From contig JBMYOQ010000001.1 of assembly GCA_049599475.1 (NCBI GenBank), forward strand, positions 96,500 through 160,499: a stretch of DNA of 64,000 nucleotides, read 5' to 3'. The notes beneath the pieces are model-generated. The model searched no databases, was not told where the DNA came from, and saw only the letters and a list, made by a program, of their open reading frames with translations. Of the stretch, positions 1 to 64,000 are shown piece after piece (within the stretch, counting starts at the first letter, position 1; every line of letters begins with the position of its first letter). Position numbers and translations under genes: made by a program. Source of the stretch: Opitutales bacterium. GTDB taxonomy: Bacteria > Verrucomicrobiota > Verrucomicrobiia > Opitutales > JABSRG01.

Positions 1-423
1 GTCGAGCATGAGATCGATATCGAATTCCGAAATTTCCAGAGCAATTAGCAGCGCGCGTAAGCCCTCTGCATTGGCTTCATTGAGCGGAAGTTTCCCTGAT
101 TCGTCTTCGATATTAATATTTACCTCATACCCATTAGAAGGCGTGTAATCCGCCTGACTCATTGCAGCGGACCATCCTTGTTGTGGACCATAGAGCTTGC
201 CGTCGAAGAGTTTGATCTCTGCCAGAGCTGCCATGCCGGCCATCATCGCGGAATAGGCCTCGCGCTGAAGGTCGGGACGATTGTCGTGTAGGCCGCGATA
301 AGAGATATCGCGGATCGCGCGTTCGATGATCAAGGTGATCATTAGGGAGGCGATGAATATCATCCCAAGCACCGCGACTAAGACACTGCCGCGGCGAAAA
401 GACTGAGCTTTGCTGGCGGACAT
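1..423 (-). CDS. gspK: Type II secretion protein GspK-like (partial, runs off the window start)
   Basis: Manual translation from ATG at 423: MSASKAQSFRRGSVLVAVLGMIFIASLMITL...IEDESGKLPLN. It has a GspK-type RG+hydrophobic N-terminus and a DESGK(L/I)xLN motif, and follows gspJ. Absent from the ORF track. Confidence 0.8.
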   Translation of the reverse strand, partial: MSASKAQSFRRGSVLVAVLGMIFIASLMITLIIERAIRDISYRGLHDNRPDLQREAYSAMMAGMAALAEIKLFDGKLYGPQQGWSAAMSQADYTPSNGYEVNINIEDESGKLPLNEANAEGLRALLIALEISEFDIDLMLD

Positions 424-425
424 TA

Positions 426-1091
426 TTAGAGAATAAGCGGGTGGCTATCAGGGTCGGGCAGGGAAATCCGGATTTTCTTCCCGGGAGAATCATCCGAATG
501 CTTAAAGGTGAGTTCGAGGTATTCAGGCATCTCGAGTTGGCCGTCATCGCCCTCTATTGGGTCGTCTTCCTCTTCCCAGCGCTCGTCTTCTTCATCGAAA
601 TAGAAATATGCAATTTCGCTCAGCTGGTTGGTGATTTCTATTTTAAAGAGGGCGGGCTCGTTCTCGTTTTCAATAGGCATCATGCTTGGGCGCCATAGGA
701 GAATGAAGTCCTCGGGATCCGTGACCTTGAGATAACACTGAATCGTCGATGGCGTAATATCGCCGTAAGTGAAGAGCGGGTTGGGCTGAGAGAGTTGAAA
801 TTTGAAAAACTCCGGCTCGCGATTCTCATCGCCGGGCAGTGATGACCAGTTGAGCTTATCTTCGGCTGCTTGGCTCTCGAGCATCATTTGCCTCAGGAAG
901 CTGGATACGCCCTGGATGTGCTCGTCGCGGGCGTTGAGAAAGGTCTCCCGAGAATAAGCCTGGGCCGTTGAATACAGGAAACTCGCCATCGCCGCCATCA
1001 CCATTCCGGAGATCGCTACGGCGAGGATCACTTCAATGAGTGTGAAGCCGCGGCTTCTCGAAGTGACTGAAACTGTGGAGTTTACTGCCAT
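426..1091 (-). CDS. gspJ: Minor pseudopilin, GspJ-like
   Basis: Prepilin motif RGFTLIEVILAVAI; position in the G-H-I-J-K series. Confidence 0.75.
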   Translation of the reverse strand: MAVNSTVSVTSRSRGFTLIEVILAVAISGMVMAAMASFLYSTAQAYSRETFLNARDEHIQGVSSFLRQMMLESQAAEDKLNWSSLPGDENREPEFFKFQLSQPNPLFTYGDITPSTIQCYLKVTDPEDFILLWRPSMMPIENENEPALFKIEITNQLSEIAYFYFDEEDERWEEEDDPIEGDDGQLEMPEYLELTFKHSDDSPGKKIRISLPDPDSHPLIL

Positions 1092-1540
1092 TGTTTCCTA
1101 AAACGCTCCGCCTCGCGGTTTTCCTTCTTTTCATTGAGAAGACTTTCTCGATCGATGGGGTCCATCCAGCCTTCGCGATATAGATAAACGGTAAATGTGT
1201 CCGAGTATTCGGGGTAGGTATCGCTCTCGGGGAGTTCGATACTGAATTTTACTTTGAGCAGATCCAGGGTTTCAGTCTCCTCGACTTCGGCCTCCCAGGT
1301 GGCTGTGTTGTTGTTGGGCAGGGGTACATCGCCGCCATCCTCGAAGGTTTCGCGGTCGTGATTCATCATCGCTTGGCGGGCTACGAATTCGACATCGTAG
1401 TACAGGCTATCGTAGGCCTCGAGCGAACCGACGGCGGTGATAGCGTTTACGAGGGCCTGTGCGAGGATCCCGACACTTACGCCGAGTATCGCGATCGCTA
1501 AGAGCACTTCGACTAGGCTGAAGCCAAGGGCGCGTTTCAT
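1082..1540 (-). CDS. gspI: Minor pseudopilin, GspI-like
   Basis: Prepilin motif GFSLVEVLLAIAIL; size and gene order. Confidence 0.7.
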   Translation of the reverse strand: MKRALGFSLVEVLLAIAILGVSVGILAQALVNAITAVGSLEAYDSLYYDVEFVARQAMMNHDRETFEDGGDVPLPNNNTATWEAEVEETETLDLLKVKFSIELPESDTYPEYSDTFTVYLYREGWMDPIDRESLLNEKKENREAERFRKQWQ

Positions 1541-2067
1541 AGATCCTCCTCCGGGGCAATAGGAAGGGAAGAAAAGGGATCGATTGTTCGAGTGAATTCT
1601 ATCGAGCCATCCTTGATATTTAAGATGAAAGGCGTGCTTACGCGTTGAGGAGAGAAAGCGACGCGTTTCAGTTCGTTTTCTCCGCGCTGACGAAAGTCGA
1701 AGGGCGTGCGTTCGTGGAATTCGCTTGGCACGCTTTGAAACATCACCTCGAGTTCGTCTTGATCCACCGGGATGTTGCGCTCGAGGACAATTTTCTCAAT
1801 GACTCCGCCGTTCAGCGTCGAAATTTCAAAGGCGCGGTTCTCCGCATTCCAGCTGAGGTAGGTCCACTCCTGTTCCGAAATTGCAGCAATACGCGCGGTG
1901 CGGATTGCTTGGAGTGCTACATTCTCCGGAGGCTCTGACTGGCCGCTGTCTCCGAGCATATCGAAGCTGACGACTGTCATTGCCGTGGCCACCGAGATCA
2001 GTGCGAAGACCAGGACGATCTCGATTAAGGAGAACCCGCGAACTCTCTGACGACTAAAGCGCGGCAT
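1537..2067 (-). CDS. gspH: Minor pseudopilin, GspH/FimT-like
   Basis: Prepilin motif RGFSLIEIVLVFAL; ARIAAISE segment; gene order. Confidence 0.7.
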   Translation of the reverse strand: MPRFSRQRVRGFSLIEIVLVFALISVATAMTVVSFDMLGDSGQSEPPENVALQAIRTARIAAISEQEWTYLSWNAENRAFEISTLNGGVIEKIVLERNIPVDQDELEVMFQSVPSEFHERTPFDFRQRGENELKRVAFSPQRVSTPFILNIKDGSIEFTRTIDPFSSLPIAPEEDL

Positions 2068-2105
2068 TCTTAGGAACCTTGAAATGTGTCGAGGTGTGGG
2101 ACCCC

Positions 2106-2561
2106 TTACTGCGTGCCGCCTGTTTGCCAGTTACCAATGTCGTCGGCTGTGCCTGATTGCAGGTCGGGTCCTGAGGACCATACGTCGTAGCCGCGCGGGT
2201 TGTTTGTGCCCGGAGATTTGTAATTGTAAGGCGTGTTCCAAGGGTCGTTGGGAAGTGTCTCCATGTAGGGGCCGCGCCAGCGTCCTGCTTTGCCGGCCGG
2301 AGCGGTTACCAATGCGCGGAGGCCTTCTTCGCTCGTAGGGTAGGTGCCAATGTCCTTTTTATACATGGTCAATGGGACCTTCACGGTCGCGGTGACCCAC
2401 ATGTTTGCGCCGTCCTCTTGGCCAGCGCCGAAAATATTGTCTACGTTTTGCACGAGTACCACGGCCAGTATGCCAATGAGGGCAAATACGAGAACGATTT
2501 CAATGAGAGAGAAGCCGGCGGTGCGCTTGCGGCGAATGTCAGAAGGGGTCTTGAGTTTCAT
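2106..2561 (-). CDS. gspG: Major pseudopilin GspG
   Basis: GFSLIE prepilin motif, YPTSEEGLRALV, WRGPY, DPWNTPYNY, SSGPD...DDIGNW. Confidence 0.93.
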   Translation of the reverse strand: MKLKTPSDIRRKRTAGFSLIEIVLVFALIGILAVVLVQNVDNIFGAGQEDGANMWVTATVKVPLTMYKKDIGTYPTSEEGLRALVTAPAGKAGRWRGPYMETLPNDPWNTPYNYKSPGTNNPRGYDVWSSGPDLQSGTADDIGNWQTGGTQ

Positions 2562-2583
2562 GACGAAAATGAATTGTGGCTGA

Positions 2584-3513
2584 TTAACCCACCCAGAGGC
2601 GGAGTGATTGCAAGAGAAAGGTTTCTAGTGCAGCGGTTTCCTTGAGGTTTACCTCAAGCAGTCGCGTTTGATGTTCCAGAGATTCAATACTCTTTTTCAT
2701 CGCACGGACTTTTTGAGGGGCAGCCTCAAGCAAGCTACATCCGATAGAACGCGTGGATTGCTCGATTTCCTTCAAAAGTTTGTGGCGTGTGCTCTTCATG
2801 GTGCCCGCTTCGAGTGCAGTCAGTTGCTCGTCGGACAGGGTGTCGATGGGCAAATCAGCCTTTCGCGCCTGCCATGCGGCTTCGCTGAGATGCTTGAGGA
2901 TCGATTCGAAGCGGAAAACGAGACCGTATACGGTGAGCGTCAATTCGGTAACTTTCGAGCGTTCACTCGGATTTAAGGAAACGAGCCCGAGGATCCACCC
3001 TTCGTAGTCTTTGAGCCATTCGGCCCAGGACGCGTCATCAATAGCGGGTTCGATGGCCGGGACGTGGAAAAATTGGCAACGGCTCCGGATGGTATCCAGC
3101 AGCTCGTAGGGCCGGGTGCTCAGAAGAAAGAGGTTGGTATCTACCGGAGGCTCCTCGAGTGTCTTCAGGAACGCGTTGGCGCTTGTGGCGTGCATGCGCT
3201 CGGCCTCGTAGACAATGCCCACCTTGCGCTCGCCTTGGCTGGCGGAGTGCTGAATTTTTCGAGTCAGCTCGCGGGTGTTCTCGGCATTAATCTGCCGCAT
3301 TTTGTTGGCCGCGCGCAGGGTAAAGCAATCCGGGTGCTCAAGCGGGTTTTGAGGCTCTGCTACCGTGAGCAAGTCTCGTGTCACCTCCAGTGCGGTCTCC
3401 TCGAGAGTATCCAAACTCTCGCCATAGAGTAAGATGGCTTGGGCGAGGCGGTTGTTCGAGAGAGCGCGATCCAGGACCTGAAAGGCGCGAGTATCTCTAA
3501 TCTGCGTAGGCAA
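2584..3513 (-). CDS. holB: DNA polymerase III delta-prime subunit
   Basis: HPD, SANAFLKTLEEPP, TIRSRC; follows tmk. Confidence 0.9.
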   Translation of the reverse strand: MPTQIRDTRAFQVLDRALSNNRLAQAILLYGESLDTLEETALEVTRDLLTVAEPQNPLEHPDCFTLRAANKMRQINAENTRELTRKIQHSASQGERKVGIVYEAERMHATSANAFLKTLEEPPVDTNLFLLSTRPYELLDTIRSRCQFFHVPAIEPAIDDASWAEWLKDYEGWILGLVSLNPSERSKVTELTLTVYGLVFRFESILKHLSEAAWQARKADLPIDTLSDEQLTALEAGTMKSTRHKLLKEIEQSTRSIGCSLLEAAPQKVRAMKKSIESLEHQTRLLEVNLKETAALETFLLQSLRLWVG

Positions 3514-4165
3514 AGCGTTTACAGATTTCTTCCCAGATCTGGGATTCGATCACCTCTTCGGGCTGAGTGCCGTCGAATACGACGAAACGGTCGGGCATTT
3601 CCTTCGCGAGTACGAGATAGCCTTCGCGAACAGATTTGTAGAACTCGATGCTCTCTTCTTCCATGCGGTCAGGGACATCGGAGCTGCGCATGCGGACTCG
3701 CTTGTGGCTGACTTCGTGTGGGACGTCGAGAACGATGGTGAGGTCAGGAACGAGGCTGCCAGCAGCGAAATCGTTGATCATTCGCACGGGATCCTCAGAT
3801 AGCTGGCGGGCCGCACCTTGGTAGACTGTAGTCGAATCCAAAAAGCGGTCGCTCAAAATAGTTTTACCCGATTCAAGGGCTGGCAAAATGACTTCTCTTA
3901 CGAGCTGGGCTCTTGCTGCTGCGAACAGGAGGAGCTCGGACTCAGAAAAAAGTGAACGTCCCAATTCTGAGTGCTTCAGGAGGTGACGGATTTCCTCTCC
4001 GACGTCGGTGCCTCCGGGCTCGCGGGTGACTATGACATCCTCTTCGGATTGTTGGAATAGGCGTGCAATGCGACTGATTTGGGTGGATTTTCCACAGCCT
4101 TCAGCCCCTTCGAACGAAATCAAAATCCCGCGTGAAGCTGTGGGATCAAATACTTCTTCTGACAT
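3497..4165 (-). CDS. tmk: Thymidylate kinase
   Basis: FEGAEGCGKST P-loop, TREPGGT, DRFLDS. Confidence 0.96.
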   Translation of the reverse strand: MSEEVFDPTASRGILISFEGAEGCGKSTQISRIARLFQQSEEDVIVTREPGGTDVGEEIRHLLKHSELGRSLFSESELLLFAAARAQLVREVILPALESGKTILSDRFLDSTTVYQGAARQLSEDPVRMINDFAAGSLVPDLTIVLDVPHEVSHKRVRMRSSDVPDRMEEESIEFYKSVREGYLVLAKEMPDRFVVFDGTQPEEVIESQIWEEICKRFAYAD

Positions 4166-4238
4166 AACCTTACTCTTACGGGTCCCTCTCGCTAAAGTAA
4201 AGGCCGAGCTTCAAATTTAACGATACTGTCTTATCAGC

Positions 4239-4580
4239 CTATTGCTTCTTTTGCAGATCTTCGGGATTGGTCTGGCTGAGTGCCCAAATCAGATACGGGG
4301 GAGCTACATCCTTTGCCCGGCAGGCAAGCCACTGAGGATTGTCATAGGGGTGGTGTTGCTGGATAAAAGCGGAAAGATTTGCCGCGTGAGATTTTGGAAA
4401 TTTAACCGTCAGCCGAAATTCCGTTTCCCGCGTCAGCTCCCCTTTCCAGCGATAAGTACTCTTGATCGGGCCATCGACTTGGGCACAAGCAGCCAAGCCC
4501 TCCATGACCAGGCGGTCACCGAGTTTTTGCGCGTCCTCTTCGCTGGCAAATGTGGACCAGCCAATCATCAGTTTCTTCAT
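4239..4580 (-). CDS. cutA: Divalent-cation tolerance protein CutA
   Basis: LAACAQV, STYRWKG, HHPYDNP. Confidence 0.9.
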   Translation of the reverse strand: MKKLMIGWSTFASEEDAQKLGDRLVMEGLAACAQVDGPIKSTYRWKGELTRETEFRLTVKFPKSHAANLSAFIQQHHPYDNPQWLACRAKDVAPPYLIWALSQTNPEDLQKKQ

Positions 4581-4589
4581 ATCACGGGT

Positions 4590-4730
4590 CTAGTGACGGA
4601 TACTGTTGATTGTCGACCCACAATCTGGCGAGTGAAAGGGAAGCGACTCTTTGTTACCTGATCGTAATAAACGAGCGTGTTCGTTTCTAGGGCTCTCGCT
4701 ACTCTGAACGGTGTGATCCGTATAACCAGC
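4590..4730. ncRNA. Candidate structured non-coding RNA (nested rod with a side hairpin; 6S-like possible)
   Basis: Nested complementary segments acggat/atccgt, actgtt/aacggt, tggcgag/ctcgcta, aagcga/tcgttt, ttac/gtaa, plus hairpin gattgt-cgaccc-acaatc. Confidence 0.4.
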
Positions 4731-4765
4731 AACCAACCCCCAAAAACTAACAACCAATAACCAAC
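4724..4765. repeat. Degenerate 7-bp tandem repeat (AACCAAC-like, about 6 units)
   Basis: aaccagc aaccaac ccccaaa aactaac aaccaat aaccaac. Confidence 0.55.
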
Positions 4766-4778
4766 ACCCCAAAACGAA

Positions 4779-5039
4779 CTACAGCCCCAGTGCTTTCTTG
4801 ATGTCTGGGCGTTTGTTGACCGCGTCCATGAATTCGTCCGTATCGAAGTCGGCTACCATGAAGTCACCGTATTCGAGAGTCGGCGTTTTGCTCTGCTTGC
4901 TAATTTGGAACATGCGGTCGCGCGCCTTCGAGTCGCGATGCACATCCTTAATTACGAGGTCTACATTCTTCGCTTTAAAGAATTTCTCTGCGGCGATGCA
5001 CCATGGGCAGCCGGATTTTACATACATGATGGGTTTCAT
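4779..5039 (-). CDS. Glutaredoxin family protein
   Basis: MKPIMYVKSGCPWC redox motif, SKQSKTP; start shortened to avoid overlap with uvrA. Confidence 0.85.
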   Translation of the reverse strand: MKPIMYVKSGCPWCIAAEKFFKAKNVDLVIKDVHRDSKARDRMFQISKQSKTPTLEYGDFMVADFDTDEFMDAVNKRPDIKKALGL

Positions 5040-5162
5040 AATTTTTAAATGATTGGGTTTACCTGTAGGAGCTGTGAGCCGTTGATTTCTTCCTAACTCT
5101 AAAACGCATTGGCTCCTGTCCTTGTCAAATCGCCAGGAGCGATCAATGTTTATTGTTTTGCC

Positions 5163-8012
5163 ATGCAGGGAACCATTCACATTAAAGGTGCACGTGAGCA
5201 CAATCTGAAGAATCTCGAGTTGGAGATTCCTCGGGAGAAGCTTGTCGTGATTACAGGAGTGAGTGGATCGGGGAAATCTTCATTGGCCTTCGATACGATT
5301 TATGCCGAGGGTTACCGCAAATATATCGATAGTCTCTCGACTAAGGCGCGGCAGGTTTTAGAGCAAATCTCTCGGCCAGATGTGGATTACATTCAGGGGC
5401 TTTCTCCGGTGATCGCTATTGAGCAGCGGACCGCTGGAGGCTCGAATCCACGGAGCACCGTGGCGACTGTCACAGAGATTGCGGATTATGCGCGCCTATT
5501 GTGGTCGGTGAAAGGGGAGTCCTTCTGTCCTAAAGATGGTGGGCGCATTCTTCGGCGCAGCCTCGACGATTGTATCCATCGTATTTTCCAAGAACCCGAA
5601 GGTGCGCGTATGATGATCCTGGCTCCGGTGCTGGATGCGAAGCCCTCGCTTTTGCGGGAAGAGTTGCCGCGCCTCCGACAACGAGGGTTTTCGCGGATTC
5701 GCATTTACGACGAAATAAAAGAGCTTGAATACAATGACTTGGTGCGACCCGGCAAAGACCCAGTAAAGGTCGACTTGGTTGTGGACCGTGTAGTCCTGCG
5801 ACCAGATCAGCGGTCGCGCATCGCGGATTCTCTGGAATTGGCCTTTCGTGAAGGAGGTGATCGTGCGATTATTTTGTCTCAGGAAAACCGTGACGCAGAA
5901 TGGAAAGAGTTTTCGTTATCACAGCACCTTTCCTGTGAAATATGCGGGACCGTGTATCCTGCCCTGACGCCGAAGCATTTTTCATGGAATCATGTCGATG
6001 GCGCTTGCGAGACGTGCGGGGGCCTCGGGTCTGTGCGCGACTTTGTCGATGAACTCCTAGTCCCGGATACTAAGAAATCCGTAAAGAATGGTGCCATCAA
6101 GCCTTGGCGTCTCGGATCGAAGGCGATGATCATTAAGCGCAATGCGATCCTGAAACAGCTCGCTGAGCAGATGCCGTTTGATCCGAATGCTCCATGGGAG
6201 ACACTCGATCCTGACGTGCGGCGGAGCATTCTGCGAGGAACCGGCGACCGTTTATTCTCATTCAAGCTGAAACCAGGGAATACCAAGCCGGAGCTTTTAC
6301 CGTTTGCCGGTGTGATCGCTGATCTCGAAGAATCTTTTCGGACTAGCTCGAGCGATGGCTTGCGTGCGAAACTCAGTTTGTACCAATCTTCCAAGACATG
6401 TCCTGACTGTAATGGGTCGCGCTTAAACAGGCAGGCTGTCTCTGTCCGACTTGAAGGGCAGACTTTTCCTGGATTTTTGGAATCAAGTATCGAGGAAGCA
6501 TCGGAATTTATAGATGCTAACGTGTTGGGGAAATCTGAATACAAGCCAGTGGCAGATGCTGTGTCAGGTTTGTCTCAACGGCTCCATTTTCTGCGCAAAG
6601 TGGGCCTGGGTTATCTAGGCTTGAGCCGATTATACAATACCTTGTCTGGAGGAGAGGCCCAGCGGGTGCGCTTGGCAACCCAGCTAGGTATGGGGCTTGT
6701 CGGTGTGGTGTATGTGCTGGATGAGCCGAGCATCGGATTGCATGCTGTCGATAATCAGCGGCTCATCAAAACGCTTTTGGAGCTGCGTGATCGTGGAAAT
6801 AGCGTGATCGTGGTAGAGCATGATGAAGAGACGATGCTTGCTGCTGATCAGCTCATCGAGATTGGGCCGAGCGCTGGAAGTAGCGGAGGTGAGCTTATCT
6901 TCCAAGGGACTCCGCATGAGTGTATGAATACGCGCAGGAGCCGGACGGGACCCTTCCTCTCCGGTGTTGATCGAATTGCGCGTGAGGCTGCATTGCGTGG
7001 GGGCGGCGGTTCACAGATTTTGATCGAAGGAGCTGCAGAGCATAATTTGAAAGACGTCGATGTCGGGATACCGCTGGGGGCTTTGACGGTAGTCTGTGGT
7101 GTCTCGGGTTCCGGCAAGAGCACGCTTATCAACGATGTCCTTGGAAAGACTGCAGCCTTTAAGCTCAACGGAGCCCGAGACCTCCCTGGGAAAAATAAGG
7201 GTATCTTTGGTTTGGAGCAGTTGCTGTCGGTGATCCGGGTGGATCAATCTCCGATTGGACGCAGTCCGCGCTCGAACCCGGCGACGTTTACCAAGATATT
7301 CGATACCTTGCGGGATTTCTTCTCCAAGACCTCCTTGGCAAAAGTGCGGGGCTATACCGCGAGTCGTTTTAGTTTTAATATTCCGGGCGGTCGTTGTGAG
7401 CGCTGCAAGGGAGACGGAGCTATAAAGCTCGATATGCAGTTTTTGGCGGATGCCTATGTCGAATGTCCAAGCTGCAACGGTAAGCGGTACAACCGTGAGA
7501 CCTTGGAGGTGATGTTTAAAGGGTATTCCATTGCGGATGTCCTAGATATGACTGTATCCGATGCGTTGGTACTATTCGAAAAAGTACCGAAATTGCGTGA
7601 ACGTCTTGAGACGTTGGCAACGGTTGGCTTGGGCTATATCAAGCTAGGGCAACCAGCTCCTACACTCTCTGGAGGAGAGGCACAGCGGATAAAACTTTCA
7701 CTCGAGCTTAGCAAACGTAGCCAAGGCAAAACCCTTTACATCTTGGATGAACCTACTACCGGGTTACACGCCGCGGATATCCAAAGGCTCATGGACCTTC
7801 TGTTTCGTTTGCGAGATCAGGGGAATACTGTTGTCGTAATCGAACATAACTTAGATGTGATCAATCTGGCTGATTGGATTATCGAAATGGGCCCCACGGG
7901 TGGCAGTGGCGGCGGACACTTACTCTTCGCAGATGAGAGGAGCGCATTTAGCAAGGCCGATACGCCTACGGGTAGGAGTCTCAAGGAACACTTGGCTAAA
8001 TTCGCTAAATAG
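5163..8012 (+). CDS. uvrA: Excinuclease ABC subunit A
   Basis: GAREHNLK, two GVSGSGKS Walker A motifs, LSGGEAQR signatures, CxxC zinc fingers; start at MQGTIH. Confidence 0.97.
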
Positions 8013-8022
8013 GATTTGAAAA

Positions 8023-8169
8023 GTCTACGAAATACACAAAAAGCACGAAATTTCTTCGCTTACTGGAATGTCGAAAATTGCGGAATACAATTTCTCGTTA
8101 TCAGAAATTCGCCCTGATCAGTGCAATAAATGCACTTAGGTGTTTGTGCTTTTCGTGTATTTCGTGGAC
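8023..8169. repeat. Palindromic MITE/REP-like element, copy 1
   Basis: Arms gtctacgaaatacacaaaaagcac (8023-8046) and gtgcttttcgtgtatttcgtggac (8146-8169) are 22/24 complementary; a related copy lies at 35549-35617. Confidence 0.75.
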
Positions 8170-8203
8170 TCCCAATTCCCTTAAACCTGTTTTAAGCTTG
8201 TTC

Positions 8204-8218
8204 TGGCATGGCAAAAGC
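8204..8218 (+). promoter_or_regulatory. Putative sigma54 (-24/-12) promoter
   Basis: TGGCATGGCAAAAGC, giving GG-N10-GC spacing, 15 nt before the leader ATG. Confidence 0.55.
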
Positions 8219-8233
8219 TGTTTACTGCATCCA

Positions 8234-8332
8234 ATGAATTCTAAAGCAATGCCAACTATGAAACCGATGACCGCGCACAAATGTGTGAACGGTGCGGTGT
8301 GGCATGCGTGGAACATGGCCTGGCGATGGTGA
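8234..8332 (+). CDS. Trp-rich leader peptide (32 aa)
   Basis: MNSKAMPTMKPMTAHKCVNGAVWHAWNMAWRW*; 4 TGG in the last 10 codons; followed by antiterminator/terminator. Confidence 0.65.
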   Translation: MNSKAMPTMKPMTAHKCVNGAVWHAWNMAWRW

Positions 8333-8408
8333 GAGGAATAGAGACTAAAATCAATATCCAAACATCGAATCCAGGCCGCGAATTTACCAGAAAATCGCGG
8401 CCTTTTTT
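8317..8408 (+). terminator. Attenuator: antiterminator overlapping an intrinsic terminator
   Basis: Terminator aggccgcga(8373-8381)/tcgcggcct(8395-8403) plus T run; alternative pairing ggcctgg+cgatg (8317-8328) with catcg..ccaggcc (8363-8377). Confidence 0.7.
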
Positions 8409-8451
8409 GTGTCAAAAAAATCCCAGCAACCCTTTTTACAGAAATAGAGCC

Positions 8452-9165
8452 ATGAATACATTTTTAGAAAAACCCACTCAGATGCACCTCGAAAACATCG
8501 CCTTTTACGGGCGTACTTTCGATGAATATTGTGCAATCTTCAATCTGGATCCAGCGGAGCTTGAGGGGAAGCGTATCCTCGATACCGCATCAGGTTCCGC
8601 GTCCTTCGCCGCTGAATCATTGCATCGCGGTTACGATGTGACGGCGAGCGATCCGCTCTACGACCGAAGTGCTCCGTCGCTCGGACGTATCGGATCTATG
8701 GATATCGAGAGTGTAATAGCGAAAGCGCGCGAGGTGGAGAGTGTCTTTACCTTCAGTTATTATAAGTCGATTGATGAAGTCTACAAAGCGCGCTATAAGG
8801 CGATTCGAGGGTTTTTAGATGATTACCCGTCTGGACGAGCTCTAGGGCGTTATCAATGTGCATCTCTCCCGGACCTGCCCTTTAGCGATAACGCATTCGA
8901 TATTGTATTGAATGGACACTTTTTATTCCTTTATGCCGAGCGGTTAGGAGACGCGTTTGTGTTTAACGCAGTGAGCGAGTTACTGCGCGTTTCCAGCCGA
9001 TCGGTATACCTTTACCCACTGATCCAGCTAAATGGTCAAAAGTATCCACGGCTGGATGAGCTCGTTAAAAAAGTCGAAAACAACGGTGTTACTGCTGAGT
9101 TTAGGTCTTTGGAGTTTGAGTTTTTTAAGGGAGCAGACACGTGCTTGATATTAAACCAACCATGA
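8452..9165 (+). CDS. Class I SAM-dependent methyltransferase
   Basis: ILDTASGSASF motif I, LPFSDNAFDIVL, HFLFLY; start placed at MNTF, after the terminator. Confidence 0.85.
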   Translation: MNTFLEKPTQMHLENIAFYGRTFDEYCAIFNLDPAELEGKRILDTASGSASFAAESLHRGYDVTASDPLYDRSAPSLGRIGSMDIESVIAKAREVESVFTFSYYKSIDEVYKARYKAIRGFLDDYPSGRALGRYQCASLPDLPFSDNAFDIVLNGHFLFLYAERLGDAFVFNAVSELLRVSSRSVYLYPLIQLNGQKYPRLDELVKKVENNGVTAEFRSLEFEFFKGADTCLILNQP

Positions 9166-10580
9166 AACGTATCGTAATCCTCGTTTTCGAAAAAGCTGAG
9201 CTGCTTGATTTTTGCGGCCCATTCGAGATCATATCGACGCTTGAGACCGAGGATCTTGAGCCTGTGGAAGTGGTGCTCTGGAATCCGCTGGAGTCTCGGG
9301 AAATAAAGTCGGCAAACGGTGCCAGCGTGATTGCCGATGAGATCGGTGAGCTCGCTGAAGACTCTATTGACTTGCTTGTTGTTCCGGGAGGAGAGGGCTC
9401 GCGTACTTTTTTGCGCAATAGTCTAGCAATGGGGCGGCTCAGTGTCGCCTTTGGTCTAAGTGAACGCGTGTTGAGTGTCTGCACCGGTGCTCGTATTTTG
9501 GCCGCTGCGGGAGTGCTCAAAGGCTTGTGTGCGACGACTCACTCCAGTGCGCAAGTGGACCTCGCGGAAAATTATCCCGAAGTGATCTGGGATTTTTCAA
9601 AGCGGTTTCACGATAATGGAAAGTGGATTATTTCCGCAGGAGTTGCTTCAGGAATTGATGCTGCCTTGTATTGGTTGGGAAATACATTTGGCGAGAGCCG
9701 TCGGCGAGATGTCGCGCAGGCGGTAGAGGTTCCTCTTGTGGGGAATATGGCGATCTTCGGCGGCTTGGCCTATCAGATTGTCGATGCTTTCTGTACAGAT
9801 AAGTCCTTTTCGGGGAACCCGGCTGCTGTGTGTATCTTAGACGAATCGCTTCCCGATAGCATTTTACAGAAGATCGCTATGCAGCATAATCTCAGCGAGA
9901 CGGCTTATCTGAACTTTCTGGAGATACGTGAAGATTCGCCGGTATATGAACTGCGCTGGTTTACGCCGGAGGTAGAAGTTGATCTGTGCGGTCACGCAAC
10001 ATTGGCATCGGCTTCCGTTGTTTTTGATCTCAACGCGGCTTGGGAGCAGGTGATCTTTGTGACACGCAGTGGAGAGCTCCTTGTGAAAAAAGGTGCGGAG
10101 GGCTTAGAAATGGATTTTCCAAAGCTAAAATACGAGGCGGCAACCGAGGCTGATCTACTTGGAGTGGGTCTGCCAGGCGAAGTCGTAGAGGTCCAAACGG
10201 GTATGGATTTGGCGGTGGTCGTGAACGAAGCTCAAGCTTTGATGGATTGGTCGCCTAATCTCTCGGCGGTCGAAAAGTTGCCGTATCGAGGATTGATCGT
10301 TACAGCCAAGTATTCAGAGAATGGGTACGATTTTGTATCACGGTTTTTTGCTCCACAATCAGGTGTTCCCGAAGATCCGTTTACGGGGTCAGCCCACTGC
10401 TGGCTAGCTCCTTACTGGTGTGATCAGCTTGGCAAGGGAACGGTCACAGGATTACAGGCATCCAAACGTCAGGGCCGCGCAGTCTGTTCTGTGGTAGGTG
10501 ATCGCGTTTTATTGTCAGGTGCGGCTTCCTTATATTCGACCGGTTATATAGCGGTCGAGCGCCTGGTCGAAGACGAGTAG
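9162..10580 (+). CDS. DJ-1/PfpI (InhA-like) plus PhzF-family isomerase fusion
   Basis: N-terminal half ELLDFCGP, VPGG, SVCTGA, ATTH, SAGVASGID; C-terminal half VDAF..GNPAAV, NLSETA, VDLCGHATL, EDPFTGSAH; ATGA overlap with the upstream gene. Confidence 0.88.
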   Translation: MKRIVILVFEKAELLDFCGPFEIISTLETEDLEPVEVVLWNPLESREIKSANGASVIADEIGELAEDSIDLLVVPGGEGSRTFLRNSLAMGRLSVAFGLSERVLSVCTGARILAAAGVLKGLCATTHSSAQVDLAENYPEVIWDFSKRFHDNGKWIISAGVASGIDAALYWLGNTFGESRRRDVAQAVEVPLVGNMAIFGGLAYQIVDAFCTDKSFSGNPAAVCILDESLPDSILQKIAMQHNLSETAYLNFLEIREDSPVYELRWFTPEVEVDLCGHATLASASVVFDLNAAWEQVIFVTRSGELLVKKGAEGLEMDFPKLKYEAATEADLLGVGLPGEVVEVQTGMDLAVVVNEAQALMDWSPNLSAVEKLPYRGLIVTAKYSENGYDFVSRFFAPQSGVPEDPFTGSAHCWLAPYWCDQLGKGTVTGLQASKRQGRAVCSVVGDRVLLSGAASLYSTGYIAVERLVEDE

Positions 10581-10698
10581 GCCGTGTGTTGGGGTAGACT
10601 TATACGGGATTCGTTGAATTTCGGTGCTTATCGATAGGGTGAACTGCCTCGGTGAGCAAGCCGATCGAAGACCTGTTGAAAGGCTCAAAAACGGCGGC

Positions 10699-12222
10699 TC
10701 ACCTGAAAATTGCCTGTATTTCTGAATCCGATACTTTGTGAATGGCTCGGTACCCTGGGCCTGTTTTAGGCAAGCTGGCAAAGAATGCATCGGCGTTCGC
10801 GCTCTTTGAGAGTTCGAAGCCCAGCAGTGCACGTCCGACAATTTCGCCACTGTAACGATAGTTGAAATAACAGATATTGGCGTCGCCTTGGTATTGTTCA
10901 AGGAAGCCGGATAGGGCGCCCGAGCGCTCGTGGAATTCGAGCTTGAAGAAACACATTTCCCGCTCGGTATTTGGTTGGAAAGGCAGAATTCCGAACTCGA
11001 TCGCTAAATCGTAGTCCTTTGCCTCGAATGAAATGTCCTCTTTGCGGAGGGTGGCTTCCATTTCTGCAAATTTCTCCTCAGATGCCTCGATCCCGAGGAC
11101 GGGCGTGGCAGTTTCTGATTCTGTGCGCGCATATTGGAATTCGATGACACTGGCTCCTTGCGGAAAGCACTTCATCAGTTTGAGCAAAGTGCCGGGCTGG
11201 TCTCCGATTTCAAAGCGATAGAAGCGTTTGGAGGCGGAGGTTAGGAGGGCGCGAGCAGAGATCCGGCTAAGCATCGAGAGGTCCATATTTGCCCCGCAGA
11301 TGATGACTAAGGAATTACCGCCCTTTTCCTGAACGCCGTCTTCTATCGCTCCGGCAATCCCGAGTGCGCCTGACGGCTCCGGCGTGCACCTTAAGGTTTC
11401 CCAGCACAGCTTGATGGCTCCTGATACCACATCGTTGCTCACCTGGACCGTGCGGTCTACCAGCTTTTGGCAGTAGGCAAAGGTATTTTCGCCAGCCTTG
11501 CGGACAGCGGTGCCGTCACAGAAAACGTCGACGTAATCGAGATCGACCGGTTTACCGGCCTTGAGTGCTTCGTTCATGCTGGCCTGACGTTCGCCTTCTA
11601 CGCCGATAATTTCGATCCCAGGGTAATGCACTTTTAGCCAGCACGCGACTCCGGCGATCAGACCGCCCCCGCCTATTTGAATGTAGGCGCGATCAAAGGG
11701 ACCTTTGCCAGACATCACTACTTCGTCGGCAAGGGTGCCCTGGCCACCCATGACCGTTAGATCGTCATAGGCGTGGACAAATGTTTTTCCACTGCTCTTC
11801 TGCTCGGCGACTGCGGCGTCTAGCGCTTCGGAGAAAGTGTCTCCCTCCAGGCGGATCTCGACGTGATCCCCACCGTGTTTGCGGACCGCCTCCTGTTTCA
11901 TCCGAGGGGTGGCGCGAGGCATGTAAATGGTTGCCTGGGTCTCCATTAACCGAGCTGCCAAAGCGACTCCCTGAGCATGATTGCCCGCAGATGCAGTAAT
12001 GACGCCCTTCGCGAGAGACGCTTGGTCTAGGCTCGCCATTTTATTGAAGGCACCCCGCCATTTGTAGGCATGGATAGGCGAAAGGTCCTCGCGTTTTACG
12101 AAGACGTTTCCGCTAGAAATAATCGGAAGGATCTCAAGTGGAGTCGGCTGAGCGTAGCTATAGATGCGCTGCCGTGCGTTGAGAATTTCCTGAAATAGCG
12201 GGTCTCCGGTCAGAGGATTCAT
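10699..12222 (-). CDS. ilvA: Threonine ammonia-lyase, biosynthetic (with ACT domains)
   Basis: KREDLSPIHAYKWRGA, ASAGNHAQG, GGGGLIAG, C-terminal regulatory repeats. Confidence 0.92.
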   Translation of the reverse strand: MNPLTGDPLFQEILNARQRIYSYAQPTPLEILPIISSGNVFVKREDLSPIHAYKWRGAFNKMASLDQASLAKGVITASAGNHAQGVALAARLMETQATIYMPRATPRMKQEAVRKHGGDHVEIRLEGDTFSEALDAAVAEQKSSGKTFVHAYDDLTVMGGQGTLADEVVMSGKGPFDRAYIQIGGGGLIAGVACWLKVHYPGIEIIGVEGERQASMNEALKAGKPVDLDYVDVFCDGTAVRKAGENTFAYCQKLVDRTVQVSNDVVSGAIKLCWETLRCTPEPSGALGIAGAIEDGVQEKGGNSLVIICGANMDLSMLSRISARALLTSASKRFYRFEIGDQPGTLLKLMKCFPQGASVIEFQYARTESETATPVLGIEASEEKFAEMEATLRKEDISFEAKDYDLAIEFGILPFQPNTEREMCFFKLEFHERSGALSGFLEQYQGDANICYFNYRYSGEIVGRALLGFELSKSANADAFFASLPKTGPGYRAIHKVSDSEIQAIFR

Positions 12223-12368
12223 CCGAGGGAGGGTAAAAACGCTTAAAAACTTAGCAACGAATTACTACTTGTGTTTGCATTCATATCCATACTGGCCTGC
12301 TTAGCTTTGATTGAAAAAATAATTTTCTATCTGGGAATAACTTAGATTTTACCACCTCACACGGACCG

Positions 12369-12926
12369 ATGAAAAAGACTGCCTTAGCCTTCACCCTAGT
12401 CGCCGCCGTTCTTACTGGCGCTCAAATCGCTTCTGCTCAGGAAGCTCCTCAAATCAAGAAAAGCCCCGATGCATCCTTCACACAGACCGTGGGGCTGACC
12501 GAGATCACTGTAAAATATAACCGGCCCAGCGCGCGCGGTCGCGAGATTTTTGGCGGTTTGGTTCCTTACGACAAGGTGTGGCGCACGGGGGCTAACCAAT
12601 CTACAGACATCACCTTCAGTGCACCCGTTATGTTTGGCGGCGAGTATGTCGAAGCAGGCACCTATGGCCTTTACACGATTCCTGGAAAGGACGGATGGAA
12701 GGCGATTCTTTACAGCGATGCAGATCTCTGGGGGACGGGTCGCGACTATGATGCTTCCAAGGAAGTCGTCCGAGTGGATGCTGCAGTTTTTGAGCTTTCG
12801 CCAGCGTTGGAGACCTTTGCAATCGGAGTAAATGCCATCACAGACACCTCTGCGATCCTGCATTTTGACTGGGTAAACACTCGGGCAGGTGTAGAAATTC
12901 GTGTAGGTGAAGCCGTAATGAAGTAG
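12369..12926 (+). CDS. DUF2911 family exported protein
   Basis: Signal peptide; QTVGLTEITVKYNRPSARGREIFGGLVPY..VWRTGAN. Confidence 0.85.
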   Translation: MKKTALAFTLVAAVLTGAQIASAQEAPQIKKSPDASFTQTVGLTEITVKYNRPSARGREIFGGLVPYDKVWRTGANQSTDITFSAPVMFGGEYVEAGTYGLYTIPGKDGWKAILYSDADLWGTGRDYDASKEVVRVDAAVFELSPALETFAIGVNAITDTSAILHFDWVNTRAGVEIRVGEAVMK

Positions 12927-12972
12927 ACTTTCTTTGGAACCCCTGGCAGGTGTCAGGGGTTTCGTCATGTAC

Positions 12973-15432
12973 ATGGCCCGCATTATCTCCGCAATCTTGT
13001 TTGCATCCTCAATGGCTGCTTACGCAAATGTCTCTCCTAAAACGGTAGGAGAGATTCAGCACGGTATTCAGAAATTGGGTACCCTCGCGAGTGTCTTGTA
13101 TGTCGCTGCGCATCCCGACGATGAGAACACGCGGCTCATTGCTTACATGGCGAATGAGGCGAAAGCCGAGACGACATACTTATCTCTCACTCGGGGCGAT
13201 GGCGGCCAGAATTTGTTGGGCGATGATCTGGGGCACAAACTCGGCGTAGCCCGTACTCATGAGCTCTTGGAAGCCAGGAAAATTGATGGGGGTAAGCAAT
13301 TTTTCTCTCGTGCTAATGACTTCGGCTATTCCAAATCTGCAGTCGAATCTATCGAGATCTGGGGTAAGGACCAGGTGATGGCCGATACGGTGTGGGCGAT
13401 CAGAGTGTTGCGCCCAGACATTATTATTAACCGATTTTCTACCGAGCCGGGGTTCACTCATGGGCACCACACTGCTTCGGCTCAGCTCGCCGTTGAAGCC
13501 TTTGAACTAGCTGCAGACCCAGAGCAATTTCCAGAACAGTTGAAGTGGGTCGAGCCGTGGCAGGCGAAGCGCATTGTCTGGAATACGTCCACTTGGTTTT
13601 ACCGGAGGCGCGGGCTCGACTTCGACCCGCGTTCGATGGTCTCTGTCGATACCGGAGTGTATAATCCTACTTTGGGAATGGCTTATTCTGAGATAGCCGC
13701 CCTGAGTCGCAGTGCGCACAAGACCCAGGGTTTCGGCGCAACCCCGCGCTTGGGCGAATCCAAAGAATATTTTGAGCACATTCGTGGACCCCAAGCGGAA
13801 AGTGATCTCTTTGACGGGGTTGATACGTCTTGGACCCGACTCGAGGGCGGTGAAGGTGTTGGAAAAATGGTGGCTAAGCTTCAGTCATCTTTCGACTCCA
13901 CGCGACCGGAGGCCAGTGTAGGAGAGTTGTTGAGCATTTATAGGGCGATTGGTGAACTCCCTGATGGATTTTGGAAGGAAAAGAAAATGGCTGAGGTGCG
14001 GGACTTAATCTTCGCGTGCATAGGTCTGGATGTCGAATGGCTGAGTTCCGAGAAAGAAGGTACGCCTGGCAGTCAAGTGCGAGGCGAGGTCTTGGCTGTC
14101 CAGCGGTCCTCATTTGACGTCAAGATTCAGGGGTCTTCTACAGGTGATGCGAAATCGATGCGTAAGAATGTGCTCGTCAAACTTCCGCTTCCAGTGACTG
14201 TTTCAGAGGACGCTCCTGTTTCTCAGCCTTACTGGCTGCGCAAGCCCGGGACCCTCGGGGCCTATGTCGTGGACGATCAAGAATGGATCGGAATGCCTGA
14301 AGGCCTGTCGCCCCTGGCAACTCCAGTCACGGTGACGGTAGCCGGTGAAGCCCTTACCATTATTCTGGAGCCTGAATTTAAATACAATGATCCGGTAGAC
14401 GGGGAAGTGAAGGAGCGTTTTCAAATCACTCCTCCGGCGACGTTGAATTTGGATGAGCGCTTGCACATCGTGAGCTCCCCTGAACCCATCAGTGTCGGCG
14501 CCACTCTGCAGGTACGTGAGGATACTGCTCAAGGTGCTTTAGAGTTTAAGGCGAATGATGGTTGGACTGTGTCGCCGGAACGCGTGGAGTTTGAAGGGAA
14601 GCAAGGCGAAGAGATTCGTATTGAAACCGAGTGGGTCCCCTCGGGTGAACCGGGTCAAAGTAGTTTGCTCGGTAGTGTCCTTCTGGATGGAGAGACGATT
14701 GATGTCGGCTATGAGCGCATGGAATATGACCATATTCCGGTCCAGACATTCTTCCCCAAAGCAGAAGCGAAGGGTATCCTTCTCGATGTCGAAAAGCGTG
14801 GGGAGCGTATTGGGTATATTGAAGGGGCTGGCGATGCCGTGCCTCAGGCTTTGGAGCGAATAGGGTATCAAGTAGATATGCTCACCGAAGCGGATCTCAG
14901 CTCTGATGTCTTGGAGCAGTATGATGCGGTTGTTCTCGGTATTCGTGCACTCAATACAATTGATCGTATCGGGTTTATGATGCCAACCTTGTTTGATTAC
15001 GCGAAAGCTGGAGGGGTGTTGATACTTCAGTATAACACAGGGCACCGCTTGAAGACTACGGACTACTCGCCCTTCAGATTGAACATCTCGCGTGATCGCG
15101 TAACGGATGAATTTGCGGCCGTGGAGATCTTGGAGCCTGAACACCGGGTGTTAAATTACCCAAATAAAATAGGCGCCGCTGATTTTGAAAACTGGGTGCA
15201 AGAGCGTGGGCTGTATTTCCCGAATGCATGGGGTAAAGAATTTACTCCAATTTTTTCTATTGCGGATCCTGATGAATCGCCGAGTGAGGGTAGCCTTCTA
15301 ATAGCCAAATATGGCAAGGGATTTTATGTCTACAGTGGACTATCATGGTTTCGTCAGTTGCCGGCTGGCGTGCCCGGAGCGTATCGTATCTTTGCAAATA
15401 TCGTATCTTTAGGTAAGGCAGTAAATGAGTGA
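12973..15432 (+). CDS. Secreted multidomain PIG-L/LmbE deacetylase
   Basis: Signal peptide, AAHPDDE, TRGDGGQN, DFGYSK, HGHH; long C-terminal region that looks Ig-like then GATase-like. Confidence 0.88.
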   Translation: MARIISAILFASSMAAYANVSPKTVGEIQHGIQKLGTLASVLYVAAHPDDENTRLIAYMANEAKAETTYLSLTRGDGGQNLLGDDLGHKLGVARTHELLEARKIDGGKQFFSRANDFGYSKSAVESIEIWGKDQVMADTVWAIRVLRPDIIINRFSTEPGFTHGHHTASAQLAVEAFELAADPEQFPEQLKWVEPWQAKRIVWNTSTWFYRRRGLDFDPRSMVSVDTGVYNPTLGMAYSEIAALSRSAHKTQGFGATPRLGESKEYFEHIRGPQAESDLFDGVDTSWTRLEGGEGVGKMVAKLQSSFDSTRPEASVGELLSIYRAIGELPDGFWKEKKMAEVRDLIFACIGLDVEWLSSEKEGTPGSQVRGEVLAVQRSSFDVKIQGSSTGDAKSMRKNVLVKLPLPVTVSEDAPVSQPYWLRKPGTLGAYVVDDQEWIGMPEGLSPLATPVTVTVAGEALTIILEPEFKYNDPVDGEVKERFQITPPATLNLDERLHIVSSPEPISVGATLQVREDTAQGALEFKANDGWTVSPERVEFEGKQGEEIRIETEWVPSGEPGQSSLLGSVLLDGETIDVGYERMEYDHIPVQTFFPKAEAKGILLDVEKRGERIGYIEGAGDAVPQALERIGYQVDMLTEADLSSDVLEQYDAVVLGIRALNTIDRIGFMMPTLFDYAKAGGVLILQYNTGHRLKTTDYSPFRLNISRDRVTDEFAAVEILEPEHRVLNYPNKIGAADFENWVQERGLYFPNAWGKEFTPIFSIADPDESPSEGSLLIAKYGKGFYVYSGLSWFRQLPAGVPGAYRIFANIVSLGKAVNE

Positions 15433-15535
15433 TTCCAAAAATCCAATTCCATGGGGAATGATTTATAGCGCGGTGCTGGCATGGCTCGTCGTTGTGATTG
15501 TGCTCATGTATGTGTTCTCGAAGGTGTTTTCATGA
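15425..15535 (+). CDS. 36-aa single-pass membrane protein, probable symporter partner
   Basis: MSDSKNPIPWGMIYSAVLAWLVVVIVLMYVFSKVFS*; overlaps the upstream stop and shares an ATGA junction with the symporter. Confidence 0.75.
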   Translation: MSDSKNPIPWGMIYSAVLAWLVVVIVLMYVFSKVFS

Positions 15536-17217
15536 GTGTCGTGGATTGGATTGTCCTCGTGGGGACTGTGTTGGGGATTGTCTTATACGGCGTCTGGGTC
15601 GGACAGCGTAATCGGAATTTAAATACTTATTTGCGCGGTGGTGACGGGCTGAAGTGGGGGACGATTGGCCTCTCGGTGATGGCCACACAGGCCTCCGCCA
15701 TCACCTTTTTATCTACACCAGGACAAGGCTATGAGAATGGACTGGCCTTTGTGCAAAATTATCTGGGGCTGCCCATTGCTCTGGTGATTATTTGTCTCTT
15801 TTTTATCCCGCTCTATTATAAGCTGAATGTTTCCACGGCCTACGAGCTGTTAGGGCAGCGGTTCGACCAGAAAACACGGCTTCTTGGGGCAGGTTTGTTT
15901 CTCGTGCAACGAGGGTTTGCCGCAGGGATCACCATTTATGCGCCAGCCATTATTGTTTCCACGCTCTTTGGCTGGGGGCTAAATATGACCATCGTAATCA
16001 CGGGTGTGCTGGTGATTTTATACACGGTCTCAGGAGGGACGCGTACAGTAAGTCTCACTCAGAAATACCAGATGCTCGTGATACTGATAGGGATGACGAT
16101 TGCCTTTGGGTATGTTATCGCAGGTTTGCCACAAAACATTTCTCTAGGAGATGCCCTCTACTTAGCAGGCGTCCAAGGCCGACTCGAAGCAGTCAGTTTT
16201 TCCTTTGATCCGGAAGAGCGTTATACGATTTGGACGGGTCTTCTCGGTGGAACCTTTTTGGCGCTTTCTTACTTCGGTACGGATCAATCGCAGGTTCAGC
16301 GATACTTGGCGGGCGGTTCGTCTGTGGCAAGCCGCCTGGGGCTGATGTTCAATGCTGTATTGAAGATTCCGATGCAGTTCGCCATTTTGCTCTTGGGTGC
16401 TCTTCTGTTCGTATTCTATCAGTTTGCGGGCTCACCGGTGTTTTTCAACGAAACTGCTCTCGATGGTATTCCTGAAGAGCGTTTGGTGGAAATTCAGAAT
16501 GAGTATGATGCAAACCAGGAAACTCGGATACCTCTCTTGCACGATGTGCTGGAAGAGCGAAAGACCTTGGGTGAGCCTACTGACGAAACCTTGGGATATC
16601 TCGCGAGTGTCAATGACAAGTTGGATTCGAGCCGCGAGGAAATACGCGAGGAGATAAAACAGGTAGATGCTAAGGCGGACACGGAAGATGCTGATTATGT
16701 CTTTCTTACATTCGTGCTTAACAATCTTCCTGTGGGGCTGGTCGGCTTGCTCGTGGCAGTGATTTTCCTTGCTGCGATGTCCTCGACGGCGTCTGAGCTA
16801 AATGCTTTGGCTTCTACAACAATGGTCGACGGCTATCGTGCTCTAATCCGAAAGAACGAGAGTGAGACGCACTACGTGTGGGTGGCGCGGGCTTTGACGC
16901 TTTTCTGGGGGGTGTTGGCTGTGGGGTTTGCCATGACTTTGACGCTCTTCGACAATCTCATTGAAGCAGTGAACATCATCGGTTCATTGTTTTACGGAGC
17001 GATCCTGGGGCTCTTTTTGATCGCATTCTTCATACGCTGGGTTGGCGGAAGTGCCGCATTCTGGGGTGGCGTTCTTGCAGAATGTATCGTGCTCGGGCTG
17101 TATTTCTCTGAGGTGGATATCGGCTACCTATGGTTTAATATGATTGGCTGCGGGATTACAGTTGTCCTAGCCATGGGTTTTCAGACCTTATTTTTCAAAA
17201 GTCCTCAGGAGGCCTAA
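15532..17217 (+). CDS. Sodium:solute symporter (SSS) family transporter
   Basis: ATQASAITF, TDQSQVQRYL, AAMSSTASELNA; many TM segments; start at MSVVDW. Confidence 0.92.
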   Translation: MSVVDWIVLVGTVLGIVLYGVWVGQRNRNLNTYLRGGDGLKWGTIGLSVMATQASAITFLSTPGQGYENGLAFVQNYLGLPIALVIICLFFIPLYYKLNVSTAYELLGQRFDQKTRLLGAGLFLVQRGFAAGITIYAPAIIVSTLFGWGLNMTIVITGVLVILYTVSGGTRTVSLTQKYQMLVILIGMTIAFGYVIAGLPQNISLGDALYLAGVQGRLEAVSFSFDPEERYTIWTGLLGGTFLALSYFGTDQSQVQRYLAGGSSVASRLGLMFNAVLKIPMQFAILLLGALLFVFYQFAGSPVFFNETALDGIPEERLVEIQNEYDANQETRIPLLHDVLEERKTLGEPTDETLGYLASVNDKLDSSREEIREEIKQVDAKADTEDADYVFLTFVLNNLPVGLVGLLVAVIFLAAMSSTASELNALASTTMVDGYRALIRKNESETHYVWVARALTLFWGVLAVGFAMTLTLFDNLIEAVNIIGSLFYGAILGLFLIAFFIRWVGGSAAFWGGVLAECIVLGLYFSEVDIGYLWFNMIGCGITVVLAMGFQTLFFKSPQEA

Positions 17218-17220
17218 GGA

Positions 17221-17994
17221 ATGTCAGAACCGGTAATATGTTTTGGTCAGCAACCCTGTGGATTTTTTCCCCGGCGCTTCTTGTGGTCCAAGATTTTGAC
17301 TGCCCGGCGTCTTCAATCGGAAATTGGTGGGCGCATTGTATTTTTCTACCATGACAGCGATCACGATCCGCGAGAGACTCAGACATTTGTCTGTAATAAG
17401 GATTCAGGCGCTGAACAGTGTCTCAATTTTACCTTCAAGAATAAGATCCAGAAAAAATATACGCCACTCTATGCTAAGGAACTCGTGGATGGATGGCAGC
17501 GTGATATGGCGCGACAGATGCCCAAGTTTGCCTCGGATACATGCATACAGTGGTTCCGAGATATTGACGCTACCAACATAGCGGATTTTTGCTTAGAGAT
17601 GTATGAATCGATGGGTATCTTGGACGGGGTGGACGTGGTGAGGTCGAGCGATCCGGAATTCCGTGAATCGGCCTGCACTGTGGATGATTACTTCGTCGAT
17701 ACCGAGTATGAAGGCGAGTGGGTGCGTGCGCGTCTCGCGGAGGCTGGGGCACTGCAGTTGCACCGCGGCGGTGGAAAATTTATCGAACTGAGTGGGCGCT
17801 CGTGGACTGCCGAACATATCAGTCCCACTCGGGATACGCGTCTTTTATGGATGCAGTCGGTGATCCAGTGCACCCATTACATCGCGGGAGCTGGCGAGCT
17901 CCAGTATTTGAATATGGACGAAGCGCCTGAAATAGAGTTTGTTACCCGTGATCCCATTGAAAATGCCTCGGCGGCATACATCCCCGAATCATGA
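17221..17994 (+). CDS. Compact BshC-like protein (bacillithiol cysteine-adding enzyme family)
   Basis: GQQ..F, K, VFFYHDSDHD and YIAGAGELQY resemble BshC GQQ, FWxxxEDHD and YxGGPGExxY; adjacent to bshB1-bshA. Confidence 0.65.
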   Translation: MSEPVICFGQQPCGFFPRRFLWSKILTARRLQSEIGGRIVFFYHDSDHDPRETQTFVCNKDSGAEQCLNFTFKNKIQKKYTPLYAKELVDGWQRDMARQMPKFASDTCIQWFRDIDATNIADFCLEMYESMGILDGVDVVRSSDPEFRESACTVDDYFVDTEYEGEWVRARLAEAGALQLHRGGGKFIELSGRSWTAEHISPTRDTRLLWMQSVIQCTHYIAGAGELQYLNMDEAPEIEFVTRDPIENASAAYIPES

Positions 17995-18707
17995 GTGAGC
18001 CCAAGACCATCCTTGCTGTTGGCGCGCACCCGGACGACTTAGAGTTTGGCTGCGGTGGCATCCTGTTGAAGTCGGTTGGGGGCGGAGCACGCGTGCATTG
18101 CGTCGTCACTTCGCTTGGAGAGTCTGGCTCCGCTGGGACTCCGGAGCTTCGGAAGGTCGAAGCCCAGGAGGCCGCTCAGATGCTTGGACATGCGTCGGGC
18201 CCGCAGTTTTTGGACTTTGGCGGAGACGGCATGCAAATAGCCAGTAAAGAGAATGTGCTAAAAATCGCGCGTATCATTCGGGAGGTGAAACCGACCCATG
18301 TGTTGGCGCCGACAGTCGTGAAAAATCAACATCCCGACCATGTCGTAGTGGGTGAGGCTGTGCGAGAAGCCTGCCGCCTGGCGCGCTACGGTGGATTGGC
18401 AGTCTTGAAAGATCTCCCAGTTCACCGTGTCGAAGTGTTGGGGTATTACACCATTACTTCATCTGAAGAGCGCCCATCTGGCACGCGGATGTGTATTGAT
18501 GTCAGCGAAGTTTTTGATGACTGGCAGAAACTGATGGCCTGCCATCAAACGCAGGTGTCTGCTCGGGGGTATATTGAATTGATCAATGCGCGGGCTCGCC
18601 AATTGGGCATGGCTGCGGGAGCAGAGTATGCGCAGGAGATTTATCTCAACGATCCTCCGCTAGTAGAAGGTTTCGAAACAATCGAGCGTACTTTGCGTTC
18701 GTTTTAG
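17991..18707 (+). CDS. bshB1: Bacillithiol biosynthesis deacetylase BshB1-like (PIG-L family)
   Basis: GAHPDDLEFGCGG, GESGSAGT...R, HPDH; directly upstream of bshA. Confidence 0.8.
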   Translation: MSEPKTILAVGAHPDDLEFGCGGILLKSVGGGARVHCVVTSLGESGSAGTPELRKVEAQEAAQMLGHASGPQFLDFGGDGMQIASKENVLKIARIIREVKPTHVLAPTVVKNQHPDHVVVGEAVREACRLARYGGLAVLKDLPVHRVEVLGYYTITSSEERPSGTRMCIDVSEVFDDWQKLMACHQTQVSARGYIELINARARQLGMAAGAEYAQEIYLNDPPLVEGFETIERTLRSF

Positions 18708-18710
18708 AGT

Positions 18711-19850
18711 ATGGGTCGGAGCTTGAAAATTGGGGTCGTCTGCTATCCGAGTATCGGAGGTAGTGGTATATTGGCTACGCATCTCGGGTTGCTTTGTGCC
18801 AAGGAAGGGCACGAGGTACATTTTATCTCCTACGAGAAACCGGTGAGGCTCGATGTCGATCACCCCAATATTCATTTTCACTTGGTATCTGTTTCTGAGT
18901 ATTCACTTTTTAAATACTCCGACTACACATTGCCCTTATCTGTTAAAATAGCGGATATCTCTGAAGAGCATGATCTAGATGTTTTACACGTGCACTATGC
19001 GGTTCCCCATGCGACAGCAGCTCTGCTAGCGCGCCAAATGCGCCCGCATACACAACGTCCAGCTATTGTCACGACCTTGCATGGCACGGACACGACTCTC
19101 TTGGGTAAGGATCCGCACTATATGCCCATCATTAAATTTTCGATGGAGCAATCGGATGGGGTGACTACTGTTTCTCAAAGCCTCAAGCAGCAGACTATCG
19201 ATACTTTTGATGTGAAGCATCCGATTGAGGTAATTTATAATTTCTATGATCCAGCGCCTCCCGTTCGGTCTCGAGAAGAGGTGCGTGCTGATTTGGGAGT
19301 TGCTGAGTCAGAATTGATGCTCTTGCACATGTCGAACCTTCGGCCGGTGAAGCGTTTCGAGGATATTCTGCAAGCGTTTGCTTTGGTCGATAGTAGCTTG
19401 AATTCTAAGCTGGTTGTAGCTGCAGGCGCTGACTCGCGATCGTTCAAAGCCGAAGCCGAGAGGTTGGGCGTTGGAGATCGGGTGATTTTTCGAGAGCATG
19501 TTGTAGCGATCAACGATTATCTGAATGCATGTGATATTGGAGTATATGCTTCTGAGCAGGAAAGCTTTGGATTAAGCATTTTGGAGACGATGTGCTATGG
19601 CCATCCGGTAGTCGCGACGCGAGCCGGGGGCATCCCCGAGGTTGTCGAAGATGGGGCGAGTGGGATTTTGGTCGAAATAGGCGATGTAAATGCTCTGTCG
19701 GCTGCAATGACTCGATTGATCCAAGATGCGGAGCTCAGAGCGTGCTATGGTGAACGCGGTGCGGCCGTGGCGGCATCCAAGTTTTCAGGAGCTCCGGTGA
19801 GGGATCAGTATTTAAAACTCTATTACGAAATGGTGGCGGCTTGTGAATAG
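18711..19850 (+). CDS. bshA: N-acetyl-alpha-D-glucosaminyl L-malate synthase BshA
   Basis: KIGVVCYPSIGGSGILAT, LHVHYAVPHA, TTLHGTD, SNLRPVKR, ESFGLS. Confidence 0.93.
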   Translation: MGRSLKIGVVCYPSIGGSGILATHLGLLCAKEGHEVHFISYEKPVRLDVDHPNIHFHLVSVSEYSLFKYSDYTLPLSVKIADISEEHDLDVLHVHYAVPHATAALLARQMRPHTQRPAIVTTLHGTDTTLLGKDPHYMPIIKFSMEQSDGVTTVSQSLKQQTIDTFDVKHPIEVIYNFYDPAPPVRSREEVRADLGVAESELMLLHMSNLRPVKRFEDILQAFALVDSSLNSKLVVAAGADSRSFKAEAERLGVGDRVIFREHVVAINDYLNACDIGVYASEQESFGLSILETMCYGHPVVATRAGGIPEVVEDGASGILVEIGDVNALSAAMTRLIQDAELRACYGERGAAVAASKFSGAPVRDQYLKLYYEMVAACE

Positions 19851-20700
19851 GAATCGGCTTTGGTTGTGCATTTTTTGTTGTTTGGTGGCCTGTTTAGGCG
19901 CTTTTGCTGATGCTGGGGATCAAGCATCTGAGAGCGAGGCTGCCTTGGAAAATGCTTACGACACTTTTAGAAAAGCGTCTTTAGCACGGAGAGTGTATCC
20001 TGTGCGGGCCTTAGCAAGGGCTGCTAGAGAAGCAGGGGATGCCGAGGCCTTGGAACAATATACGGAGCTCGAAGTTTCAGAGTATGCGCAACATCGGGCG
20101 GAGCTTACGGATTTTGCATTGTCAGTGCTGAAGGATACAACTGCCTTGGCTGTGAGCGCGAGTCGTTGGAGTGATTATCGATTGGATGATCTGGCGGCAG
20201 CTGTTCAGGCATTCCAGGCGAAGTTTCCTGAACATGAAGATCTGCCCGTACTACTGGATAAAATTGAGAGCTTGAAACGTGTTCGGGTAGGGGCGACTGC
20301 CCCGGCAATCACGGGCAATTCCCCGAGCGGGGAAACTTTGAGCTTGGCCGAATTTAAAGGGAAATACGTTTTGCTCGATTTTTGGGCCGGATGGTGCCCG
20401 CCATGTCGCGTAGAAAACGCCAACTATGTTGAGCTGTATTCAGAATATGGAGGCGATGAGTTTGAGATTTTAGCGATTTCACAGGACCGCCGTCCAGACC
20501 AGTGGAAGCGTGCAATTGCTCAGGATAAGGCGACATGGAAGCACATTTCCGATGTGAAAGGGATGGATAGTTCTCAGGCGAAGGCCTATGCGGTGACCGC
20601 TCTTCCTGCGAGTTTCCTGATCGATCCAGACGGGATAATCATCGCCAAAGATTTGCGTGGCGATGCTTTGGCCGAAAAATTGGCCGAAGTCCTTAAGTGA
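19843..20700 (+). CDS. Exported TlpA/ResA-like thiol-disulfide oxidoreductase
   Basis: Signal peptide, LLDFWAGWCPPCR, ALPASFLID. Confidence 0.88.
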   Translation: MNRNRLWLCIFCCLVACLGAFADAGDQASESEAALENAYDTFRKASLARRVYPVRALARAAREAGDAEALEQYTELEVSEYAQHRAELTDFALSVLKDTTALAVSASRWSDYRLDDLAAAVQAFQAKFPEHEDLPVLLDKIESLKRVRVGATAPAITGNSPSGETLSLAEFKGKYVLLDFWAGWCPPCRVENANYVELYSEYGGDEFEILAISQDRRPDQWKRAIAQDKATWKHISDVKGMDSSQAKAYAVTALPASFLIDPDGIIIAKDLRGDALAEKLAEVLK

Positions 20701-20707
20701 TCTCCAT

Positions 20708-21607
20708 CTACACCATCTCTTGCAGAATCTGAGGCATTCTGCTGAGTGTGTGTTTTAGGGAGGCGATCGAAAGTTTGGACTCAGTATTGTCGGAGCCGAA
20801 AAGAATTTTCCAGGATGCTAGGCGCGTCCAGCGCTCCTCGGGGACCGGAGTCGTTTTTTCGATGTCGGTGATTCCGGTTGAGCGTAACAAAATGTCGGAG
20901 ATGTGGACTGCGGCCGCAGTCTTGGCGTAGTTGGGGGCGCGTGACGGTGTATTGTGGTAGCGCACGGCTTCGACGATTTCGTCGGCAAGGTTGTGCTTCT
21001 GTAGATAATACGCTCCGACCATAGCATGGTCCCAGCCGCCCAGAAGTTCACGTTCCCGTTTGCAGAATGCGATCGCCGATTCAGCCTCATAATCAATGAG
21101 TTGCTCGAACTCGTAGGGAAAGACGTAAGCCATGACGATTTTGCCCACGTTGTGGACGAGGCCAACGATGTAGTCGGTATCGTCCTCGTAGATCGTGTTG
21201 GTTAGCGAAAGAATCTCGCGGGTAAGTATGGCTGTACCGATACTATGCTGCCAGAGGTTGTCCCAGGATACGCCACTGAATTTTTCATTCAGTTTGTTGA
21301 GCTCCTCAATGACGGGTGTGGCTAGGGTAAGCTCCCGGATTTGGCGTAGTCCGAGATAAAATACAGCTTCCTCAATATTATTTACCTTACGATTTAGCCC
21401 ATAGAAAACTGAGTTTACCAGCTTGAGCAGGCGTGAGGTGAGGGAAGGGTCGCGCCGAATGACCTCAGAGATCTGCGAAGTCACAGAGTCTTCCGCGTTC
21501 ATCAATTCATTGAGCGCCTCGTTAATACTGCTCAGGGACGCAAGGCGGGGACAATTGCCGATTTTGGCAATTATATCCGCGTTAGTCCATTGTTTGACGG
21601 CGCTCAA
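20708..21607 (-). CDS. HDOD domain protein
   Basis: DPSLTSRLLKLVNS, LWQHSIGTA, GLVHNVGK, HAMVGAY. Confidence 0.9.
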   Translation of the reverse strand: MSAVKQWTNADIIAKIGNCPRLASLSSINEALNELMNAEDSVTSQISEVIRRDPSLTSRLLKLVNSVFYGLNRKVNNIEEAVFYLGLRQIRELTLATPVIEELNKLNEKFSGVSWDNLWQHSIGTAILTREILSLTNTIYEDDTDYIVGLVHNVGKIVMAYVFPYEFEQLIDYEAESAIAFCKRERELLGGWDHAMVGAYYLQKHNLADEIVEAVRYHNTPSRAPNYAKTAAAVHISDILLRSTGITDIEKTTPVPEERWTRLASWKILFGSDNTESKLSIASLKHTLSRMPQILQEMV

Positions 21608-21698
21608 GGCAGGTATTGTTTATAAAGTGAAGCAGCCGAGATCGCTGCCGACGAATCGGGACGCGCTCTCGGCTGCTGTGCAAATGGTAAGGTCTGTG

Positions 21699-22829
21699 TT
21701 AAGCAGAAACAGGTGCGGTCTTGGCTTCTTCGACTGAACTGAAAATCGACCAATCTTTGGATTCTGCGTAGCTTTTGCAGTCTTCAATGAGTTTGTCATT
21801 TCCAGCAATCGTGAGGCTGAGACCGAGGTCTTTGCTCATGTCGTGGGCGGTGATGAGCAGCTTAAGCGCGGACGTATCCAGCTTTGACATCTTGGTTCCA
21901 TCGATCACGACTTTGTTGAGTCCTGCATCTACGGCCGAGGATATCTGTGGCTTGAGATAGCCCGAAATTTCGTTTTGAACATTCGGAGTCAAGTTCTCCG
22001 GTAGATGGATAATGAAGAAGCTTCCATCGTGTTTAAAGTATTTGCCCGAGGTATCGAGGTTGATGGCTTTCGCCAGCTTGTTGTCGAGGTCCTCAAAGTC
22101 GATTGGCTTGGTAACGATTGCTGAGAAACCGTTTTGCGTCGCCTGTTGCTGTAGATGAGTTTCGCTCTTCACTGCGAGGCCAAAAATCGGGATGTATTTG
22201 GTCTTCATATTGGAGCGCAATATGCGGAACAGTGTAAACGCTGCTTCTTCAGGAAGGCTCAGACTGATCATGATGGCGTCTGGCTTTTTGTTTTGGCAAT
22301 AATCTATGGCCTCTCCAGTTGAGTTGACTCCAGCGACTTGCCAATTTGGTCCATTTAGACCTGATGAGATTTGGTCAATAATAGCTGGCTTGTCGTCCAC
22401 CACTAGGATGAAACACGCGTCGTTGATGCTCTTCTGGCGGCTCTGTTTTTCTTCCTTCGGGCGAAGGTCGATAACGCGGCCTGCTTTCTCGATGAGAGCC
22501 TCCTCTTTGAAAGGCTTTACGACATAATCGCGGATACCGATCTTTGCGATTTTCATGACGTTCTCACGGCCCGCTTCTGCAGTGAGCATGATCACAGGAA
22601 TGCCCTTGAGGTCCGGATCCGATTTCAGCTTGGTGAGCATTTCTACGCCATCCATGACCGGCATGGTAACGTCGAGTAAAATTAGATCAGGCTTCTCCTT
22701 TGCGGCGGCAGCAAGGCCTTCGACTCCGTTACTCCCTTCAACAATATCGACATCAAAGGTTTTGAAGGCCTTCTTAACAATCATACGGACGGCTTTGGAG
22801 TCGTCCACTGTTAGAATTTTGAGTCCCAT
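21699..22829 (-). CDS. Response regulator, REC-pseudoREC-STAS
   Basis: REC1 VDD..LLDVTMP..T..KP; REC2 has S at the phosphoacceptor position (IMISLSLP); C-terminal VVIDGTKMSKLDTSAL is STAS-like. Confidence 0.85.
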   Translation of the reverse strand: MGLKILTVDDSKAVRMIVKKAFKTFDVDIVEGSNGVEGLAAAAKEKPDLILLDVTMPVMDGVEMLTKLKSDPDLKGIPVIMLTAEAGRENVMKIAKIGIRDYVVKPFKEEALIEKAGRVIDLRPKEEKQSRQKSINDACFILVVDDKPAIIDQISSGLNGPNWQVAGVNSTGEAIDYCQNKKPDAIMISLSLPEEAAFTLFRILRSNMKTKYIPIFGLAVKSETHLQQQATQNGFSAIVTKPIDFEDLDNKLAKAINLDTSGKYFKHDGSFFIIHLPENLTPNVQNEISGYLKPQISSAVDAGLNKVVIDGTKMSKLDTSALKLLITAHDMSKDLGLSLTIAGNDKLIEDCKSYAESKDWSIFSSVEEAKTAPVSA

Positions 22830-22841
22830 TATAGTCTCTCC

Positions 22842-23381
22842 TTATTTATCAGCAGGTTTCATCAAAAGGTCGCAAGTGAGCACATCGCCCATTGCTTTAA
22901 ATTGGAAAACGCGTCGCATGACCTCTGAGGTCGTTTCGACGCTGAATTGAGATCCCCTTAAAATCGAAGGGATCGTGAGGCGACAGTTGTATCCTATGTC
23001 GCAAAGTCCGTTTTTGAATGTGCCAGCGATCATGTTGGCCATTTCGCCGAGGGCGTCATTTACAGTGCTGTCGGGCTCTTCGTCGAGCTCGTCTGGTTCC
23101 ATTCCTAAGAAGTTACATGTGACGTCGCGGGCTAGGCTATCGTGCATGTATAGGTAAAGCACGCCGTTTAGGCTCCCGATGAAGCCGACCATACTGACGA
23201 CCGCTGAGTCGCTAGTCACCGGGGCTTCCCTGCCTTCGCCCTCTCCATTTGTGGGTTTTACCATCCAAGATTCTTGGTAGCTGATGTGGCAGCCCGGCAG
23301 CATCGTCTCGAAAAATTTGTCAACAGCACCCTGGACCATAGTGTCCAGTGTTTCAGGTGAAAAGGGTATCAGTGTATCCAT
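22842..23381 (-). CDS. cheX: CheX-family phosphatase
   Basis: VGFIGSLNG, DALGEMANMIAG (ExxN), TIPSILRG. Confidence 0.88.
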   Translation of the reverse strand: MDTLIPFSPETLDTMVQGAVDKFFETMLPGCHISYQESWMVKPTNGEGEGREAPVTSDSAVVSMVGFIGSLNGVLYLYMHDSLARDVTCNFLGMEPDELDEEPDSTVNDALGEMANMIAGTFKNGLCDIGYNCRLTIPSILRGSQFSVETTSEVMRRVFQFKAMGDVLTCDLLMKPADK

Positions 23382-23415
23382 GATGTCGTGTGTGAAGTTA
23401 GCCAGTCTGCCTGGG

Positions 23416-23442
23416 GTTTCGGCGACTTGATGTGCCCCGTTG
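23416..23442 (-). promoter_or_regulatory. Possible sigma28 promoter for cheX
   Basis: Minus strand CAAC-N15-GCCGAAAC. Confidence 0.35.
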
Positions 23443-23507
23443 TTTGAGTGTAATTCGTCTCAGGTAGGGGTGTTCTTGATCGATAATTATAAGTTATTTG
23501 CGTTATT

Positions 23508-24368
23508 TCACAGCTCTGGAGCTGCTACCTTCCTATTAGGAATTAAAGATCCTTTCACCTCTTGGACGATGTCGTGTGCTTCAAGGATCAGTTCTTGCAT
23601 CTCTAGATCATCGAATTCGAAGAACTTTAATGCGTCTTGTGAGCCGAAAATGGCCCAGGCATCGCGCCCATAGTTAAGACCGATGTTTGCGATTACGAAG
23701 TTTGCCAGGTAGATGAGATGGGCCATACTCTCGTGAGATTCGGCTTTCTCCGGGAAATACTGATGTGTCACCGGGAGAGTGATATCTTCGGGGAAGCTCC
23801 AGCTCTCTAGAAGGGTGCCTGCGAGCATGGCATGATTGAATCCAAGGATCGCTTCTTCGGCTTCTATCAAAGTCATATCTCGCTTGCTCTGCATATCGAA
23901 GACTTGCTCGTAAGTGCCTTGGATTTTTTCGTTTATGACGAGTTTGCCCATGGAATGTAGGAGACCGACGGTGTATGCGGTATCTGCTTCTTCATCGAGG
24001 CGTTTTGCGAGGCTCTCCATGACGAGACCGGTAGCCACTGAGTTTTCCCAGAGTTCGCCGTCGTCGATGCTGAAATGCTCTACAGGTTTGTTTAAAGATT
24101 CTTTGCCACAGATGGTCGCGACTATCTTGTAGACTTCGCGTTGGCCGAGTCTGTTTACGGCTGCCTCAAGGCTTCCGGTGGTGAGTCCGTAGTAGCCTGA
24201 GTTACAAATTTTCAGCACCTGAGCCGAGAGTGAGGCATCGAGCTTGATGAGCGCGATTACGTCATCGAGGGTGGCGTTATCGTCTCTCAAGAGATCCATC
24301 AACTGTGGAAGGATCTGGAGTGCTGGGGAAATCGAATCGATATCCTTGATTAGATCTTCGATTTTCAT
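23508..24368 (-). CDS. HDOD domain protein
   Basis: DASLSAQVLKICNSGYYG, GLLHSMGK, FNHAMLAG. Confidence 0.9.
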   Translation of the reverse strand: MKIEDLIKDIDSISPALQILPQLMDLLRDDNATLDDVIALIKLDASLSAQVLKICNSGYYGLTTGSLEAAVNRLGQREVYKIVATICGKESLNKPVEHFSIDDGELWENSVATGLVMESLAKRLDEEADTAYTVGLLHSMGKLVINEKIQGTYEQVFDMQSKRDMTLIEAEEAILGFNHAMLAGTLLESWSFPEDITLPVTHQYFPEKAESHESMAHLIYLANFVIANIGLNYGRDAWAIFGSQDALKFFEFDDLEMQELILEAHDIVQEVKGSLIPNRKVAAPEL

Positions 24369-24886
24369 AACAGGCTGTATTTCTTTGATTGGTTTGGCAT
24401 CTTCAATTTTACGGTTCCGTCTTTCATTGACAGATGCACAGTGCGGTTGTTGAGACCGCCAACGTTTTCGGCTTGGATCTTGAGGCCCAATTTATCCAAA
24501 TAATTTCGGATAGCATCCTCATTGCGTGCGCCAATTTTGAAGAAGTCGCTTTTCTGGATTACCGAGGCCCCTCCCGCGATCATGATTTTGAGTGAGGGTA
24601 ACTTGGCTCCGAGTCCTTCGAGCTCGCTGAAGAAATATTTGCATCCGGTGTCGCAAAACATCGAGGGGCGACCGCGTGCCTTCTCGGAGGAAAGGGACGA
24701 ATCCGGCAGCATAAAGTGGAGGATCCCGCCAACATACGTGGAGGGGTCGAATGCGATCACGCCGATGCATGATCCTAAAGCGTAGGTACTAATAATTTGG
24801 CTTCTATTATTAGAAGCTGCCATATCGCCGACGCCTACGACGATATGTTCAGTAAATATTCCGACTAGTGATGGAGCGCCTGACAC
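24365..24886 (-). CDS. cheD: Chemoreceptor glutamine deamidase CheD
   Basis: TYALGSCIGV, GILHFMLP, AGGA, IGARN, NVGG. Confidence 0.92.
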   Translation of the reverse strand: MSGAPSLVGIFTEHIVVGVGDMAASNNRSQIISTYALGSCIGVIAFDPSTYVGGILHFMLPDSSLSSEKARGRPSMFCDTGCKYFFSELEGLGAKLPSLKIMIAGGASVIQKSDFFKIGARNEDAIRNYLDKLGLKIQAENVGGLNNRTVHLSMKDGTVKLKMPNQSKKYSLL

Positions 24887-24966
24887 GTTTGTCTGAAAGT
24901 TTGGGTTAAAATCTGTGGTTTAGGAGGGCCGGGCTTTCGCGGAGGAGAGTTTGGTTTTGAAAGAAA

Positions 24967-25437
24967 TTATAGGCCCGATACTGCGGGAGTCGGGCGGTTT
25001 AGGTGCTCCTGGATTTGTTGGAGCAGTTGGACTTTCTGATAAATCGGAGCGTCTTGAGCGATCTGCATCGATTTTCCTTCTAAGTCTGTAATTTTAAAAG
25101 ATTGTTGGCCGGAAGGGTCGGTGTGAGGTGTGATGGTCCACTCTCCGCTGGAGAGGGGTGCGCGTTCTCCATTGAGTCCCTTTTGGTCCTGAAGAATCTC
25201 AAGTTTGAGGTTTTGAGATATTTCCAGAAGCTGGCTGTCGTTGATTTTAGGGTTCAGCTCGAAAATTTCTTGGATGCTTTTGGCGTCTTTTATCCCCTGT
25301 TCATTCAGAATTTCTGAGAATGGGGTGACTTTCTGATTGGGGTCTGCCTTGGCCGCTGGTTGTGGTTGCGCAGTGGCTTCGCCGAGAATGGAGCGTCCGG
25401 CGCTTACGAGAATATTTGCGATTAGGCCATGCATCAT
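24967..25437 (-). CDS. Hypothetical protein in the chemosensory cassette
   Basis: Co-oriented, 12 bp below cheW; no family recognised. Confidence 0.65.
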   Translation of the reverse strand: MMHGLIANILVSAGRSILGEATAQPQPAAKADPNQKVTPFSEILNEQGIKDAKSIQEIFELNPKINDSQLLEISQNLKLEILQDQKGLNGERAPLSSGEWTITPHTDPSGQQSFKITDLEGKSMQIAQDAPIYQKVQLLQQIQEHLNRPTPAVSGL

Positions 25438-25449
25438 AATCTTGGGGAG

Positions 25450-25950
25450 TTAGAAGCTCTCCTCTACGACCACCTTATCGATATCTAGGAGAGAGATTAG
25501 ATTGCCCTTGGTCTTGGCTAGGCCGATGACGTGGGCAGTTGTTTGCGAGTTTCCGACGCTTGGATCGGATTCAAAATCGTCTTCTTGGATGCGCATCACT
25601 TCGTCCACCGCATCTACAATGAGTCCGGCAGTGGATTCCTGGCGTTCATGATCTTCAACCATGACCACGACGATGCAGGTGCGCTCGTCGAATGTGTCCT
25701 CGCCGATTGCAAACTTGAGACGCATGTCGATGACAGGAATTACCTTTCCGCGAAGGTTCATTATGCCCTTAACGTATTCTGGGCGATGGGGCACGGGGGT
25801 GATCGGTTGCATCCGAATGATCTCGCGGATGTGATTCACTGAGATCCCATACATCTCGGCTCCGAGGTGGAAACTCAGGTATTTTCCCGGTTGAAAGGTT
25901 TTGGTGGTCGGTGTCTGTGAAACAGAGGGATCTTCGAGCGTAGCTGACAT
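25450..25950 (-). CDS. cheW: Chemotaxis coupling protein CheW
   Basis: YGISVNHIREII, GIMNLRGKVIPVID, GLIVDAVDEV. Confidence 0.94.
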   Translation of the reverse strand: MSATLEDPSVSQTPTTKTFQPGKYLSFHLGAEMYGISVNHIREIIRMQPITPVPHRPEYVKGIMNLRGKVIPVIDMRLKFAIGEDTFDERTCIVVVMVEDHERQESTAGLIVDAVDEVMRIQEDDFESDPSVGNSQTTAHVIGLAKTKGNLISLLDIDKVVVEESF

Positions 25951-25983
25951 GATAGAATACTCTAAAATTAAAGTGTTTCCTGA

Positions 25984-26010
25984 AAGTCGGTGAGAGATGC
26001 CCGGTCTTTA
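25984..26010 (-). promoter_or_regulatory. Possible sigma28 promoter for cheW
   Basis: Minus strand TAAA-N15-ACCGACTT versus consensus TAAA-N15-GCCGATAA. Confidence 0.4.
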
Positions 26011-26087
26011 TTCGCTTTTGCCGAAAATTGAGCCCTCTTTACGCACTGTTTCTTGCTTATTGGGAGCAGACGATCAGAGTGCGCCCT

Positions 26088-26636
26088 ATGGCTAAGACCT
26101 TAGAAGAGATCTCGGACGAACTGAAGGCTTGGGTGCTGCGACAGCCGATGTTTTTTGTGGCTTCCGCACCTCTCGATACTTCAGGGCTGGTAAACTGTTC
26201 TCCCAAAGGCTTGAATTCGCTGCGAGTTCTGGGGCCAAAGAGGGTTGCTTACCTTGATTTAACGGGTAGCGGAGCTGAGACAGCGGCTCATGTCCGGGAA
26301 AATGGACGCCTTGTTATCATGCTTAACGCCTTTAGTGGCCCTCCTCGAATTGTGCGTTTTCATGGGAAGGCACGTGTCGTGTTCCCAGGGGATTCTGAAT
26401 GGGAGGAACTGTTTGCTCAGTTTGACCCTATTGCTGGGGCCCGAGCCATCTTCGTCCTAGATGCCGAGCGGATATCCGATAGCTGCGGATTCGCTGTGCC
26501 GGAGATGGAATACAAGGGTCAGCGAGATACCTTGGTCAAATGGGCCGAGCGCAAAGGCGATGAGGGTGTCCAGCGTTATCAAGCAGAGAAAAATGGGGAG
26601 AGCCTCGATGGTCTGCCTGCCGTTCCCAAGGGGTAA
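26088..26636 (+). CDS. Pyridoxamine 5'-phosphate oxidase family FMN-binding protein
   Basis: FFVASAP, NCSPKG, DLTGSGAETAAH, SCGFAVP, SLDGLP. Confidence 0.85.
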   Translation: MAKTLEEISDELKAWVLRQPMFFVASAPLDTSGLVNCSPKGLNSLRVLGPKRVAYLDLTGSGAETAAHVRENGRLVIMLNAFSGPPRIVRFHGKARVVFPGDSEWEELFAQFDPIAGARAIFVLDAERISDSCGFAVPEMEYKGQRDTLVKWAERKGDEGVQRYQAEKNGESLDGLPAVPKG

Positions 26637-26715
26637 TGCCGATACATTGCGCTCCTGAGCGTGTTTAGTAAATTCATTGTTGATACCTGCTTCTCAAGAA
26701 TAGAGCGTTCAGCCC

Positions 26716-27726
26716 ATGAAAGTGCTGATTTCTGGATCTATGAAAGAGACTGACTCTGCGAGTCGGGAGGCCTTCGAGACGACGTGTCGCGAAATCGGTC
26801 GCGTGCTTGCGGCTCAGAAAGCGGAAATCATAGTAGGAAATGACAAAGATTCGAATGCGGATCGGTACGTCTGTGAGGGATACTGCGAGTCGGCAAGCTT
26901 TGCTGGTTTGCACATCATCACCTCCGAGGTCTCAAATGTGCCCTTTCAGCAATATTCTGAGAAATCGAGGGTGTTCACTGATATCCGTAAGGGCTCTTGG
27001 GCTGCTATCCGTGTGCAGCAGGTTATGGAATGCGATATTGTTTTGGTGATTGCTGGAGGCATGGGAACAACCTTGGTCGCTCAGACAGCCGTGGCTTTGG
27101 AGAAACCGTGCCTCGCGCTTCCAGGTCTGGGGGGAGCTAGCGGTGAATTATTTGAAGAACTGGAGAAAGAGTATAAGGAGGTCTTTCAGTTGAGCCCAGT
27201 GTTGCAGTCGCTGCGTGGGGCGTGGAACGGTAACTCCGCGGAGACGGTTCACAGAGGGTTACAGATCTTAGTTCAACACAATCCGTTTGCCCGGGATCAG
27301 TTAAAATCGAGCGCGATCTTCCTCGGTTTGACGGTGTTGTTCCTGATCGTCTGGGTCTTAATGCACATTATTGATACGGGGCATTACCTGTTTAACATCT
27401 TGGCCATGATGTCTGTCTCGGTGCTTTTGGGAACCATCCTCAACTTCGGGATGCGCCGCTATCACAACGCAGGAATCAAATTCTCATTTGGGGCATTTTT
27501 AAATCATGCGACCATCTCCATTGTCCTCGGATTTGGATTCACGCTCTTATTTTTGATTGGGGGACTTGGGATAAATGGAGATTTGACCTTCCTAGAAAGT
27601 TTGGATGAGCAGGGGAAAATCAGAGTAGGTGTCTTGATGTCTACCTTTGGGCTCGCCTCTGGGTTTCTATTAGAAGCCTCCGTCAAGCGTTTGCGTAGCT
27701 TGCTTCAAGGGCAATTGGGGAGCTAG
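26716..27726 (+). CDS. SLOG (SMF/DprA-LOG) domain fused to 4 TM helices
   Basis: LISGS..., EIGRVLA, R.QQVMECDIVLVIAGGMGT, ALPGLGGAS; four hydrophobic C-terminal segments. Confidence 0.7.
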   Translation: MKVLISGSMKETDSASREAFETTCREIGRVLAAQKAEIIVGNDKDSNADRYVCEGYCESASFAGLHIITSEVSNVPFQQYSEKSRVFTDIRKGSWAAIRVQQVMECDIVLVIAGGMGTTLVAQTAVALEKPCLALPGLGGASGELFEELEKEYKEVFQLSPVLQSLRGAWNGNSAETVHRGLQILVQHNPFARDQLKSSAIFLGLTVLFLIVWVLMHIIDTGHYLFNILAMMSVSVLLGTILNFGMRRYHNAGIKFSFGAFLNHATISIVLGFGFTLLFLIGGLGINGDLTFLESLDEQGKIRVGVLMSTFGLASGFLLEASVKRLRSLLQGQLGS

Positions 27727-27870
27727 GGACTGTTTTCAAATGGATGCCGCTCGCCGTAAAATGGATTCCCATTAGCTCCGTATTTATGAGCAGACAGCCC
27801 CTGAAAAAAGAATTGAGACTTTTTTCGTGTGATAGGGAACATTACCCGCACTGCCTCCTCACAGCTCTTA

Positions 27871-28395
27871 ATGAAAACAACCCCGATAATACTATCTTGT
27901 TTAGTCGCGGTATTGGCATTGGCCGGAACCGCTTACGGGAATACAGGCGATGAGTCTGTGGATCGTTCCGTTTCTATCGAGTATGTGAACCCCGAAGAAT
28001 TCACGGATTTGGAATCATCTTTTTCGCGGGATTCAAAAACGCGTCGAGCATTCGCGCTTGCTATCGAGGAAGAGTTGGAGCGTCGCTTGCGCGCCTCCTT
28101 TGGCGAGGATGCGCGTTTGTCCCTCGTTATTTCGGAAGTGGATCTCGCAGGCCGAATTGATCCGGCTAGTTTCAACGAAATCCGCGTGTTGAAGTCGGTC
28201 TGGCCCCCAAAAATGGAATTTACTTACAAATTAACTTCTGCGGATGGGGAGATTCTCAAAGAGGGTGAGGAGCGACTGGTCGATCTCGGATACCTCGGGT
28301 TTGCTAGGCATCGATCGAAGCATGAGCGCTTTCGCTATGAGCGTGAGATGGTGAAGGACTGGTTGCGCGGTCTGGCACGAGAACTCGCGAGTTGA
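27871..28395 (+). CDS. DUF3016-like exported protein
   Basis: Signal peptide, PEEFTD, VDLAGRIDP, IRVLKSVWPP, GEERLVD, YEREMVKDW. Confidence 0.8.
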   Translation: MKTTPIILSCLVAVLALAGTAYGNTGDESVDRSVSIEYVNPEEFTDLESSFSRDSKTRRAFALAIEEELERRLRASFGEDARLSLVISEVDLAGRIDPASFNEIRVLKSVWPPKMEFTYKLTSADGEILKEGEERLVDLGYLGFARHRSKHERFRYEREMVKDWLRGLARELAS

Positions 28396-28614
28396 GGAGA
28401 TCTTCAGATCTGCTGATCAGTAAACGAAAGACCGACTTAGCCTTCACGATGTATTACTCCTGCACTTAAGCCTGGCTGCTAATGGTAATTTTCAGAGCAA
28501 ATACGTAGATCGCCGTATGTAGTATTATTCTCGATTGCCGTATTTTGTATGGAAATTCGCCTTTTTTCTAGGGGCTGCCCAAACAAATACTCATAAGTCT
28601 ACCGCTATTTCAAA

Positions 28615-29178
28615 ATGCTCTGGAACTCAACAACCGCCGCCTTTGGCTTGATTCTTACCCTCGTTGGATCGGCTGTCGGTAAAACTTTCAACGCTCAGGA
28701 AGTTGTCGTCATCGAATTTGAAGATGCCGAAAAATTTGCTGATTTCGAACGGTCGGGTGAAATATCGACTGAAGAATTGTTTAGTCAGGCCATTTCTGAA
28801 TCCCTTCAGGGTCGTTTGACTGCTACGCCTAACAAGCAGGTCTACCTAAAACTCGTTTTTAAGGATATCGATTTGGCAGGGCGTCCCCAAGCTATCAATG
28901 GGGTGCAACTGCGAGGGCTCAAATCATCGTCTCCGGCAAAGATGCTGTTTGCATACAAATTGGAGAACGCCGAAGGGTCGGTAATTCTTGAAGGAGAACA
29001 ACGTCTCGTCGACTCGAGTTTCCTTTCGTTTGGACCGAAAAGAACGGTAGAAGGTGCCTTTCCGCGCGAGCAAACGATGCTGCTAGATTGGTTTGACCGC
29101 CTAGATACGCAAATTATCGAGGCAGAGACGATGACCGCTAAGTCTTCGAAGTCTGAGTGCGAGAGCAACGCTTCGTAG
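28615..29178 (+). CDS. DUF3016-like exported protein (diverged paralog)
   Basis: EKFADF, DIDLAGR, GEQRLVD, EQTMLLDW parallel the preceding gene. Confidence 0.75.
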   Translation: MLWNSTTAAFGLILTLVGSAVGKTFNAQEVVVIEFEDAEKFADFERSGEISTEELFSQAISESLQGRLTATPNKQVYLKLVFKDIDLAGRPQAINGVQLRGLKSSSPAKMLFAYKLENAEGSVILEGEQRLVDSSFLSFGPKRTVEGAFPREQTMLLDWFDRLDTQIIEAETMTAKSSKSECESNAS

Positions 29179-29425
29179 TTTCGTTGAATTGGAGCTTTGA
29201 AAAGCTGATTTGAATTCCTTCCAGAGCGCCTCAGTGGCAGCTGATCTTTAACCCGCATAGTTCTTGCACAATGCGGGTTTCTTGTTTTCGGGATTTGGGT
29301 ATGTTTCGGGAGCTAGAAGGGATTCGAAGGTGACGGTGCCTTCGTTTTTTCTTTTGACCCTGGAGCTCAAGGGACCTTTATTCCTCCGGCTTACGCCGTT
29401 TAACCACCAGAATATTTACTAGATT

Positions 29426-30370
29426 ATGCCTTTTGGATTGATGTTCTCCGGGCAGGGCGCCCAGGCAGTTGGAATGGGTCACTCCCTTTACAAAAGCTCA
29501 GCGATCGCTCGTGAGTTGTATGACCACGCAAATGAAGTCCTCGGATTCGATTTGAAGGAAGCTTCCTTTTACGGTCCTGAAGAGACGCTTACAGAAACTC
29601 GCGTGTGTCAGCCCGCGCTCTTTTTGCAAGGCTACGCGACGGTGGAGATTTTGAAGCATCTGGGCAAGGTGGACGCTCCATCAAGCTGCTTGGGCTTGTC
29701 CCTTGGCGAGTTGACAGCCTTGTCTGTAGCCGGCGTTTTTGATTTTGCGACCGGTCTGAAATTGGTCGAGGCACGCGGCCGTTTGATGCAAGAGGCCTGT
29801 GACAAGACTGCTGGCGGAATGGTCGTCCTGATTGGTGGAAATCGCGAAGGGGCTTTCGAATTGGCGAAAGAAGCAGATCTGGATGTCGCGAATCTCAATT
29901 GCCCAGGACAGATCGTTCTATCGGGAGAAAAAGCAAATATCCCTCATGTCCTTGAGAACGCGAAGGGTAAAGGGTTCAAGATGGCCAAGGAGCTCAACGT
30001 CGCAGGCGCCTACCACAGTCGCTTGATGAAAAGTGCTGCCGAGGCTTACGAAGCGGTTCTCGCTCCAATAGAATTTAAGGCACCTGAGTGCCCTGTTTAC
30101 ACGAATACTACAGGCAAACAGATTTCTGACCCGGCCGATATTAAGGCCGCTTTGGTAAAACAAATCACGGATTCCGTTTATTTCGAAGATTGCATGCGCA
30201 GCGCGGTCGCTGACACCGGTTCGGCCCAATTCTTTGAATGTGGCCCTGGTGGTGTATTGGCTGGCTTGGCTAAGCGCACGGATCGCCAAATCGAGGTGCG
30301 TTCGCTCGGTGAATATGTCGATATCACTTCGAAGACGGGCGAAACGCGTGTGCCGCTCAAGAATTCATAG
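29426..30370 (+). CDS. fabD: Malonyl-CoA-ACP transacylase
   Basis: GQGAQ, QPAL, GLSLGE, RGRLMQ, AGAYHS, GPG. Confidence 0.95.
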   Translation: MPFGLMFSGQGAQAVGMGHSLYKSSAIARELYDHANEVLGFDLKEASFYGPEETLTETRVCQPALFLQGYATVEILKHLGKVDAPSSCLGLSLGELTALSVAGVFDFATGLKLVEARGRLMQEACDKTAGGMVVLIGGNREGAFELAKEADLDVANLNCPGQIVLSGEKANIPHVLENAKGKGFKMAKELNVAGAYHSRLMKSAAEAYEAVLAPIEFKAPECPVYTNTTGKQISDPADIKAALVKQITDSVYFEDCMRSAVADTGSAQFFECGPGGVLAGLAKRTDRQIEVRSLGEYVDITSKTGETRVPLKNS

Positions 30371-30485
30371 GAATACGACGATTCAAGCCTTTGGGGCGAG
30401 GCCTGCATTAGCCCTTTTAGAAAAAGCGTATTGCAGGGTTTGCCAAATTCGCCTGTCTTGCCCTGTTTTGCTTTAGACCACCTGC

Positions 30486-32288
30486 ATGTCCGATCTCAAA
30501 TATACTCGTAACTTCTGCATCATTGCTCACGTCGACCATGGTAAGACTACCTTGTCTGACCGCTTGCTTGAGAGCACTGAGACAGTCGTAAAGCGTGAGA
30601 TGAAGGACCAGCTCCTTGATTCGATGGATCTCGAGCGTGAGCGTGGGATTACAATTAAGAGTCACCCCGTCTCGATGATTTACCGAGGTGAGGGGAAAGA
30701 GGAATTCCTGTTTAATCTCATCGATACGCCTGGACACGTCGACTTTGCCTATGAGGTGTCGCGAAGTCTAGCGGCGTGTGAAGGTGCATTGCTTTTGGTT
30801 GATGCTGCGCAAGGCATTGAAGCTCAGACAGTTGCAAATGCATTTTTGGCGATGGATCAGGGGCTGGAGGTTATCCCTGTTATCAATAAAATTGACCTCC
30901 CGGGCGCCGATGTCGAAGACGCTAAGCGCCAGCTAGAGGATGTGCTAGCGATTCCTGCCGAAGATGCAATTTTGGCCAGCGGTAAGACTGGTATCGGAAT
31001 CGAAGATATTTTGAGTGCGGTGGCCACGCGCTTGCCGGGGCCACGCTGGGCCGATATCGAGGGCACACGCGTTCTGATTTTCGACAGTGTATTCGACACC
31101 TACAAGGGCGTGATTTGCTATGTCCGCGTATTTTCGGGGACTTTGAAGGCCAACCAGAGCATCCTCATGATGAGCGATCAGGTGAAGGCTCAGGTCAAAG
31201 AGGTCGGACAGTTCACTCCCGCGATGCGCTCATGCGATACACTCACTGCGGGAATGGTAGGGTATGTGGTTACAAACATGAAAAATGTCTCGGACATTAA
31301 GATTGGTGATACGATCACGGCCCCTGATAATCTAGCCGAGGAGATGCTCCCCGGTTATAAGGAAGTCCAGCCCATGGTCTTCAGTGGCATTTACCCGATC
31401 GATACGTCGGATTACGAAAAGCTCAAAGCATCTATGGGGCGACTCTGCCTGAACGACGCCTCCTTGACTTATGCTTCGGAGAATTCGGTGGCTCTCGGGT
31501 TTGGCTTCCGTTGCGGCTTCCTGGGCCTATTGCACATGGAAATCGTACGAGAGCGCCTGCGCCGTGAGTACGATCTCGATATCATCTCTACTTACCCAAG
31601 TGTTGTTTATGAGGTGACAACCACGGATCATAAGGAGCTCAAGGTCGATAACCCTGTGTTCATGCCGCCGGCGGAGGAAATCGCGGAGATTCGTGAGCCG
31701 ATGATTATCGCGACGATTCACGTGCCGACGGATTCTATCGGGGATATGCTCGCGCTTATTCAGGAGAAGCGCGGAATGTGTAACCACACTGAGACGATCG
31801 ATGAGCATCGGATGATTTTGAAGTGTGACATTCCGCTTAACGAGATCCTGGTCGATTTCAATGATCGCCTGAAGAGTATTACGCGCGGATACGGCTCAAT
31901 GGACTATGAGCTGAACGGTTATCAGCCCTCTAAGCTCGTGCGCATGGAAATTATGGTGAACGGTGAGCCTGTAGATGCTTTTTCTTCGATCGTTCACACC
32001 GCGAAGGCCGAGACCCGTGGTCGTGCACTGTGTTCGAAATTAAAAGACATTCTTCCTCGCGAGCTCTTCAAAATCGCTCTGCAGGCAACCGTTGGCAGCC
32101 GGGTAATTGCCCGTGAGACGATTTCCGCGATGCGTAAGGATGTGACCGCGAAATGTTACGGAGGTGATATCTCGCGTAAACGCAAGCTGCTTGAAAAGCA
32201 GAAAGAAGGTAAAAAGCGGATGAAACAAGTGGGCCGCGTCTCAATCCCACAGGATGCTTTTATTCAAATTTTGAAGAGCTCTTCGTAA
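30486..32288 (+). CDS. lepA: Elongation factor 4
   Basis: AHVDHGKTT, GFRCGFLGLLH, KDVTAKCYGGDISRKRKLL. Confidence 0.98.
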   Translation: MSDLKYTRNFCIIAHVDHGKTTLSDRLLESTETVVKREMKDQLLDSMDLERERGITIKSHPVSMIYRGEGKEEFLFNLIDTPGHVDFAYEVSRSLAACEGALLLVDAAQGIEAQTVANAFLAMDQGLEVIPVINKIDLPGADVEDAKRQLEDVLAIPAEDAILASGKTGIGIEDILSAVATRLPGPRWADIEGTRVLIFDSVFDTYKGVICYVRVFSGTLKANQSILMMSDQVKAQVKEVGQFTPAMRSCDTLTAGMVGYVVTNMKNVSDIKIGDTITAPDNLAEEMLPGYKEVQPMVFSGIYPIDTSDYEKLKASMGRLCLNDASLTYASENSVALGFGFRCGFLGLLHMEIVRERLRREYDLDIISTYPSVVYEVTTTDHKELKVDNPVFMPPAEEIAEIREPMIIATIHVPTDSIGDMLALIQEKRGMCNHTETIDEHRMILKCDIPLNEILVDFNDRLKSITRGYGSMDYELNGYQPSKLVRMEIMVNGEPVDAFSSIVHTAKAETRGRALCSKLKDILPRELFKIALQATVGSRVIARETISAMRKDVTAKCYGGDISRKRKLLEKQKEGKKRMKQVGRVSIPQDAFIQILKSSS

Positions 32289-32307
32289 TCCCTTTTACAT
32301 ACTACCT

Positions 32308-33561
32308 GTGAGCAAAAAGCTATCCCCAAAGAAGATTAAGAACCTATACAAGGACCTCTTAATGCATGCTCGGAAAGTGCGGGCTTATCGCTGTGATCTC
32401 TTGGCGGAACCTGTGCTTGCAGAATTGGATACATATATTGATACGCTGCGGAAGGTGGCGAAAGGTAAGGCCTCGGATATTCCTGAGGCAAGCCAGGCTG
32501 AGCGAGAAATCCAGCAAATCCACACGTTCTTGGAGGCCCACGGCGGAAAAATATATCCTAGGACAACTCTCATCGAATTTGCCGAGATGGTCCTGATTGC
32601 AGCCCTAGTTATTATCGGGATTCGCACATTTTTTCTGCAGCCATTCATTATTCCGACCAACTCAATGTATCCTACTTATAATGGAATGCTGCCATATGTC
32701 CATGAGGCTGATAGTATTCCAAATGCAGCGGAAAAAGTCTTTCGTTTGGTGACGCGAGGCGCGCGTAATAACAATGTCGCAGCTCCGACGTCGGGGGATA
32801 TTTACATTCCCATTGCGGGCATCAATCAGGATGGTCGACCCGTTCCGTATTATAAAAACGTGCCCGGAAAGAGTTGGTTTATTTTTCCGGCAGTTAAGCG
32901 GCGCTACTTTTTTGCGGTCGATGATCAGCTGGCTTACATCGATGTGCCAGGTGAGTTTGATGGTGAAGGAATCTACGAGCACTTCTTTGAAGGGGTGCAG
33001 GATTCCGTAAAACGCTTCCCCGAGCTGGGAGGTGTTCCATTCTATAAAACTTCAGCGAAGGTCGAAGCAGGAGAGCCTATAGTCAATTTTGATATTCTTC
33101 TCGGAGATGCTCTTTTTGTTGATCGGTTTTCGTATCATTTCATCAAACCGAGTGTTGGTGATCCTTTTGTTTTCAGAACGGAAGATATCCCGGCGCTTGA
33201 TCAGTCGCAGTATTACATTAAGCGCCTGGTCGGAGAGGGCGGGGATTCTCTTCAAATTGAAGAGCCTATTTTAATAAGAAATGGTTCGCCGATTGAGGGT
33301 GTCGATGCATTTGAGCGCAATCACCAGACGGATGGGGATTATGAGGGGTATGTCTCTCCTGGATTTGACCCGAAATATCCGATGCCTTTAAGTGCTGGCA
33401 AGACGACAAGGGTTGCCGAGGATCACTTTTTTGCGATGGGGGATAACTCCGACAGCTCATTGGATAGCCGCTATTGGGGTGATGTTCCCAAAAGTTCCGT
33501 CGTAGGTCGCGCGGTCTTCATCTATTTCCCGTTCACCGACCATTGGGGCCCGGCGAAGTAA
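32308..33561 (+). CDS. lepB: Signal peptidase I
   Basis: IPTNSMYPT, YIKRLVG, MGDNSDSSLDSRYWG; follows lepA. Confidence 0.93.
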   Translation: MSKKLSPKKIKNLYKDLLMHARKVRAYRCDLLAEPVLAELDTYIDTLRKVAKGKASDIPEASQAEREIQQIHTFLEAHGGKIYPRTTLIEFAEMVLIAALVIIGIRTFFLQPFIIPTNSMYPTYNGMLPYVHEADSIPNAAEKVFRLVTRGARNNNVAAPTSGDIYIPIAGINQDGRPVPYYKNVPGKSWFIFPAVKRRYFFAVDDQLAYIDVPGEFDGEGIYEHFFEGVQDSVKRFPELGGVPFYKTSAKVEAGEPIVNFDILLGDALFVDRFSYHFIKPSVGDPFVFRTEDIPALDQSQYYIKRLVGEGGDSLQIEEPILIRNGSPIEGVDAFERNHQTDGDYEGYVSPGFDPKYPMPLSAGKTTRVAEDHFFAMGDNSDSSLDSRYWGDVPKSSVVGRAVFIYFPFTDHWGPAK

Positions 33562-33644
33562 TCGGGTAGGCATTGAGGCGTGCCCTCAACGCGGGCTTGT
33601 CGGAGATGGCGAAGCGATGTTGCGTTTTTTAGGCTGATGTCATC

Positions 33645-33731
33645 GGTAGCGGCCGCTCTCCGAGCGGCTGAATGCTGTGTAACAGCTGGGCGAAATTGCT
33701 GTCTTCCGTCGCTCGGAGATCGGCGCCTGCC
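33645..33731. repeat. GTAG-type REP-like imperfect inverted repeat
   Basis: ggtagcggccgctctccgagcggc versus gtcgctcggagatcggcgcctgcc, 19/24 complementary. Confidence 0.5.
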
Positions 33732-33868
33732 CTTGATTTTCTCCAATGGTATAGACAATCGCGTGCCCTTGCGCCTCTGCAACGATTAGGGCGTATATGG
33801 ATGTCTCCATTGTAATGGAGGCTTAAGGACAGGTTTCCTGGCCGGGAGTATCGAAGTTTCAAGCTGTT

Positions 33869-35518
33869 CTAAGGTCCTCTTCTCAATATTGAGAAAACAA
33901 TATAAAGTCCTAGCATTCCTGATACAATAAAGCCCAAGAGTCCAATCGCTGGAAATCCGAATAGCAAAGGCTCTGCACCTGTAGTAATAATCAAGGACGA
34001 TCCTATGATTAGAGAGCCTAAAATAATCCCGATGGTTAGGCGGTTCATCGACCCGTCGATGGTGCTTTGTAAATCCCGTGTGCCCGTGTGGTGAAGGTTT
34101 ACACGAATATCTTCCTCTTCAATGCGTTGCAGAATGCGTTGCAGGTTCTCCGGGATTTGTCGCATGCGTTTGAGCATGGATAGAATCGGAAACAAAGTTT
34201 GCCGAGAAATGCCATCGAAGCTCCACCGCTCTTTGTTCAAATCATACAAAAAGGGTTTCGCGACTTCCTGGATATCAAAGTCGGGATCGAGGGCTTTCGC
34301 ACTTTCCTCCACACAAAGAATGGCTTTTGAGAGCAGTGCATAGTCCGGGGAAAGTTGAATGCCGTTGCTTCCGAAGATGTAGAGCATTTCCAGGCCAACT
34401 TGGCCCATCTTGGTGCCCGACGGGCCAAATTTACGGTGTTTGTTGAGGAGTAAGGTGACCTCCTTTTCCAGGTTACGCCGATCGATGCGTCGGTTGCCGG
34501 TGGACATCCTTTCGGCCACGCGGACGAGTTCATCGGCATTGCGGTTGGTGATCGCCGCGAAGATGTCGGCGAGCATATGACGCATGTCCACGGTGATCTG
34601 TCCGGCCTGTCCCCAATCCAAAAAGCAAATGCGCTGATCGGGTGTGATGAGCATGTTGCCTGAATGGGGATCGGAATGAAAGAACCCCGTGCCCACAATC
34701 TGGTCGAAAATCGCTTCTCCGCCGAGGCGGGCCAGTTTTTTCGCGTCTTCTGGAGTGACGTTTGCCTTGTCTGGAGAGTTGCCTTCGACCCATTCAGTGA
34801 CAAGGAGACGGCGTGTGCTGATGTCGCGGTAGATCTTTGGCGCGAAGACTCGAGGATTATCTGAATTAAAGGCGCTAAAAATCTCTGCGTTGTCAGCCTC
34901 GTTGCGATAATTGAGTTCTTTCTCAAGTCGCTCCTCCGCCTCATGAATTAGCATCGGGAGGTTGTAGGGTTGGAGATACTCGATCCGCGCGTCGAGTTGG
35001 CGTGCAAACCAGCCGATAATCTCTAGATCTGAGGAAATCCGTTTACGGATGTCGGGCCTTTGCACCTTCACAGCGACCCATTCGCCGCTCGATTTCAGTT
35101 TTGCTTTGTAGACTTGGCCTAGAGAGCCGGAAGCTACAGGTGTGCTATCGAAGTCTTCAAATATTTCTTCGATCTCACCGCCGAGCTCTTTGAGTAGTGC
35201 CGGTTTGATCTTATCAAAATTCTCTGGCTCCACCTGGCTCCTTAGTTTTTTAAGCTCTAAGACCAAGGGCTGAGGAAGCCGGTCTGGACGCATGCTCAGA
35301 ATCTGTCCGAACTTTACGAAGATTGGGCCGAGTTCCTCACACGCACTCCTGACGCGTTCATAGGGCGTGAGGTGGGTTACCTTGTCGCGGACCAGATTCT
35401 TCAGCAAGAACGGCGGCGTATCGAGCTGAAGCAGCAAATCCTCAAAACCCCAACGCGCCAAGATCGCGACAATCTCAGGGGCGCGAACAGCGTTGGCGAG
35501 GTAGTTGAAAGGATTCAA
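33869..35518 (-). CDS. ABC1/AarF/UbiB family atypical kinase
   Basis: ELGPIFVKFGQ, ASGSLGQV, VAVKVQRP, HSDPHSGN, LDWG; two C-terminal TM segments. Confidence 0.92.
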   Translation of the reverse strand: MNPFNYLANAVRAPEIVAILARWGFEDLLLQLDTPPFLLKNLVRDKVTHLTPYERVRSACEELGPIFVKFGQILSMRPDRLPQPLVLELKKLRSQVEPENFDKIKPALLKELGGEIEEIFEDFDSTPVASGSLGQVYKAKLKSSGEWVAVKVQRPDIRKRISSDLEIIGWFARQLDARIEYLQPYNLPMLIHEAEERLEKELNYRNEADNAEIFSAFNSDNPRVFAPKIYRDISTRRLLVTEWVEGNSPDKANVTPEDAKKLARLGGEAIFDQIVGTGFFHSDPHSGNMLITPDQRICFLDWGQAGQITVDMRHMLADIFAAITNRNADELVRVAERMSTGNRRIDRRNLEKEVTLLLNKHRKFGPSGTKMGQVGLEMLYIFGSNGIQLSPDYALLSKAILCVEESAKALDPDFDIQEVAKPFLYDLNKERWSFDGISRQTLFPILSMLKRMRQIPENLQRILQRIEEEDIRVNLHHTGTRDLQSTIDGSMNRLTIGIILGSLIIGSSLIITTGAEPLLFGFPAIGLLGFIVSGMLGLYIVFSILRRGP

Positions 35519-35548
35519 GGATCTAAGGCTTTGGGCAGAAGAAGGAGC

Positions 35549-35617
35549 CCGCTAAATCACAGAAAGCACGAAATTAAGATGAACTGAGTTTTCGTGCTTT
35601 TTGTGTATTTAGTGGAC
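35549..35617. repeat. Palindromic MITE/REP-like element, copy 2
   Basis: Reverse complement of 35590-35617 matches 8023-8050 at 26/28; partner arm ctaaatcacagaaagcacgaaa. Confidence 0.75.
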
Positions 35618-35627
35618 CCCAAAAAAA

Positions 35628-35939
35628 CTATTCGTTCGGGAATTCCTTATTGAGGCGTCCCTCGAGATCAGTCACTCGCGCTTCGAGCGCCTCATATTGA
35701 TCCTTGGTTACGAGGTTTGCTTTCTGAAGCATGGCGGTGAAGATGCCTTCAAGTTCGCCCTTCGCCTTTTCTGCCTGTGCTTTCCCGTCCTCGACGATTT
35801 TGTCTGAAAGATTAGATGCCTCTTCTTGAGAAATCTTTCCCTTCTCAACGAGCTCTTCTAGTGACTCCTCAACTTTTTCCTTGGTCACGACTGCGAGGCC
35901 GACACCAGCCATCATGGTTTTCTTCACGAGATCGATCAT
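35628..35939 (-). CDS. Phasin-family protein
   Basis: MAGVGLAVVTKEK..ELVEKGKIS, LVTKDQYEALEARV. Confidence 0.8.
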   Translation of the reverse strand: MIDLVKKTMMAGVGLAVVTKEKVEESLEELVEKGKISQEEASNLSDKIVEDGKAQAEKAKGELEGIFTAMLQKANLVTKDQYEALEARVTDLEGRLNKEFPNE

Positions 35940-35989
35940 GAGGAGGACCGTAGGTGGGTGGGGGATTGATTACAAGATCTCAGTAGTAA

Positions 35990-36119
35990 AAGGATGAAGG
36001 ATGAAGACTTAAATGGTGGGGTCAGGAGATTATGTTTTTTGTCTCTAGATATCGGATGACGTGCGCGGAATTTACAGCATAAAAGCTTTCATCCTTCATC
36101 CCTCATCCTTCATCCTTCA
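35990..36119. repeat. Inverted 7-bp repeat arrays (GGATGAA x2 / TTCATCC x4)
   Basis: aaggatgaaggatgaag at 35990-36006; ttcatcc ttcatcc ctcatcc ttcatcc at 36088-36115. Confidence 0.7.
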
Positions 36120-36152
36120 AAAAATCCCCTCGTGGATTTTTTAAAAAAGATC

Positions 36153-36180
36153 TTGCCGAGGGCGACCCAATAGGTATTTT
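36153..36180 (+). promoter_or_regulatory. Putative sigma70 promoter of the str operon
   Basis: TTGCCG-N16-TATTTT, 37 nt before the rpsL ATG. Confidence 0.45.
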
Positions 36181-36217
36181 CCAACGTTTTCGCTAAATCT
36201 AAGCACTTCTATTTAAT

Positions 36218-36595
36218 ATGCCTACGATCAATCAGCTAGTCCGCAAACCACGTCGCTTGGTGAAAGCCAAGTCGAAGTCTCCTGCGCTGGTATCTAATCC
36301 TTTCCGCCGCGGTGTGTGTGTTCAAGTGATGACTCGTACGCCAAAGAAACCAAATTCTGCTATTCGTAAAGTAGCGAAGGTGCGCCTGACAAGTGGTTTC
36401 GAGGTAATCGCCTATATTCCAGATGAAGGCCACAATCTCCAAGAGCACTCTATTGTGCTTGTTCGTGGAGGTCGTGTTAAGGACCTTCCAGGTGTTCGTT
36501 ACCACATCGTTCGTGGTGCCTTGGACTGTGTAGGTGTTGAGAAGCGCCGCCGCAGCCGCTCAAAGTATGGTGTTAAGCGCCCTAAGGATAAGTAA
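36218..36595 (+). CDS. rpsL: 30S ribosomal protein S12
   Basis: [27 protein letters not shown]. Confidence 0.99.
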
Positions 36596-36615
36596 GATTT
36601 CAAATTTAGATCGTC

Positions 36616-37089
36616 ATGTCACGTCGTCACCGCGCAGTTAAGCGTCCCATTACTCCCGACCCACGCTACAATTCACAACTCGTAGCTTTGTTGATTAACG
36701 CCGTCATGAAGAGCGGCAAAAAGACCGTTGCGCAGAAGGTCGTTTACGGTGCATTTGAGCGCGTGAGCGAAAAGCTCGGCAAGGGCGATCCTGTAGATCT
36801 TCTTTTGGGTGCTCTTGAAAATGCGCGTCCAAAGCTCGAGGTAAAGAGCCGCCGTGTCGGTGGTGCTACTTACCAAGTGCCGGTTGAAATTTCTTTTGAG
36901 CGTCAGCAAAGTTTGGCTTTCCGCTGGATGCTCAACACAGCGCGTGCACGTCGTGGTGTATCTATGCGTGAAGCGCTCGCGGACGAAATCGTCGATGCTT
37001 ACAACAACACAGGTGCTGTTGTGAAGAAGAAGGACGAGACACACCGCATGGCGCAGGCCAATCGTGCGTTCGCGCACCTCCGTTGGTAA
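36616..37089 (+). CDS. rpsG: 30S ribosomal protein S7
   Basis: [21 protein letters not shown]. Confidence 0.99.
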
Positions 37090-37141
37090 TCGATTTACCG
37101 ACGCTTCACTGTTCTTTCCCATTCAATCCTAGTTCATTTTT

Positions 37142-39286
37142 ATGGCTGAAATATCGGCAGTTAATTCTCCGTCACGTAGTTTCGCGTTGGAATACACGCG
37201 AAACATCGGAATTGCTGCGCACATTGATGCCGGAAAGACAACGACGACTGAGCGTATTCTCTTTTATGCCGGAGTTGTTCACAAGATGGGTGAAGTGCAT
37301 GACGGAAACGCTGTCACGGATTGGATGGAGCAGGAAAGAGAACGCGGCATTACGATCACATCTGCCGCGATTTCCTGTGGATGGAAGACTGAGGTCGGTC
37401 CGTTCGCAGGTGTTGATCATCGGGTAAACATTATCGATACCCCGGGTCACGTTGACTTTACCGCTGAGGTTGAGCGCTCGCTCCGTGTTTTGGATGGAGC
37501 CGTAGCTGTATTTACTTCAGTAGAAGGTGTGCAGCCGCAGTCAGAGACTGTTTGGCGCCAGATGGACAAATACAAGGTCCCGCGCATCGCCTTTATTAAT
37601 AAGATGGACCGCATCGGCGCGGATTTCCATCGTGCAGTGGAAACCATTCGAGAGAAGCTCGGAGGCAATGCGCACCCACTTTTGATCCCGATCGGGGAGG
37701 GCGAAGATTTCAAAGGCCTCATCGACCTGATCACTGAGAAAGCTTATCTCTATGACGAAACGGATCCGTCGGGAATGGCATTCAACACTGAGTCGATCCC
37801 GGCGGACCTAAAAGATGATGCCAGTGCGTATCGCGAAAGTCTCATTGAGGCCCTATGCGACTTTGACGATGCGCTTGCTGAGAAATATCTAGAAGGTGAA
37901 TCTGTTGAGGCGGATGACATCCGTCGCGCAGTGAGAGCTGCTACTGTTTCCTTGGATTTTGTTGGGGTGATCCCCGGATCGGCCTTCAAAAACAAAGGCG
38001 TGCAAATGCTTTTGGATGCGGTTGTCGACTACTTGCCATCTCCGCTTGATCTGCCTCCGATGGTGGGTGAAGACTCCTCAGGGCGAGAAAAGTCAGTCGC
38101 TCCTGACGATGGGAAGCCCGTAGCTGGTTTGGCTTTTAAGCTGATGTCAGATAATTTCGTCGGACAGCTCGTTTTCTTCCGACTCTATCAAGGCACGCTC
38201 AAGAAAGGCACCGCGCTCTACAATCCGAGGACTCGCAAGAGTGAGCGCATAAGCCGCTTGATGGTCCTCAAAGCAGACTCGCGCGAAGATATTGATGAGG
38301 CGCACTCTGGAGACATTTTTGCAATCGTCGGCGCGAAGGAAGTGATCACAGGTGACACGCTTTGCACGAAAGAGCTCGACTTGCGTCTGGAGCCGCCGAC
38401 ATTCCCGGATCCTGTTATTTCAATGTCTATCGAGCCAGATACGCAGGCTGATCAGGACAAGATGGCGATCGCTTTGAAACGTCTTTCGGAAGAGGATCCT
38501 ACCTTCCAAGTGAGAACTGACGAAGAGACGGGTCAGACGATTATTGCGGGAATGGGTGAACTGCACCTCGAGATTCTCCGTGATCGAATGTTCCGTGAGT
38601 TTAAGGTGAAGGCTCGAGCCGGTCGCCCGCAGATTGCATACCGCGAAGCCGTTCAAGGTGAGGCCGAAGGTGAGGGTAAATTCATCCGACAGTCCGGAGG
38701 TAAGGGGCAGTATGGTCATGTGGAAATCCGCCTGTCTCCAAACGAACCGGGTAAAGGAATCGTATTGGAAAACAAGATTGTCGGCGGCGTGATCCCTAAA
38801 GAATTCATTGGCCCCGCGATGGATGGTGTCAAAGAAGCGGCCAACAATGGAACGGTTGCGGGCTATCCGGTGGTCGATTTCAAAGTAGAACTCTTTCACG
38901 GATCCTTCCACGAAGTGGATTCTTCGGAGATGGCCTTTAAGATGGCCGGCATTTTTGCATTCCGCGAAGCAATGGCGAAGGCGGCTCCAGTCCTCCTTGA
39001 ACCTGTGATGGACGTCGAAGTGGTCACGCCTGACGAATACCAGGGCGATATTATCGGTGATTTGAATCGCCGTCGTGGCCAGATCCAAGGTGTGGACTCT
39101 AATGGGACTCTCACTACGATCGAGGCGGTAGTTCCGCTGGAAACCATGTTCGGGTATGCAACCGACGTGCGTTCACTGTCTAAAGGCCGTGCCTCTTACT
39201 CAATGACTCCATCTAGCTTCGAAGAAGTCCCGCCAAACATTTTGAAACAACTCACGGAGACTCCTGGTGGAGTCTTAATGCGATAA
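37142..39286 (+). CDS. fusA: Elongation factor G
   Basis: [34 protein letters not shown]. Confidence 0.99.
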
Positions 39287-39335
39287 TTTCTTAAACTTAT
39301 ATATCTAGAACCCGAATCTAACTGTTTAATATACT

Positions 39336-39644
39336 ATGAGTGCGCCACGAATCAGAATCAGCCTTAAAGGCTTCGACTACCGCATTATCGATCAGTCTGC
39401 AGCGGAAATTGTAGAGACTGCAAAACGCTCTGGAGCTCGCGTTTCAGGACCTGTCCCAATGCCTACACGCATTGAGAAGTTCACGGTAAACCGTTCTCCA
39501 CACGTCGATAAGAAGTCTATGGACCAATTCGAAGTGCGCACCCACAAGCGCCTCATCGACATCGTCGAGCCAACAGCTGCCACGGTAGACGAGCTCAAGA
39601 AGCTCAATCTCCCAGCAGGTGTAGACATTCAGATCCACGTCTAG
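39336..39644 (+). CDS. rpsJ: 30S ribosomal protein S10
   Basis: [25 protein letters not shown]. Confidence 0.99.
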
Positions 39645-39666
39645 TCTCCCGAGATTAATCAATTTC

Positions 39667-39702
39667 AAAAACCGCAGCCGAGATCCTCGTTGCGGTTTTT
39701 TT
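39667..39702 (+). terminator. Intrinsic terminator after rpsJ
   Basis: aaaaaccgcagc...gttgcggttttt followed by a T run. Confidence 0.8.
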
Positions 39703-40251
39703 GTGTCTTGGGTTTGCTCAGCTATGTGAATATCTTCATGTCATGATGCATTCGAGCTCTTCCGAGAATTCAATGAGCAGTATTGGGAAAATACGATCAG
39801 TGAATCTCAGATATCGGATTTAAGGAATATCGGCTGAGCGAAGTTTGTAGCTAGTAGGCACGGGTATGCGGGTTGTCTTTGTCTCTCTAGCTGTGAAGGA
39901 ATTGGGTCGTATTAATTGGGGCCCGATCTGGAGCCTGTCTCGCCCGCGATCGTCTTGATCTGAAGCCAAATGTCCTTCGCGGGTACGATAGATTAATTCT
40001 GAGAGCCTGCGTTGGGAGCGTCGAAGGGAGTCTGAAGAGCTGAGGATGTCAGCTATTCCGATCTGCTGAGGTAGGGGATCGCTTTTCCGCCGGGTGAAGA
40101 GGGTTATTGTTATTGTGCGATTTTTTACCGTGAGAGCTGCGATCTTGGTTTTTAATAACAAATTATTATAAGCTCGTGTGCTGGGTATATTTGCTGCTTA
40201 TTTCTGAACCTATCTTTAATTCAGTTATATAAATAGGTTAAAACATAAATA

Positions 40252-40875
40252 ATGAGAAAGTATATATTCGTATCACTGGTTGTGGTAACGTTGGCTGCGC
40301 AAGCGGCTGTTGTAGAGCGCGTTGGGCTGGAATGGCTTAGCTGGGATGAGACCGAGGGCATGTCTGTCGATCAGGCCCTCCTGGCAAATCCCGGTTGGAG
40401 ACGAGCAACGGTTGATGAAACCTTGAGTTTAATTAACTCATTTGATTTTGGATACACTTTTACAGGTGTGAATACGACCGAGTATTTCTTTACCCCAGCA
40501 GGTAGTACGGATGATGCCTCCAGCCAATTGATCGAGCTTATGGGGGCAACATACGCGACTTCGAACGGTTGGGGAGACCCGAAAGAATCTACAAGCGCAT
40601 GGTTTGGGTTTAATACAACATCTGGTCTTGGCGAAACAACTGATCGTGCCTACGCTATCACTGTTATTGATGAGTATATCCAGCCTTTTACTTCGGGTGC
40701 GTTGCCCGCTGAAGTGAGACTGACTGGCTCGAATCTCGACCCGAATACTATTGTTGCTGATAGAGGTGTGGCGCTCGTTAGACTCGCTGCTGTCCCGGAG
40801 CCTGCTTCAGTCGCTTTGATCTCTGGTGTGTTTGCTTTCAGTGTAATCTGTTTGCGTAGGCTCAAAAGAGTTTAA
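40252..40875 (+). CDS. PEP-CTERM sorting domain surface protein
   Basis: Signal peptide; C-terminal AVPEPAS + TM + RRLKR. Confidence 0.9.
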   Translation: MRKYIFVSLVVVTLAAQAAVVERVGLEWLSWDETEGMSVDQALLANPGWRRATVDETLSLINSFDFGYTFTGVNTTEYFFTPAGSTDDASSQLIELMGATYATSNGWGDPKESTSAWFGFNTTSGLGETTDRAYAITVIDEYIQPFTSGALPAEVRLTGSNLDPNTIVADRGVALVRLAAVPEPASVALISGVFAFSVICLRRLKRV

Positions 40876-40905
40876 GAGCTTTTGAACTGATATTGAATCT
40901 AAAGG

Positions 40906-40934
40906 AACCGCATTTCCGAGTAGATGCGGTTTTT
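40906..40934 (+). terminator. Intrinsic terminator after the PEP-CTERM gene
   Basis: aaccgcattt-ccgagt-agatgcggtt followed by a T run. Confidence 0.75.
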
Positions 40935-41122
40935 CTTGTTTATATATAGAGCGAATTTGGCTTAGTTTGAATGTTCGCCGTGATCAGAGATCTAGGTCAG
41001 TAGGGGTTTCTCATGTTTTCTCGTTAATCGAAAAAAAATCCAAATTTTCACTTGCCAAGGAAGAAGCTAATTGGCTTTATCGGCGGCTTTCACTCGTAAG
41101 CAGCTGACTGCTCCGCATTCGT

Positions 41123-41223
41123 GGTTCAAGAGCGCGCCCCTCGGGTGGATCAATAAATTTCACTCAAAACCTCAACGCAGGTCTTCAATTAACGTCACCG
41201 TCGTGACACCTGCCTCTTGAATC
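41123..41223 (+). promoter_or_regulatory. Structured 5' leader of rplC (candidate ribosomal-protein autoregulatory RNA)
   Basis: ggttcaagag/ctcttgaatc closing stem ending at the ATG, gcaggt/acctgc, gtcac/gtgac, cgccc/gggtg. Confidence 0.55.
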
Positions 41224-41865
41224 ATGAGCTTCATCCTACTTGGCAAAAAACTGGGTATGACCCAGGTATATGACGAAACCAACACGCTCGTTCCCGTAAC
41301 GGTCGTTGAGGCGGGTCCATGCGTAATCTCGCAACTGCGCACTGAAGATAAGGACGGCTACTCAGCTGTTCAGGTCGCTTACAGTGAGCAGAAGGCGTCT
41401 CGCGTGGCAAAGCCACAGCTTGGGCAATTCGAGAAAACAGGCATCGCGCCTCACTCGACGCTCAAGGAGTTTCGTACCGATGATATTTCTTCCTACACTG
41501 TAGGCGACACGATGACTGTTGAAAAATTCGAGTCTGGCTCGAAGGTCGACGTTATCGCTACGACTAAGGGTCGTGGATTCCAAGGTGTTGTTAAGCGCTG
41601 GGGATACGCAGGTGGACCTGCTTCTCACGGTTCTATGTTCCACCGCCGTGGTGGTTCTTACGGTATGTGCCAATGGCCAGGTAAGGTCATCAAGGGCAAG
41701 AAAATGCCCGGTCATATGGGCGCGAAGTCTCGCACAACTCAAAACCTACGCGTTGTGAAGGTGATTCCTGAAAAGAACATCATCCTGATCCGCGGAAGCT
41801 TCGCTGGTGGTTCCAATACTTTGGTGACTATCCGCCCTGCGAAGAAAACTAAGGTAGCTAAGTAA
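41224..41865 (+). CDS. rplC: 50S ribosomal protein L3
   Basis: GKKLGMTQ, KGRGFQG, GKKMPGHMG. Confidence 0.99.
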   Translation: MSFILLGKKLGMTQVYDETNTLVPVTVVEAGPCVISQLRTEDKDGYSAVQVAYSEQKASRVAKPQLGQFEKTGIAPHSTLKEFRTDDISSYTVGDTMTVEKFESGSKVDVIATTKGRGFQGVVKRWGYAGGPASHGSMFHRRGGSYGMCQWPGKVIKGKKMPGHMGAKSRTTQNLRVVKVIPEKNIILIRGSFAGGSNTLVTIRPAKKTKVAK

Positions 41866-41883
41866 TTTAGGGAGCATTCTGAT

Positions 41884-42519
41884 ATGAAACTTAAAGTATT
41901 TTCAGCAGACGGCAGCTCGTCATCCGAAAAGGATTTCTCGGAATTTCCAGAGTATGAAGGCACCAAGGGTGTAAATGCTCTCCGTCAAGTCATCCTTGCT
42001 ATTCAGGCTAACCAACGCCAAGGCAATGCTTCTACTAAAACTCGCGCCGAAGTTCGCGGAACAGGTAAGAAGCCATTTCGCCAAAAGGGAACGGGTGGAG
42101 CGCGTCAAGGCACACGCCGCGGACCTCAGCACTACAAGGGTGGTGTAGCATTTGGTCCTAAGCCACGCGACTACACGCAGAAGATCAACCGCAAGATGAA
42201 GACATTGGCATTTGGCCGTGCTCTTTATGACCGCGCTTCTTCTGGTGAAGTTTCCCTAATCGAGAAGTGGGAAGTCGCAGAGGCTAAGACTAAGCAATTT
42301 AACCAACTCCTCGGCACTATGGGTGTCGAAGGAAAGCTTCTCATCGTTGACGACCAGTTCGAAGACAAGGAGCTCCTCGCAGCACGCAACATTGAGCGTG
42401 TGACAATTACTGAAGCAGCCCAAATCAATGCTTGGGATCTCGTTCGTTACGACAACGTAATCATCAGCGAGCGTGGCTTCTCTACAATCCTTAGCCGTAT
42501 CGCAGGAGGGTCTAACTAA
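41884..42519 (+). CDS. rplD: 50S ribosomal protein L4
   Basis: KPFRQKGTGGARQG, FGPKPRDY. Confidence 0.99.
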   Translation: MKLKVFSADGSSSSEKDFSEFPEYEGTKGVNALRQVILAIQANQRQGNASTKTRAEVRGTGKKPFRQKGTGGARQGTRRGPQHYKGGVAFGPKPRDYTQKINRKMKTLAFGRALYDRASSGEVSLIEKWEVAEAKTKQFNQLLGTMGVEGKLLIVDDQFEDKELLAARNIERVTITEAAQINAWDLVRYDNVIISERGFSTILSRIAGGSN

Positions 42520-42809
42520 TGATCGACGCTACTAAGATTCTTAAAGAATACCGCGTAACTGAGAAGTCATCCATTCTCAACGAGCAGTTCCTTCAATACA
42601 CATTCGAAGTGGCGAAAGACGCCAACAAGGCTCAAATCGCTGAGGCGATCGAGCAGATCTTCGAAGTGAAGGTAGCACGCGTTAATGTCATTAACAAGAA
42701 GGCTAAGTTCAAAGCTAACCGCATGCGTGCCGGACGCCCTGGCGAAAAGCCAGCGATGAAGAAGGCAATTGTTACCCTCAAGGAGGGCGACAAGATCGAG
42801 CTTGTCTAA
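42519..42809 (+). CDS. rplW: 50S ribosomal protein L23
   Basis: TEKS, YTFEV, KKAIVTL. Confidence 0.98.
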   Translation: MIDATKILKEYRVTEKSSILNEQFLQYTFEVAKDANKAQIAEAIEQIFEVKVARVNVINKKAKFKANRMRAGRPGEKPAMKKAIVTLKEGDKIELV

Positions 42810-42833
42810 TATTTCATAGGGAGAATTTAAACG

Positions 42834-43682
<849 letters not shown>

Positions 43683-43697
43683 TAACGAGGACTTTTT

Positions 43698-43967
43698 ATG
43701 GCACGCTCAATTAAGAAAGGTTTCTTCGTCGACCCTAGCCTTATGAAAAAGGTTGAGGAAGCCCGCGCGACAGATTCCCGCAAACCCATCCAGACATGGT
43801 CACGCCGCTCAACCATTACTCCCGAATTTGTCGGGCTGAACCTCAGTGTTCATAATGGTCGTGCATTCATCCCAGTCTACGTCACTGAAAATATGGTCGG
43901 GCACAAGCTTGGCGAATTTTCACCATCGCGAACCTTTAAAGCACACGGAGGACAAACCAAGAAGTAG
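43698..43967 (+). CDS. rpsS: 30S ribosomal protein S19
   Basis: [17 protein letters not shown]. Confidence 0.99.
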
Positions 43968-43975
43968 GATTTGAG

Positions 43976-44332
43976 ATGCAAGCAGGGATGCGACTTTGCA
44001 TGTTTTTGATAAGCCTTCTGGCTGTTTCACTCTCTGGAAACACTGGAACTCGTCCGCAAGCCAAAGTCCATGAGATCCAAAAAGACCAGGCGGTCATCGC
44101 GGAAATCATCCCTCTTAGTAACGCTGATCTAATTCGAATCGACGGAAACTACGAACACAGCCTAGCTCCTGGCGTCGTTTGCACTGTAGCAAACGGGGCC
44201 ATCACTAAAGGCGAAGTCATTATTATCCACACTCGAACCGAAACAGCTTACGCATTGATCACCGAATTCAGCGGGCAAGGGGACTTTCTTCCCGGAGACC
44301 GCATCACACCGAAGCGATCCATCACATTTTAA
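43976..44332 (+). CDS. Hypothetical exported beta-rich protein inside the S10 operon
   Basis: Fills the rpsS-rplV gap with 8 and 5 bp spacers; hydrophobic N-terminus; ends FLPGDRI. Confidence 0.7.
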   Translation: MQAGMRLCMFLISLLAVSLSGNTGTRPQAKVHEIQKDQAVIAEIIPLSNADLIRIDGNYEHSLAPGVVCTVANGAITKGEVIIIHTRTETAYALITEFSGQGDFLPGDRITPKRSITF

Positions 44333-44337
44333 GACCC

Positions 44338-44673
44338 ATGGAAGTCATATCTTACACAAAAAACAGCCGTATGTCGCCCATCAAGGTGCGTGACATCACT
44401 CGCGTAATCCAAGGGAAGAATGCAGTCGAGACTGCAGAGCGCCTCAAGCTCTACCCGCGCAAGTCTGCTGCCCTCGTTCTCAAGACTCTTCAATCCGCTA
44501 TCGCGAACGCTGAGAACAATCACAACCTGAACTCAGACGACCTCACCATTAAGAGTGCGATCGTTGAGCAAGGTATCGCTTTCAAACGCTTCCGCCCAGC
44601 ATCACGCGGTATGGCGCACCCTTACAAGAAGCGCACCAGCCACATTAAAATCATCCTCACAGACGAGAAATAG
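44338..44673 (+). CDS. rplV: 50S ribosomal protein L22
   Basis: RMSPIKVR, SAIANAENN, KRTSHI. Confidence 0.98.
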   Translation: MEVISYTKNSRMSPIKVRDITRVIQGKNAVETAERLKLYPRKSAALVLKTLQSAIANAENNHNLNSDDLTIKSAIVEQGIAFKRFRPASRGMAHPYKKRTSHIKIILTDEK

Positions 44674-44682
44674 GAATTCACT

Positions 44683-45315
44683 ATGGGACAAAAAGTAAAT
44701 CCAATCGGTTTTCGCCTCAGTGTCCGCCGCGACTGGGAATCTCGCTGGTATGCAGGCAAGCAGGACTACAAGACTTTCGTTAAGGAAGACTACCAAATCC
44801 GCAGCTACCTCGAGAAGAAGCTTCGCTACGCATCGGTTCCACGTATCTTCATCGAGCGTGCCAGCAACCGTATCCGCGTAAAGATCTTCACTGCACGCCC
44901 CGGTGTCGTAATCGGCCGTAAGGGAACTGAACTTGAGAAGATCAAGGAAGAGCTTTCTAAGCTGATCGGTAAGGACATCATCCTAGATATCCAGGAAGTG
45001 AAGCGCCCAGACCTCGTGGCCAAGCTCGTTGCTGAAAACGTAGCTCTTCAGCTGGAGCGTCGCATATCTTTCCGCCGCGCGATGAAGAAGGCTGTTCAGT
45101 CTACGATGGCTCTCGGTGCTGCAGGTATCCGTATCCAAGTCGCGGGACGTTTGGGTGGTGCTGACATCGCTCGCACCGAGCAACAACGCATGGGTCGTGT
45201 GCCTCTTCACACGCTTCGTGAGAACATCGACTACGGCACTTCTGAAGCCAGCACCACTTACGGCATCATTGGCATCAAGTGCTGGATCTGTACTGAGACA
45301 GCAGACAATCTATAA
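44683..45315 (+). CDS. rpsC: 30S ribosomal protein S3
   Basis: MGQKVNPIGFR, GRVPLHTLR. Confidence 0.99.
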   Translation: MGQKVNPIGFRLSVRRDWESRWYAGKQDYKTFVKEDYQIRSYLEKKLRYASVPRIFIERASNRIRVKIFTARPGVVIGRKGTELEKIKEELSKLIGKDIILDIQEVKRPDLVAKLVAENVALQLERRISFRRAMKKAVQSTMALGAAGIRIQVAGRLGGADIARTEQQRMGRVPLHTLRENIDYGTSEASTTYGIIGIKCWICTETADNL

Positions 45316-45339
45316 TACATTTATTTGGGGAACTGAATC

Positions 45340-45762
45340 ATGCCATTGCTTCCATCACGCACAAAATTTCGCAAAGTCCAGAAGGGACGCAACCGCGGTA
45401 ATGCGACTCGTGGTAACACCATCGCTTTCGGCGATTACGGCATCCAAGCTATGGGCCGTGGTAAGCTGACAGCTCGCCAGCTCGAAGCTGCTCGTGTTGC
45501 TCTCAACCGTCACCTCAAGCGTAAGGCCAAGATTTGGATCCGCGTTTTCCCACACAAACCAGTTACCAAGAAACCCGCTGAAACTCGTCAGGGTAAAGGT
45601 AAGGGTGGCGTTGAATTCTGGTGTGTAGAAGTCAAGCCAGGCATGATCCTCTTCGAGGTTGCCGGTGCTCCTATCAGTGCCACTCGCGAAGGCCTCCGCC
45701 TCGCCGATGGTAAACTCCCATTCCCTTGCCGCTTCGTCTCTCGTGACGAAATCGCGTGCTAA
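45340..45762 (+). CDS. rplP: 50S ribosomal protein L16
   Basis: WIRVFPHKP, ETRQGKGKG. Confidence 0.99.
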   Translation: MPLLPSRTKFRKVQKGRNRGNATRGNTIAFGDYGIQAMGRGKLTARQLEAARVALNRHLKRKAKIWIRVFPHKPVTKKPAETRQGKGKGGVEFWCVEVKPGMILFEVAGAPISATREGLRLADGKLPFPCRFVSRDEIAC

Positions 45763-45780
45763 TCCAGGAAATACATCCCG

Positions 45781-45984
45781 ATGAAAGCCAAAGATTTTAG
45801 AGATTTATCCATTCCGGAAATCGAGAAAAAGCTCCGCGAAGTCCGTGACGAGCTCACCATGCTCCGTATGAAGAAACAGCTCGGGCAGGTTGAGAAGCCA
45901 CACCTCTTCCAAGAGCTCCGCCGCGACATCGCTCGCATGCAAACCGTCATCACCGAAAAGAAAAAGGCTGAGGTCGCCGCATAA
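45781..45984 (+). CDS. rpmC: 50S ribosomal protein L29
   Basis: MKAKDFR, RRDIARMQT; gene order. Confidence 0.97.
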   Translation: MKAKDFRDLSIPEIEKKLREVRDELTMLRMKKQLGQVEKPHLFQELRRDIARMQTVITEKKKAEVAA

Positions 45985-46022
45985 GCGAACAGTTCTCGGA
46001 AACCGCATATTGTAAAAGCCAT

Positions 46023-46301
46023 ATGTCACAAGTAGCTTCAGATCGTAATAGTCGTAAGGACCTCGTAGGAGTCGTTGTCAGCCGTTCGGGTGACAAGACT
46101 GTAAAGGTTGCCTACGAATACAAAATTCCACACCCGCTTTATAAAAAGGAAATTAAGCGGAAGACCGTTGTTCACGCTCATGACGAGAAGAATGAGACGA
46201 AGCCTGGTGATAAGGTGGAGATCATGGAAACCCGTCCCCTCAGCAAGCTCAAGCGCTGGCGCCTCGTTCGCATCGTCGAAGTGGCTCCGCTTGTAGGATA
46301 A
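46023..46301 (+). CDS. rpsQ: 30S ribosomal protein S17
   Basis: HPLYKK, AHDE, ETRPLSK.KRW. Confidence 0.98.
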   Translation: MSQVASDRNSRKDLVGVVVSRSGDKTVKVAYEYKIPHPLYKKEIKRKTVVHAHDEKNETKPGDKVEIMETRPLSKLKRWRLVRIVEVAPLVG

Positions 46302-46334
46302 TTTTTTTAGAATTTAGATAGGAGAATTTGCGCT

Positions 46335-46697
46335 ATGATTCAGATGAATAGCCGTATGGAGGTCGCCGATAATACAGGCGCCAAGCAAGCAATGATGATC
46401 CGCCGTCTTGGTCAGGCTAAGAAGACTGCATCGGTAGGCGACGTTGTTGTATGCAACATCAAGGAAAGCTCTACAAACGCGACTGTGAAGAAGGGTGAGG
46501 TCGTGAAGGCTGTTGTGGTCCGCACAAAGTCTCCAATCCGTCGTGCAGATGGCAGCTATCTCCGCTTTGATGACAACGCAGTGGTAGTCCTCAACAATGA
46601 TGGAAACCCTAAAGGTACACGTATTTTCGGCCCCGTAGCTCGTGAGCTTCGCGCCGAATACATGAAGATTATTTCTCTAGCACCGGAGGTACTCTAA
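46335..46697 (+). CDS. rplN: 50S ribosomal protein L14
   Basis: [20 protein letters not shown]. Confidence 0.99.
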
Positions 46698-46698
46698 G

Positions 46699-46956
46699 AT
46701 GGCAGCAGCACTAAAAACAGGCGACGAAGTCGTCGTCATCACAGGAAGCCAAAAAGGTAAACGCGGCAAGATCCAGAAGTTCATCAAGAAGAATAACCGG
46801 ATCATCGTCGAAGGCGTTAACATGGTAAAAAAGCATGTTAAGCAAAACCCGCAGAACCCCGAGGGTGATGAGGGCGGTATCGTAGAGCAAGAAGGCTCTA
46901 TCCACTACTCAAACGTAATGCTCGCGTCCAAGTTCGACGCAAAGGCATCTGCATAA
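46699..46956 (+). CDS. rplX: 50S ribosomal protein L24
   Basis: [25 protein letters not shown]. Confidence 0.97.
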
Positions 46957-47001
46957 ATATAAGAATTTCAGCAAATCGGGTCGGTAATCCGGTAAACGCA
47001 T

Positions 47002-47580
47002 ATGAGCCAAATTCCTACACTTAAAAAAGCCTACAAGGACACCATCGCTAAGGAAATGATGGAAGCCCATGGCTATAAGAACGTCCATCAGATCCCAGCT
47101 ATCGAAAAGATCGTCATCAACTCCGGTGTGAAGGCGACAGACGAGAAGGCTGTTCTTCAGGACATCGTTAAAGACATCACCGTAATCACAGGTCAAAAGC
47201 CAGTCGTTACAAAGGCACGTCTCAGTATTTCGAACTTCAAGCTTCGCGAAGGCATGCCTATCGGCTGTAAAGTGACTCTTCGTGGTGATGCAATGTATCA
47301 GTTCTTCTACAAGTTCGTAAACTTGGCACTTCCAAGTATTCGCGACTTCCGCGGTGTTAGCCGTAAGCTCGATGGGCACGGCAACTACAACTTCGGGGTT
47401 ACTGATCACACTATTTTCCCTGAAATCAATGTAGACGGCAACAAGCGTAGCTTTGGTTTCGATATTACGATCGTCACTTCAGCGAAGACAGACGAAGAAG
47501 GACTCGACCTCCTCAAGCGTTTCGGTGTTCCGTTCCGCAAGGTCAGCTCAGAACAATCAGAAGGAGAAGCAGCAGCTTAA
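47002..47580 (+). CDS. rplE: 50S ribosomal protein L5
   Basis: ITGQKP, FKLREGMPIG, RDFRG. Confidence 0.99.
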   Translation: MSQIPTLKKAYKDTIAKEMMEAHGYKNVHQIPAIEKIVINSGVKATDEKAVLQDIVKDITVITGQKPVVTKARLSISNFKLREGMPIGCKVTLRGDAMYQFFYKFVNLALPSIRDFRGVSRKLDGHGNYNFGVTDHTIFPEINVDGNKRSFGFDITIVTSAKTDEEGLDLLKRFGVPFRKVSSEQSEGEAAA

Positions 47581-47589
47581 TTTTTTACT

Positions 47590-47895
47590 ATGGCCAAGAA
47601 ATCCGCTATCGCCCGCAATCAGAAGCGCATCAAGATGGTCGAGCAGTACGCTCAGAAGCGTGCTGACCTGAAGGCTATCATTGCCGACCCTGAAGCATCC
47701 GACGAAGACTTCTTCGCTGCGCAGCGCAAGCTCGCTAAGTTGCCTCGTAATTCATCACCGGTCCGCGTGCGCAACCGTTGCTCGATCACCGGTCGTCCTC
47801 GCGCTTACCAAGGTAAGTTTGGCCTATCTCGCATCACTTTCCGCGAACTCGCCTCACAAGGGCGCGTTCCAGGAGTAACTAAATCGTCTTGGTAG
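47590..47895 (+). CDS. rpsN: 30S ribosomal protein S14 (long, non-zinc type)
   Basis: [19 protein letters not shown]; only one Cys. Confidence 0.98.
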
Positions 47896-47937
47896 TCCTC
47901 ATACGGGAAACCCAAACAACGATAATATAAAAACACC

Positions 47938-48336
47938 ATGGCTGTTCACGATACCATTGGAGATTTTCTCACAATTCTTCGCAACGGATCTCTTGCACGT
48001 AAAGAGAGCTGCGAAACTTACTTCTCGAAGATTCGAGAAGGTATTGCCGCGATCCTGAAGGACGAAGGCTATATCAAGGATTACGCAGTGAAGACTGACG
48101 ACAAGGGTCGCAAGTCTATCGTTGTGCACCTGAAATATGTTCAGGACGCACCTGCATTGACCGGAATTTCCCGCGTTTCAAAGCCTGGCCGCCGCATCTA
48201 CTGCGGTTACCGCGACATCCCTCGCGTGCTTGGTGGCCTCGGCATCGCAATTCTAACGACTTCTAAAGGCATCATGCGTGCACGTGAAGCCCGCCGCAAT
48301 AAGCTCGGCGGTGAGCTGATCTGTAACGTCTGGTAA
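47938..48336 (+). CDS. rpsH: 30S ribosomal protein S8
   Basis: RVSKPGRRIY, GLGIAILTTSKG. Confidence 0.99.
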   Translation: MAVHDTIGDFLTILRNGSLARKESCETYFSKIREGIAAILKDEGYIKDYAVKTDDKGRKSIVVHLKYVQDAPALTGISRVSKPGRRIYCGYRDIPRVLGGLGIAILTTSKGIMRAREARRNKLGGELICNVW

Positions 48337-48353
48337 TAAGAAAGGACCTACAC

Positions 48354-48893
48354 ATGAGCCGTATTGGTAAAGTACCCGTAATCATCCCTGAAAAGGTAAA
48401 GGCAACTGTTGATGGCCAGTCTATCTCAGTTGAGGGCCCTAAGGGAAAAATCGAAAAGTCTTTCGACAAAGCCGTCACTATCGTAGTGGAGGAGAACAAG
48501 GTCGTTGTCAGCAAGGCGGTAGAGAACCGTTTCGCGAATGCAATGACTGGCACCGCACGTTCCATCATCAATGGTATGGTGCAAGGTGTGACACAGGGTT
48601 TCGTCAAGGAACTCGAGATCTCCGGTGTTGGATTTAAGGCTGAGCTCAAGGGAGCAGATACACTCGACCTCTCTCTCGGTTATTCACACAACATCATCTA
48701 CAAGATTCCTGAGGGTATCAAAGTGACTCTCAAGTCATCGACTGATCTTGTAGTAGAAGGCATCGACAAGCACATGGTTGGCCAGGTCGCTGCGTCAATT
48801 AAGTCATTCGCTCCTGCAGAACCCTACAAGGGCAAGGGCGTCAAAATTAAGGGTGAATTCGTTCGCCGTAAGGAAGGTAAGAAAACCTCTTAA
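48354..48893 (+). CDS. rplF: 50S ribosomal protein L6
   Basis: MSRIGK, EPYKGKG. Confidence 0.99.
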   Translation: MSRIGKVPVIIPEKVKATVDGQSISVEGPKGKIEKSFDKAVTIVVEENKVVVSKAVENRFANAMTGTARSIINGMVQGVTQGFVKELEISGVGFKAELKGADTLDLSLGYSHNIIYKIPEGIKVTLKSSTDLVVEGIDKHMVGQVAASIKSFAPAEPYKGKGVKIKGEFVRRKEGKKTS

Positions 48894-48915
48894 CCGCTGA
48901 AGAGCACGTCATCCC

Positions 48916-49266
48916 ATGAAACTTGCGCATAAAAAACAACTTCTTCAGAAACGCCGCTGGCGCATCCGCAAAAAGGTAAAGGGCACTGCTGAGCGCCCAC
49001 GCCTTACCGTGCGTTTCACAAACAAACACATCCACGTCCAAGTCATCGACGACACTGTAGGCAACACCAAGGCCGCCGTTAGCTCCATTGGTAACGACAG
49101 CATCAAGGGAAATGTCGCAGGCGCCGAAGCTATGGGCAAAGCTATCGCTGAAAAGGCTGCGGAAGCAGGCATCACTTCAGTCGTATTCGACCGCGCCGGA
49201 CGCCGTTACCACGGTGTCGTAAAAGCATTCGCAGACGCTGCCCGTGCAGGTGGCCTTAATTTCTAA
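48916..49266 (+). CDS. rplR: 50S ribosomal protein L18
   Basis: GTAERPRL, VFDR...YHG. Confidence 0.99.
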   Translation: MKLAHKKQLLQKRRWRIRKKVKGTAERPRLTVRFTNKHIHVQVIDDTVGNTKAAVSSIGNDSIKGNVAGAEAMGKAIAEKAAEAGITSVVFDRAGRRYHGVVKAFADAARAGGLNF

Positions 49267-49278
49267 TTTTTGATTCCT

Positions 49279-49947
49279 ATGAGCGAGCAGCAAGCAGCAC
49301 CTTCTAGCCAAAAGCCCGGTGGAAATCAACCCGGTGGGAACCAGCGCGGAGGTAACAACCAGCGCGGAGGCAATAACCAGCGCGGAGGCAATAACCAACG
49401 TGGCGGCAATCAGCGTGGTGGCCAGCGCGGTGGAAACCGTCGCGATAACAACGCACCTTCCGAAGAGGAAGCACCAGAGTTCATCGACAAGGTTGTATTC
49501 ATCAACCGTTGTGCGAAAGTAGTGAAGGGTGGACGTCGCTTCTCTTTCTCAGCTCTCGTTGTTTCTGGAGACGGAAAAGGACGTGTTGGCGTAGGATACG
49601 GTAAGGCCAAAGAGGTTCCTGAAGCTATCCGTAAGGGCACCGAGTATGCGCATCGCCGCATGCAAACCATCAATCTTAATGAAGGTGCAGAAACAATCCC
49701 ACACCAAGTATTCGGTATCGCTGATGGAGGTAAGGTTCTCCTTCGCCCAGCCGCTGAAGGTACTGGCGTTATCGCTGGTGGTGGTGTGCGTGCGGTTCTC
49801 GAAGCAGTGGGCATCAAGAATGTTCTTTCCAAGAGCTTGGGATCCAACAATCACCTCGCGATCGTGAATGCAACTCTCGACGGATTGCTTCAGTTGCGCA
49901 CCGGAAAACAAATCAAGGAGCTTCGCGGCGCAGAAGCCGAAGCTTAA
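49279..49947 (+). CDS. rpsE: 30S ribosomal protein S5 with a GGNNQR-repeat N-terminal extension
   Basis: [19 protein letters not shown]. Confidence 0.98.
49318..49443 (+). repeat. Coding tandem repeat (12-18 bp units, GG(N)NQR) in rpsE
   Basis: aaccagcgcggagg(t/c)aa(c/t) x3 plus degenerate copies. Confidence 0.85.
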
Positions 49948-49981
49948 TTCTCTAATCATAACTCTTTAATTATTTAAACCC

Positions 49982-50428
49982 ATGAGACTCCATACGCTTA
50001 ATGCAGCTGAAGGCTCGAACCGTCGCAAACTCCGCGTCGGTCGTGGCGAAGGTAATGGTCGCGGCAAGACATGTGGTCGTGGTCACAAGGGGCAGCGCTC
50101 ACGCGCAGGTTCTAGCCAGCGTCCCGGTTTTGAAAGTGGTCACATCCCTCTTTACCGTCGTCTGCCACACCGTGGCTTCAACAACTACAATTTCGAAACC
50201 ACATATGCTGTGGTGAATTTGGAGGACCTCGAACGTGTCGAGGAAACTGTCATTACTGTCGACGTTTTGAAGTCTGCCGGACTTGTTCGCAGTAACGCCA
50301 AGCTCGTGAAAATCCTCGGTGATGGTGAATTCAGTAGCAAGGTGAAGATCTTTGCACACAAGTTCTCCAAGACTGCGAAGGCCAAAATCGAGGCCGCCGG
50401 TGGCGAGGCAAACGTGCTTGAGGCATAA
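49982..50428 (+). CDS. rplO: 50S ribosomal protein L15
   Basis: GRGHKGQRSR, GFESGHIPLYRRLP. Confidence 0.99.
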   Translation: MRLHTLNAAEGSNRRKLRVGRGEGNGRGKTCGRGHKGQRSRAGSSQRPGFESGHIPLYRRLPHRGFNNYNFETTYAVVNLEDLERVEETVITVDVLKSAGLVRSNAKLVKILGDGEFSSKVKIFAHKFSKTAKAKIEAAGGEANVLEA

Positions 50429-50444
50429 TCCTTCTTGTTTTTTC

Positions 50445-50474
50445 AAGCCGGTGTATTTAGATCACCGGCTTTTT
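50445..50474 (+). terminator. Terminator-like hairpin between rplO and secY
   Basis: aagccggtg-tatttagat-caccggctt followed by ttt. Confidence 0.6.
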
Positions 50475-50496
50475 GATTTTACCTGATCCACCCGAA

Positions 50497-52008
50497 ATGC
50501 TTTCAGCTTTTACCAATAGCCTTAAAATCCCTGAACTGCGCAAGCGTATCATCCTTACGATATCGCTGCTTTTCATTGCGCGTGTTGGGGCGAATATTCC
50601 TCTACCTGGAATCGATCCGAGTGTTATCAAAGATTTCTTTGAGTCCCAGGAAAATGCAGGTGGGGGCGTTGTAGGTCTATACAATATGTTCACTGGGGGA
50701 GCTCTGCTCAACGGTGCTATATTCGCTTTGGGCATTATGCCATATATCAGTGCATCGATTATTATGCAGCTGATGGGTGCTGTATTCCCGGCTATAGCGC
50801 GTCTCCAGCAAGAGGGTGATATCGGCCGTCAGAAGATCAATCAATATACGCGCTACCTGACTTTGGGTATTTGTGTTATCCAAGGTCTTCTTCTCATTTT
50901 TGCGTTGGCCCTGAATCCAGGCACATTAATCCCTGGTTTCTCAATCGCTCAGCATGGCGAGATCGTAAAGATGCCGCTCTTCTGGTTTGCGATTACCGGG
51001 ACGCTCTTCCTGAGCTGTGGTGCGATGATCATGGTCTGGCTCGGAGAGCAAATCACACAATCAGGTGTGGGTAATGGTGTATCTCTCTTGATCACCGTAG
51101 GTATTTTGGCCGACCTTCCAAAGGCGGTTGCTACTTTGGTGGGTATGTTCAACCCAGTCATCGGTGTTGAGAATCAGACTACACTCTCGGTTCCAGTCGG
51201 TGTTCTCCTGGTAGCCCTTCTCTTTGTGGTCACTGCGGCCCTGGTCGCGATCACTCAAGCCCAGCGCAAGATTGGTGTTCAATACGCAAAGCGTGTAGTT
51301 GGACGTAAGGTCTATGGAGGTCAGAGCTCATTCCTTCCCCTGAAAGTAAATTACGCGGGGGTCATGCCAGTTATTTTCGCATCAGCGCTTTTGATGTTCC
51401 CTGCACAGATTCTGAGCTATCTCGGAGGTGCAACGAGCATTACATTTTTTAACAAAATGGCTAACTCGATTGGCCATGGTCAGCCTGCATACTACCTGAT
51501 CTTCGGATCCATGATTTTCATCTTCAGTTACTTCTGGGTGTCGATCATGTTCCGCCCAATCCAGATTGCAGATGACCTCAAGAAATATGGCGGTTACGTT
51601 CCAGGTGTGCGTCCTGGTGAGCCGACTGCGAAGTTCCTCGACTTCGTAATGACCCGTTTGACTTTCTTCGGAGCCTTCTCGCTTACCGTGATTGCTCTGT
51701 TCCCAGACCTGATGCTGGTTCTGCTGAAAATCCCTTACTCCGTTGCGATTTTCTTCGGTGGCACCGGGATGCTCATCACTGTCGGTGTTGTTCTCGACAC
51801 CATGCGCCAAATAGAGACCTATCTCCTGCAACGTCACTATGATGGTTTCTTGAAAAAGAACCGTTCAGGCGGGCGTGCCGCTTCGCGCACTAAGCAGCTG
51901 ATGAACACATCAGACCTCAAAGAGTCTTGGAACCTTTGGAAACCTTTCATTTTCATTGCTGGAGGACTCTTGGTTCTAGGCCTCCTCCTCTGGTTCCCGA
52001 ATCAATAA
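50497..52008 (+). CDS. secY: Preprotein translocase subunit SecY
   Basis: FALGIMPYISASII, GNGVSLLI, PGVRPG, GGTGMLI; start at MLSAF. Confidence 0.98.
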   Translation: MLSAFTNSLKIPELRKRIILTISLLFIARVGANIPLPGIDPSVIKDFFESQENAGGGVVGLYNMFTGGALLNGAIFALGIMPYISASIIMQLMGAVFPAIARLQQEGDIGRQKINQYTRYLTLGICVIQGLLLIFALALNPGTLIPGFSIAQHGEIVKMPLFWFAITGTLFLSCGAMIMVWLGEQITQSGVGNGVSLLITVGILADLPKAVATLVGMFNPVIGVENQTTLSVPVGVLLVALLFVVTAALVAITQAQRKIGVQYAKRVVGRKVYGGQSSFLPLKVNYAGVMPVIFASALLMFPAQILSYLGGATSITFFNKMANSIGHGQPAYYLIFGSMIFIFSYFWVSIMFRPIQIADDLKKYGGYVPGVRPGEPTAKFLDFVMTRLTFFGAFSLTVIALFPDLMLVLLKIPYSVAIFFGGTGMLITVGVVLDTMRQIETYLLQRHYDGFLKKNRSGGRAASRTKQLMNTSDLKESWNLWKPFIFIAGGLLVLGLLLWFPNQ

Positions 52009-52117
52009 TTTTTCCTAACAACATTTCTTAGCCTGCAGATATTGCATTGACGGTGGAGGGCTTGCTGATCGCATCTGATCTCTTTGAGATCTCCCTCCTG
52101 CGTCGTTTCCACCCATA

Positions 52118-52888
52118 ATGATTCCGATCAAGACACAGGACGAAATTTCGATCATGCGCAAAGTATGCTCCATGGCCGCGACCGCTTTGGCGCGAATGGC
52201 GCAGGATGTTGCTGTGGGCGTGACGACCTATGATTTGGATCAGGCTGGCCGTAAATACATGAAGGAGCTGGGCTGTAAGAGTGCCTGCTTCAATTACAAG
52301 GTAGGCAGCAATATTTATCCAGCCCACACCTGTCTTTCTGTGAACGAAGAGATCGTTCATGGAATCGGGTCTTTGAAGCGCCGTCTTCAAGAAGGGGATG
52401 TGATTACTCTAGACGTCTGTGCTCAATACAAGGGCTACGTAGGAGATAATGCAAAAACTGTGATTGTCGGAAAACCTCGAAATGAACGCGATGCGTTCTT
52501 GGTAGAGCACACTCAAAAGGCTCTGCACGAGGGTATTCAAGCAGCAGTCCCGGGAGGGCGTGTAGGAGATATTTCCAACACGATTCAAAGATATTTAGAC
52601 CGTCAAGAACTCGGAATTATTCGTGATTTTGTCGGCCATGGAGTGGGGGCTTCGATGCATGAGCCACCACAGATTCCAAATTTTGGGCGTCGTAAAACCG
52701 GCCCCAAGCTGAGAGCAGGGATGACATTGGCTATTGAGCCGATGGTCAGCCTGGGCAGCCCTCAGACCAAAATGCTCGACGACGGCTGGACGGCCGTCAC
52801 ACGCGATGGTTCTACCGCCGCGCACTTCGAACACACCGTGCTCATAACAGATTCCGGGCCGGAAATTCTCACAGTGCCAAATTTGTAA
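52118..52888 (+). CDS. map: Methionine aminopeptidase
   Basis: SVNEEIVHG, GHGVG..MHEPP, AIEPM, AHFEHT. Confidence 0.97.
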   Translation: MIPIKTQDEISIMRKVCSMAATALARMAQDVAVGVTTYDLDQAGRKYMKELGCKSACFNYKVGSNIYPAHTCLSVNEEIVHGIGSLKRRLQEGDVITLDVCAQYKGYVGDNAKTVIVGKPRNERDAFLVEHTQKALHEGIQAAVPGGRVGDISNTIQRYLDRQELGIIRDFVGHGVGASMHEPPQIPNFGRRKTGPKLRAGMTLAIEPMVSLGSPQTKMLDDGWTAVTRDGSTAAHFEHTVLITDSGPEILTVPNL

Positions 52889-52966
52889 TAAAAAAGCTTT
52901 TCAATCTAAACAATAAGTGTATTTTCGGCAGTTTCTCTAAATTCGCCATTTAGCCAAATTTAAACC

Positions 52967-53341
52967 ATGCCACGTCTTTTAGGAGTTGATATCCCTGCAA
53001 ATAAGAAGCTGAGCTACGCATTGCGTTACGTCTACGGCATCGGTCCGACACGTGCGGATTTTGTAGTTAAAGAATCAGGATTTGATCCAGACCTTCGCGC
53101 TCGCGAATTGTCGGAAGAGCAAGTTAACCAGCTTGCCAACATCATTTTGGAAAGCGGTTACGTCGTCGAAGGTGATCTTCGCCGCGATGTAGCGTCAAAT
53201 GTGAAGCGTCTTATGGCGATCCGTTGTCACCGGGGTCTGCGCCATCAGCGTGGCCTTCCTGTTCGTGGCCAACGCACCAAGACAAATGCACGCACACGCA
53301 AGGGTGGACGCCGTTCAGTCGGTGTCGTCCGCAAAAAGTAA
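52967..53341 (+). CDS. rpsM: 30S ribosomal protein S13
   Basis: YGIG, GLPVRGQRTKTNARTRKG. Confidence 0.99.
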   Translation: MPRLLGVDIPANKKLSYALRYVYGIGPTRADFVVKESGFDPDLRARELSEEQVNQLANIILESGYVVEGDLRRDVASNVKRLMAIRCHRGLRHQRGLPVRGQRTKTNARTRKGGRRSVGVVRKK

Positions 53342-53363
53342 TTTTTAAACATTAGGATTTCAG

Positions 53364-53867
53364 ATGAGCGAAACAGAAGAGCCTAAAGAGGAAGAAGTCG
53401 TCGATTCAGCCGCGGCTACCGAGGTGGAGGAAGCTCCAAAGAAGAAGGAAGAAACTGCAGAGGATCTCCTTCGCGAAGACCTTGGTGATCTCAAGATCCG
53501 TAAGGCAAAGGGCAGTAAGAACATCACTAACGGTATCGTGAATGTTCTCGCAACTTTCAATAACACTAAGGTCACTTTCTGTGATCAAAAGGGTAACGTC
53601 ATTTCATGGTCAAGCGCTGGTAAGATGGGCTTCCGTGGATCACGTAAGTCTACAGCATATGCGGCTCAAGTCGTGACACAAGATGCTGGCAAAGTTGCTC
53701 TTTCTCACGGCCTTAAGGAAGTGGAAGTAAAGGTAAAGGGCCCAGGAATGGGACGTGACTCCGCTGTCCGTGCTGTTCAGTCACTCGGATTGACTGTTAC
53801 TGCGATCATCGACGTGACTCCTGTTCCACACAATGGCTGCCGTCCACCAAAGCGTCGCCGCGTATAA
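53364..53867 (+). CDS. rpsK: 30S ribosomal protein S11 (acidic N-terminal extension)
   Basis: [24 protein letters not shown]. Confidence 0.99.
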
Positions 53868-53903
53868 TCCAAGAGCTGTATAACACTTTAGAATTTCTTA
53901 ATT

Positions 53904-54512
53904 ATGGCACGCTACACTGGTCCACAGACACGCATGAACCGCAAGTTTGGCATGGCGGTATTCCCAGCCAACAAAGCGTTCGAACGCCGTCCATACCTTC
54001 CTGGCCAACATGGTCCCCGTCTTCGCCGTAAGATGAGCGAGTATGCTCTCGGTCTTAACGAGAAGCAGAAGCTCCGCTTCATGTATGGTCTTACCGAGAA
54101 GCAATTCCGCCTCACTTTCGCTAAGGCGAAAAACTTGCGCGGCGTTACAGGTGACTTGTTTGTTCAGTTGCTAGAGACTCGTTTGGACAATGTTGTCTAC
54201 CGTCTCGGCCTCGCTCGCACACGCCGCGCTTCACGCCAATTCGTGACTCACGGTCATATCACAGTGAACGGTCAAAAGGTCGATATCCCTAGCTACGAAG
54301 TAAAGCCAGGTGATGAGATCAGCGTTCGCGAGCGCAGCTCTAGCCGTCAGCTAGCAACACGCAATGTTGAAGATGCGGCATACCGCACTCCACCAGCATG
54401 GTTGACCATGGTTACTGACCAGCTCAAAGGTCAAATGGCTCGCTTGCCCAGCCCAGAAGAAATGGAAACAGGCACCAACGTACAGTTAATCGTTGAGTTC
54501 TACAGCCGCTAA
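53904..54512 (+). CDS. rpsD: 30S ribosomal protein S4
   Basis: MARYTGP, EKQKLR, LETRLDNVVYR, IVEFYSR. Confidence 0.99.
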   Translation: MARYTGPQTRMNRKFGMAVFPANKAFERRPYLPGQHGPRLRRKMSEYALGLNEKQKLRFMYGLTEKQFRLTFAKAKNLRGVTGDLFVQLLETRLDNVVYRLGLARTRRASRQFVTHGHITVNGQKVDIPSYEVKPGDEISVRERSSSRQLATRNVEDAAYRTPPAWLTMVTDQLKGQMARLPSPEEMETGTNVQLIVEFYSR

Positions 54513-54571
54513 ATTGTTTCTATTGTCTTTCATAGAATTTCACTCATTCAACCGCCCATTATCTGCGAAGC

Positions 54572-55570
54572 ATGCCTAAGCGCCTCGGAAAATTTGAACT
54601 CCCAAATCGTCTTTTAAAGGTAGAAGAAACTTCTACTGACACCTACGCAAAGTTCGTAGCAGAGCCATTTGAGACAGGATATGGTCACACCATCGGAAAT
54701 GCTCTCCGTCGTGTGCTCCTGAGCTCAATCGAAGGAGCGGCGATCACCTCAGTGAAAATTGACGGTGTCGACCACGAGTTCCAAAGCATGGAAGGGGTTA
54801 TTGAAGATGTTACCGACATCATCTTGAACCTGAAGAAAGTGCTTCTGGTTTCCCACAAGCGTGAGCCTGTGAAGCTTTTAATTGATGTTGAAAAGACTGG
54901 CGAAGTCACTGCAGGTGACATCCAGGCTGATTCAAACATCGAGGTTGTAAACCCAGAGCAAGTGATTTGCACACTGGATACACCGCGTCGTTTCCTCGCT
55001 GAAATCGAAGTCTCTACCGGTCGTGGCTACTGCCCAGCTGAAGAGAACAAGAGCGAAGAGCAGCCAATCGGTGTGATCGCGATCGATTCACTTTTCAGCC
55101 CAGTTCGTCTGGTAAAGTATGAAGTCGAAAACACCCGTGTGGGTCAAATGACTGATTACAACAAGCTCATCCTCGAAGTCTGGACCGACGGTCGTATTTC
55201 AGCGGACGATGCTGTGAAGCAATCTGCTGCGATCCTCATGCATCACTTGGAAGTCTTCGAGCAAGTAAGCGACGAAGAGATCGAGTTCGAGAGCGAAGGT
55301 AAGGAAATCAGCGAAGAGCAAAACCGCCTCCGCAAGCTCCTGAACATGAGCGTGAACGAAATCGAACTTTCTGTTCGTGCAGCGAACTGCTTGAACAACG
55401 CGAACATCACCACTGTAGGTGAACTCGCGATGAAGTCTGAGCAAGAAATGCTCAAATACCGCAACTTTGGTAAGAAGTCACTCAACGAGATCAAGGCGAA
55501 GCTCGAGCAGCTCGGTCTCTCTTTGGGTATGAAAATCGACGAGCGCCTGCTCGACCGTCCATTAGACTAA
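54572..55570 (+). CDS. rpoA: RNA polymerase alpha subunit
   Basis: [32 protein letters not shown]. Confidence 0.99.
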
Positions 55571-55621
55571 TCTATCCATCATCCGGATTCTCCCGGTATA
55601 TAAAATTATTCATCTGTAGCC

Positions 55622-56167
55622 ATGCGCCACGCAAAACATAAGCACACTTTAGGAGTTACCTCTCCGCACAGAGCTGCCATGCTCTCGAACCTTGCGGTAG
55701 CTCTCTTCACACACAACCGCATCAAGACTACGCTTGCTAAGGCACGTGCGCTTCGCCCATTCGCAGAAAAAGTCATCACACTGGCTAAGAAGGCGAAGAA
55801 CGCAGAAGCGAAGGATGCTCTTCACTACAAACGTGTCGCACTGACTCGCGTTCGCGACGAAGCAGCAGTTGAGCTTCTCTTCGGCGAGAAGGTAGAAGAG
55901 TTCCTCAACCGCGCTGGTGGATACACACGTATCTACAAGCTCGTAAAGCGTAAGGGTGACGGCGCTGATATGGCGATCATCGAGCTAGTAAATGCCGATG
56001 ACGCGGGCTACTCGAAGCCCAAGAAGAAATCAGCTGCTAAGGAGGCGGCTCCCGCTGAAGAGGCTGTTGAGGCAGAAGCCGTAGAGGTCGCCGCAGAACC
56101 TGCTGCTGAAGCGGAAGAAGCGGAAGAAGCGGAAGCCCCAGCTGAGGAAGAAGCTCCAAAGGCTTAA
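55622..56167 (+). CDS. rplQ: 50S ribosomal protein L17 (Ala/Glu-rich C-terminal tail)
   Basis: MRH, IKTTLAKA, GGYTRI. Confidence 0.98.
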   Translation: MRHAKHKHTLGVTSPHRAAMLSNLAVALFTHNRIKTTLAKARALRPFAEKVITLAKKAKNAEAKDALHYKRVALTRVRDEAAVELLFGEKVEEFLNRAGGYTRIYKLVKRKGDGADMAIIELVNADDAGYSKPKKKSAAKEAAPAEEAVEAEAVEVAAEPAAEAEEAEEAEAPAEEEAPKA

Positions 56168-56187
56168 GCGAAACTTCACATCATTTC

Positions 56188-56224
56188 AAAGACCCGGACG
56201 CTTTTTAGCTACCGGGTCTTTTTT
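56188..56224 (+). terminator. Intrinsic terminator ending the alpha operon
   Basis: aaagacccgg...ccgggtcttt followed by a T run. Confidence 0.8.
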
Positions 56225-56312
56225 ATTTCACATCAATTAAAATCACAAATGGACTTGAGAAAACGCGAAATCAGAACACTTCTGAGCGCTTCGTGCGAAT
56301 CGATACCCATGG

Positions 56313-56570
56313 GTGATTTTTGTTAACTTGCTTAACTCGGTACGCGTGTTCATCGAAATTTTCATAGCCGTCATCCTTTGCATTTGGATTGCTGCGATTT
56401 TCGGTGCCGAGATCATGCGCTATCGACAACGCGACGCCGAAGACGGCAAACAGCGGGATGTGCTTATTTACCACTGTGTGCGCTGTGGTCATCTGTATGG
56501 GGCTCATGGTCCCAAGGATGAGGATGGTTGTCCGCAATGTGGCAAACGGAACGTTTCACTCAAATTCTAA
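56313..56570 (+). CDS. Small membrane-anchored zinc-ribbon protein
   Basis: N-terminal TM, then CVRCG...CPQCG; start uncertain. Confidence 0.7.
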   Translation: MIFVNLLNSVRVFIEIFIAVILCIWIAAIFGAEIMRYRQRDAEDGKQRDVLIYHCVRCGHLYGAHGPKDEDGCPQCGKRNVSLKF

Positions 56571-56661
56571 ATTATAAACACCGCGGATAGGCTATTCTGT
56601 CCTTGTTATCTATTCACCCCATAGTAAATTTTCAGCTTCCTTAAAAACTGTTCATACCGAT

Positions 56662-58209
56662 ATGCACCAAGTTATTGCCGTCCTAGATTTTGGCTCCCAA
56701 TACACGCAAGTGATTGCGCGTCGAATCCGCGAGTGCAAGGTCTACTCACGTATCTATCCTTACAATACACCTGCATCACAGCTTAAAAAAGATGGTGTTG
56801 TCGGTATCATTTGCTCCGGAGGTCCCTCCAGTGTTTTGTCCAAAGGCGCACCGCTTCCAGATAAGCGAATCTATAAACTCGGTGTTCCTGTATTGGGCAT
56901 TTGTTATGGTATCCAGCTTATGGGCCACTTACTGGGCGGTAAAGTGGCGACCAGTGAGCACCGTGAATTCGGACATGGCGTTCTGACTATCAAGAAAAAG
57001 GGGAAGCTCTTCTCAAAGGTTCCCAAGAAGATCACTGTATGGAATTCCCACGGTGATCGCCTGATTAATTTACCCGAAGGCTTTGAGCCGATTGGCACCA
57101 CTGAGAATTCAGAATTTGCGGCGATCCAAAATGTCGAAAAGCAATTTTATGGAATCCAGTTCCACCCAGAAGTACACCATTCGGAATTCGGTAAGGAGAT
57201 TGTTGAGAATTTCCTCGTCCGCGTGTGTGGGTGTAAAGGTGACTGGTCAGTCGCGAATTTCATAGACGAATCGATTGAGGAAATACGGAAGACAGTCGGA
57301 AACGAAGGCGTCATCCTCGGACTTAGTGGGGGTGTAGATTCTTCAGTAGCAGCGGCATTATTACACCGTGCAATCGGAAAACAGCTGACCTGTGTGTTCG
57401 TCGACAATGGCCTCTTGCGCCAAGATGAGCGCCAGCAGGTGAAAAAGCTATATGCCGATCACTTCGATTTGGATGTCCGTGTTGTAAACGCATCTAAGCT
57501 TTTCTTAGACCGTCTAAAAGGGGTTACCGATCCAGAGCGGAAGCGCAAAATTATCGGTAAGGTGTTTGTTGAAGTCTTCGATAAGGCTGTGAAAGACCTC
57601 AAGCACAAGCGCTCCTATTCCTTCCTCGGACAGGGCACCTTGTATCCCGATATCATCGAGAGTATTCCGATTGGTGGAAACCCTGCCGCTCTCATCAAGA
57701 GCCACCACAATGTCGGAGGCCTTCCAAAGCGTATGAAGCTCAAGGTGATCGAGCCTCTGAATCAGCTCTTTAAAGATGAAGTTCGTGAGTTGGGCACCCA
57801 GCTCGGGCTCCCTAAGGAAGTTGTTTGGCGCCAGCCATTCCCAGGGCCGGGTCTTGCAGTCCGTCACCTTGGATCGGTCTCAAAGAAGACTCTCGATGTC
57901 TTGCGCAAAGCCGATCAAATCCTGCATGAGGAGATGATGCGCACCGGACTGTATTATGAGCTCTGGCAAACATTTTGTGTCTTCCTTCCGGTTCGCACTG
58001 TCGGTGTGATGGGGGATGAGCGCACATATGATAATGTGATAGCAATTCGAGCGGTAGAGAGTGTGGATGCAATGACTGCCGACTGGGCACGGATTCCTTA
58101 TGATGTCCTGCGAATCATCTCAAATCGTATCATCAATGAGGTAAAAGGGGTGAACCGAGTTGTTCTCGACATCAGCTCCAAGCCGCCTTCGACCATTGAG
58201 TGGGAGTAA
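56662..58209 (+). CDS. guaA: GMP synthase (glutamine-hydrolysing)
   Basis: [41 protein letters not shown]. Confidence 0.98.
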
Positions 58210-58291
58210 GTCGATCGGCTTTTCGGTTGAATCGAACCCTCTTCGGATCTAGTTCTAGGAACAATTCAGCTTATCGCTGGACAATATTTCT

Positions 58292-59017
58292 GTGCAAATA
58301 TCTAGGCTTAGCGTTTGGACCATATTGATCTCAGCGATTTGCTGGCAGATACTGCCTGCGATGGATGCGGAATCCGCCTTCAACGCGGCTCGTCGTTCGA
58401 TGGGGCCGGAGTCGGCTCTGAATCGCGTAAAGAGTCTGCATTTCGAAGGTTATGTCGTAGCAGAAGATAGTGGCTCGCGAGCGAAGTTGGAAATCGTCTT
58501 TGCCAAACCACATCTTTCGTGGATGAAGGTGAGCCGGGAAAATATCGTTGAGAACATGGTGGCCAACAAATTTGAGGGCTTCATGCGGAAGCATGACCTG
58601 AGCAATGGTGATACGAAGACATCGGTACTCCCAGCCAGAGTCGCCTCACGCATGAATAATCTAGCGTGGATGAATCTCCATTTCTTCGCGCATCCGCAGA
58701 AGAGATTTGGAAAGGCGAAGAGTCAGGGATTTGTCAAAGTCGATGGTAGACTGTGCCACAAGGTGCGCCTGCAGTTTCCTTCAGATCTGTGGACCGATCT
58801 CTATTTCGACAAAGAATCAGGGTCTCCCCTTGCATCACAGGATGATAATGGCCTGAGACGGGTGTTGTCGGGGCAAATTGTCTCGGGAGGCATTCGCTTC
58901 CCGAAAGAGATAACGATCTTTGAGCCTGGAAAAGAGACTCGGCGTCTGGTTTTCGAAAAAATCGCAGTGAATCAGGCTGTTGATCCGAGAATATTTGAGT
59001 TTCCGACAGATTCCTGA
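58292..59017 (+). CDS. Exported LolA-fold / lipoprotein-sorting-like protein
   Basis: Signal-like N-terminus, LYFDKESG, GIRFP, C-terminal VN..VD..IF.FP pattern. Confidence 0.55.
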   Translation: MQISRLSVWTILISAICWQILPAMDAESAFNAARRSMGPESALNRVKSLHFEGYVVAEDSGSRAKLEIVFAKPHLSWMKVSRENIVENMVANKFEGFMRKHDLSNGDTKTSVLPARVASRMNNLAWMNLHFFAHPQKRFGKAKSQGFVKVDGRLCHKVRLQFPSDLWTDLYFDKESGSPLASQDDNGLRRVLSGQIVSGGIRFPKEITIFEPGKETRRLVFEKIAVNQAVDPRIFEFPTDS

Positions 59018-59028
59018 ATCGTATCTCA

Positions 59029-60333
59029 ATGCGAACCCTGAATGCTAGTGCGCGTGGCTTTGAAAAACGCCTGCTCTCCTTTATTGAAACTGCGAATGAC
59101 CTGTCTGATGTAGCAGGCCCCGTATCGGATGTCCTTTCCGAGATACAGAAACGTGGGAACGAGGCAGTTATCGAATATACTGAGAAATTTGATAAGGTTC
59201 AGCTTACACCGAAAACCTTGCGTGTTCCTAAAGAAGCGCTGAAGGAGGCGGTTAAAGGCCTGAGCAGGGATCAAAAGAAAGCGTTCAAAGCCGCGATAGC
59301 GAATGTCTCCGAATTTCATAAACAAACGCTTCCTAAGTCTTGGAAGGGAAAAAACGCCCACGGAGCCACGGTAGGCGAGCGCTTTTATCCGATTAATCGG
59401 GTCGGCCTCTATGTCCCTGGCGGTCAAGTGCCCTTGGTGTCCACGGTGATTATGACCAGTGTTTTGGCGAAGATCGCGGGTGTGCCAGAGATCGCAGTTG
59501 CCACGCCGCCGACTGCGGCGAATGGCGGGCTGCCTTCGCCTACAATGCTCGCGGCTTTGTCCCTTTGCGGAATCGAAGAAGTTTACTCAATCGGCGGCGC
59601 TCAGGCTATTGGTGCTTTTGGCTACGGGACCCAGACGATAAAGGCCGTAGACAAAGTGTTTGGTCCAGGAAACGCCTTTGTAAACGAGGCCAAGCGTCAA
59701 CTCTTTGGGCGCGTGGGGATTGATCTCCAACCAGGTCCAAGCGAGGTGATGATCATTGCGGACGAGACCGCGAATCCGGTGTTTGTGGCTGCTGACCTCC
59801 TAGCTCAGGCGGAGCACGGAACGGGCAAGGAGAAGGTATATCTCACTGTGCCGAGTCAGGCATTTTTGGATCAAGTGGAGCAAGCCATTCAGGATTTACT
59901 CCCCAGCTGTAGCCACGCAGACGCAATTCGCAAAGTTCTCAAAAAGGGAGCACTCGGCATTATTGCGCTGACATTGGAAGAAGCCGTCAAAGCCGCCAAC
60001 ATCGTGGCTCCCGAACACCTCGAGCTTCAGGTTGAAAGCAAGCAAATCGAACCACTGACCAAAAAAATCACCACTGCGGGTGCCATCCTTCAGGGGCACT
60101 GGACGCCCACAGTCTTGGGCGATTTCACTGCGGGGCCGAGCCACACGCTTCCGACGGGCCGTACCTCTCGTTTCTTCAGTGGTTTGCAGATTACGGACTT
60201 CATGCGTCGTTCAAGTATCGTGAAGTATTCGCGCAGCCAGCTCGAGAAGGCCCAGGCTACCGTAAGTTTGTTCTCCGAGCTCGAGCAACTCGATGCTCAT
60301 GGGAATAGCCTGAATATTCGGCTAGGCGGCTAG
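59029..60333 (+). CDS. hisD: Histidinol dehydrogenase
   Basis: GLYVPGG, GPGNAFV, GPSEV, AQAEH, APEHLEL, GPSHTLPT. Confidence 0.97.
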   Translation: MRTLNASARGFEKRLLSFIETANDLSDVAGPVSDVLSEIQKRGNEAVIEYTEKFDKVQLTPKTLRVPKEALKEAVKGLSRDQKKAFKAAIANVSEFHKQTLPKSWKGKNAHGATVGERFYPINRVGLYVPGGQVPLVSTVIMTSVLAKIAGVPEIAVATPPTAANGGLPSPTMLAALSLCGIEEVYSIGGAQAIGAFGYGTQTIKAVDKVFGPGNAFVNEAKRQLFGRVGIDLQPGPSEVMIIADETANPVFVAADLLAQAEHGTGKEKVYLTVPSQAFLDQVEQAIQDLLPSCSHADAIRKVLKKGALGIIALTLEEAVKAANIVAPEHLELQVESKQIEPLTKKITTAGAILQGHWTPTVLGDFTAGPSHTLPTGRTSRFFSGLQITDFMRRSSIVKYSRSQLEKAQATVSLFSELEQLDAHGNSLNIRLGG

Positions 60334-60423
60334 TTGACGGAATCTTGTCTATATAGCCGTTAGGGTTTTCCTATTGAGCTGAGCCTTCGGAAGAGTTTTT
60401 ATACATCTTCCTTTCTGCTGTGT

Positions 60424-63400
60424 ATGAATGCTTGTTTCCGTTCTCTCCTCCTTGGGTGCGCCGCGTCTGCGTGCCTGCACACGCTCTCTGCTGCCAATGT
60501 CTATTGGGACGGCAGTGAAAACAACGATTGGTTTTTTGGCCTGAACTGGACAGGCAATTTCCCGCCAAGCGATGGTGACGACGTCTATTTCCAAACGGGA
60601 GACGGCACCACGGTAAGCCTGAGCAATATCAACGTTACCATCGACGACTTGTATTTCGGGCACAGCGTAAATGGCGACTACACGCTCACGCTTTCGCACA
60701 ATTTCGCGACCTCGCCAACCCTGACAAATGATCACGCCGCGATCGGTCACAGTTCGGGGAAGAATGGTTATGTCACTCTCTCAAACTCAGCCTATTGGCT
60801 CGGTGATTCCATGGAATTGGGACGTGGCGGCCTCGGTTCACTCACTATCGGATCTAATGCACTCTTCGAGCTGAGCACTTACATGAGCCTCGGTTCATTT
60901 ACGTCGGGTGAGGGTATTCTCGAGGTCAGTGGCACTCTTGACTTGGGAACGAATTTAAACGTCGGTTTCTTCGGCGAAGGGGATGCGACCTTCCAAGGGT
61001 CCAATACATCTTCCATCGGCAGTGAGCTCCGCATCGGCTACGACGACCAATACGGCGCGGCCAATGGCACGGTAACGATCAGTAGCTCAGCTGAGGTGGA
61101 TGTGGCCGGCGCAACCTACGTAGGCCGCGGCGGTGTAGGTAATTTGACTATTCAAAACAGCGGGGTTCTCGATGCCGAGGATGATATCTTCGTCGCGCAG
61201 CTATCGGGCTCCACCGGGGAGATTAACACCACGCACTCCAATACCCGCGTCTACGCTCCAAATATCTATTTCGGAGGCACCGATTCCGTAGATGGCGGGA
61301 CAGCGACTCTCGATCACGACAAGGGACGCATTTACATTGGAAACCGAACTTCCGGCCTCAGCGGCGAAGGGGTTTACATCGGCTCAACCACAAGCGGAAC
61401 GGGCGCGTTCCTAGCGCGCAACGCTGCAACGATCCAGACCACCGGCACTATTGAAGCCGCTAACAATTCCCAAAGTGAAACAGCCAACATCACGCTCCTA
61501 GGCGGCTCCTCTTGGACACATTCGGGTAATGTCGAATGGTCCACAGAGGGAAATTCGGTTGTCAGTCTTACAGATAGTACTTTCTCCGCAAATGGAAGCG
61601 GAACTTGGCTCAGTTATTACTCAGGAGCCGAGCTGGATATTTCCCTGGAGAATTCCGAAATGCGCTTCGAAGACTCCCTCTACATTGGGTACAATCAGAA
61701 CAACGGCAGTTCGGGTACGCTGACACTCTCGATAGATGACGACTCGACTCTCTTTGTAGGCGATTTGACCGCCGGCACTACCCACGATGTGATTCGCATT
61801 GGTAAAAGCTCAAGCGGCAATGCAACCCTTACTCTGGATGACGTAAACCTCTCCTTCGACACGGGCAGCATCAGCATAGGTGGAGCCAGCAACCAAACGG
61901 GCACGCTTGCCCTGCTCGATGACGGCAAGATCACTCTCAACGACAGCACGAATGGCCATGTCTACGTCGGAGGGGGGGCTGGATCCGGATCTGCCACGCT
62001 CACCATGGACGACGCTTTTCTGACAACCGTAGCAGACGTGAAAATTGGCGCTTTGACCTCCACAGGCACGGTTCAACTTACAAACGATTCTCATATCACG
62101 GCCAATAACCTTCAAATCGGAAACACCGGAACAGGCTCCGTTGCCGTCGATGGCGCAAGCTCACTACAAATCACCAACGACATCACTGCTGGCAGTGGCA
62201 CCTCTGGAACGAGCTCACTCGACCTGGACAATGCCGACCTCACCGCGACCAACATGACCCTCGGTAAAACTCGCGGCTTCACCGGCACCTTCAGCAATGG
62301 CGCGCATGTAGACCTCACGGGAACCTTGACCCTATCTCAGACTTCAGGGGACAGCACCCTGACCATAACCGATAGTGAAACACGTCTCGATGCAGCCAAT
62401 CTGGTAGTGGGCAATGACAGCAACGGCAGCGCAACCTTCGACATCCAAGGAGGCGAAGTCAGGCTCACCACCGGAGTCCACGTCGGCGATTTGGGTGTGT
62501 TAGCCATCAACGGCGGATCCCTCTACACGCCAAGCATCACCCGCAGTTCAACGAGCGGTCAGTTCGCCTGGAACAGCGGCTACCTGCAGATAAACGGAGG
62601 CACCGCAGGTTTTGAAAACCAAGAAGACTTCACGCTCAACGGCTTCACTCTCGCGTACAATGGCGCTGATTTAGACCACTCAAATTATGATTTAACAATT
62701 GGCAGCACCTCTGAAGCGACTCTGAAAATTATAAGCGACGCATCCTTCACCGCAAAAGATGTCTTCCTCGGCTCTGAGGAAAACGGAAATGGTATCATCG
62801 ATATCAGCACAGGTTCTGACCAGGTATTTAACGCTCGAAATCTGACCATCGGTAACGCAAACGGCAACGGCACAGGATCGATCGTTTTTAATTCGGAGAC
62901 CAACAAAACATCCGCACTCACGCTGGGCGATGGCGATTTTGGAGATCTGATCGCTGATGAGATAGCCGCTGTTATTGGACTATCCGACAGCTCAGCCACC
63001 GACGGAGGCGTTTTAAACATCGAGAAAGATGTCACATGGGACCTTACTGAATATAGCTATTTGGATATTTTCATCGGGGTAAACGAAGGCGAATTCGGCA
63101 CTATCAATTTATAAGACGGCGCCACTTTCCTAAACACCTATACTAACCTATTTGTTGGAGATGCTGGTGAAGGGACCTTGGCCTTTAATGGTAGTGCATC
63201 ACTTGATACACTAGCTGAAGAAGTGTTTGGGGATGTCTACTTGGGCTACCAATCAACTGGCAGCGGCTCTTGGACAGGTGCCAAAGGTATAATTGACCAG
63301 CTTTACATCGGCTATGAAGGAACCGGCTATCTCGGCATTTCAGCTTCTGAGGATGATCTCATCGTGGACGGTTCTTTTTACGTCGCACGGGAAAGTGGAA

Positions 63401-64000
63401 GCTCGGGTCAGATCGACATTGCGTTGGGTTCAATATATATCGAAGCACTCATATCCCCGTATATTGGATACAATGGCCCTGGCTCTCTTAACATTACCGA
63501 TGGCGGCAGTTTCACTTCCCAAAGAGGACTCCGGGTTGCTTACTACACGGGTGCAAATGACAGCAGTCTAAGCATCAGTAATCGGGGCGAGCTTTCTTTA
63601 GATACAAGCTTATGGTTGGGCTACCAGGGACGTGCCTCGCTCACCCTATCCGACGGTGGCGTGACTACGGTCGGCACTGATTTTTTGGTGAGTGGAAAAA
63701 CCTACCCCAGCAGCTCGGGCGCTTCAATCGTAAGAATAACCGATCCTGGTGACGATGATCCCGGCGACATAGACAAAGTCACTCGGCTAGATATCGCATC
63801 AAACGCCTACCTAGGAGCTGCAACTGCACGCGAAAACGGACGCAGCTATGCAGATTTCTCCATCGATGCCGATAGCCAAATGCGTGTGGGCAATGGCGAT
63901 ACTTCTTCCATCGAAGGAGCCGGAGGAACAGATGGGTACTGTCATTTTGCGGGTCAAAGTGCACCACTCTGGGATGGGGTTTTCATGGGTTTAGGTGCTG
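60424..64000 (+). pseudogene. Large secreted beta-strand-repeat (T5SS/PEP-CTERM-associated type) surface protein with an in-frame TAA at 63112-63114; runs off the window end
   Basis: Signal peptide, WDG..NNDW..NW start, many IG..G.G.L.I repeats; the same frame stays open with the same repeats from 63115 to 64000. Confidence 0.7.

Follow-up and report, generated by a model that had tools for sequence, protein, structure and literature searches.

A conserved leader that probably couples Trp-tRNA shortage to transcription of an orphan methyltransferase gene in Opitutales

A leader upstream of an uncharacterized methyltransferase (MT) gene recurs within the order Opitutales. By its anatomy, as read from the sequence, it is a ribosome-mediated (leader-peptide) transcription attenuator. 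We propose that this leader probably serves as a sensor of Trp-tRNA shortage, that is, as a ribosome-coupled attenuator that admits RNA polymerase into the MT gene when Trp-tRNA is scarce. The locus that drew our attention lies in a stretch of 64,000 nucleotides from an Opitutales bacterium, hereafter the window, and coordinates are those of the window.

Results

The leader has three parts: a short upstream ORF (uORF), an antiterminator and an intrinsic terminator, all on the forward strand. The uORF (8234..8332) runs from an ATG at 8234 to a TGA at 8332, has 32 codons and is predicted to be leaderless. It starts 28 codons upstream of GCC 8318, which we use as the pairing anchor, and has TGG codons at 8300, 8309, 8321 and 8327. 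The 5ʹ strand of the antiterminator (8317..8328) lies within the last uORF codons (A-W-R-W), and the 3ʹ strand (8363..8377) overlaps the 5ʹ arm of the terminator. Positions 8317–8323 pair with 8371–8377 and positions 8324–8328 with 8363–8367, taking 5 nt of that arm (-22.0 kcal/mol, z -3.05, equalled in 1 of 200 shuffles). The terminator (8373..8408) has a 9-bp stem (8373–8381/8395–8403), a 13-nt loop and a T6 run at 8403–8408 (-17.5 kcal/mol, z -4.67), and none of 200 shuffles was equally stable; a simple terminator scanner with an 8-nt loop limit misses it. An earlier note on this DNA had described a 32-aa uORF ending WHAWNMAWRW*, a 9-bp GC-rich terminator with a T run, and a mutually exclusive helix between 8317–8328 and 8363–8377. 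All three are present in the sequence, and the pairing of the helix covaries in relatives. The genome contains 249 terminator-like sites; an upstream partner as strong as that in the window accompanies 14 of them, and only the site in the window has a short ORF with at least three Trp codons in its last 12 codons. Upstream of the leader, after uvrA, a pair of 28-nt inverted repeats (8025–8170) forms a long hairpin. This REP/MITE-like element has related arms in paired copies on ~10 contigs of the genome, and is absent from this position in a same-genus relative.

The MT gene is present in 62 of 401 genomes of the order, and we examined all 64 loci. A terminator-like hairpin lies at most 260 nt upstream of MT at 47 of these loci. 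In 40 of the 47, a Trp-containing uORF ends 20–60 nt before the hairpin, and the other seven have no such uORF. The leader thus precedes MT at 40 of 64 homologous loci, spread over seven families, which bears out the suggestion of the earlier note that the target is not a trp gene. We anchored 38 leaders on the codon equivalent to GCC 8318, leaving two with a shifted register (L041 and L049) out of the column counts; 23 of the 38 come from a single family. Anchors were placed by eye on translations, and a rule that uses only the RNA gives the identical anchor in 28 of the 38. Six loci (L003, L014, L067, L068, L069 and L070) have split or short MT matches or an internal stop; some of these MT copies may be frameshifted, decaying or misassembled, with the leader intact.

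Both pairings are conserved through compensatory change. With 36 leaders aligned by MAFFT, the antiterminator has 23 cells with changes on both sides, compared with 6.8 in shuffled alignments (no shuffle of 500 reached this number) and 4–11 in slid controls, and the terminator has both-side changes in eight of ten pairs; kinship among the leaders inflates these counts. The Trp codons are also conserved, and only in the uORF frame: the anchored leaders contain 68 in frame, versus three and five in the other two frames. All 38 have Trp at codons -7 to -3 relative to the anchor (one also at -8), clustered at -6 to -4 with a peak at -5/-4. There is no Trp among the 499 leader codons further upstream, where 6.8 would be expected (1 of 500 shuffles). 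A single Trp codon is found in the range -8 to -2 in 15 of 38 leaders. Stop codons in the range -20 to +2 occur at two loci in frame, versus 15 and 12 out of frame. Where uORF starts could be placed, 22 of 27 lie at -25 to -29; leader length is conserved. The peptide itself is unconserved apart from Trp and the paired codons. Other regularities lie near the anchor: the residue directly after the last control Trp is His or Arg in 24 of 38 leaders, CGA occupies +2 in 32 of 38, although CGA makes up 15% of Arg codons in the genome of the window, and the stop codon is at +7 to +14 in 19 of 38.

These comparisons sustain the idea that Trp codons form the control site, and place that site at the upstream Trp codons of the uORF. 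The A-[R/W]-R-W tail appears to be largely set by RNA pairing, and relatives often read ARR. Since the terminal WRW codons are largely fixed in this way, the control Trp codons are those upstream; in the window they are TGG 8300 (codon -6) and TGG 8309 (codon -3), spanning 8300..8311. The earlier note had proposed conservation of the Trp codons and pairings in relatives as a check on its reading, and the 38 anchored leaders keep both.

We folded leaders under a masking ribosome, using RNA that ends in the terminator loop and 36 loci; L006 (unclear register) and L021 (contig end) were set aside. When the A site is placed at the first control Trp codon, the antiterminator has a probability (P) above 0.5 in 27 of the 36 loci; once the ribosome has moved to one codon beyond the anchor (+1), this is true for none of them. 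For the window, the antiterminator has P 1.0 when the A site is placed at 8300, whether the footprint is 9, 12 or 15 nt, in line with what the earlier note had predicted for a stall at this codon. A stall at 8309 gives P 0.85, 0.35 or 0 depending on the footprint, and P is 0 from one codon before 8318 onward; stalls from -12 to -5 all give P 1.0. The boundary found by masking means that the Trp codons occupy the last positions that leave the antiterminator strand free. In these folding models, the control codons are placed such that a stall frees the antiterminator.

The same models depart from the classical scheme in several respects. A ribosome at the stop codon was expected to block the antiterminator. 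This is so in the window (P 0), but at 14 of the 36 loci the stop codon lies too far along for a ribosome there to mask the antiterminator strand, and we infer that blocking the helix at those loci would depend on steric hindrance or on slow CGA/TGG codons. For naked RNA, the antiterminator P exceeds 0.5 in 32 of the 36 loci; the leader should accordingly turn on upon any block before codon -3 as well. No 1:2 protector was found, and the 5ʹ parts show no more structure than shuffled sequences do (z below -2 in one of 27), such that a conserved 5ʹ pause or protector hairpin is not supported across leaders. Hence, the trpL-type logic proposed earlier applies as far as ribosome-coupled termination and antitermination go, but not with respect to a protector or to the behavior of untranslated RNA. 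At equilibrium, the full leader with a stalled ribosome has an antiterminator P above 0.5 in only 12 of 36 loci, and the window reaches P 0.04 when the ribosome stalls on the last Trp codon; the terminator is the equilibrium fold in 34–36 of 36 loci under every mask. Since the terminator prevails in the full leader despite a stall, the switch would have to be kinetic, that is, dependent on the order of folding.

The sequence upstream of the uORF suggests a σ70-type promoter and a leaderless uORF transcript in most leaders. TTG is found 36–38 nt before an in-frame ATG or GTG in 27 of 37 leaders, with other spacings scoring 1–10, and no Shine-Dalgarno-like word is present in 24 of 27. In the window, the putative -35-like box (8196..8203, forward strand) has its TTG at 8198; the distance to the uORF ATG at 8234 is 36 nt, which fits the family spacing exactly, and this block is identical in the same-genus relative. 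Most relatives have a hexamer starting with CAT 17 nt after the TTG; the corresponding -10 position in the window (8221..8226, forward strand), 7 nt before the ATG, is a poor match. The -10 sequence of most leaders of the order is CAT(C/A)(A)(C), not TANNNT, and trpS of the genome of the window has a canonical box. The CAT-type -10 may indicate a weak promoter or another factor of the σ70 family.

A σ54-like promoter had also been proposed for the window, on the basis of a GG-N10-GC motif. The GG (8205–8206) and GC (8217–8218) are indeed present, in a TGGCA-N8-GC motif (8204..8218, forward strand) that has a good -24 element and a non-canonical -12 box (AAGC, not TTGC). In this genome, GG-N10-GC has a density of 4.1 per kb per strand (0.062 per kb for TGGCA-N8-GC), too high for the motif alone to exceed chance. 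The motif is found at the equivalent place in only two of 38 leaders, those of the window (L001) and L002, the two genomes of this genus, so σ54 is possible for that genus only and its role is doubtful even there. If σ54 does drive the leader in this genus, it would add an activator-dependent layer, and this concerns the promoter alone and is compatible with sensing of Trp-tRNA. In favor of such a layer, TGGCA and GCT are kept between L001 and L002 despite a diverged spacer, the σ70 -10 is poor in both, rpoN is present in the genome of the window, and L007 has a comparable motif ahead of a leader that lacks a terminator. The exact fit of the window to the family TTG spacing argues against it, as do the restriction to two leaders, the -12 box and the lack of a shared upstream activator block between L001 and L002, the single pair that could be aligned. 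L007 (330 nt upstream of MT) combines this σ54-like motif with a 37-codon uORF ending R-W-H-G and with GC-rich hairpins lacking a T run, which makes it a degenerate or translational form of the leader.

The conserved target is MT (8452..9165, forward strand), a protein of 237 aa with no Trp. It matches PF08241 just below the cut-off, and its structural model has a Rossmann methyltransferase fold (pLDDT 93.8). The best fold match has Z 12.8 and rmsd 3.3 over 168 aligned residues, at no more than 18% identity. G48 and D67, corresponding to glycine motif I and the acidic residue after strand 2, are invariant in 117 homologues. By its modeled fold, MT is a class I SAM-dependent methyltransferase, and methyl transfer is predicted; sequence and fold searches returned no close solved or named relative and no substrate. 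We considered a 294-aa extension of MT from an ATG at 8281 as the start of the gene, and rejected it: in the same-genus relative, a stop interrupts this frame. The family is widespread, with members in Bacillota, Actinomycetota, cyanobacteria and archaea, and leader-bearing members cluster on a quick tree (three changes, compared with 23.8 when shuffled).

Genes that follow MT vary between lineages. In the window, a DJ-1/PfpI + PhzC-PhzF fusion identified by Pfam (9162..10580, forward strand) overlaps the MT stop codon in an ATGA. DJ-1 and PhzF are fused at two loci (the window and L002) and separate in L010; PhzF alone follows MT in L003, L037, L051 and L056. The remaining followers are ABM-family genes (five loci), GNAT (one) and EamA (one), and often there is none. 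The DJ-1/PhzF gene had been regarded as part of the core target, but it follows MT in a minority of loci, and MT alone is conserved in that position. The ABM-family genes (111–117 aa; L028, L030, L032, L042 and L067) come from five leader-bearing loci of one family and mostly overlap the MT stop. Convergent with the operon in the window is an ilvA-type threonine dehydratase gene (10699–12222, reverse strand), with no leader peptide or terminator in the 146-nt gap upstream of it.

Leader-bearing MT proteins are depleted of Trp. Among 150 aligned proteins of at least 190 aa, the 40 that are leader-bearing average 0.48 Trp (23 of 40 have none), versus 2.16 for 98 others, none of which lacks Trp. 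W101 is present in none of the 40 versus 95 of the 98, and W19 in none versus 72 of 98; this loss amounts to roughly two substitutions along a single stem lineage, not to 40 events. Met is also halved in leader-bearing proteins (2.98 per protein versus 6.05 in other homologues). Of similar-sized ORFs in the genome of the window, 82 of 635 have no Trp, and the fused DJ-1/PhzF protein contains nine. Proteins needed during starvation for an amino acid are known to contain little of it (PMC4209129).

A second, distant group of leaders was found. Among 80 metagenome loci of the MT family, four (L132, L133, L135 and L136) have a leader, and their MT proteins fall in a separate clade, hereafter clade 2. 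The promoters of these leaders are canonical σ70 promoters (TTGAC-17-TATA(C/T)T) located 6–7 nt before the uORF. The uORFs are leaderless, have 27–28 codons, and in all four cases carry Trp at -4 from the GCC anchor followed by His or Arg, with an antiterminator and a terminator downstream. Two of the clade-2 loci were folded under a mask, and the boundary between on and off is as in the Opitutales leaders; of these two, only L135 has a 1:2 protector, and its naked RNA does not antiterminate. The leader-bearing clade-2 MT proteins have one Trp each, with W19 lost and W101 kept. Two of the leaders head operons of EamA and other methyltransferases including MT: at L132 (540–3143) and L133 (510–4853), an EamA transporter, two or three methyltransferases, DUF1330 and a cupin lie under the Trp leader. 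Four further clade-2 loci end before the head of their operon, and at L134 MT follows a LeuA allosteric domain. The resemblance between the clade-2 and Opitutales leaders would reflect either common descent or convergence, and either of these would tie the MT family to Trp codons.

We saw no leader upstream of ten MT homologues from the class, four from the phylum and four in a proteobacterial sample, nor at 76 of the 80 metagenome loci, 15 of which have less than 230 nt of upstream sequence. A covariance model of the leader (R1) gave 11 matches up to E 5 in its own genome and 30 listed matches across 151 genomes of the order. All strong matches are the MT leaders used to build the model, once per genome and only before MT; the 18 weaker matches that we inspected are ordinary gene-end terminators or matches in coding sequence. 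R1 gave a single weak match among the 80 metagenome loci and missed the clade-2 leaders, and hence does not show that divergent leaders are absent. A genome-wide search for the combination of a σ54 motif, a Trp uORF and a terminator returned this locus only, and a regulon of this kind in the genome was rejected.

Three trp genes appear not to be regulated in this way. In the genome of the window and five leader-bearing relatives, trpE, trpB and trpS have no such leader within ~400 nt. All six genomes have trpE and trpB, and this suggests that Trp homeostasis as such is not obviously run by such leaders there. Likewise, leuA of the genome of the window has no leader. No Rfam family matches the leader at its gathering score, no leader family is listed up to E 5, and the uORF peptide matches nothing in Pfam or NCBIfam. 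We found no description of this leader in the literature searched, although genome-wide attenuator catalogues in subscription journals or supplements could list it. In the same literature, we also found no leader-peptide attenuator for Verrucomicrobiota and none for Opitutus.

Discussion

How would the leader work? We suggest that transcription from a σ70-type promoter begins on or beside the start codon of the uORF, and that translation follows immediately as a result. When Trp-tRNA is ample, the ribosome would reach the A-[R/W]-R-W-stop segment and cover the 5ʹ strand of the antiterminator, as folding and covariation indicate; the terminator would then form and the RNA would end near 8408. 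When Trp-tRNA is short, the ribosome would wait at Trp codons three to seven codons earlier, the antiterminator would capture the 5ʹ arm of the terminator first, and MT, in the window together with DJ-1/PhzF, would be transcribed. Under this model, MT would have shed the Trp residues conserved in its family in order to be makeable under Trp shortage.

The arrangement resembles E. coli trpL and the other classical attenuators (trp, leu, his, phe, thr, ilv) in having a short uORF, here with Trp codons, a competing antiterminator with an intrinsic terminator, and predicted read-through upon stalling. It differs from trpL in several ways. The target here is MT, with no leader at trpE, trpB or trpS. 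There is no 1:2 protector, such that untranslated RNA is predicted to read through. The uORF has ~30 codons and is predicted to be leaderless, the antiterminator loop is 30–72 nt long, and the leader has no match in Rfam. In target, protector and Rfam match alike, it is not a member of the trpL family. The W/R-rich tail is similar to that of the P. aeruginosa TrpL1 and TrpL2 peptides, and stalling at Pseudomonas trpL also reports hypomodification of tRNA-Trp (PMC13434334). Streptomyces has a single-Trp leader, trpL2, before trpS, and leaderless leaders are also listed for this genus (PMC8079986). That case is similar in that one Trp codon suffices and that a gene outside Trp biosynthesis answers Trp-tRNA shortage, and different in that the target is TrpRS itself, the sequence is unrelated and the system is actinobacterial.

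The mycobacterial whiB7 leader and Chlamydia YtgR offer further comparisons. Efficient translation of the whiB7 uORF leads to termination and poor translation to the antiterminator, codon content decides which shortage is sensed, and a single Trp codon can confer Trp sensing (10.1101/2023.06.02.543512). There are also differences: the whiB7 uORF is long and enriched in Ala, its target is a regulator and a response to antibiotics has been shown, whereas in the present leader Trp codons lie at a fixed distance from the paired strand. Attenuation at trpRS1 is said to respond to indolmycin, and in Chlamydia, which is grouped with Verrucomicrobiota in one superphylum, Trp codons reportedly attenuate YtgR, a non-trp case; there, the codons lie inside a long protein-coding gene, with no dedicated leader and intrinsic terminator.

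Could the leader sense something other than Trp-tRNA? One option, which we consider fairly improbable, is a general sensor of translation stress similar to that of whiB7, in which any failure to reach the last codons, through blocked initiation, an antibiotic that targets the ribosome or lack of any amino acid, causes antitermination, Trp codons only add sensitivity, and MT, PhzF, ABM, GNAT and EamA are detoxification genes. The behavior of naked RNA in 32 of 36 loci, the uniform P of 1.0 for stalls from -12 to -5 in the window, the identity of the followers (PhzF, ABM, GNAT, EamA and DJ-1) and the lack of leaders at trp genes are all consistent with such a sensor. However, it does not account for the way in which both distant clades keep Trp to one narrow position and avoid it upstream, nor for the loss of conserved Trp from MT, and the naked RNA of L135 does not antiterminate. 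Stress sensing is also compatible with a response to Trp-tRNA, since drugs may induce the leader as a side effect. Arrest by the nascent peptide, as in the sensors TnaC and SpeFL, is improbable in our estimation. In that case a W-[H/R]-x-x-A contact in the tunnel and a small ligand, the substrate or product of MT, would set how long the ribosome dwells on the antiterminator strand. His or Arg after the last control Trp in 24 of 38 leaders and in all four clade-2 leaders, the conserved leader length, the excess of CGA at +2 and the 19 leaders with stops at +7 to +14, which need dwell upstream of the stop, fit this idea. The floating position of Trp, from -7 to -3, does not; the Ala and Arg codons are accounted for by pairing, and Trp loss in MT is not predicted.

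The alternative that we regard as very improbable is a terminator that acts constitutively and sets free a small Trp-rich peptide or an sRNA with a function of its own, for example as a substrate of MT, with the competing helix incidental. The dominance of the terminator at equilibrium under every mask is consistent with this, and trans functions of a leader peptide, of the peTrpL type, reportedly exist. Set against it are the covariation of the antiterminator, the lack of peptide conservation outside Trp and the paired codons, and the lack of an evident separate promoter for MT in the ~50 nt after the T run. We continue to favor a sensor of Trp-tRNA shortage as the probable function of the leader. 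In its favor are the compensatory changes in both helices, the in-frame Trp codons and their placement, the second clade and the Trp loss of MT. Several observations weigh against it: the single Trp codon in 15 of 38 leaders, the lack of leaders at trpE, trpB and trpS, the antitermination predicted for naked RNA, the equilibrium folds, the stop codons that escape masking at 14 loci, the origin of 23 of 38 leaders in one family and, for the Trp loss, the few substitutions, the halved Met, the Trp-free ORFs elsewhere in the genome and the nine Trp of DJ-1/PhzF.

What is the role of the enzyme? Tentatively, MT could methylate, and so inactivate, a small molecule that blocks Trp supply or the charging of Trp-tRNA. 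We favor this speculative role because neighboring genes encode modifiers of small molecules and an exporter. Salvage of Trp is a rather unlikely alternative, and feedback through modification of tRNA-Trp is unlikely. More broadly, two distant lineages would place an orphan MT family under a leaderless, protector-less Trp attenuator, and MT could be the core of an undescribed rescue pathway for Trp-tRNA shortage, hence the purge of Trp from the protein. The pathway might then disarm a natural inhibitor of the Trp pathway or of TrpRS, salvage indole compounds or modify tRNA-Trp, in organisms whose trp genes are not under attenuation; we offer this, too, as a tentative suggestion.

The leader gives a first functional handle on a widespread and uncharacterized methyltransferase family. 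Both the regulation of MT and its purge of Trp point to tryptophan stress, and this narrows the search for a substrate to compounds of the Trp pathway and tRNA-Trp. The leader would also add a minimal, three-segment, leaderless attenuator design from Verrucomicrobiota, in which sensing through Trp codons is probably used for a purpose other than Trp synthesis.

Follow-up and report, generated by a model that had tools for sequence, protein, structure and literature searches.

The locus lies in the genome of an Opitutales bacterium (GCA_049599475.1, contig JBMYOQ010000001.1, positions 96,500-160,499 of the forward strand); this stretch of 64,000 nt is the window to which ORF calls and coordinates refer. 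Eight tightly packed ORFs occupy 12369..20700, in the following order:

12369..12926, + strand: DUF2911 protein, 185 aa (PF11138, 169.9 bits), with a signal-peptide-like N-terminus
12967..15432, + strand: large PIG-L/LmbE-type zinc amidohydrolase, 821 aa (PF02585), likely exported
15425..15535, + strand: 36-aa peptide with a single membrane span, overlapping the start of the next gene
15532..17217, + strand: sodium:solute symporter (SSS), 561 aa (TIGR00813, 221.9, over the cut-off of 184)
17221..17994, + strand: mini-BshC (ORF5), 257 aa, predicted cysteine ligase with a Rossmann catalytic core
17991..18707, + strand: BshB1-like cytoplasmic deacetylase of the PIG-L family, 238 aa (TIGR04001, 137.9, under the cut-off of 182.5)
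18711..19850, + strand: BshA, GlcNAc-malate synthase, 379 aa (TIGR03999, 416.1, over the cut-off of 273.7)
19843..20700, + strand: TlpA/ResA-like thioredoxin with a CxxC motif near residue 185 and a signal-peptide-like start

The successive junctions measure +40, -8, -4, +3, -4, +3 and -8 bp, assuming the ATG codons at 12967 (PIG-L) and 15532 (SSS) as starts. A divergent ilvA gene lies 146 bp from one end of the array and a convergent HDOD gene 7 bp from the other; a scan for promoters and terminators yields fewer sites than are found in shuffled sequences and is uninformative. A first-pass annotation of this DNA described eight co-oriented, overlapping or near-abutting genes, all of which are present where it placed them, and profile searches bear out its family labels for DUF2911, both PIG-L proteins, SSS, BshA and the thioredoxin fold.

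Bacillithiol synthesis by BshA, BshB1 and BshC is known from B. subtilis and also from Bacteroidota, Chlorobi and Waddlia (PMC5790435, PMC6282198), and the pathway is present in 2111 species of Bacteroidota (PMC12719100), a range that the first-pass wording, "mainly in Firmicutes", understates. The best solved relatives of the BshA encoded here are 3MBO, 2JJM and 5D00 (each with an E value of about 1e-93); the motifs GGSG, HYAxPH, TLHGTD, SNxRxxKR and ESF are common to this protein and the solved BshA structures, and the motif residues are invariant in 69 neighbours. The BshB1-like protein contains the LmbE zinc motifs, and its best solved relative is 6P2T, a BshB1 (E 2.1e-21); its relatives score 124-134 bits with TIGR04001. 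The locus thus resembles the canonical pathway in possessing a BshA over the family cut-off, a BshB1-like deacetylase, the fold and motifs of BshC, and the bshC-bshB-bshA slot order of the canonical operon in genome G105. It differs in that the BshC belongs to a 257-aa family missed by the standard models and in that the pathway is joined to an exported hydrolase and a symporter.

The mini-BshC passes no Pfam or NCBIfam cut-off: it has no NCBIfam match at all, the match to PF10079 is faint (E 0.011, 15.6 bits, below the cut-off of 27), and sequence searches against solved structures give no match. The predicted structure is a single chain with a pLDDT of 95.6, in which the longest helix spans 17 residues. 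A Foldseek search started with this model identifies BshC (4WBD) as the best match (E 5.7e-11), and comparison with 4WBD (VIA) aligns 241 residues with a Z-score of 20.2, an rmsd of 2.7 A and 16% identity, the superposition spanning chain range 82-512. The next structural match, class I LysRS, scores well below (Z 14.6). An hhalign comparison with a 7-sequence profile relates the ORF5 family to BshC with the probability of 89% (E 2.4e-7), whereas alignment against a single BshC yields a probability of only 0.5%. The BshC motifs GQQ, DHD, P..R..MQ and YIAG.GE..Y align in ORF5; that GQQ and R..MQ do not vary across 80 loci is in part a circular result, as the scan patterns used both motifs. The protein has half the length of BshC, and its identity is confirmed by fold and not by a family model. 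The Rossmann core and the motifs are common to mini-BshC and 4WBD (TIGR03998, PF10079), whereas mini-BshC lacks some 300 of the about 530 residues of BshC, among them the N-terminal ~80 and those that form the coiled coil. The label "BshC-like" given previously is therefore apt with respect to fold and motifs, but the protein represents a separate half-size family and not an ordinary BshC; the suggested HMM check of the three enzymes places BshA over its cut-off, and BshB1 and BshC under theirs. These results are best compatible with a half-size BshC family that is predicted to add cysteine.

The loss of more than half of BshC, including a coiled coil reported to be necessary for dimerisation (PMC4360819), would be expected of a non-catalytic or decayed remnant, in which case the cassette would only make or handle GlcN(Ac)-malate. 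This is very improbable, given that the family comprises 6828 homologues, that its full-length members are uniformly 254-269 aa long (83 loci), that the motif positions are strongly conserved, and that the single-chain model is confident. A search of the source genome for a separate gene encoding the C-terminal part of a split BshC found none.

The distribution of the two BshC forms is complementary. In a sample of 201 genomes of the phylum, bshA is present in 11, of which 10 encode mini-BshC and the eleventh encodes the PF10079 form. Among 151 genomes of a second phylum, 78 have bshA and 77 of these have PF10079; the sole bshA genome lacking PF10079 is also the sole one with mini-BshC. Thus, mini-BshC is complementary to canonical BshC among the bshA genomes of both samples. 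Searches of the source genome (96.6% complete) found no canonical BshC, no GshB and no YpdA over the cut-off; for NmbA, with the methyltransferase encoded beside bshC in G105 (a putative NmbA) as the query, they gave weak partial matches with 25-26% identity.

The low identity and the loss of ~300 residues, the family-specific conserved cysteines (C124 without exception, C7 and C217 almost always) and the lack of a YpdA match over the cut-off would also suit a ligase that attaches some other amino acid or an acyl group, the product then being a new GlcN-malate conjugate distinct from bacillithiol. We regard this as distinctly unlikely: the core BshC motifs are retained, the mutual exclusion with canonical BshC is exact, and the BshA motifs match those of bacillithiol producers.

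Hiras et al. (PMC6282198) count Verrucomicrobia among the lineages for which no thiol has been documented or predicted, and a search of the supplement to a 2025 survey for names with Verrucomicrobia or Opitut- gave none. That survey required similar length and more than 80% coverage, criteria that would miss the mini-BshC family. No published description of this cassette or of a short BshC was found in a literature search whose coverage mostly excluded subscription journals. The locus thus predicts a protective thiol in Verrucomicrobia, a group in which none has been predicted before. According to two reviews (PMC5790435, PMC4360819), in vitro reconstitution of the BshC reaction had yet to be achieved when they were written; a natural half-size BshC would show which parts are dispensable and offers a simpler protein for assay or crystallisation.

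The genomic context is conserved in the 80 loci that rank closest to ORF5, where each gene was scored only in loci whose flanking sequence is long enough: SSS occurs in 65/70, the large PIG-L in 55/62, DUF2911 in 52/58, BshA in 65/68 and BshB1 in 53/68. Clustering of the neighbours reveals no other gene shared by more than 10 of the 80 loci. Cultured carriers include Pelagicoccus sp. SDUM812005 and Thalassobacterium maritimum. In all five genomes examined whose locus does not include the large PIG-L, it is encoded elsewhere. This gene order is not due to chance: the first seven ORFs constitute a conserved cassette. The thioredoxin, in contrast, is incidental to it and represents a local addition. 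This protein contains the CxxC thioredoxin fold and scores below the TlpA/ResA equivalog cut-offs, and a close match occurs in only 1 of the 80 loci, in a genome of the same genus, so that its previously proposed membership in the thiol system is rejected.

The large PIG-L has as its best NCBIfam match the Mca family (TIGR03446), with 48.7 bits, far below the cut-off of 277.15, and TIGR04000 gives 19.7 bits against a cut-off of 195.25. The zinc ligands H49-P-D-D52 and H165/H168 (His-x-x-Asp and distal His) are invariant in 130/130 alignments, and a heuristic assigns a hydrophobic N-terminus to 136/146 homologues. The Mca and Bca/BshB2 amidases share the PIG-L/LmbE zinc motif with this protein and have been proposed to release GlcN-aglycone for recycling, as is proposed here (PMC5790435, PMC4360819); unlike them, the large PIG-L is a multi-domain protein of about 820 aa with a signal-peptide-like start and an importer partner. 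It is predicted to cleave N-acyl-glucosaminyl-malate. The symporter matches no substrate-specific model; its position in the cassette suggests that it imports glucosaminyl-malate. The 36-aa peptide has no match among Pfam families, and a small hydrophobic ORF directly precedes SSS in 94/117 loci, so this is a real gene and likely encodes a small subunit of the symporter. Some SSS transporters have a small membrane partner, e.g., ActP/YjcH, and here, too, a short hydrophobic ORF overlaps the SSS start. The DUF2911 protein is likely a periplasmic accessory of the hydrolase or importer; PDB and Atlas searches identify no solved relative and give no lead beyond its own family.

The trio of DUF2911, large PIG-L and SSS is tied to bshA beyond the cassette. 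In the 201-genome sample, the large PIG-L is found in exactly the 10 genomes with mini-BshC; in the second phylum, it is found in 23/151 genomes, and 23/23 have a bshA match (one a contig-cut partial) compared with a background of 52% (hypergeometric 4e-8, overstated because the genomes are related). Pontibacter actiniarum encodes a large PIG-L homologue, and the species is listed with the bacillithiol pathway. In two metagenome loci from one organism (L161 and L165), the trio flanks canonical bshC-bshA, the genes being arranged differently from those of the cassette. The large PIG-L is absent from G105 and from 55/78 bshA genomes of the second phylum, so that synthesis does not require the trio. 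Of the earlier interpretation, the synthesis genes and the linkage of the trio to bshA stand; the thiol itself and the substrate of the envelope arm are inferred, TlpA drops out, and the half-size BshC had been overlooked.

The proposed mechanism combines these parts. BshA, by family membership, would join UDP-GlcNAc and malate, the BshB1-like deacetylase, by homology, would remove the acetyl group, and the 257-aa protein, a bare catalytic core, would add cysteine, as suggested by its fold, motifs, slot and complementarity. The large PIG-L would cut the N-acyl bond of periplasmic thiol conjugates, the disulfide or GlcNAc-malate; this step is proposed because of the zinc motif, the Mca-type best match, the co-occurrence with bshA and the lyase loci described below. 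The SSS with its small peptide would, judging from gene position, import GlcN-malate for reuse. It appears moderately probable that the operon makes bacillithiol or a close variant and recovers the periplasmic glucosamine-malate core via an exported amidase and a two-part symporter. In glutathione recycling, a periplasmic gamma-glutamyl transpeptidase is combined with uptake; the logic of cutting outside and re-importing is the same, but the enzyme and the thiol are unrelated, so this is an analogy only.

The trio could instead be a general amino-sugar scavenger that deacetylates GlcNAc sugars and imports glucosamine, traveling with the bsh genes by inheritance or precursor supply while bacillithiol is still made. 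Such a role is compatible with the frequent absence of the large PIG-L from bshA genomes, with the NEW3 domain (PF10633) present in some of its homologues, and with 80 metagenome loci picked by the large PIG-L, many on short contigs, in 74 of which no bshA is nearby, SSS adjoining the large PIG-L in 56/80 and DUF2911 in 31/80. Nevertheless, strong homologues of the large PIG-L were found only in genomes with bshA or mini-BshC, the linkage to canonical bshC-bshA is independent, and plain GlcNAc sugars would not need the lyase paralogue of the plasmid loci; we consider the scavenger role unlikely. Three weak matches in bshA-less genomes, among 26 matches in a second Verrucomicrobiae sample, have a PIG-L+CBM9 architecture and were set apart.

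A role of the exported PIG-L in synthesis itself, with GlcNAc-malate leaving the cytoplasm, losing its acetyl group in the periplasm and being taken up again, would render BshB1 dispensable. Accordingly, bshB1 is absent from 12/65 bshA-containing loci and from the L161 locus with bshC-bshA and the trio; the five bshB1-less genomes checked encode no BshB1-like PIG-L, and in three of them the large exported PIG-L is the sole PF02585 match. However, these five are MAGs without stated completeness and the search covered PIG-L deacetylases, bshB1 is kept in 53/68 loci, and the cassette includes no exporter, which makes a role in synthesis quite improbable.

A clue to the substrate of the large PIG-L comes from plasmids. 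Distant homologues, with 27-30% identity in full-length alignments where these were made, occur in 22 plasmid records, nine of them from Aminobacter, and in 22/22 an argininosuccinate-lyase paralogue is encoded 2.8-4.8 kb away; 11/33 lyase records do not include PIG-L. All seven plasmid loci inspected contain ABC importer and ROK genes, together with NagB in one, a GlcNAc-kinase-like protein in one and an EamA exporter in two. The bonds cleaved by argininosuccinate lyases are normally of the C-N and not the C-O type. Judging from the gene content, the lyase loci fit glucosamine-malate as the PIG-L substrate; a literature search, with subscription journals mostly outside its coverage, found nothing linking PIG-L/LmbE with argininosuccinate lyase, ROK and glucosamine.

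A broader scenario, which we offer tentatively and with less than even confidence, is that mini-BshC works as the ligase supplying a redox thiol to Opitutales, Chthoniobacterales and scattered lineages, that the PIG-L and symporter represent the first extracytoplasmic bacillithiol recycling system and can replace BshB, and that distant cytoplasmic homologues paired with the lyase allow other bacteria to feed on bacillithiol or GlcN-malate as fumarate and glucosamine. If so, bacillithiol would be a traded environmental nutrient. The predictions made here offer testable substrates for three unassigned families, namely DUF2911, the large PIG-L and the SSS clade of the cassette, and also for the lyase paralogue, which is annotated as argH.

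The eight ORFs of the run (DUF2911, a large PIG-L protein, a 36-aa peptide, an SSS symporter, ORF5, BshB1, BshA and TlpA) lie compactly on the same strand, as the first-pass annotation described, with junctions of +40, -8, -4, +3, -4, +3 and -8 bp; the run is flanked by ilvA, transcribed divergently, and by an HDOD gene that converges on it. The annotation's family labels held in scans for DUF2911, both PIG-L proteins, thioredoxin, SSS (above its cut-off) and BshA (416.1 versus a cut-off of 273.7); BshB1 scores below its cut-off (137.9 versus 182.5), and ORF5, labeled BshC-like, has no family match at E 0.01. The nearest relatives carry, among the matches listed, the names Verrucomicrobiota and Opitutales; completeness of the genome (G000) is 96.6%.

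17221–17994, forward strand: ORF5, 257 aa, predicted half-size BshC homologue (mini-BshC)

A faint match to PF10079 (E 0.011) and Atlas features (0.91–0.92 to BshC clusters) served as leads for ORF5. The best structural match of an AlphaFold model built from 56 sequences (pLDDT 95.6, pTM 0.92) is B. subtilis BshC, 4WBD (Foldseek E 5.7e-11); VIA superposes 241 of 257 residues on chain range 82–512 of 540 (Z 20.2, rmsd 2.7 Å, 16% identity), with class I LysRS as the runner-up (VIA Z 14.6). A profile alignment of the ORF5 family with seven canonical BshCs (those extracted from 14 loci, the other seven not being picked up) scores 89% with E 2.4e-7 and, like the 4WBD alignment, pairs the motifs GQQ, DHD, R..xQ and YIAG.GE..Y. 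The family is large (6828 homologues among 7699 candidates), carries no annotation beyond 'hypothetical' among the 120 entries listed, and has a frame that stops at 254–269 residues in 83 loci. The longest helix in the model has 17 residues, so the coiled coil, described as necessary for dimerisation in the available text of PMC4360819, is missing from ORF5; a genome search found no separate gene for it in G000. ORF5 resembles BshC in every test applied but falls outside the family by score and architecture; as modelled, it is an unrecognised half-size BshC. In a 17-sequence alignment, family-specific cysteines are invariant (C124) or nearly so (C7 and C217), and may bind metal or substrate.

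A 201-genome sample of the window's phylum contains 11 genomes with bshA above cut-off, ten of which carry the ORF5 family; the sole PF10079 match is in the eleventh, G105, whose 521-aa BshC is encoded first in a bshC-bshB-bshA run. In the phylum of G234 (record title Phycisphaerae; 151 genomes), bshA matches occur in 78 genomes and PF10079 in 83, six of them without a bshA match, and the single mini-BshC genome is the only bshA genome there that lacks PF10079. Mini-BshC is found in one of 101 genomes in the phylum of G235 (record title Obscuribacterales). No PF10079 match was found in five additional mini-BshC genomes. All 5 genomes checked for bshA proved to have it, although three of them had none within the fetched locus. 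Judged by this complementary distribution, the ORF5 family is predicted to replace canonical BshC. GshB was not found in G000, and YpdA scored below cut-off. PMC6282198 lists Verrucomicrobia and Planctomycetes as groups for which no thiol is documented or predicted, whereas 77 of the 151 genomes (about half) of the G234 phylum carry both bshA and canonical bshC. In G105, a SAM methyltransferase gene immediately upstream of bshC (L082:738-1496) may encode NmbA.

The cassette is conserved around mini-BshC. At least 578 loci were ranked by likeness to ORF5; in the top 80, counted only where flank was sufficient, SSS is present in 65/70, large PIG-L in 55/62, DUF2911 in 52/58, BshA in 65/68 and BshB1 in 53/68. 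The periplasmic thioredoxin, originally proposed as a coupled component, has to be dropped from the system, since TlpA has a single close match in these 80 loci, from a same-genus genome. A small hydrophobic ORF directly precedes SSS in 94 of 117 loci. Tandem pairs of DUF2911 paralogues stand ahead of large PIG-L in many loci (L026, L055, L060, L068, L207-L219). In five freshwater Opitutae loci (L017, L022, L029, L032:7425-7913, L044) a GNAT acetyltransferase gene upstream of mini-BshC replaces the DUF2911/PIG-L/SSS trio; it could provide an MshD-like N-acetylating step or be there by chance, and a 55% identical homologue is encoded elsewhere in G000.

The proposed association of the trio with bshA is supported by co-occurrence: among the 201 genomes from the window's phylum, large PIG-L is present in exactly the 10 mini-BshC genomes, and all 23 large-PIG-L-family genomes of the G234 phylum have a bshA match (one partial) versus 78/151 overall, although kinship among genomes inflates any p-value. 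A 201-genome class sample yields 23 strong large-PIG-L matches (6 seen earlier, G236 and 16 newly fetched); 14 of the 16 have mini-BshC beside the trio and two have bshA elsewhere. Three weak matches were rejected as PIG-L+CBM9 proteins in genomes without bshA. The trio need not be adjacent: five genomes without it at the mini-BshC locus retain it elsewhere, and one large PIG-L copy lies 2.5 Mb from mini-BshC together with a DUF2911. In the G234 phylum, 55 bshA genomes have no large PIG-L. At least 596 metagenome loci were picked by large PIG-L; in the 80 best, its neighbours include SSS in 56 and DUF2911 in 31, but bshA in no more than 6, four of them with mini-BshC. The other two, L161 and L165, which are 99% identical and so count as one organism, encode canonical bshC and bshA above cut-off, divergent from PIG-L-SSS, with DUF2911 flanking. 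Genera named for close homologues are Rufibacter, Pontibacter, Adhaeribacter and Reichenbachiella; the available supplement of PMC12719100 lists Pontibacter actiniarum with the bacillithiol pathway. Gene content thus suggests a trio tied to bshA yet optional.

The large PIG-L keeps its zinc motif in 130/130 alignments, has Mca as best NCBIfam match (far below cut-off), and by a simple heuristic starts with a hydrophobic stretch in 136/146 homologues. A clue to the substrate comes from 22 plasmid records with a distant homologue, all with an argininosuccinate-lyase paralogue (annotated argH; best NCBIfam match PRK06705) 2.8–4.8 kb away. All seven opened loci hold ABC importer and ROK genes. The Loktanella locus also has NagB, and that of Bacillus F19 a GlcNAc-kinase-like gene; two loci carry EamA exporters, and one a gene annotated as cysteine dioxygenase, a label that a family scan did not confirm. 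A signal-like start is absent from the six alphaproteobacterial PIG-L copies but present in the Bacillus copy. Among 11 lyase records without PIG-L, six were opened: five keep sugar ABC permeases, joined in one by ROK, NagB and GH9 and in another by ROK plus a SIS protein; the sixth, which is archaeal, has none of these. The presence of a fumarase-superfamily lyase next to genes for glucosamine catabolism points to glucosamine with a succinyl or malyl group, which GlcN-malate would fit; the large PIG-L would strip the N-acyl group before the lyase step. This clue rests on distant homologues, and an N-linked succinyl sugar is also a conceivable substrate. The recurrent locus of alphaproteobacterial and Bacillus plasmids (sugar ABC importer, lyase paralogue and ROK, often with large PIG-L or NagB; L084:1757-13214, L083:1122-12505, L248:1174-13632) may represent a route for breaking down GlcN-malate or bacillithiol. 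Distant large-PIG-L homologues also adjoin a fused two-domain ABC permease, with no SSS (L235:5784-7445, L239:6849-8564, L083:3425-5149).

BshB1 is missing from 12 of 65 loci with bshA; a PIG-L search found no BshB1-like protein in five such MAGs, and in three the large exported protein is the sole PF02585 match, a loss that would fit an envelope arm (exported PIG-L plus SSS) supplying GlcN-malate. G096 lacks bshA, yet one of its PIG-L proteins (L188:8344-9054) reaches 133 bits on TIGR04001 while sharing only 26% identity with the BshB1 of the window and lying in a cluster resembling sugar catabolism; a score of around 135 is therefore not diagnostic of BshB1.

Genes, families, fold, linkage and complementarity are the observed part of a mechanism in which mini-BshC quite probably carries out thiol synthesis. 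The exported hydrolase would act on acyl-GlcN-malate and the symporter would import the product, which we consider reasonably likely; the arm would serve mainly salvage rather than synthesis, and the whole combination stands at somewhat better than even. We take this to be a real conserved system, a bacillithiol pathway with a half-size BshC and, plausibly, an extracytoplasmic recovery arm. The available texts of PMC5790435 and PMC4360819 describe Bca/Mca recycling and note that reconstitution of BshC activity had not been achieved; that of PMC12719100, a survey requiring > 80% coverage, contains no Verrucomicrobia or Opitut- names, and literature searches found nothing on the trio-bsh cassette. 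Elsewhere in the window, a single 479-aa frame (9141-10580) joins a DJ-1/PfpI domain to a PhzF-like domain, preceded by a weak methyltransferase-like ORF (8281-9165).
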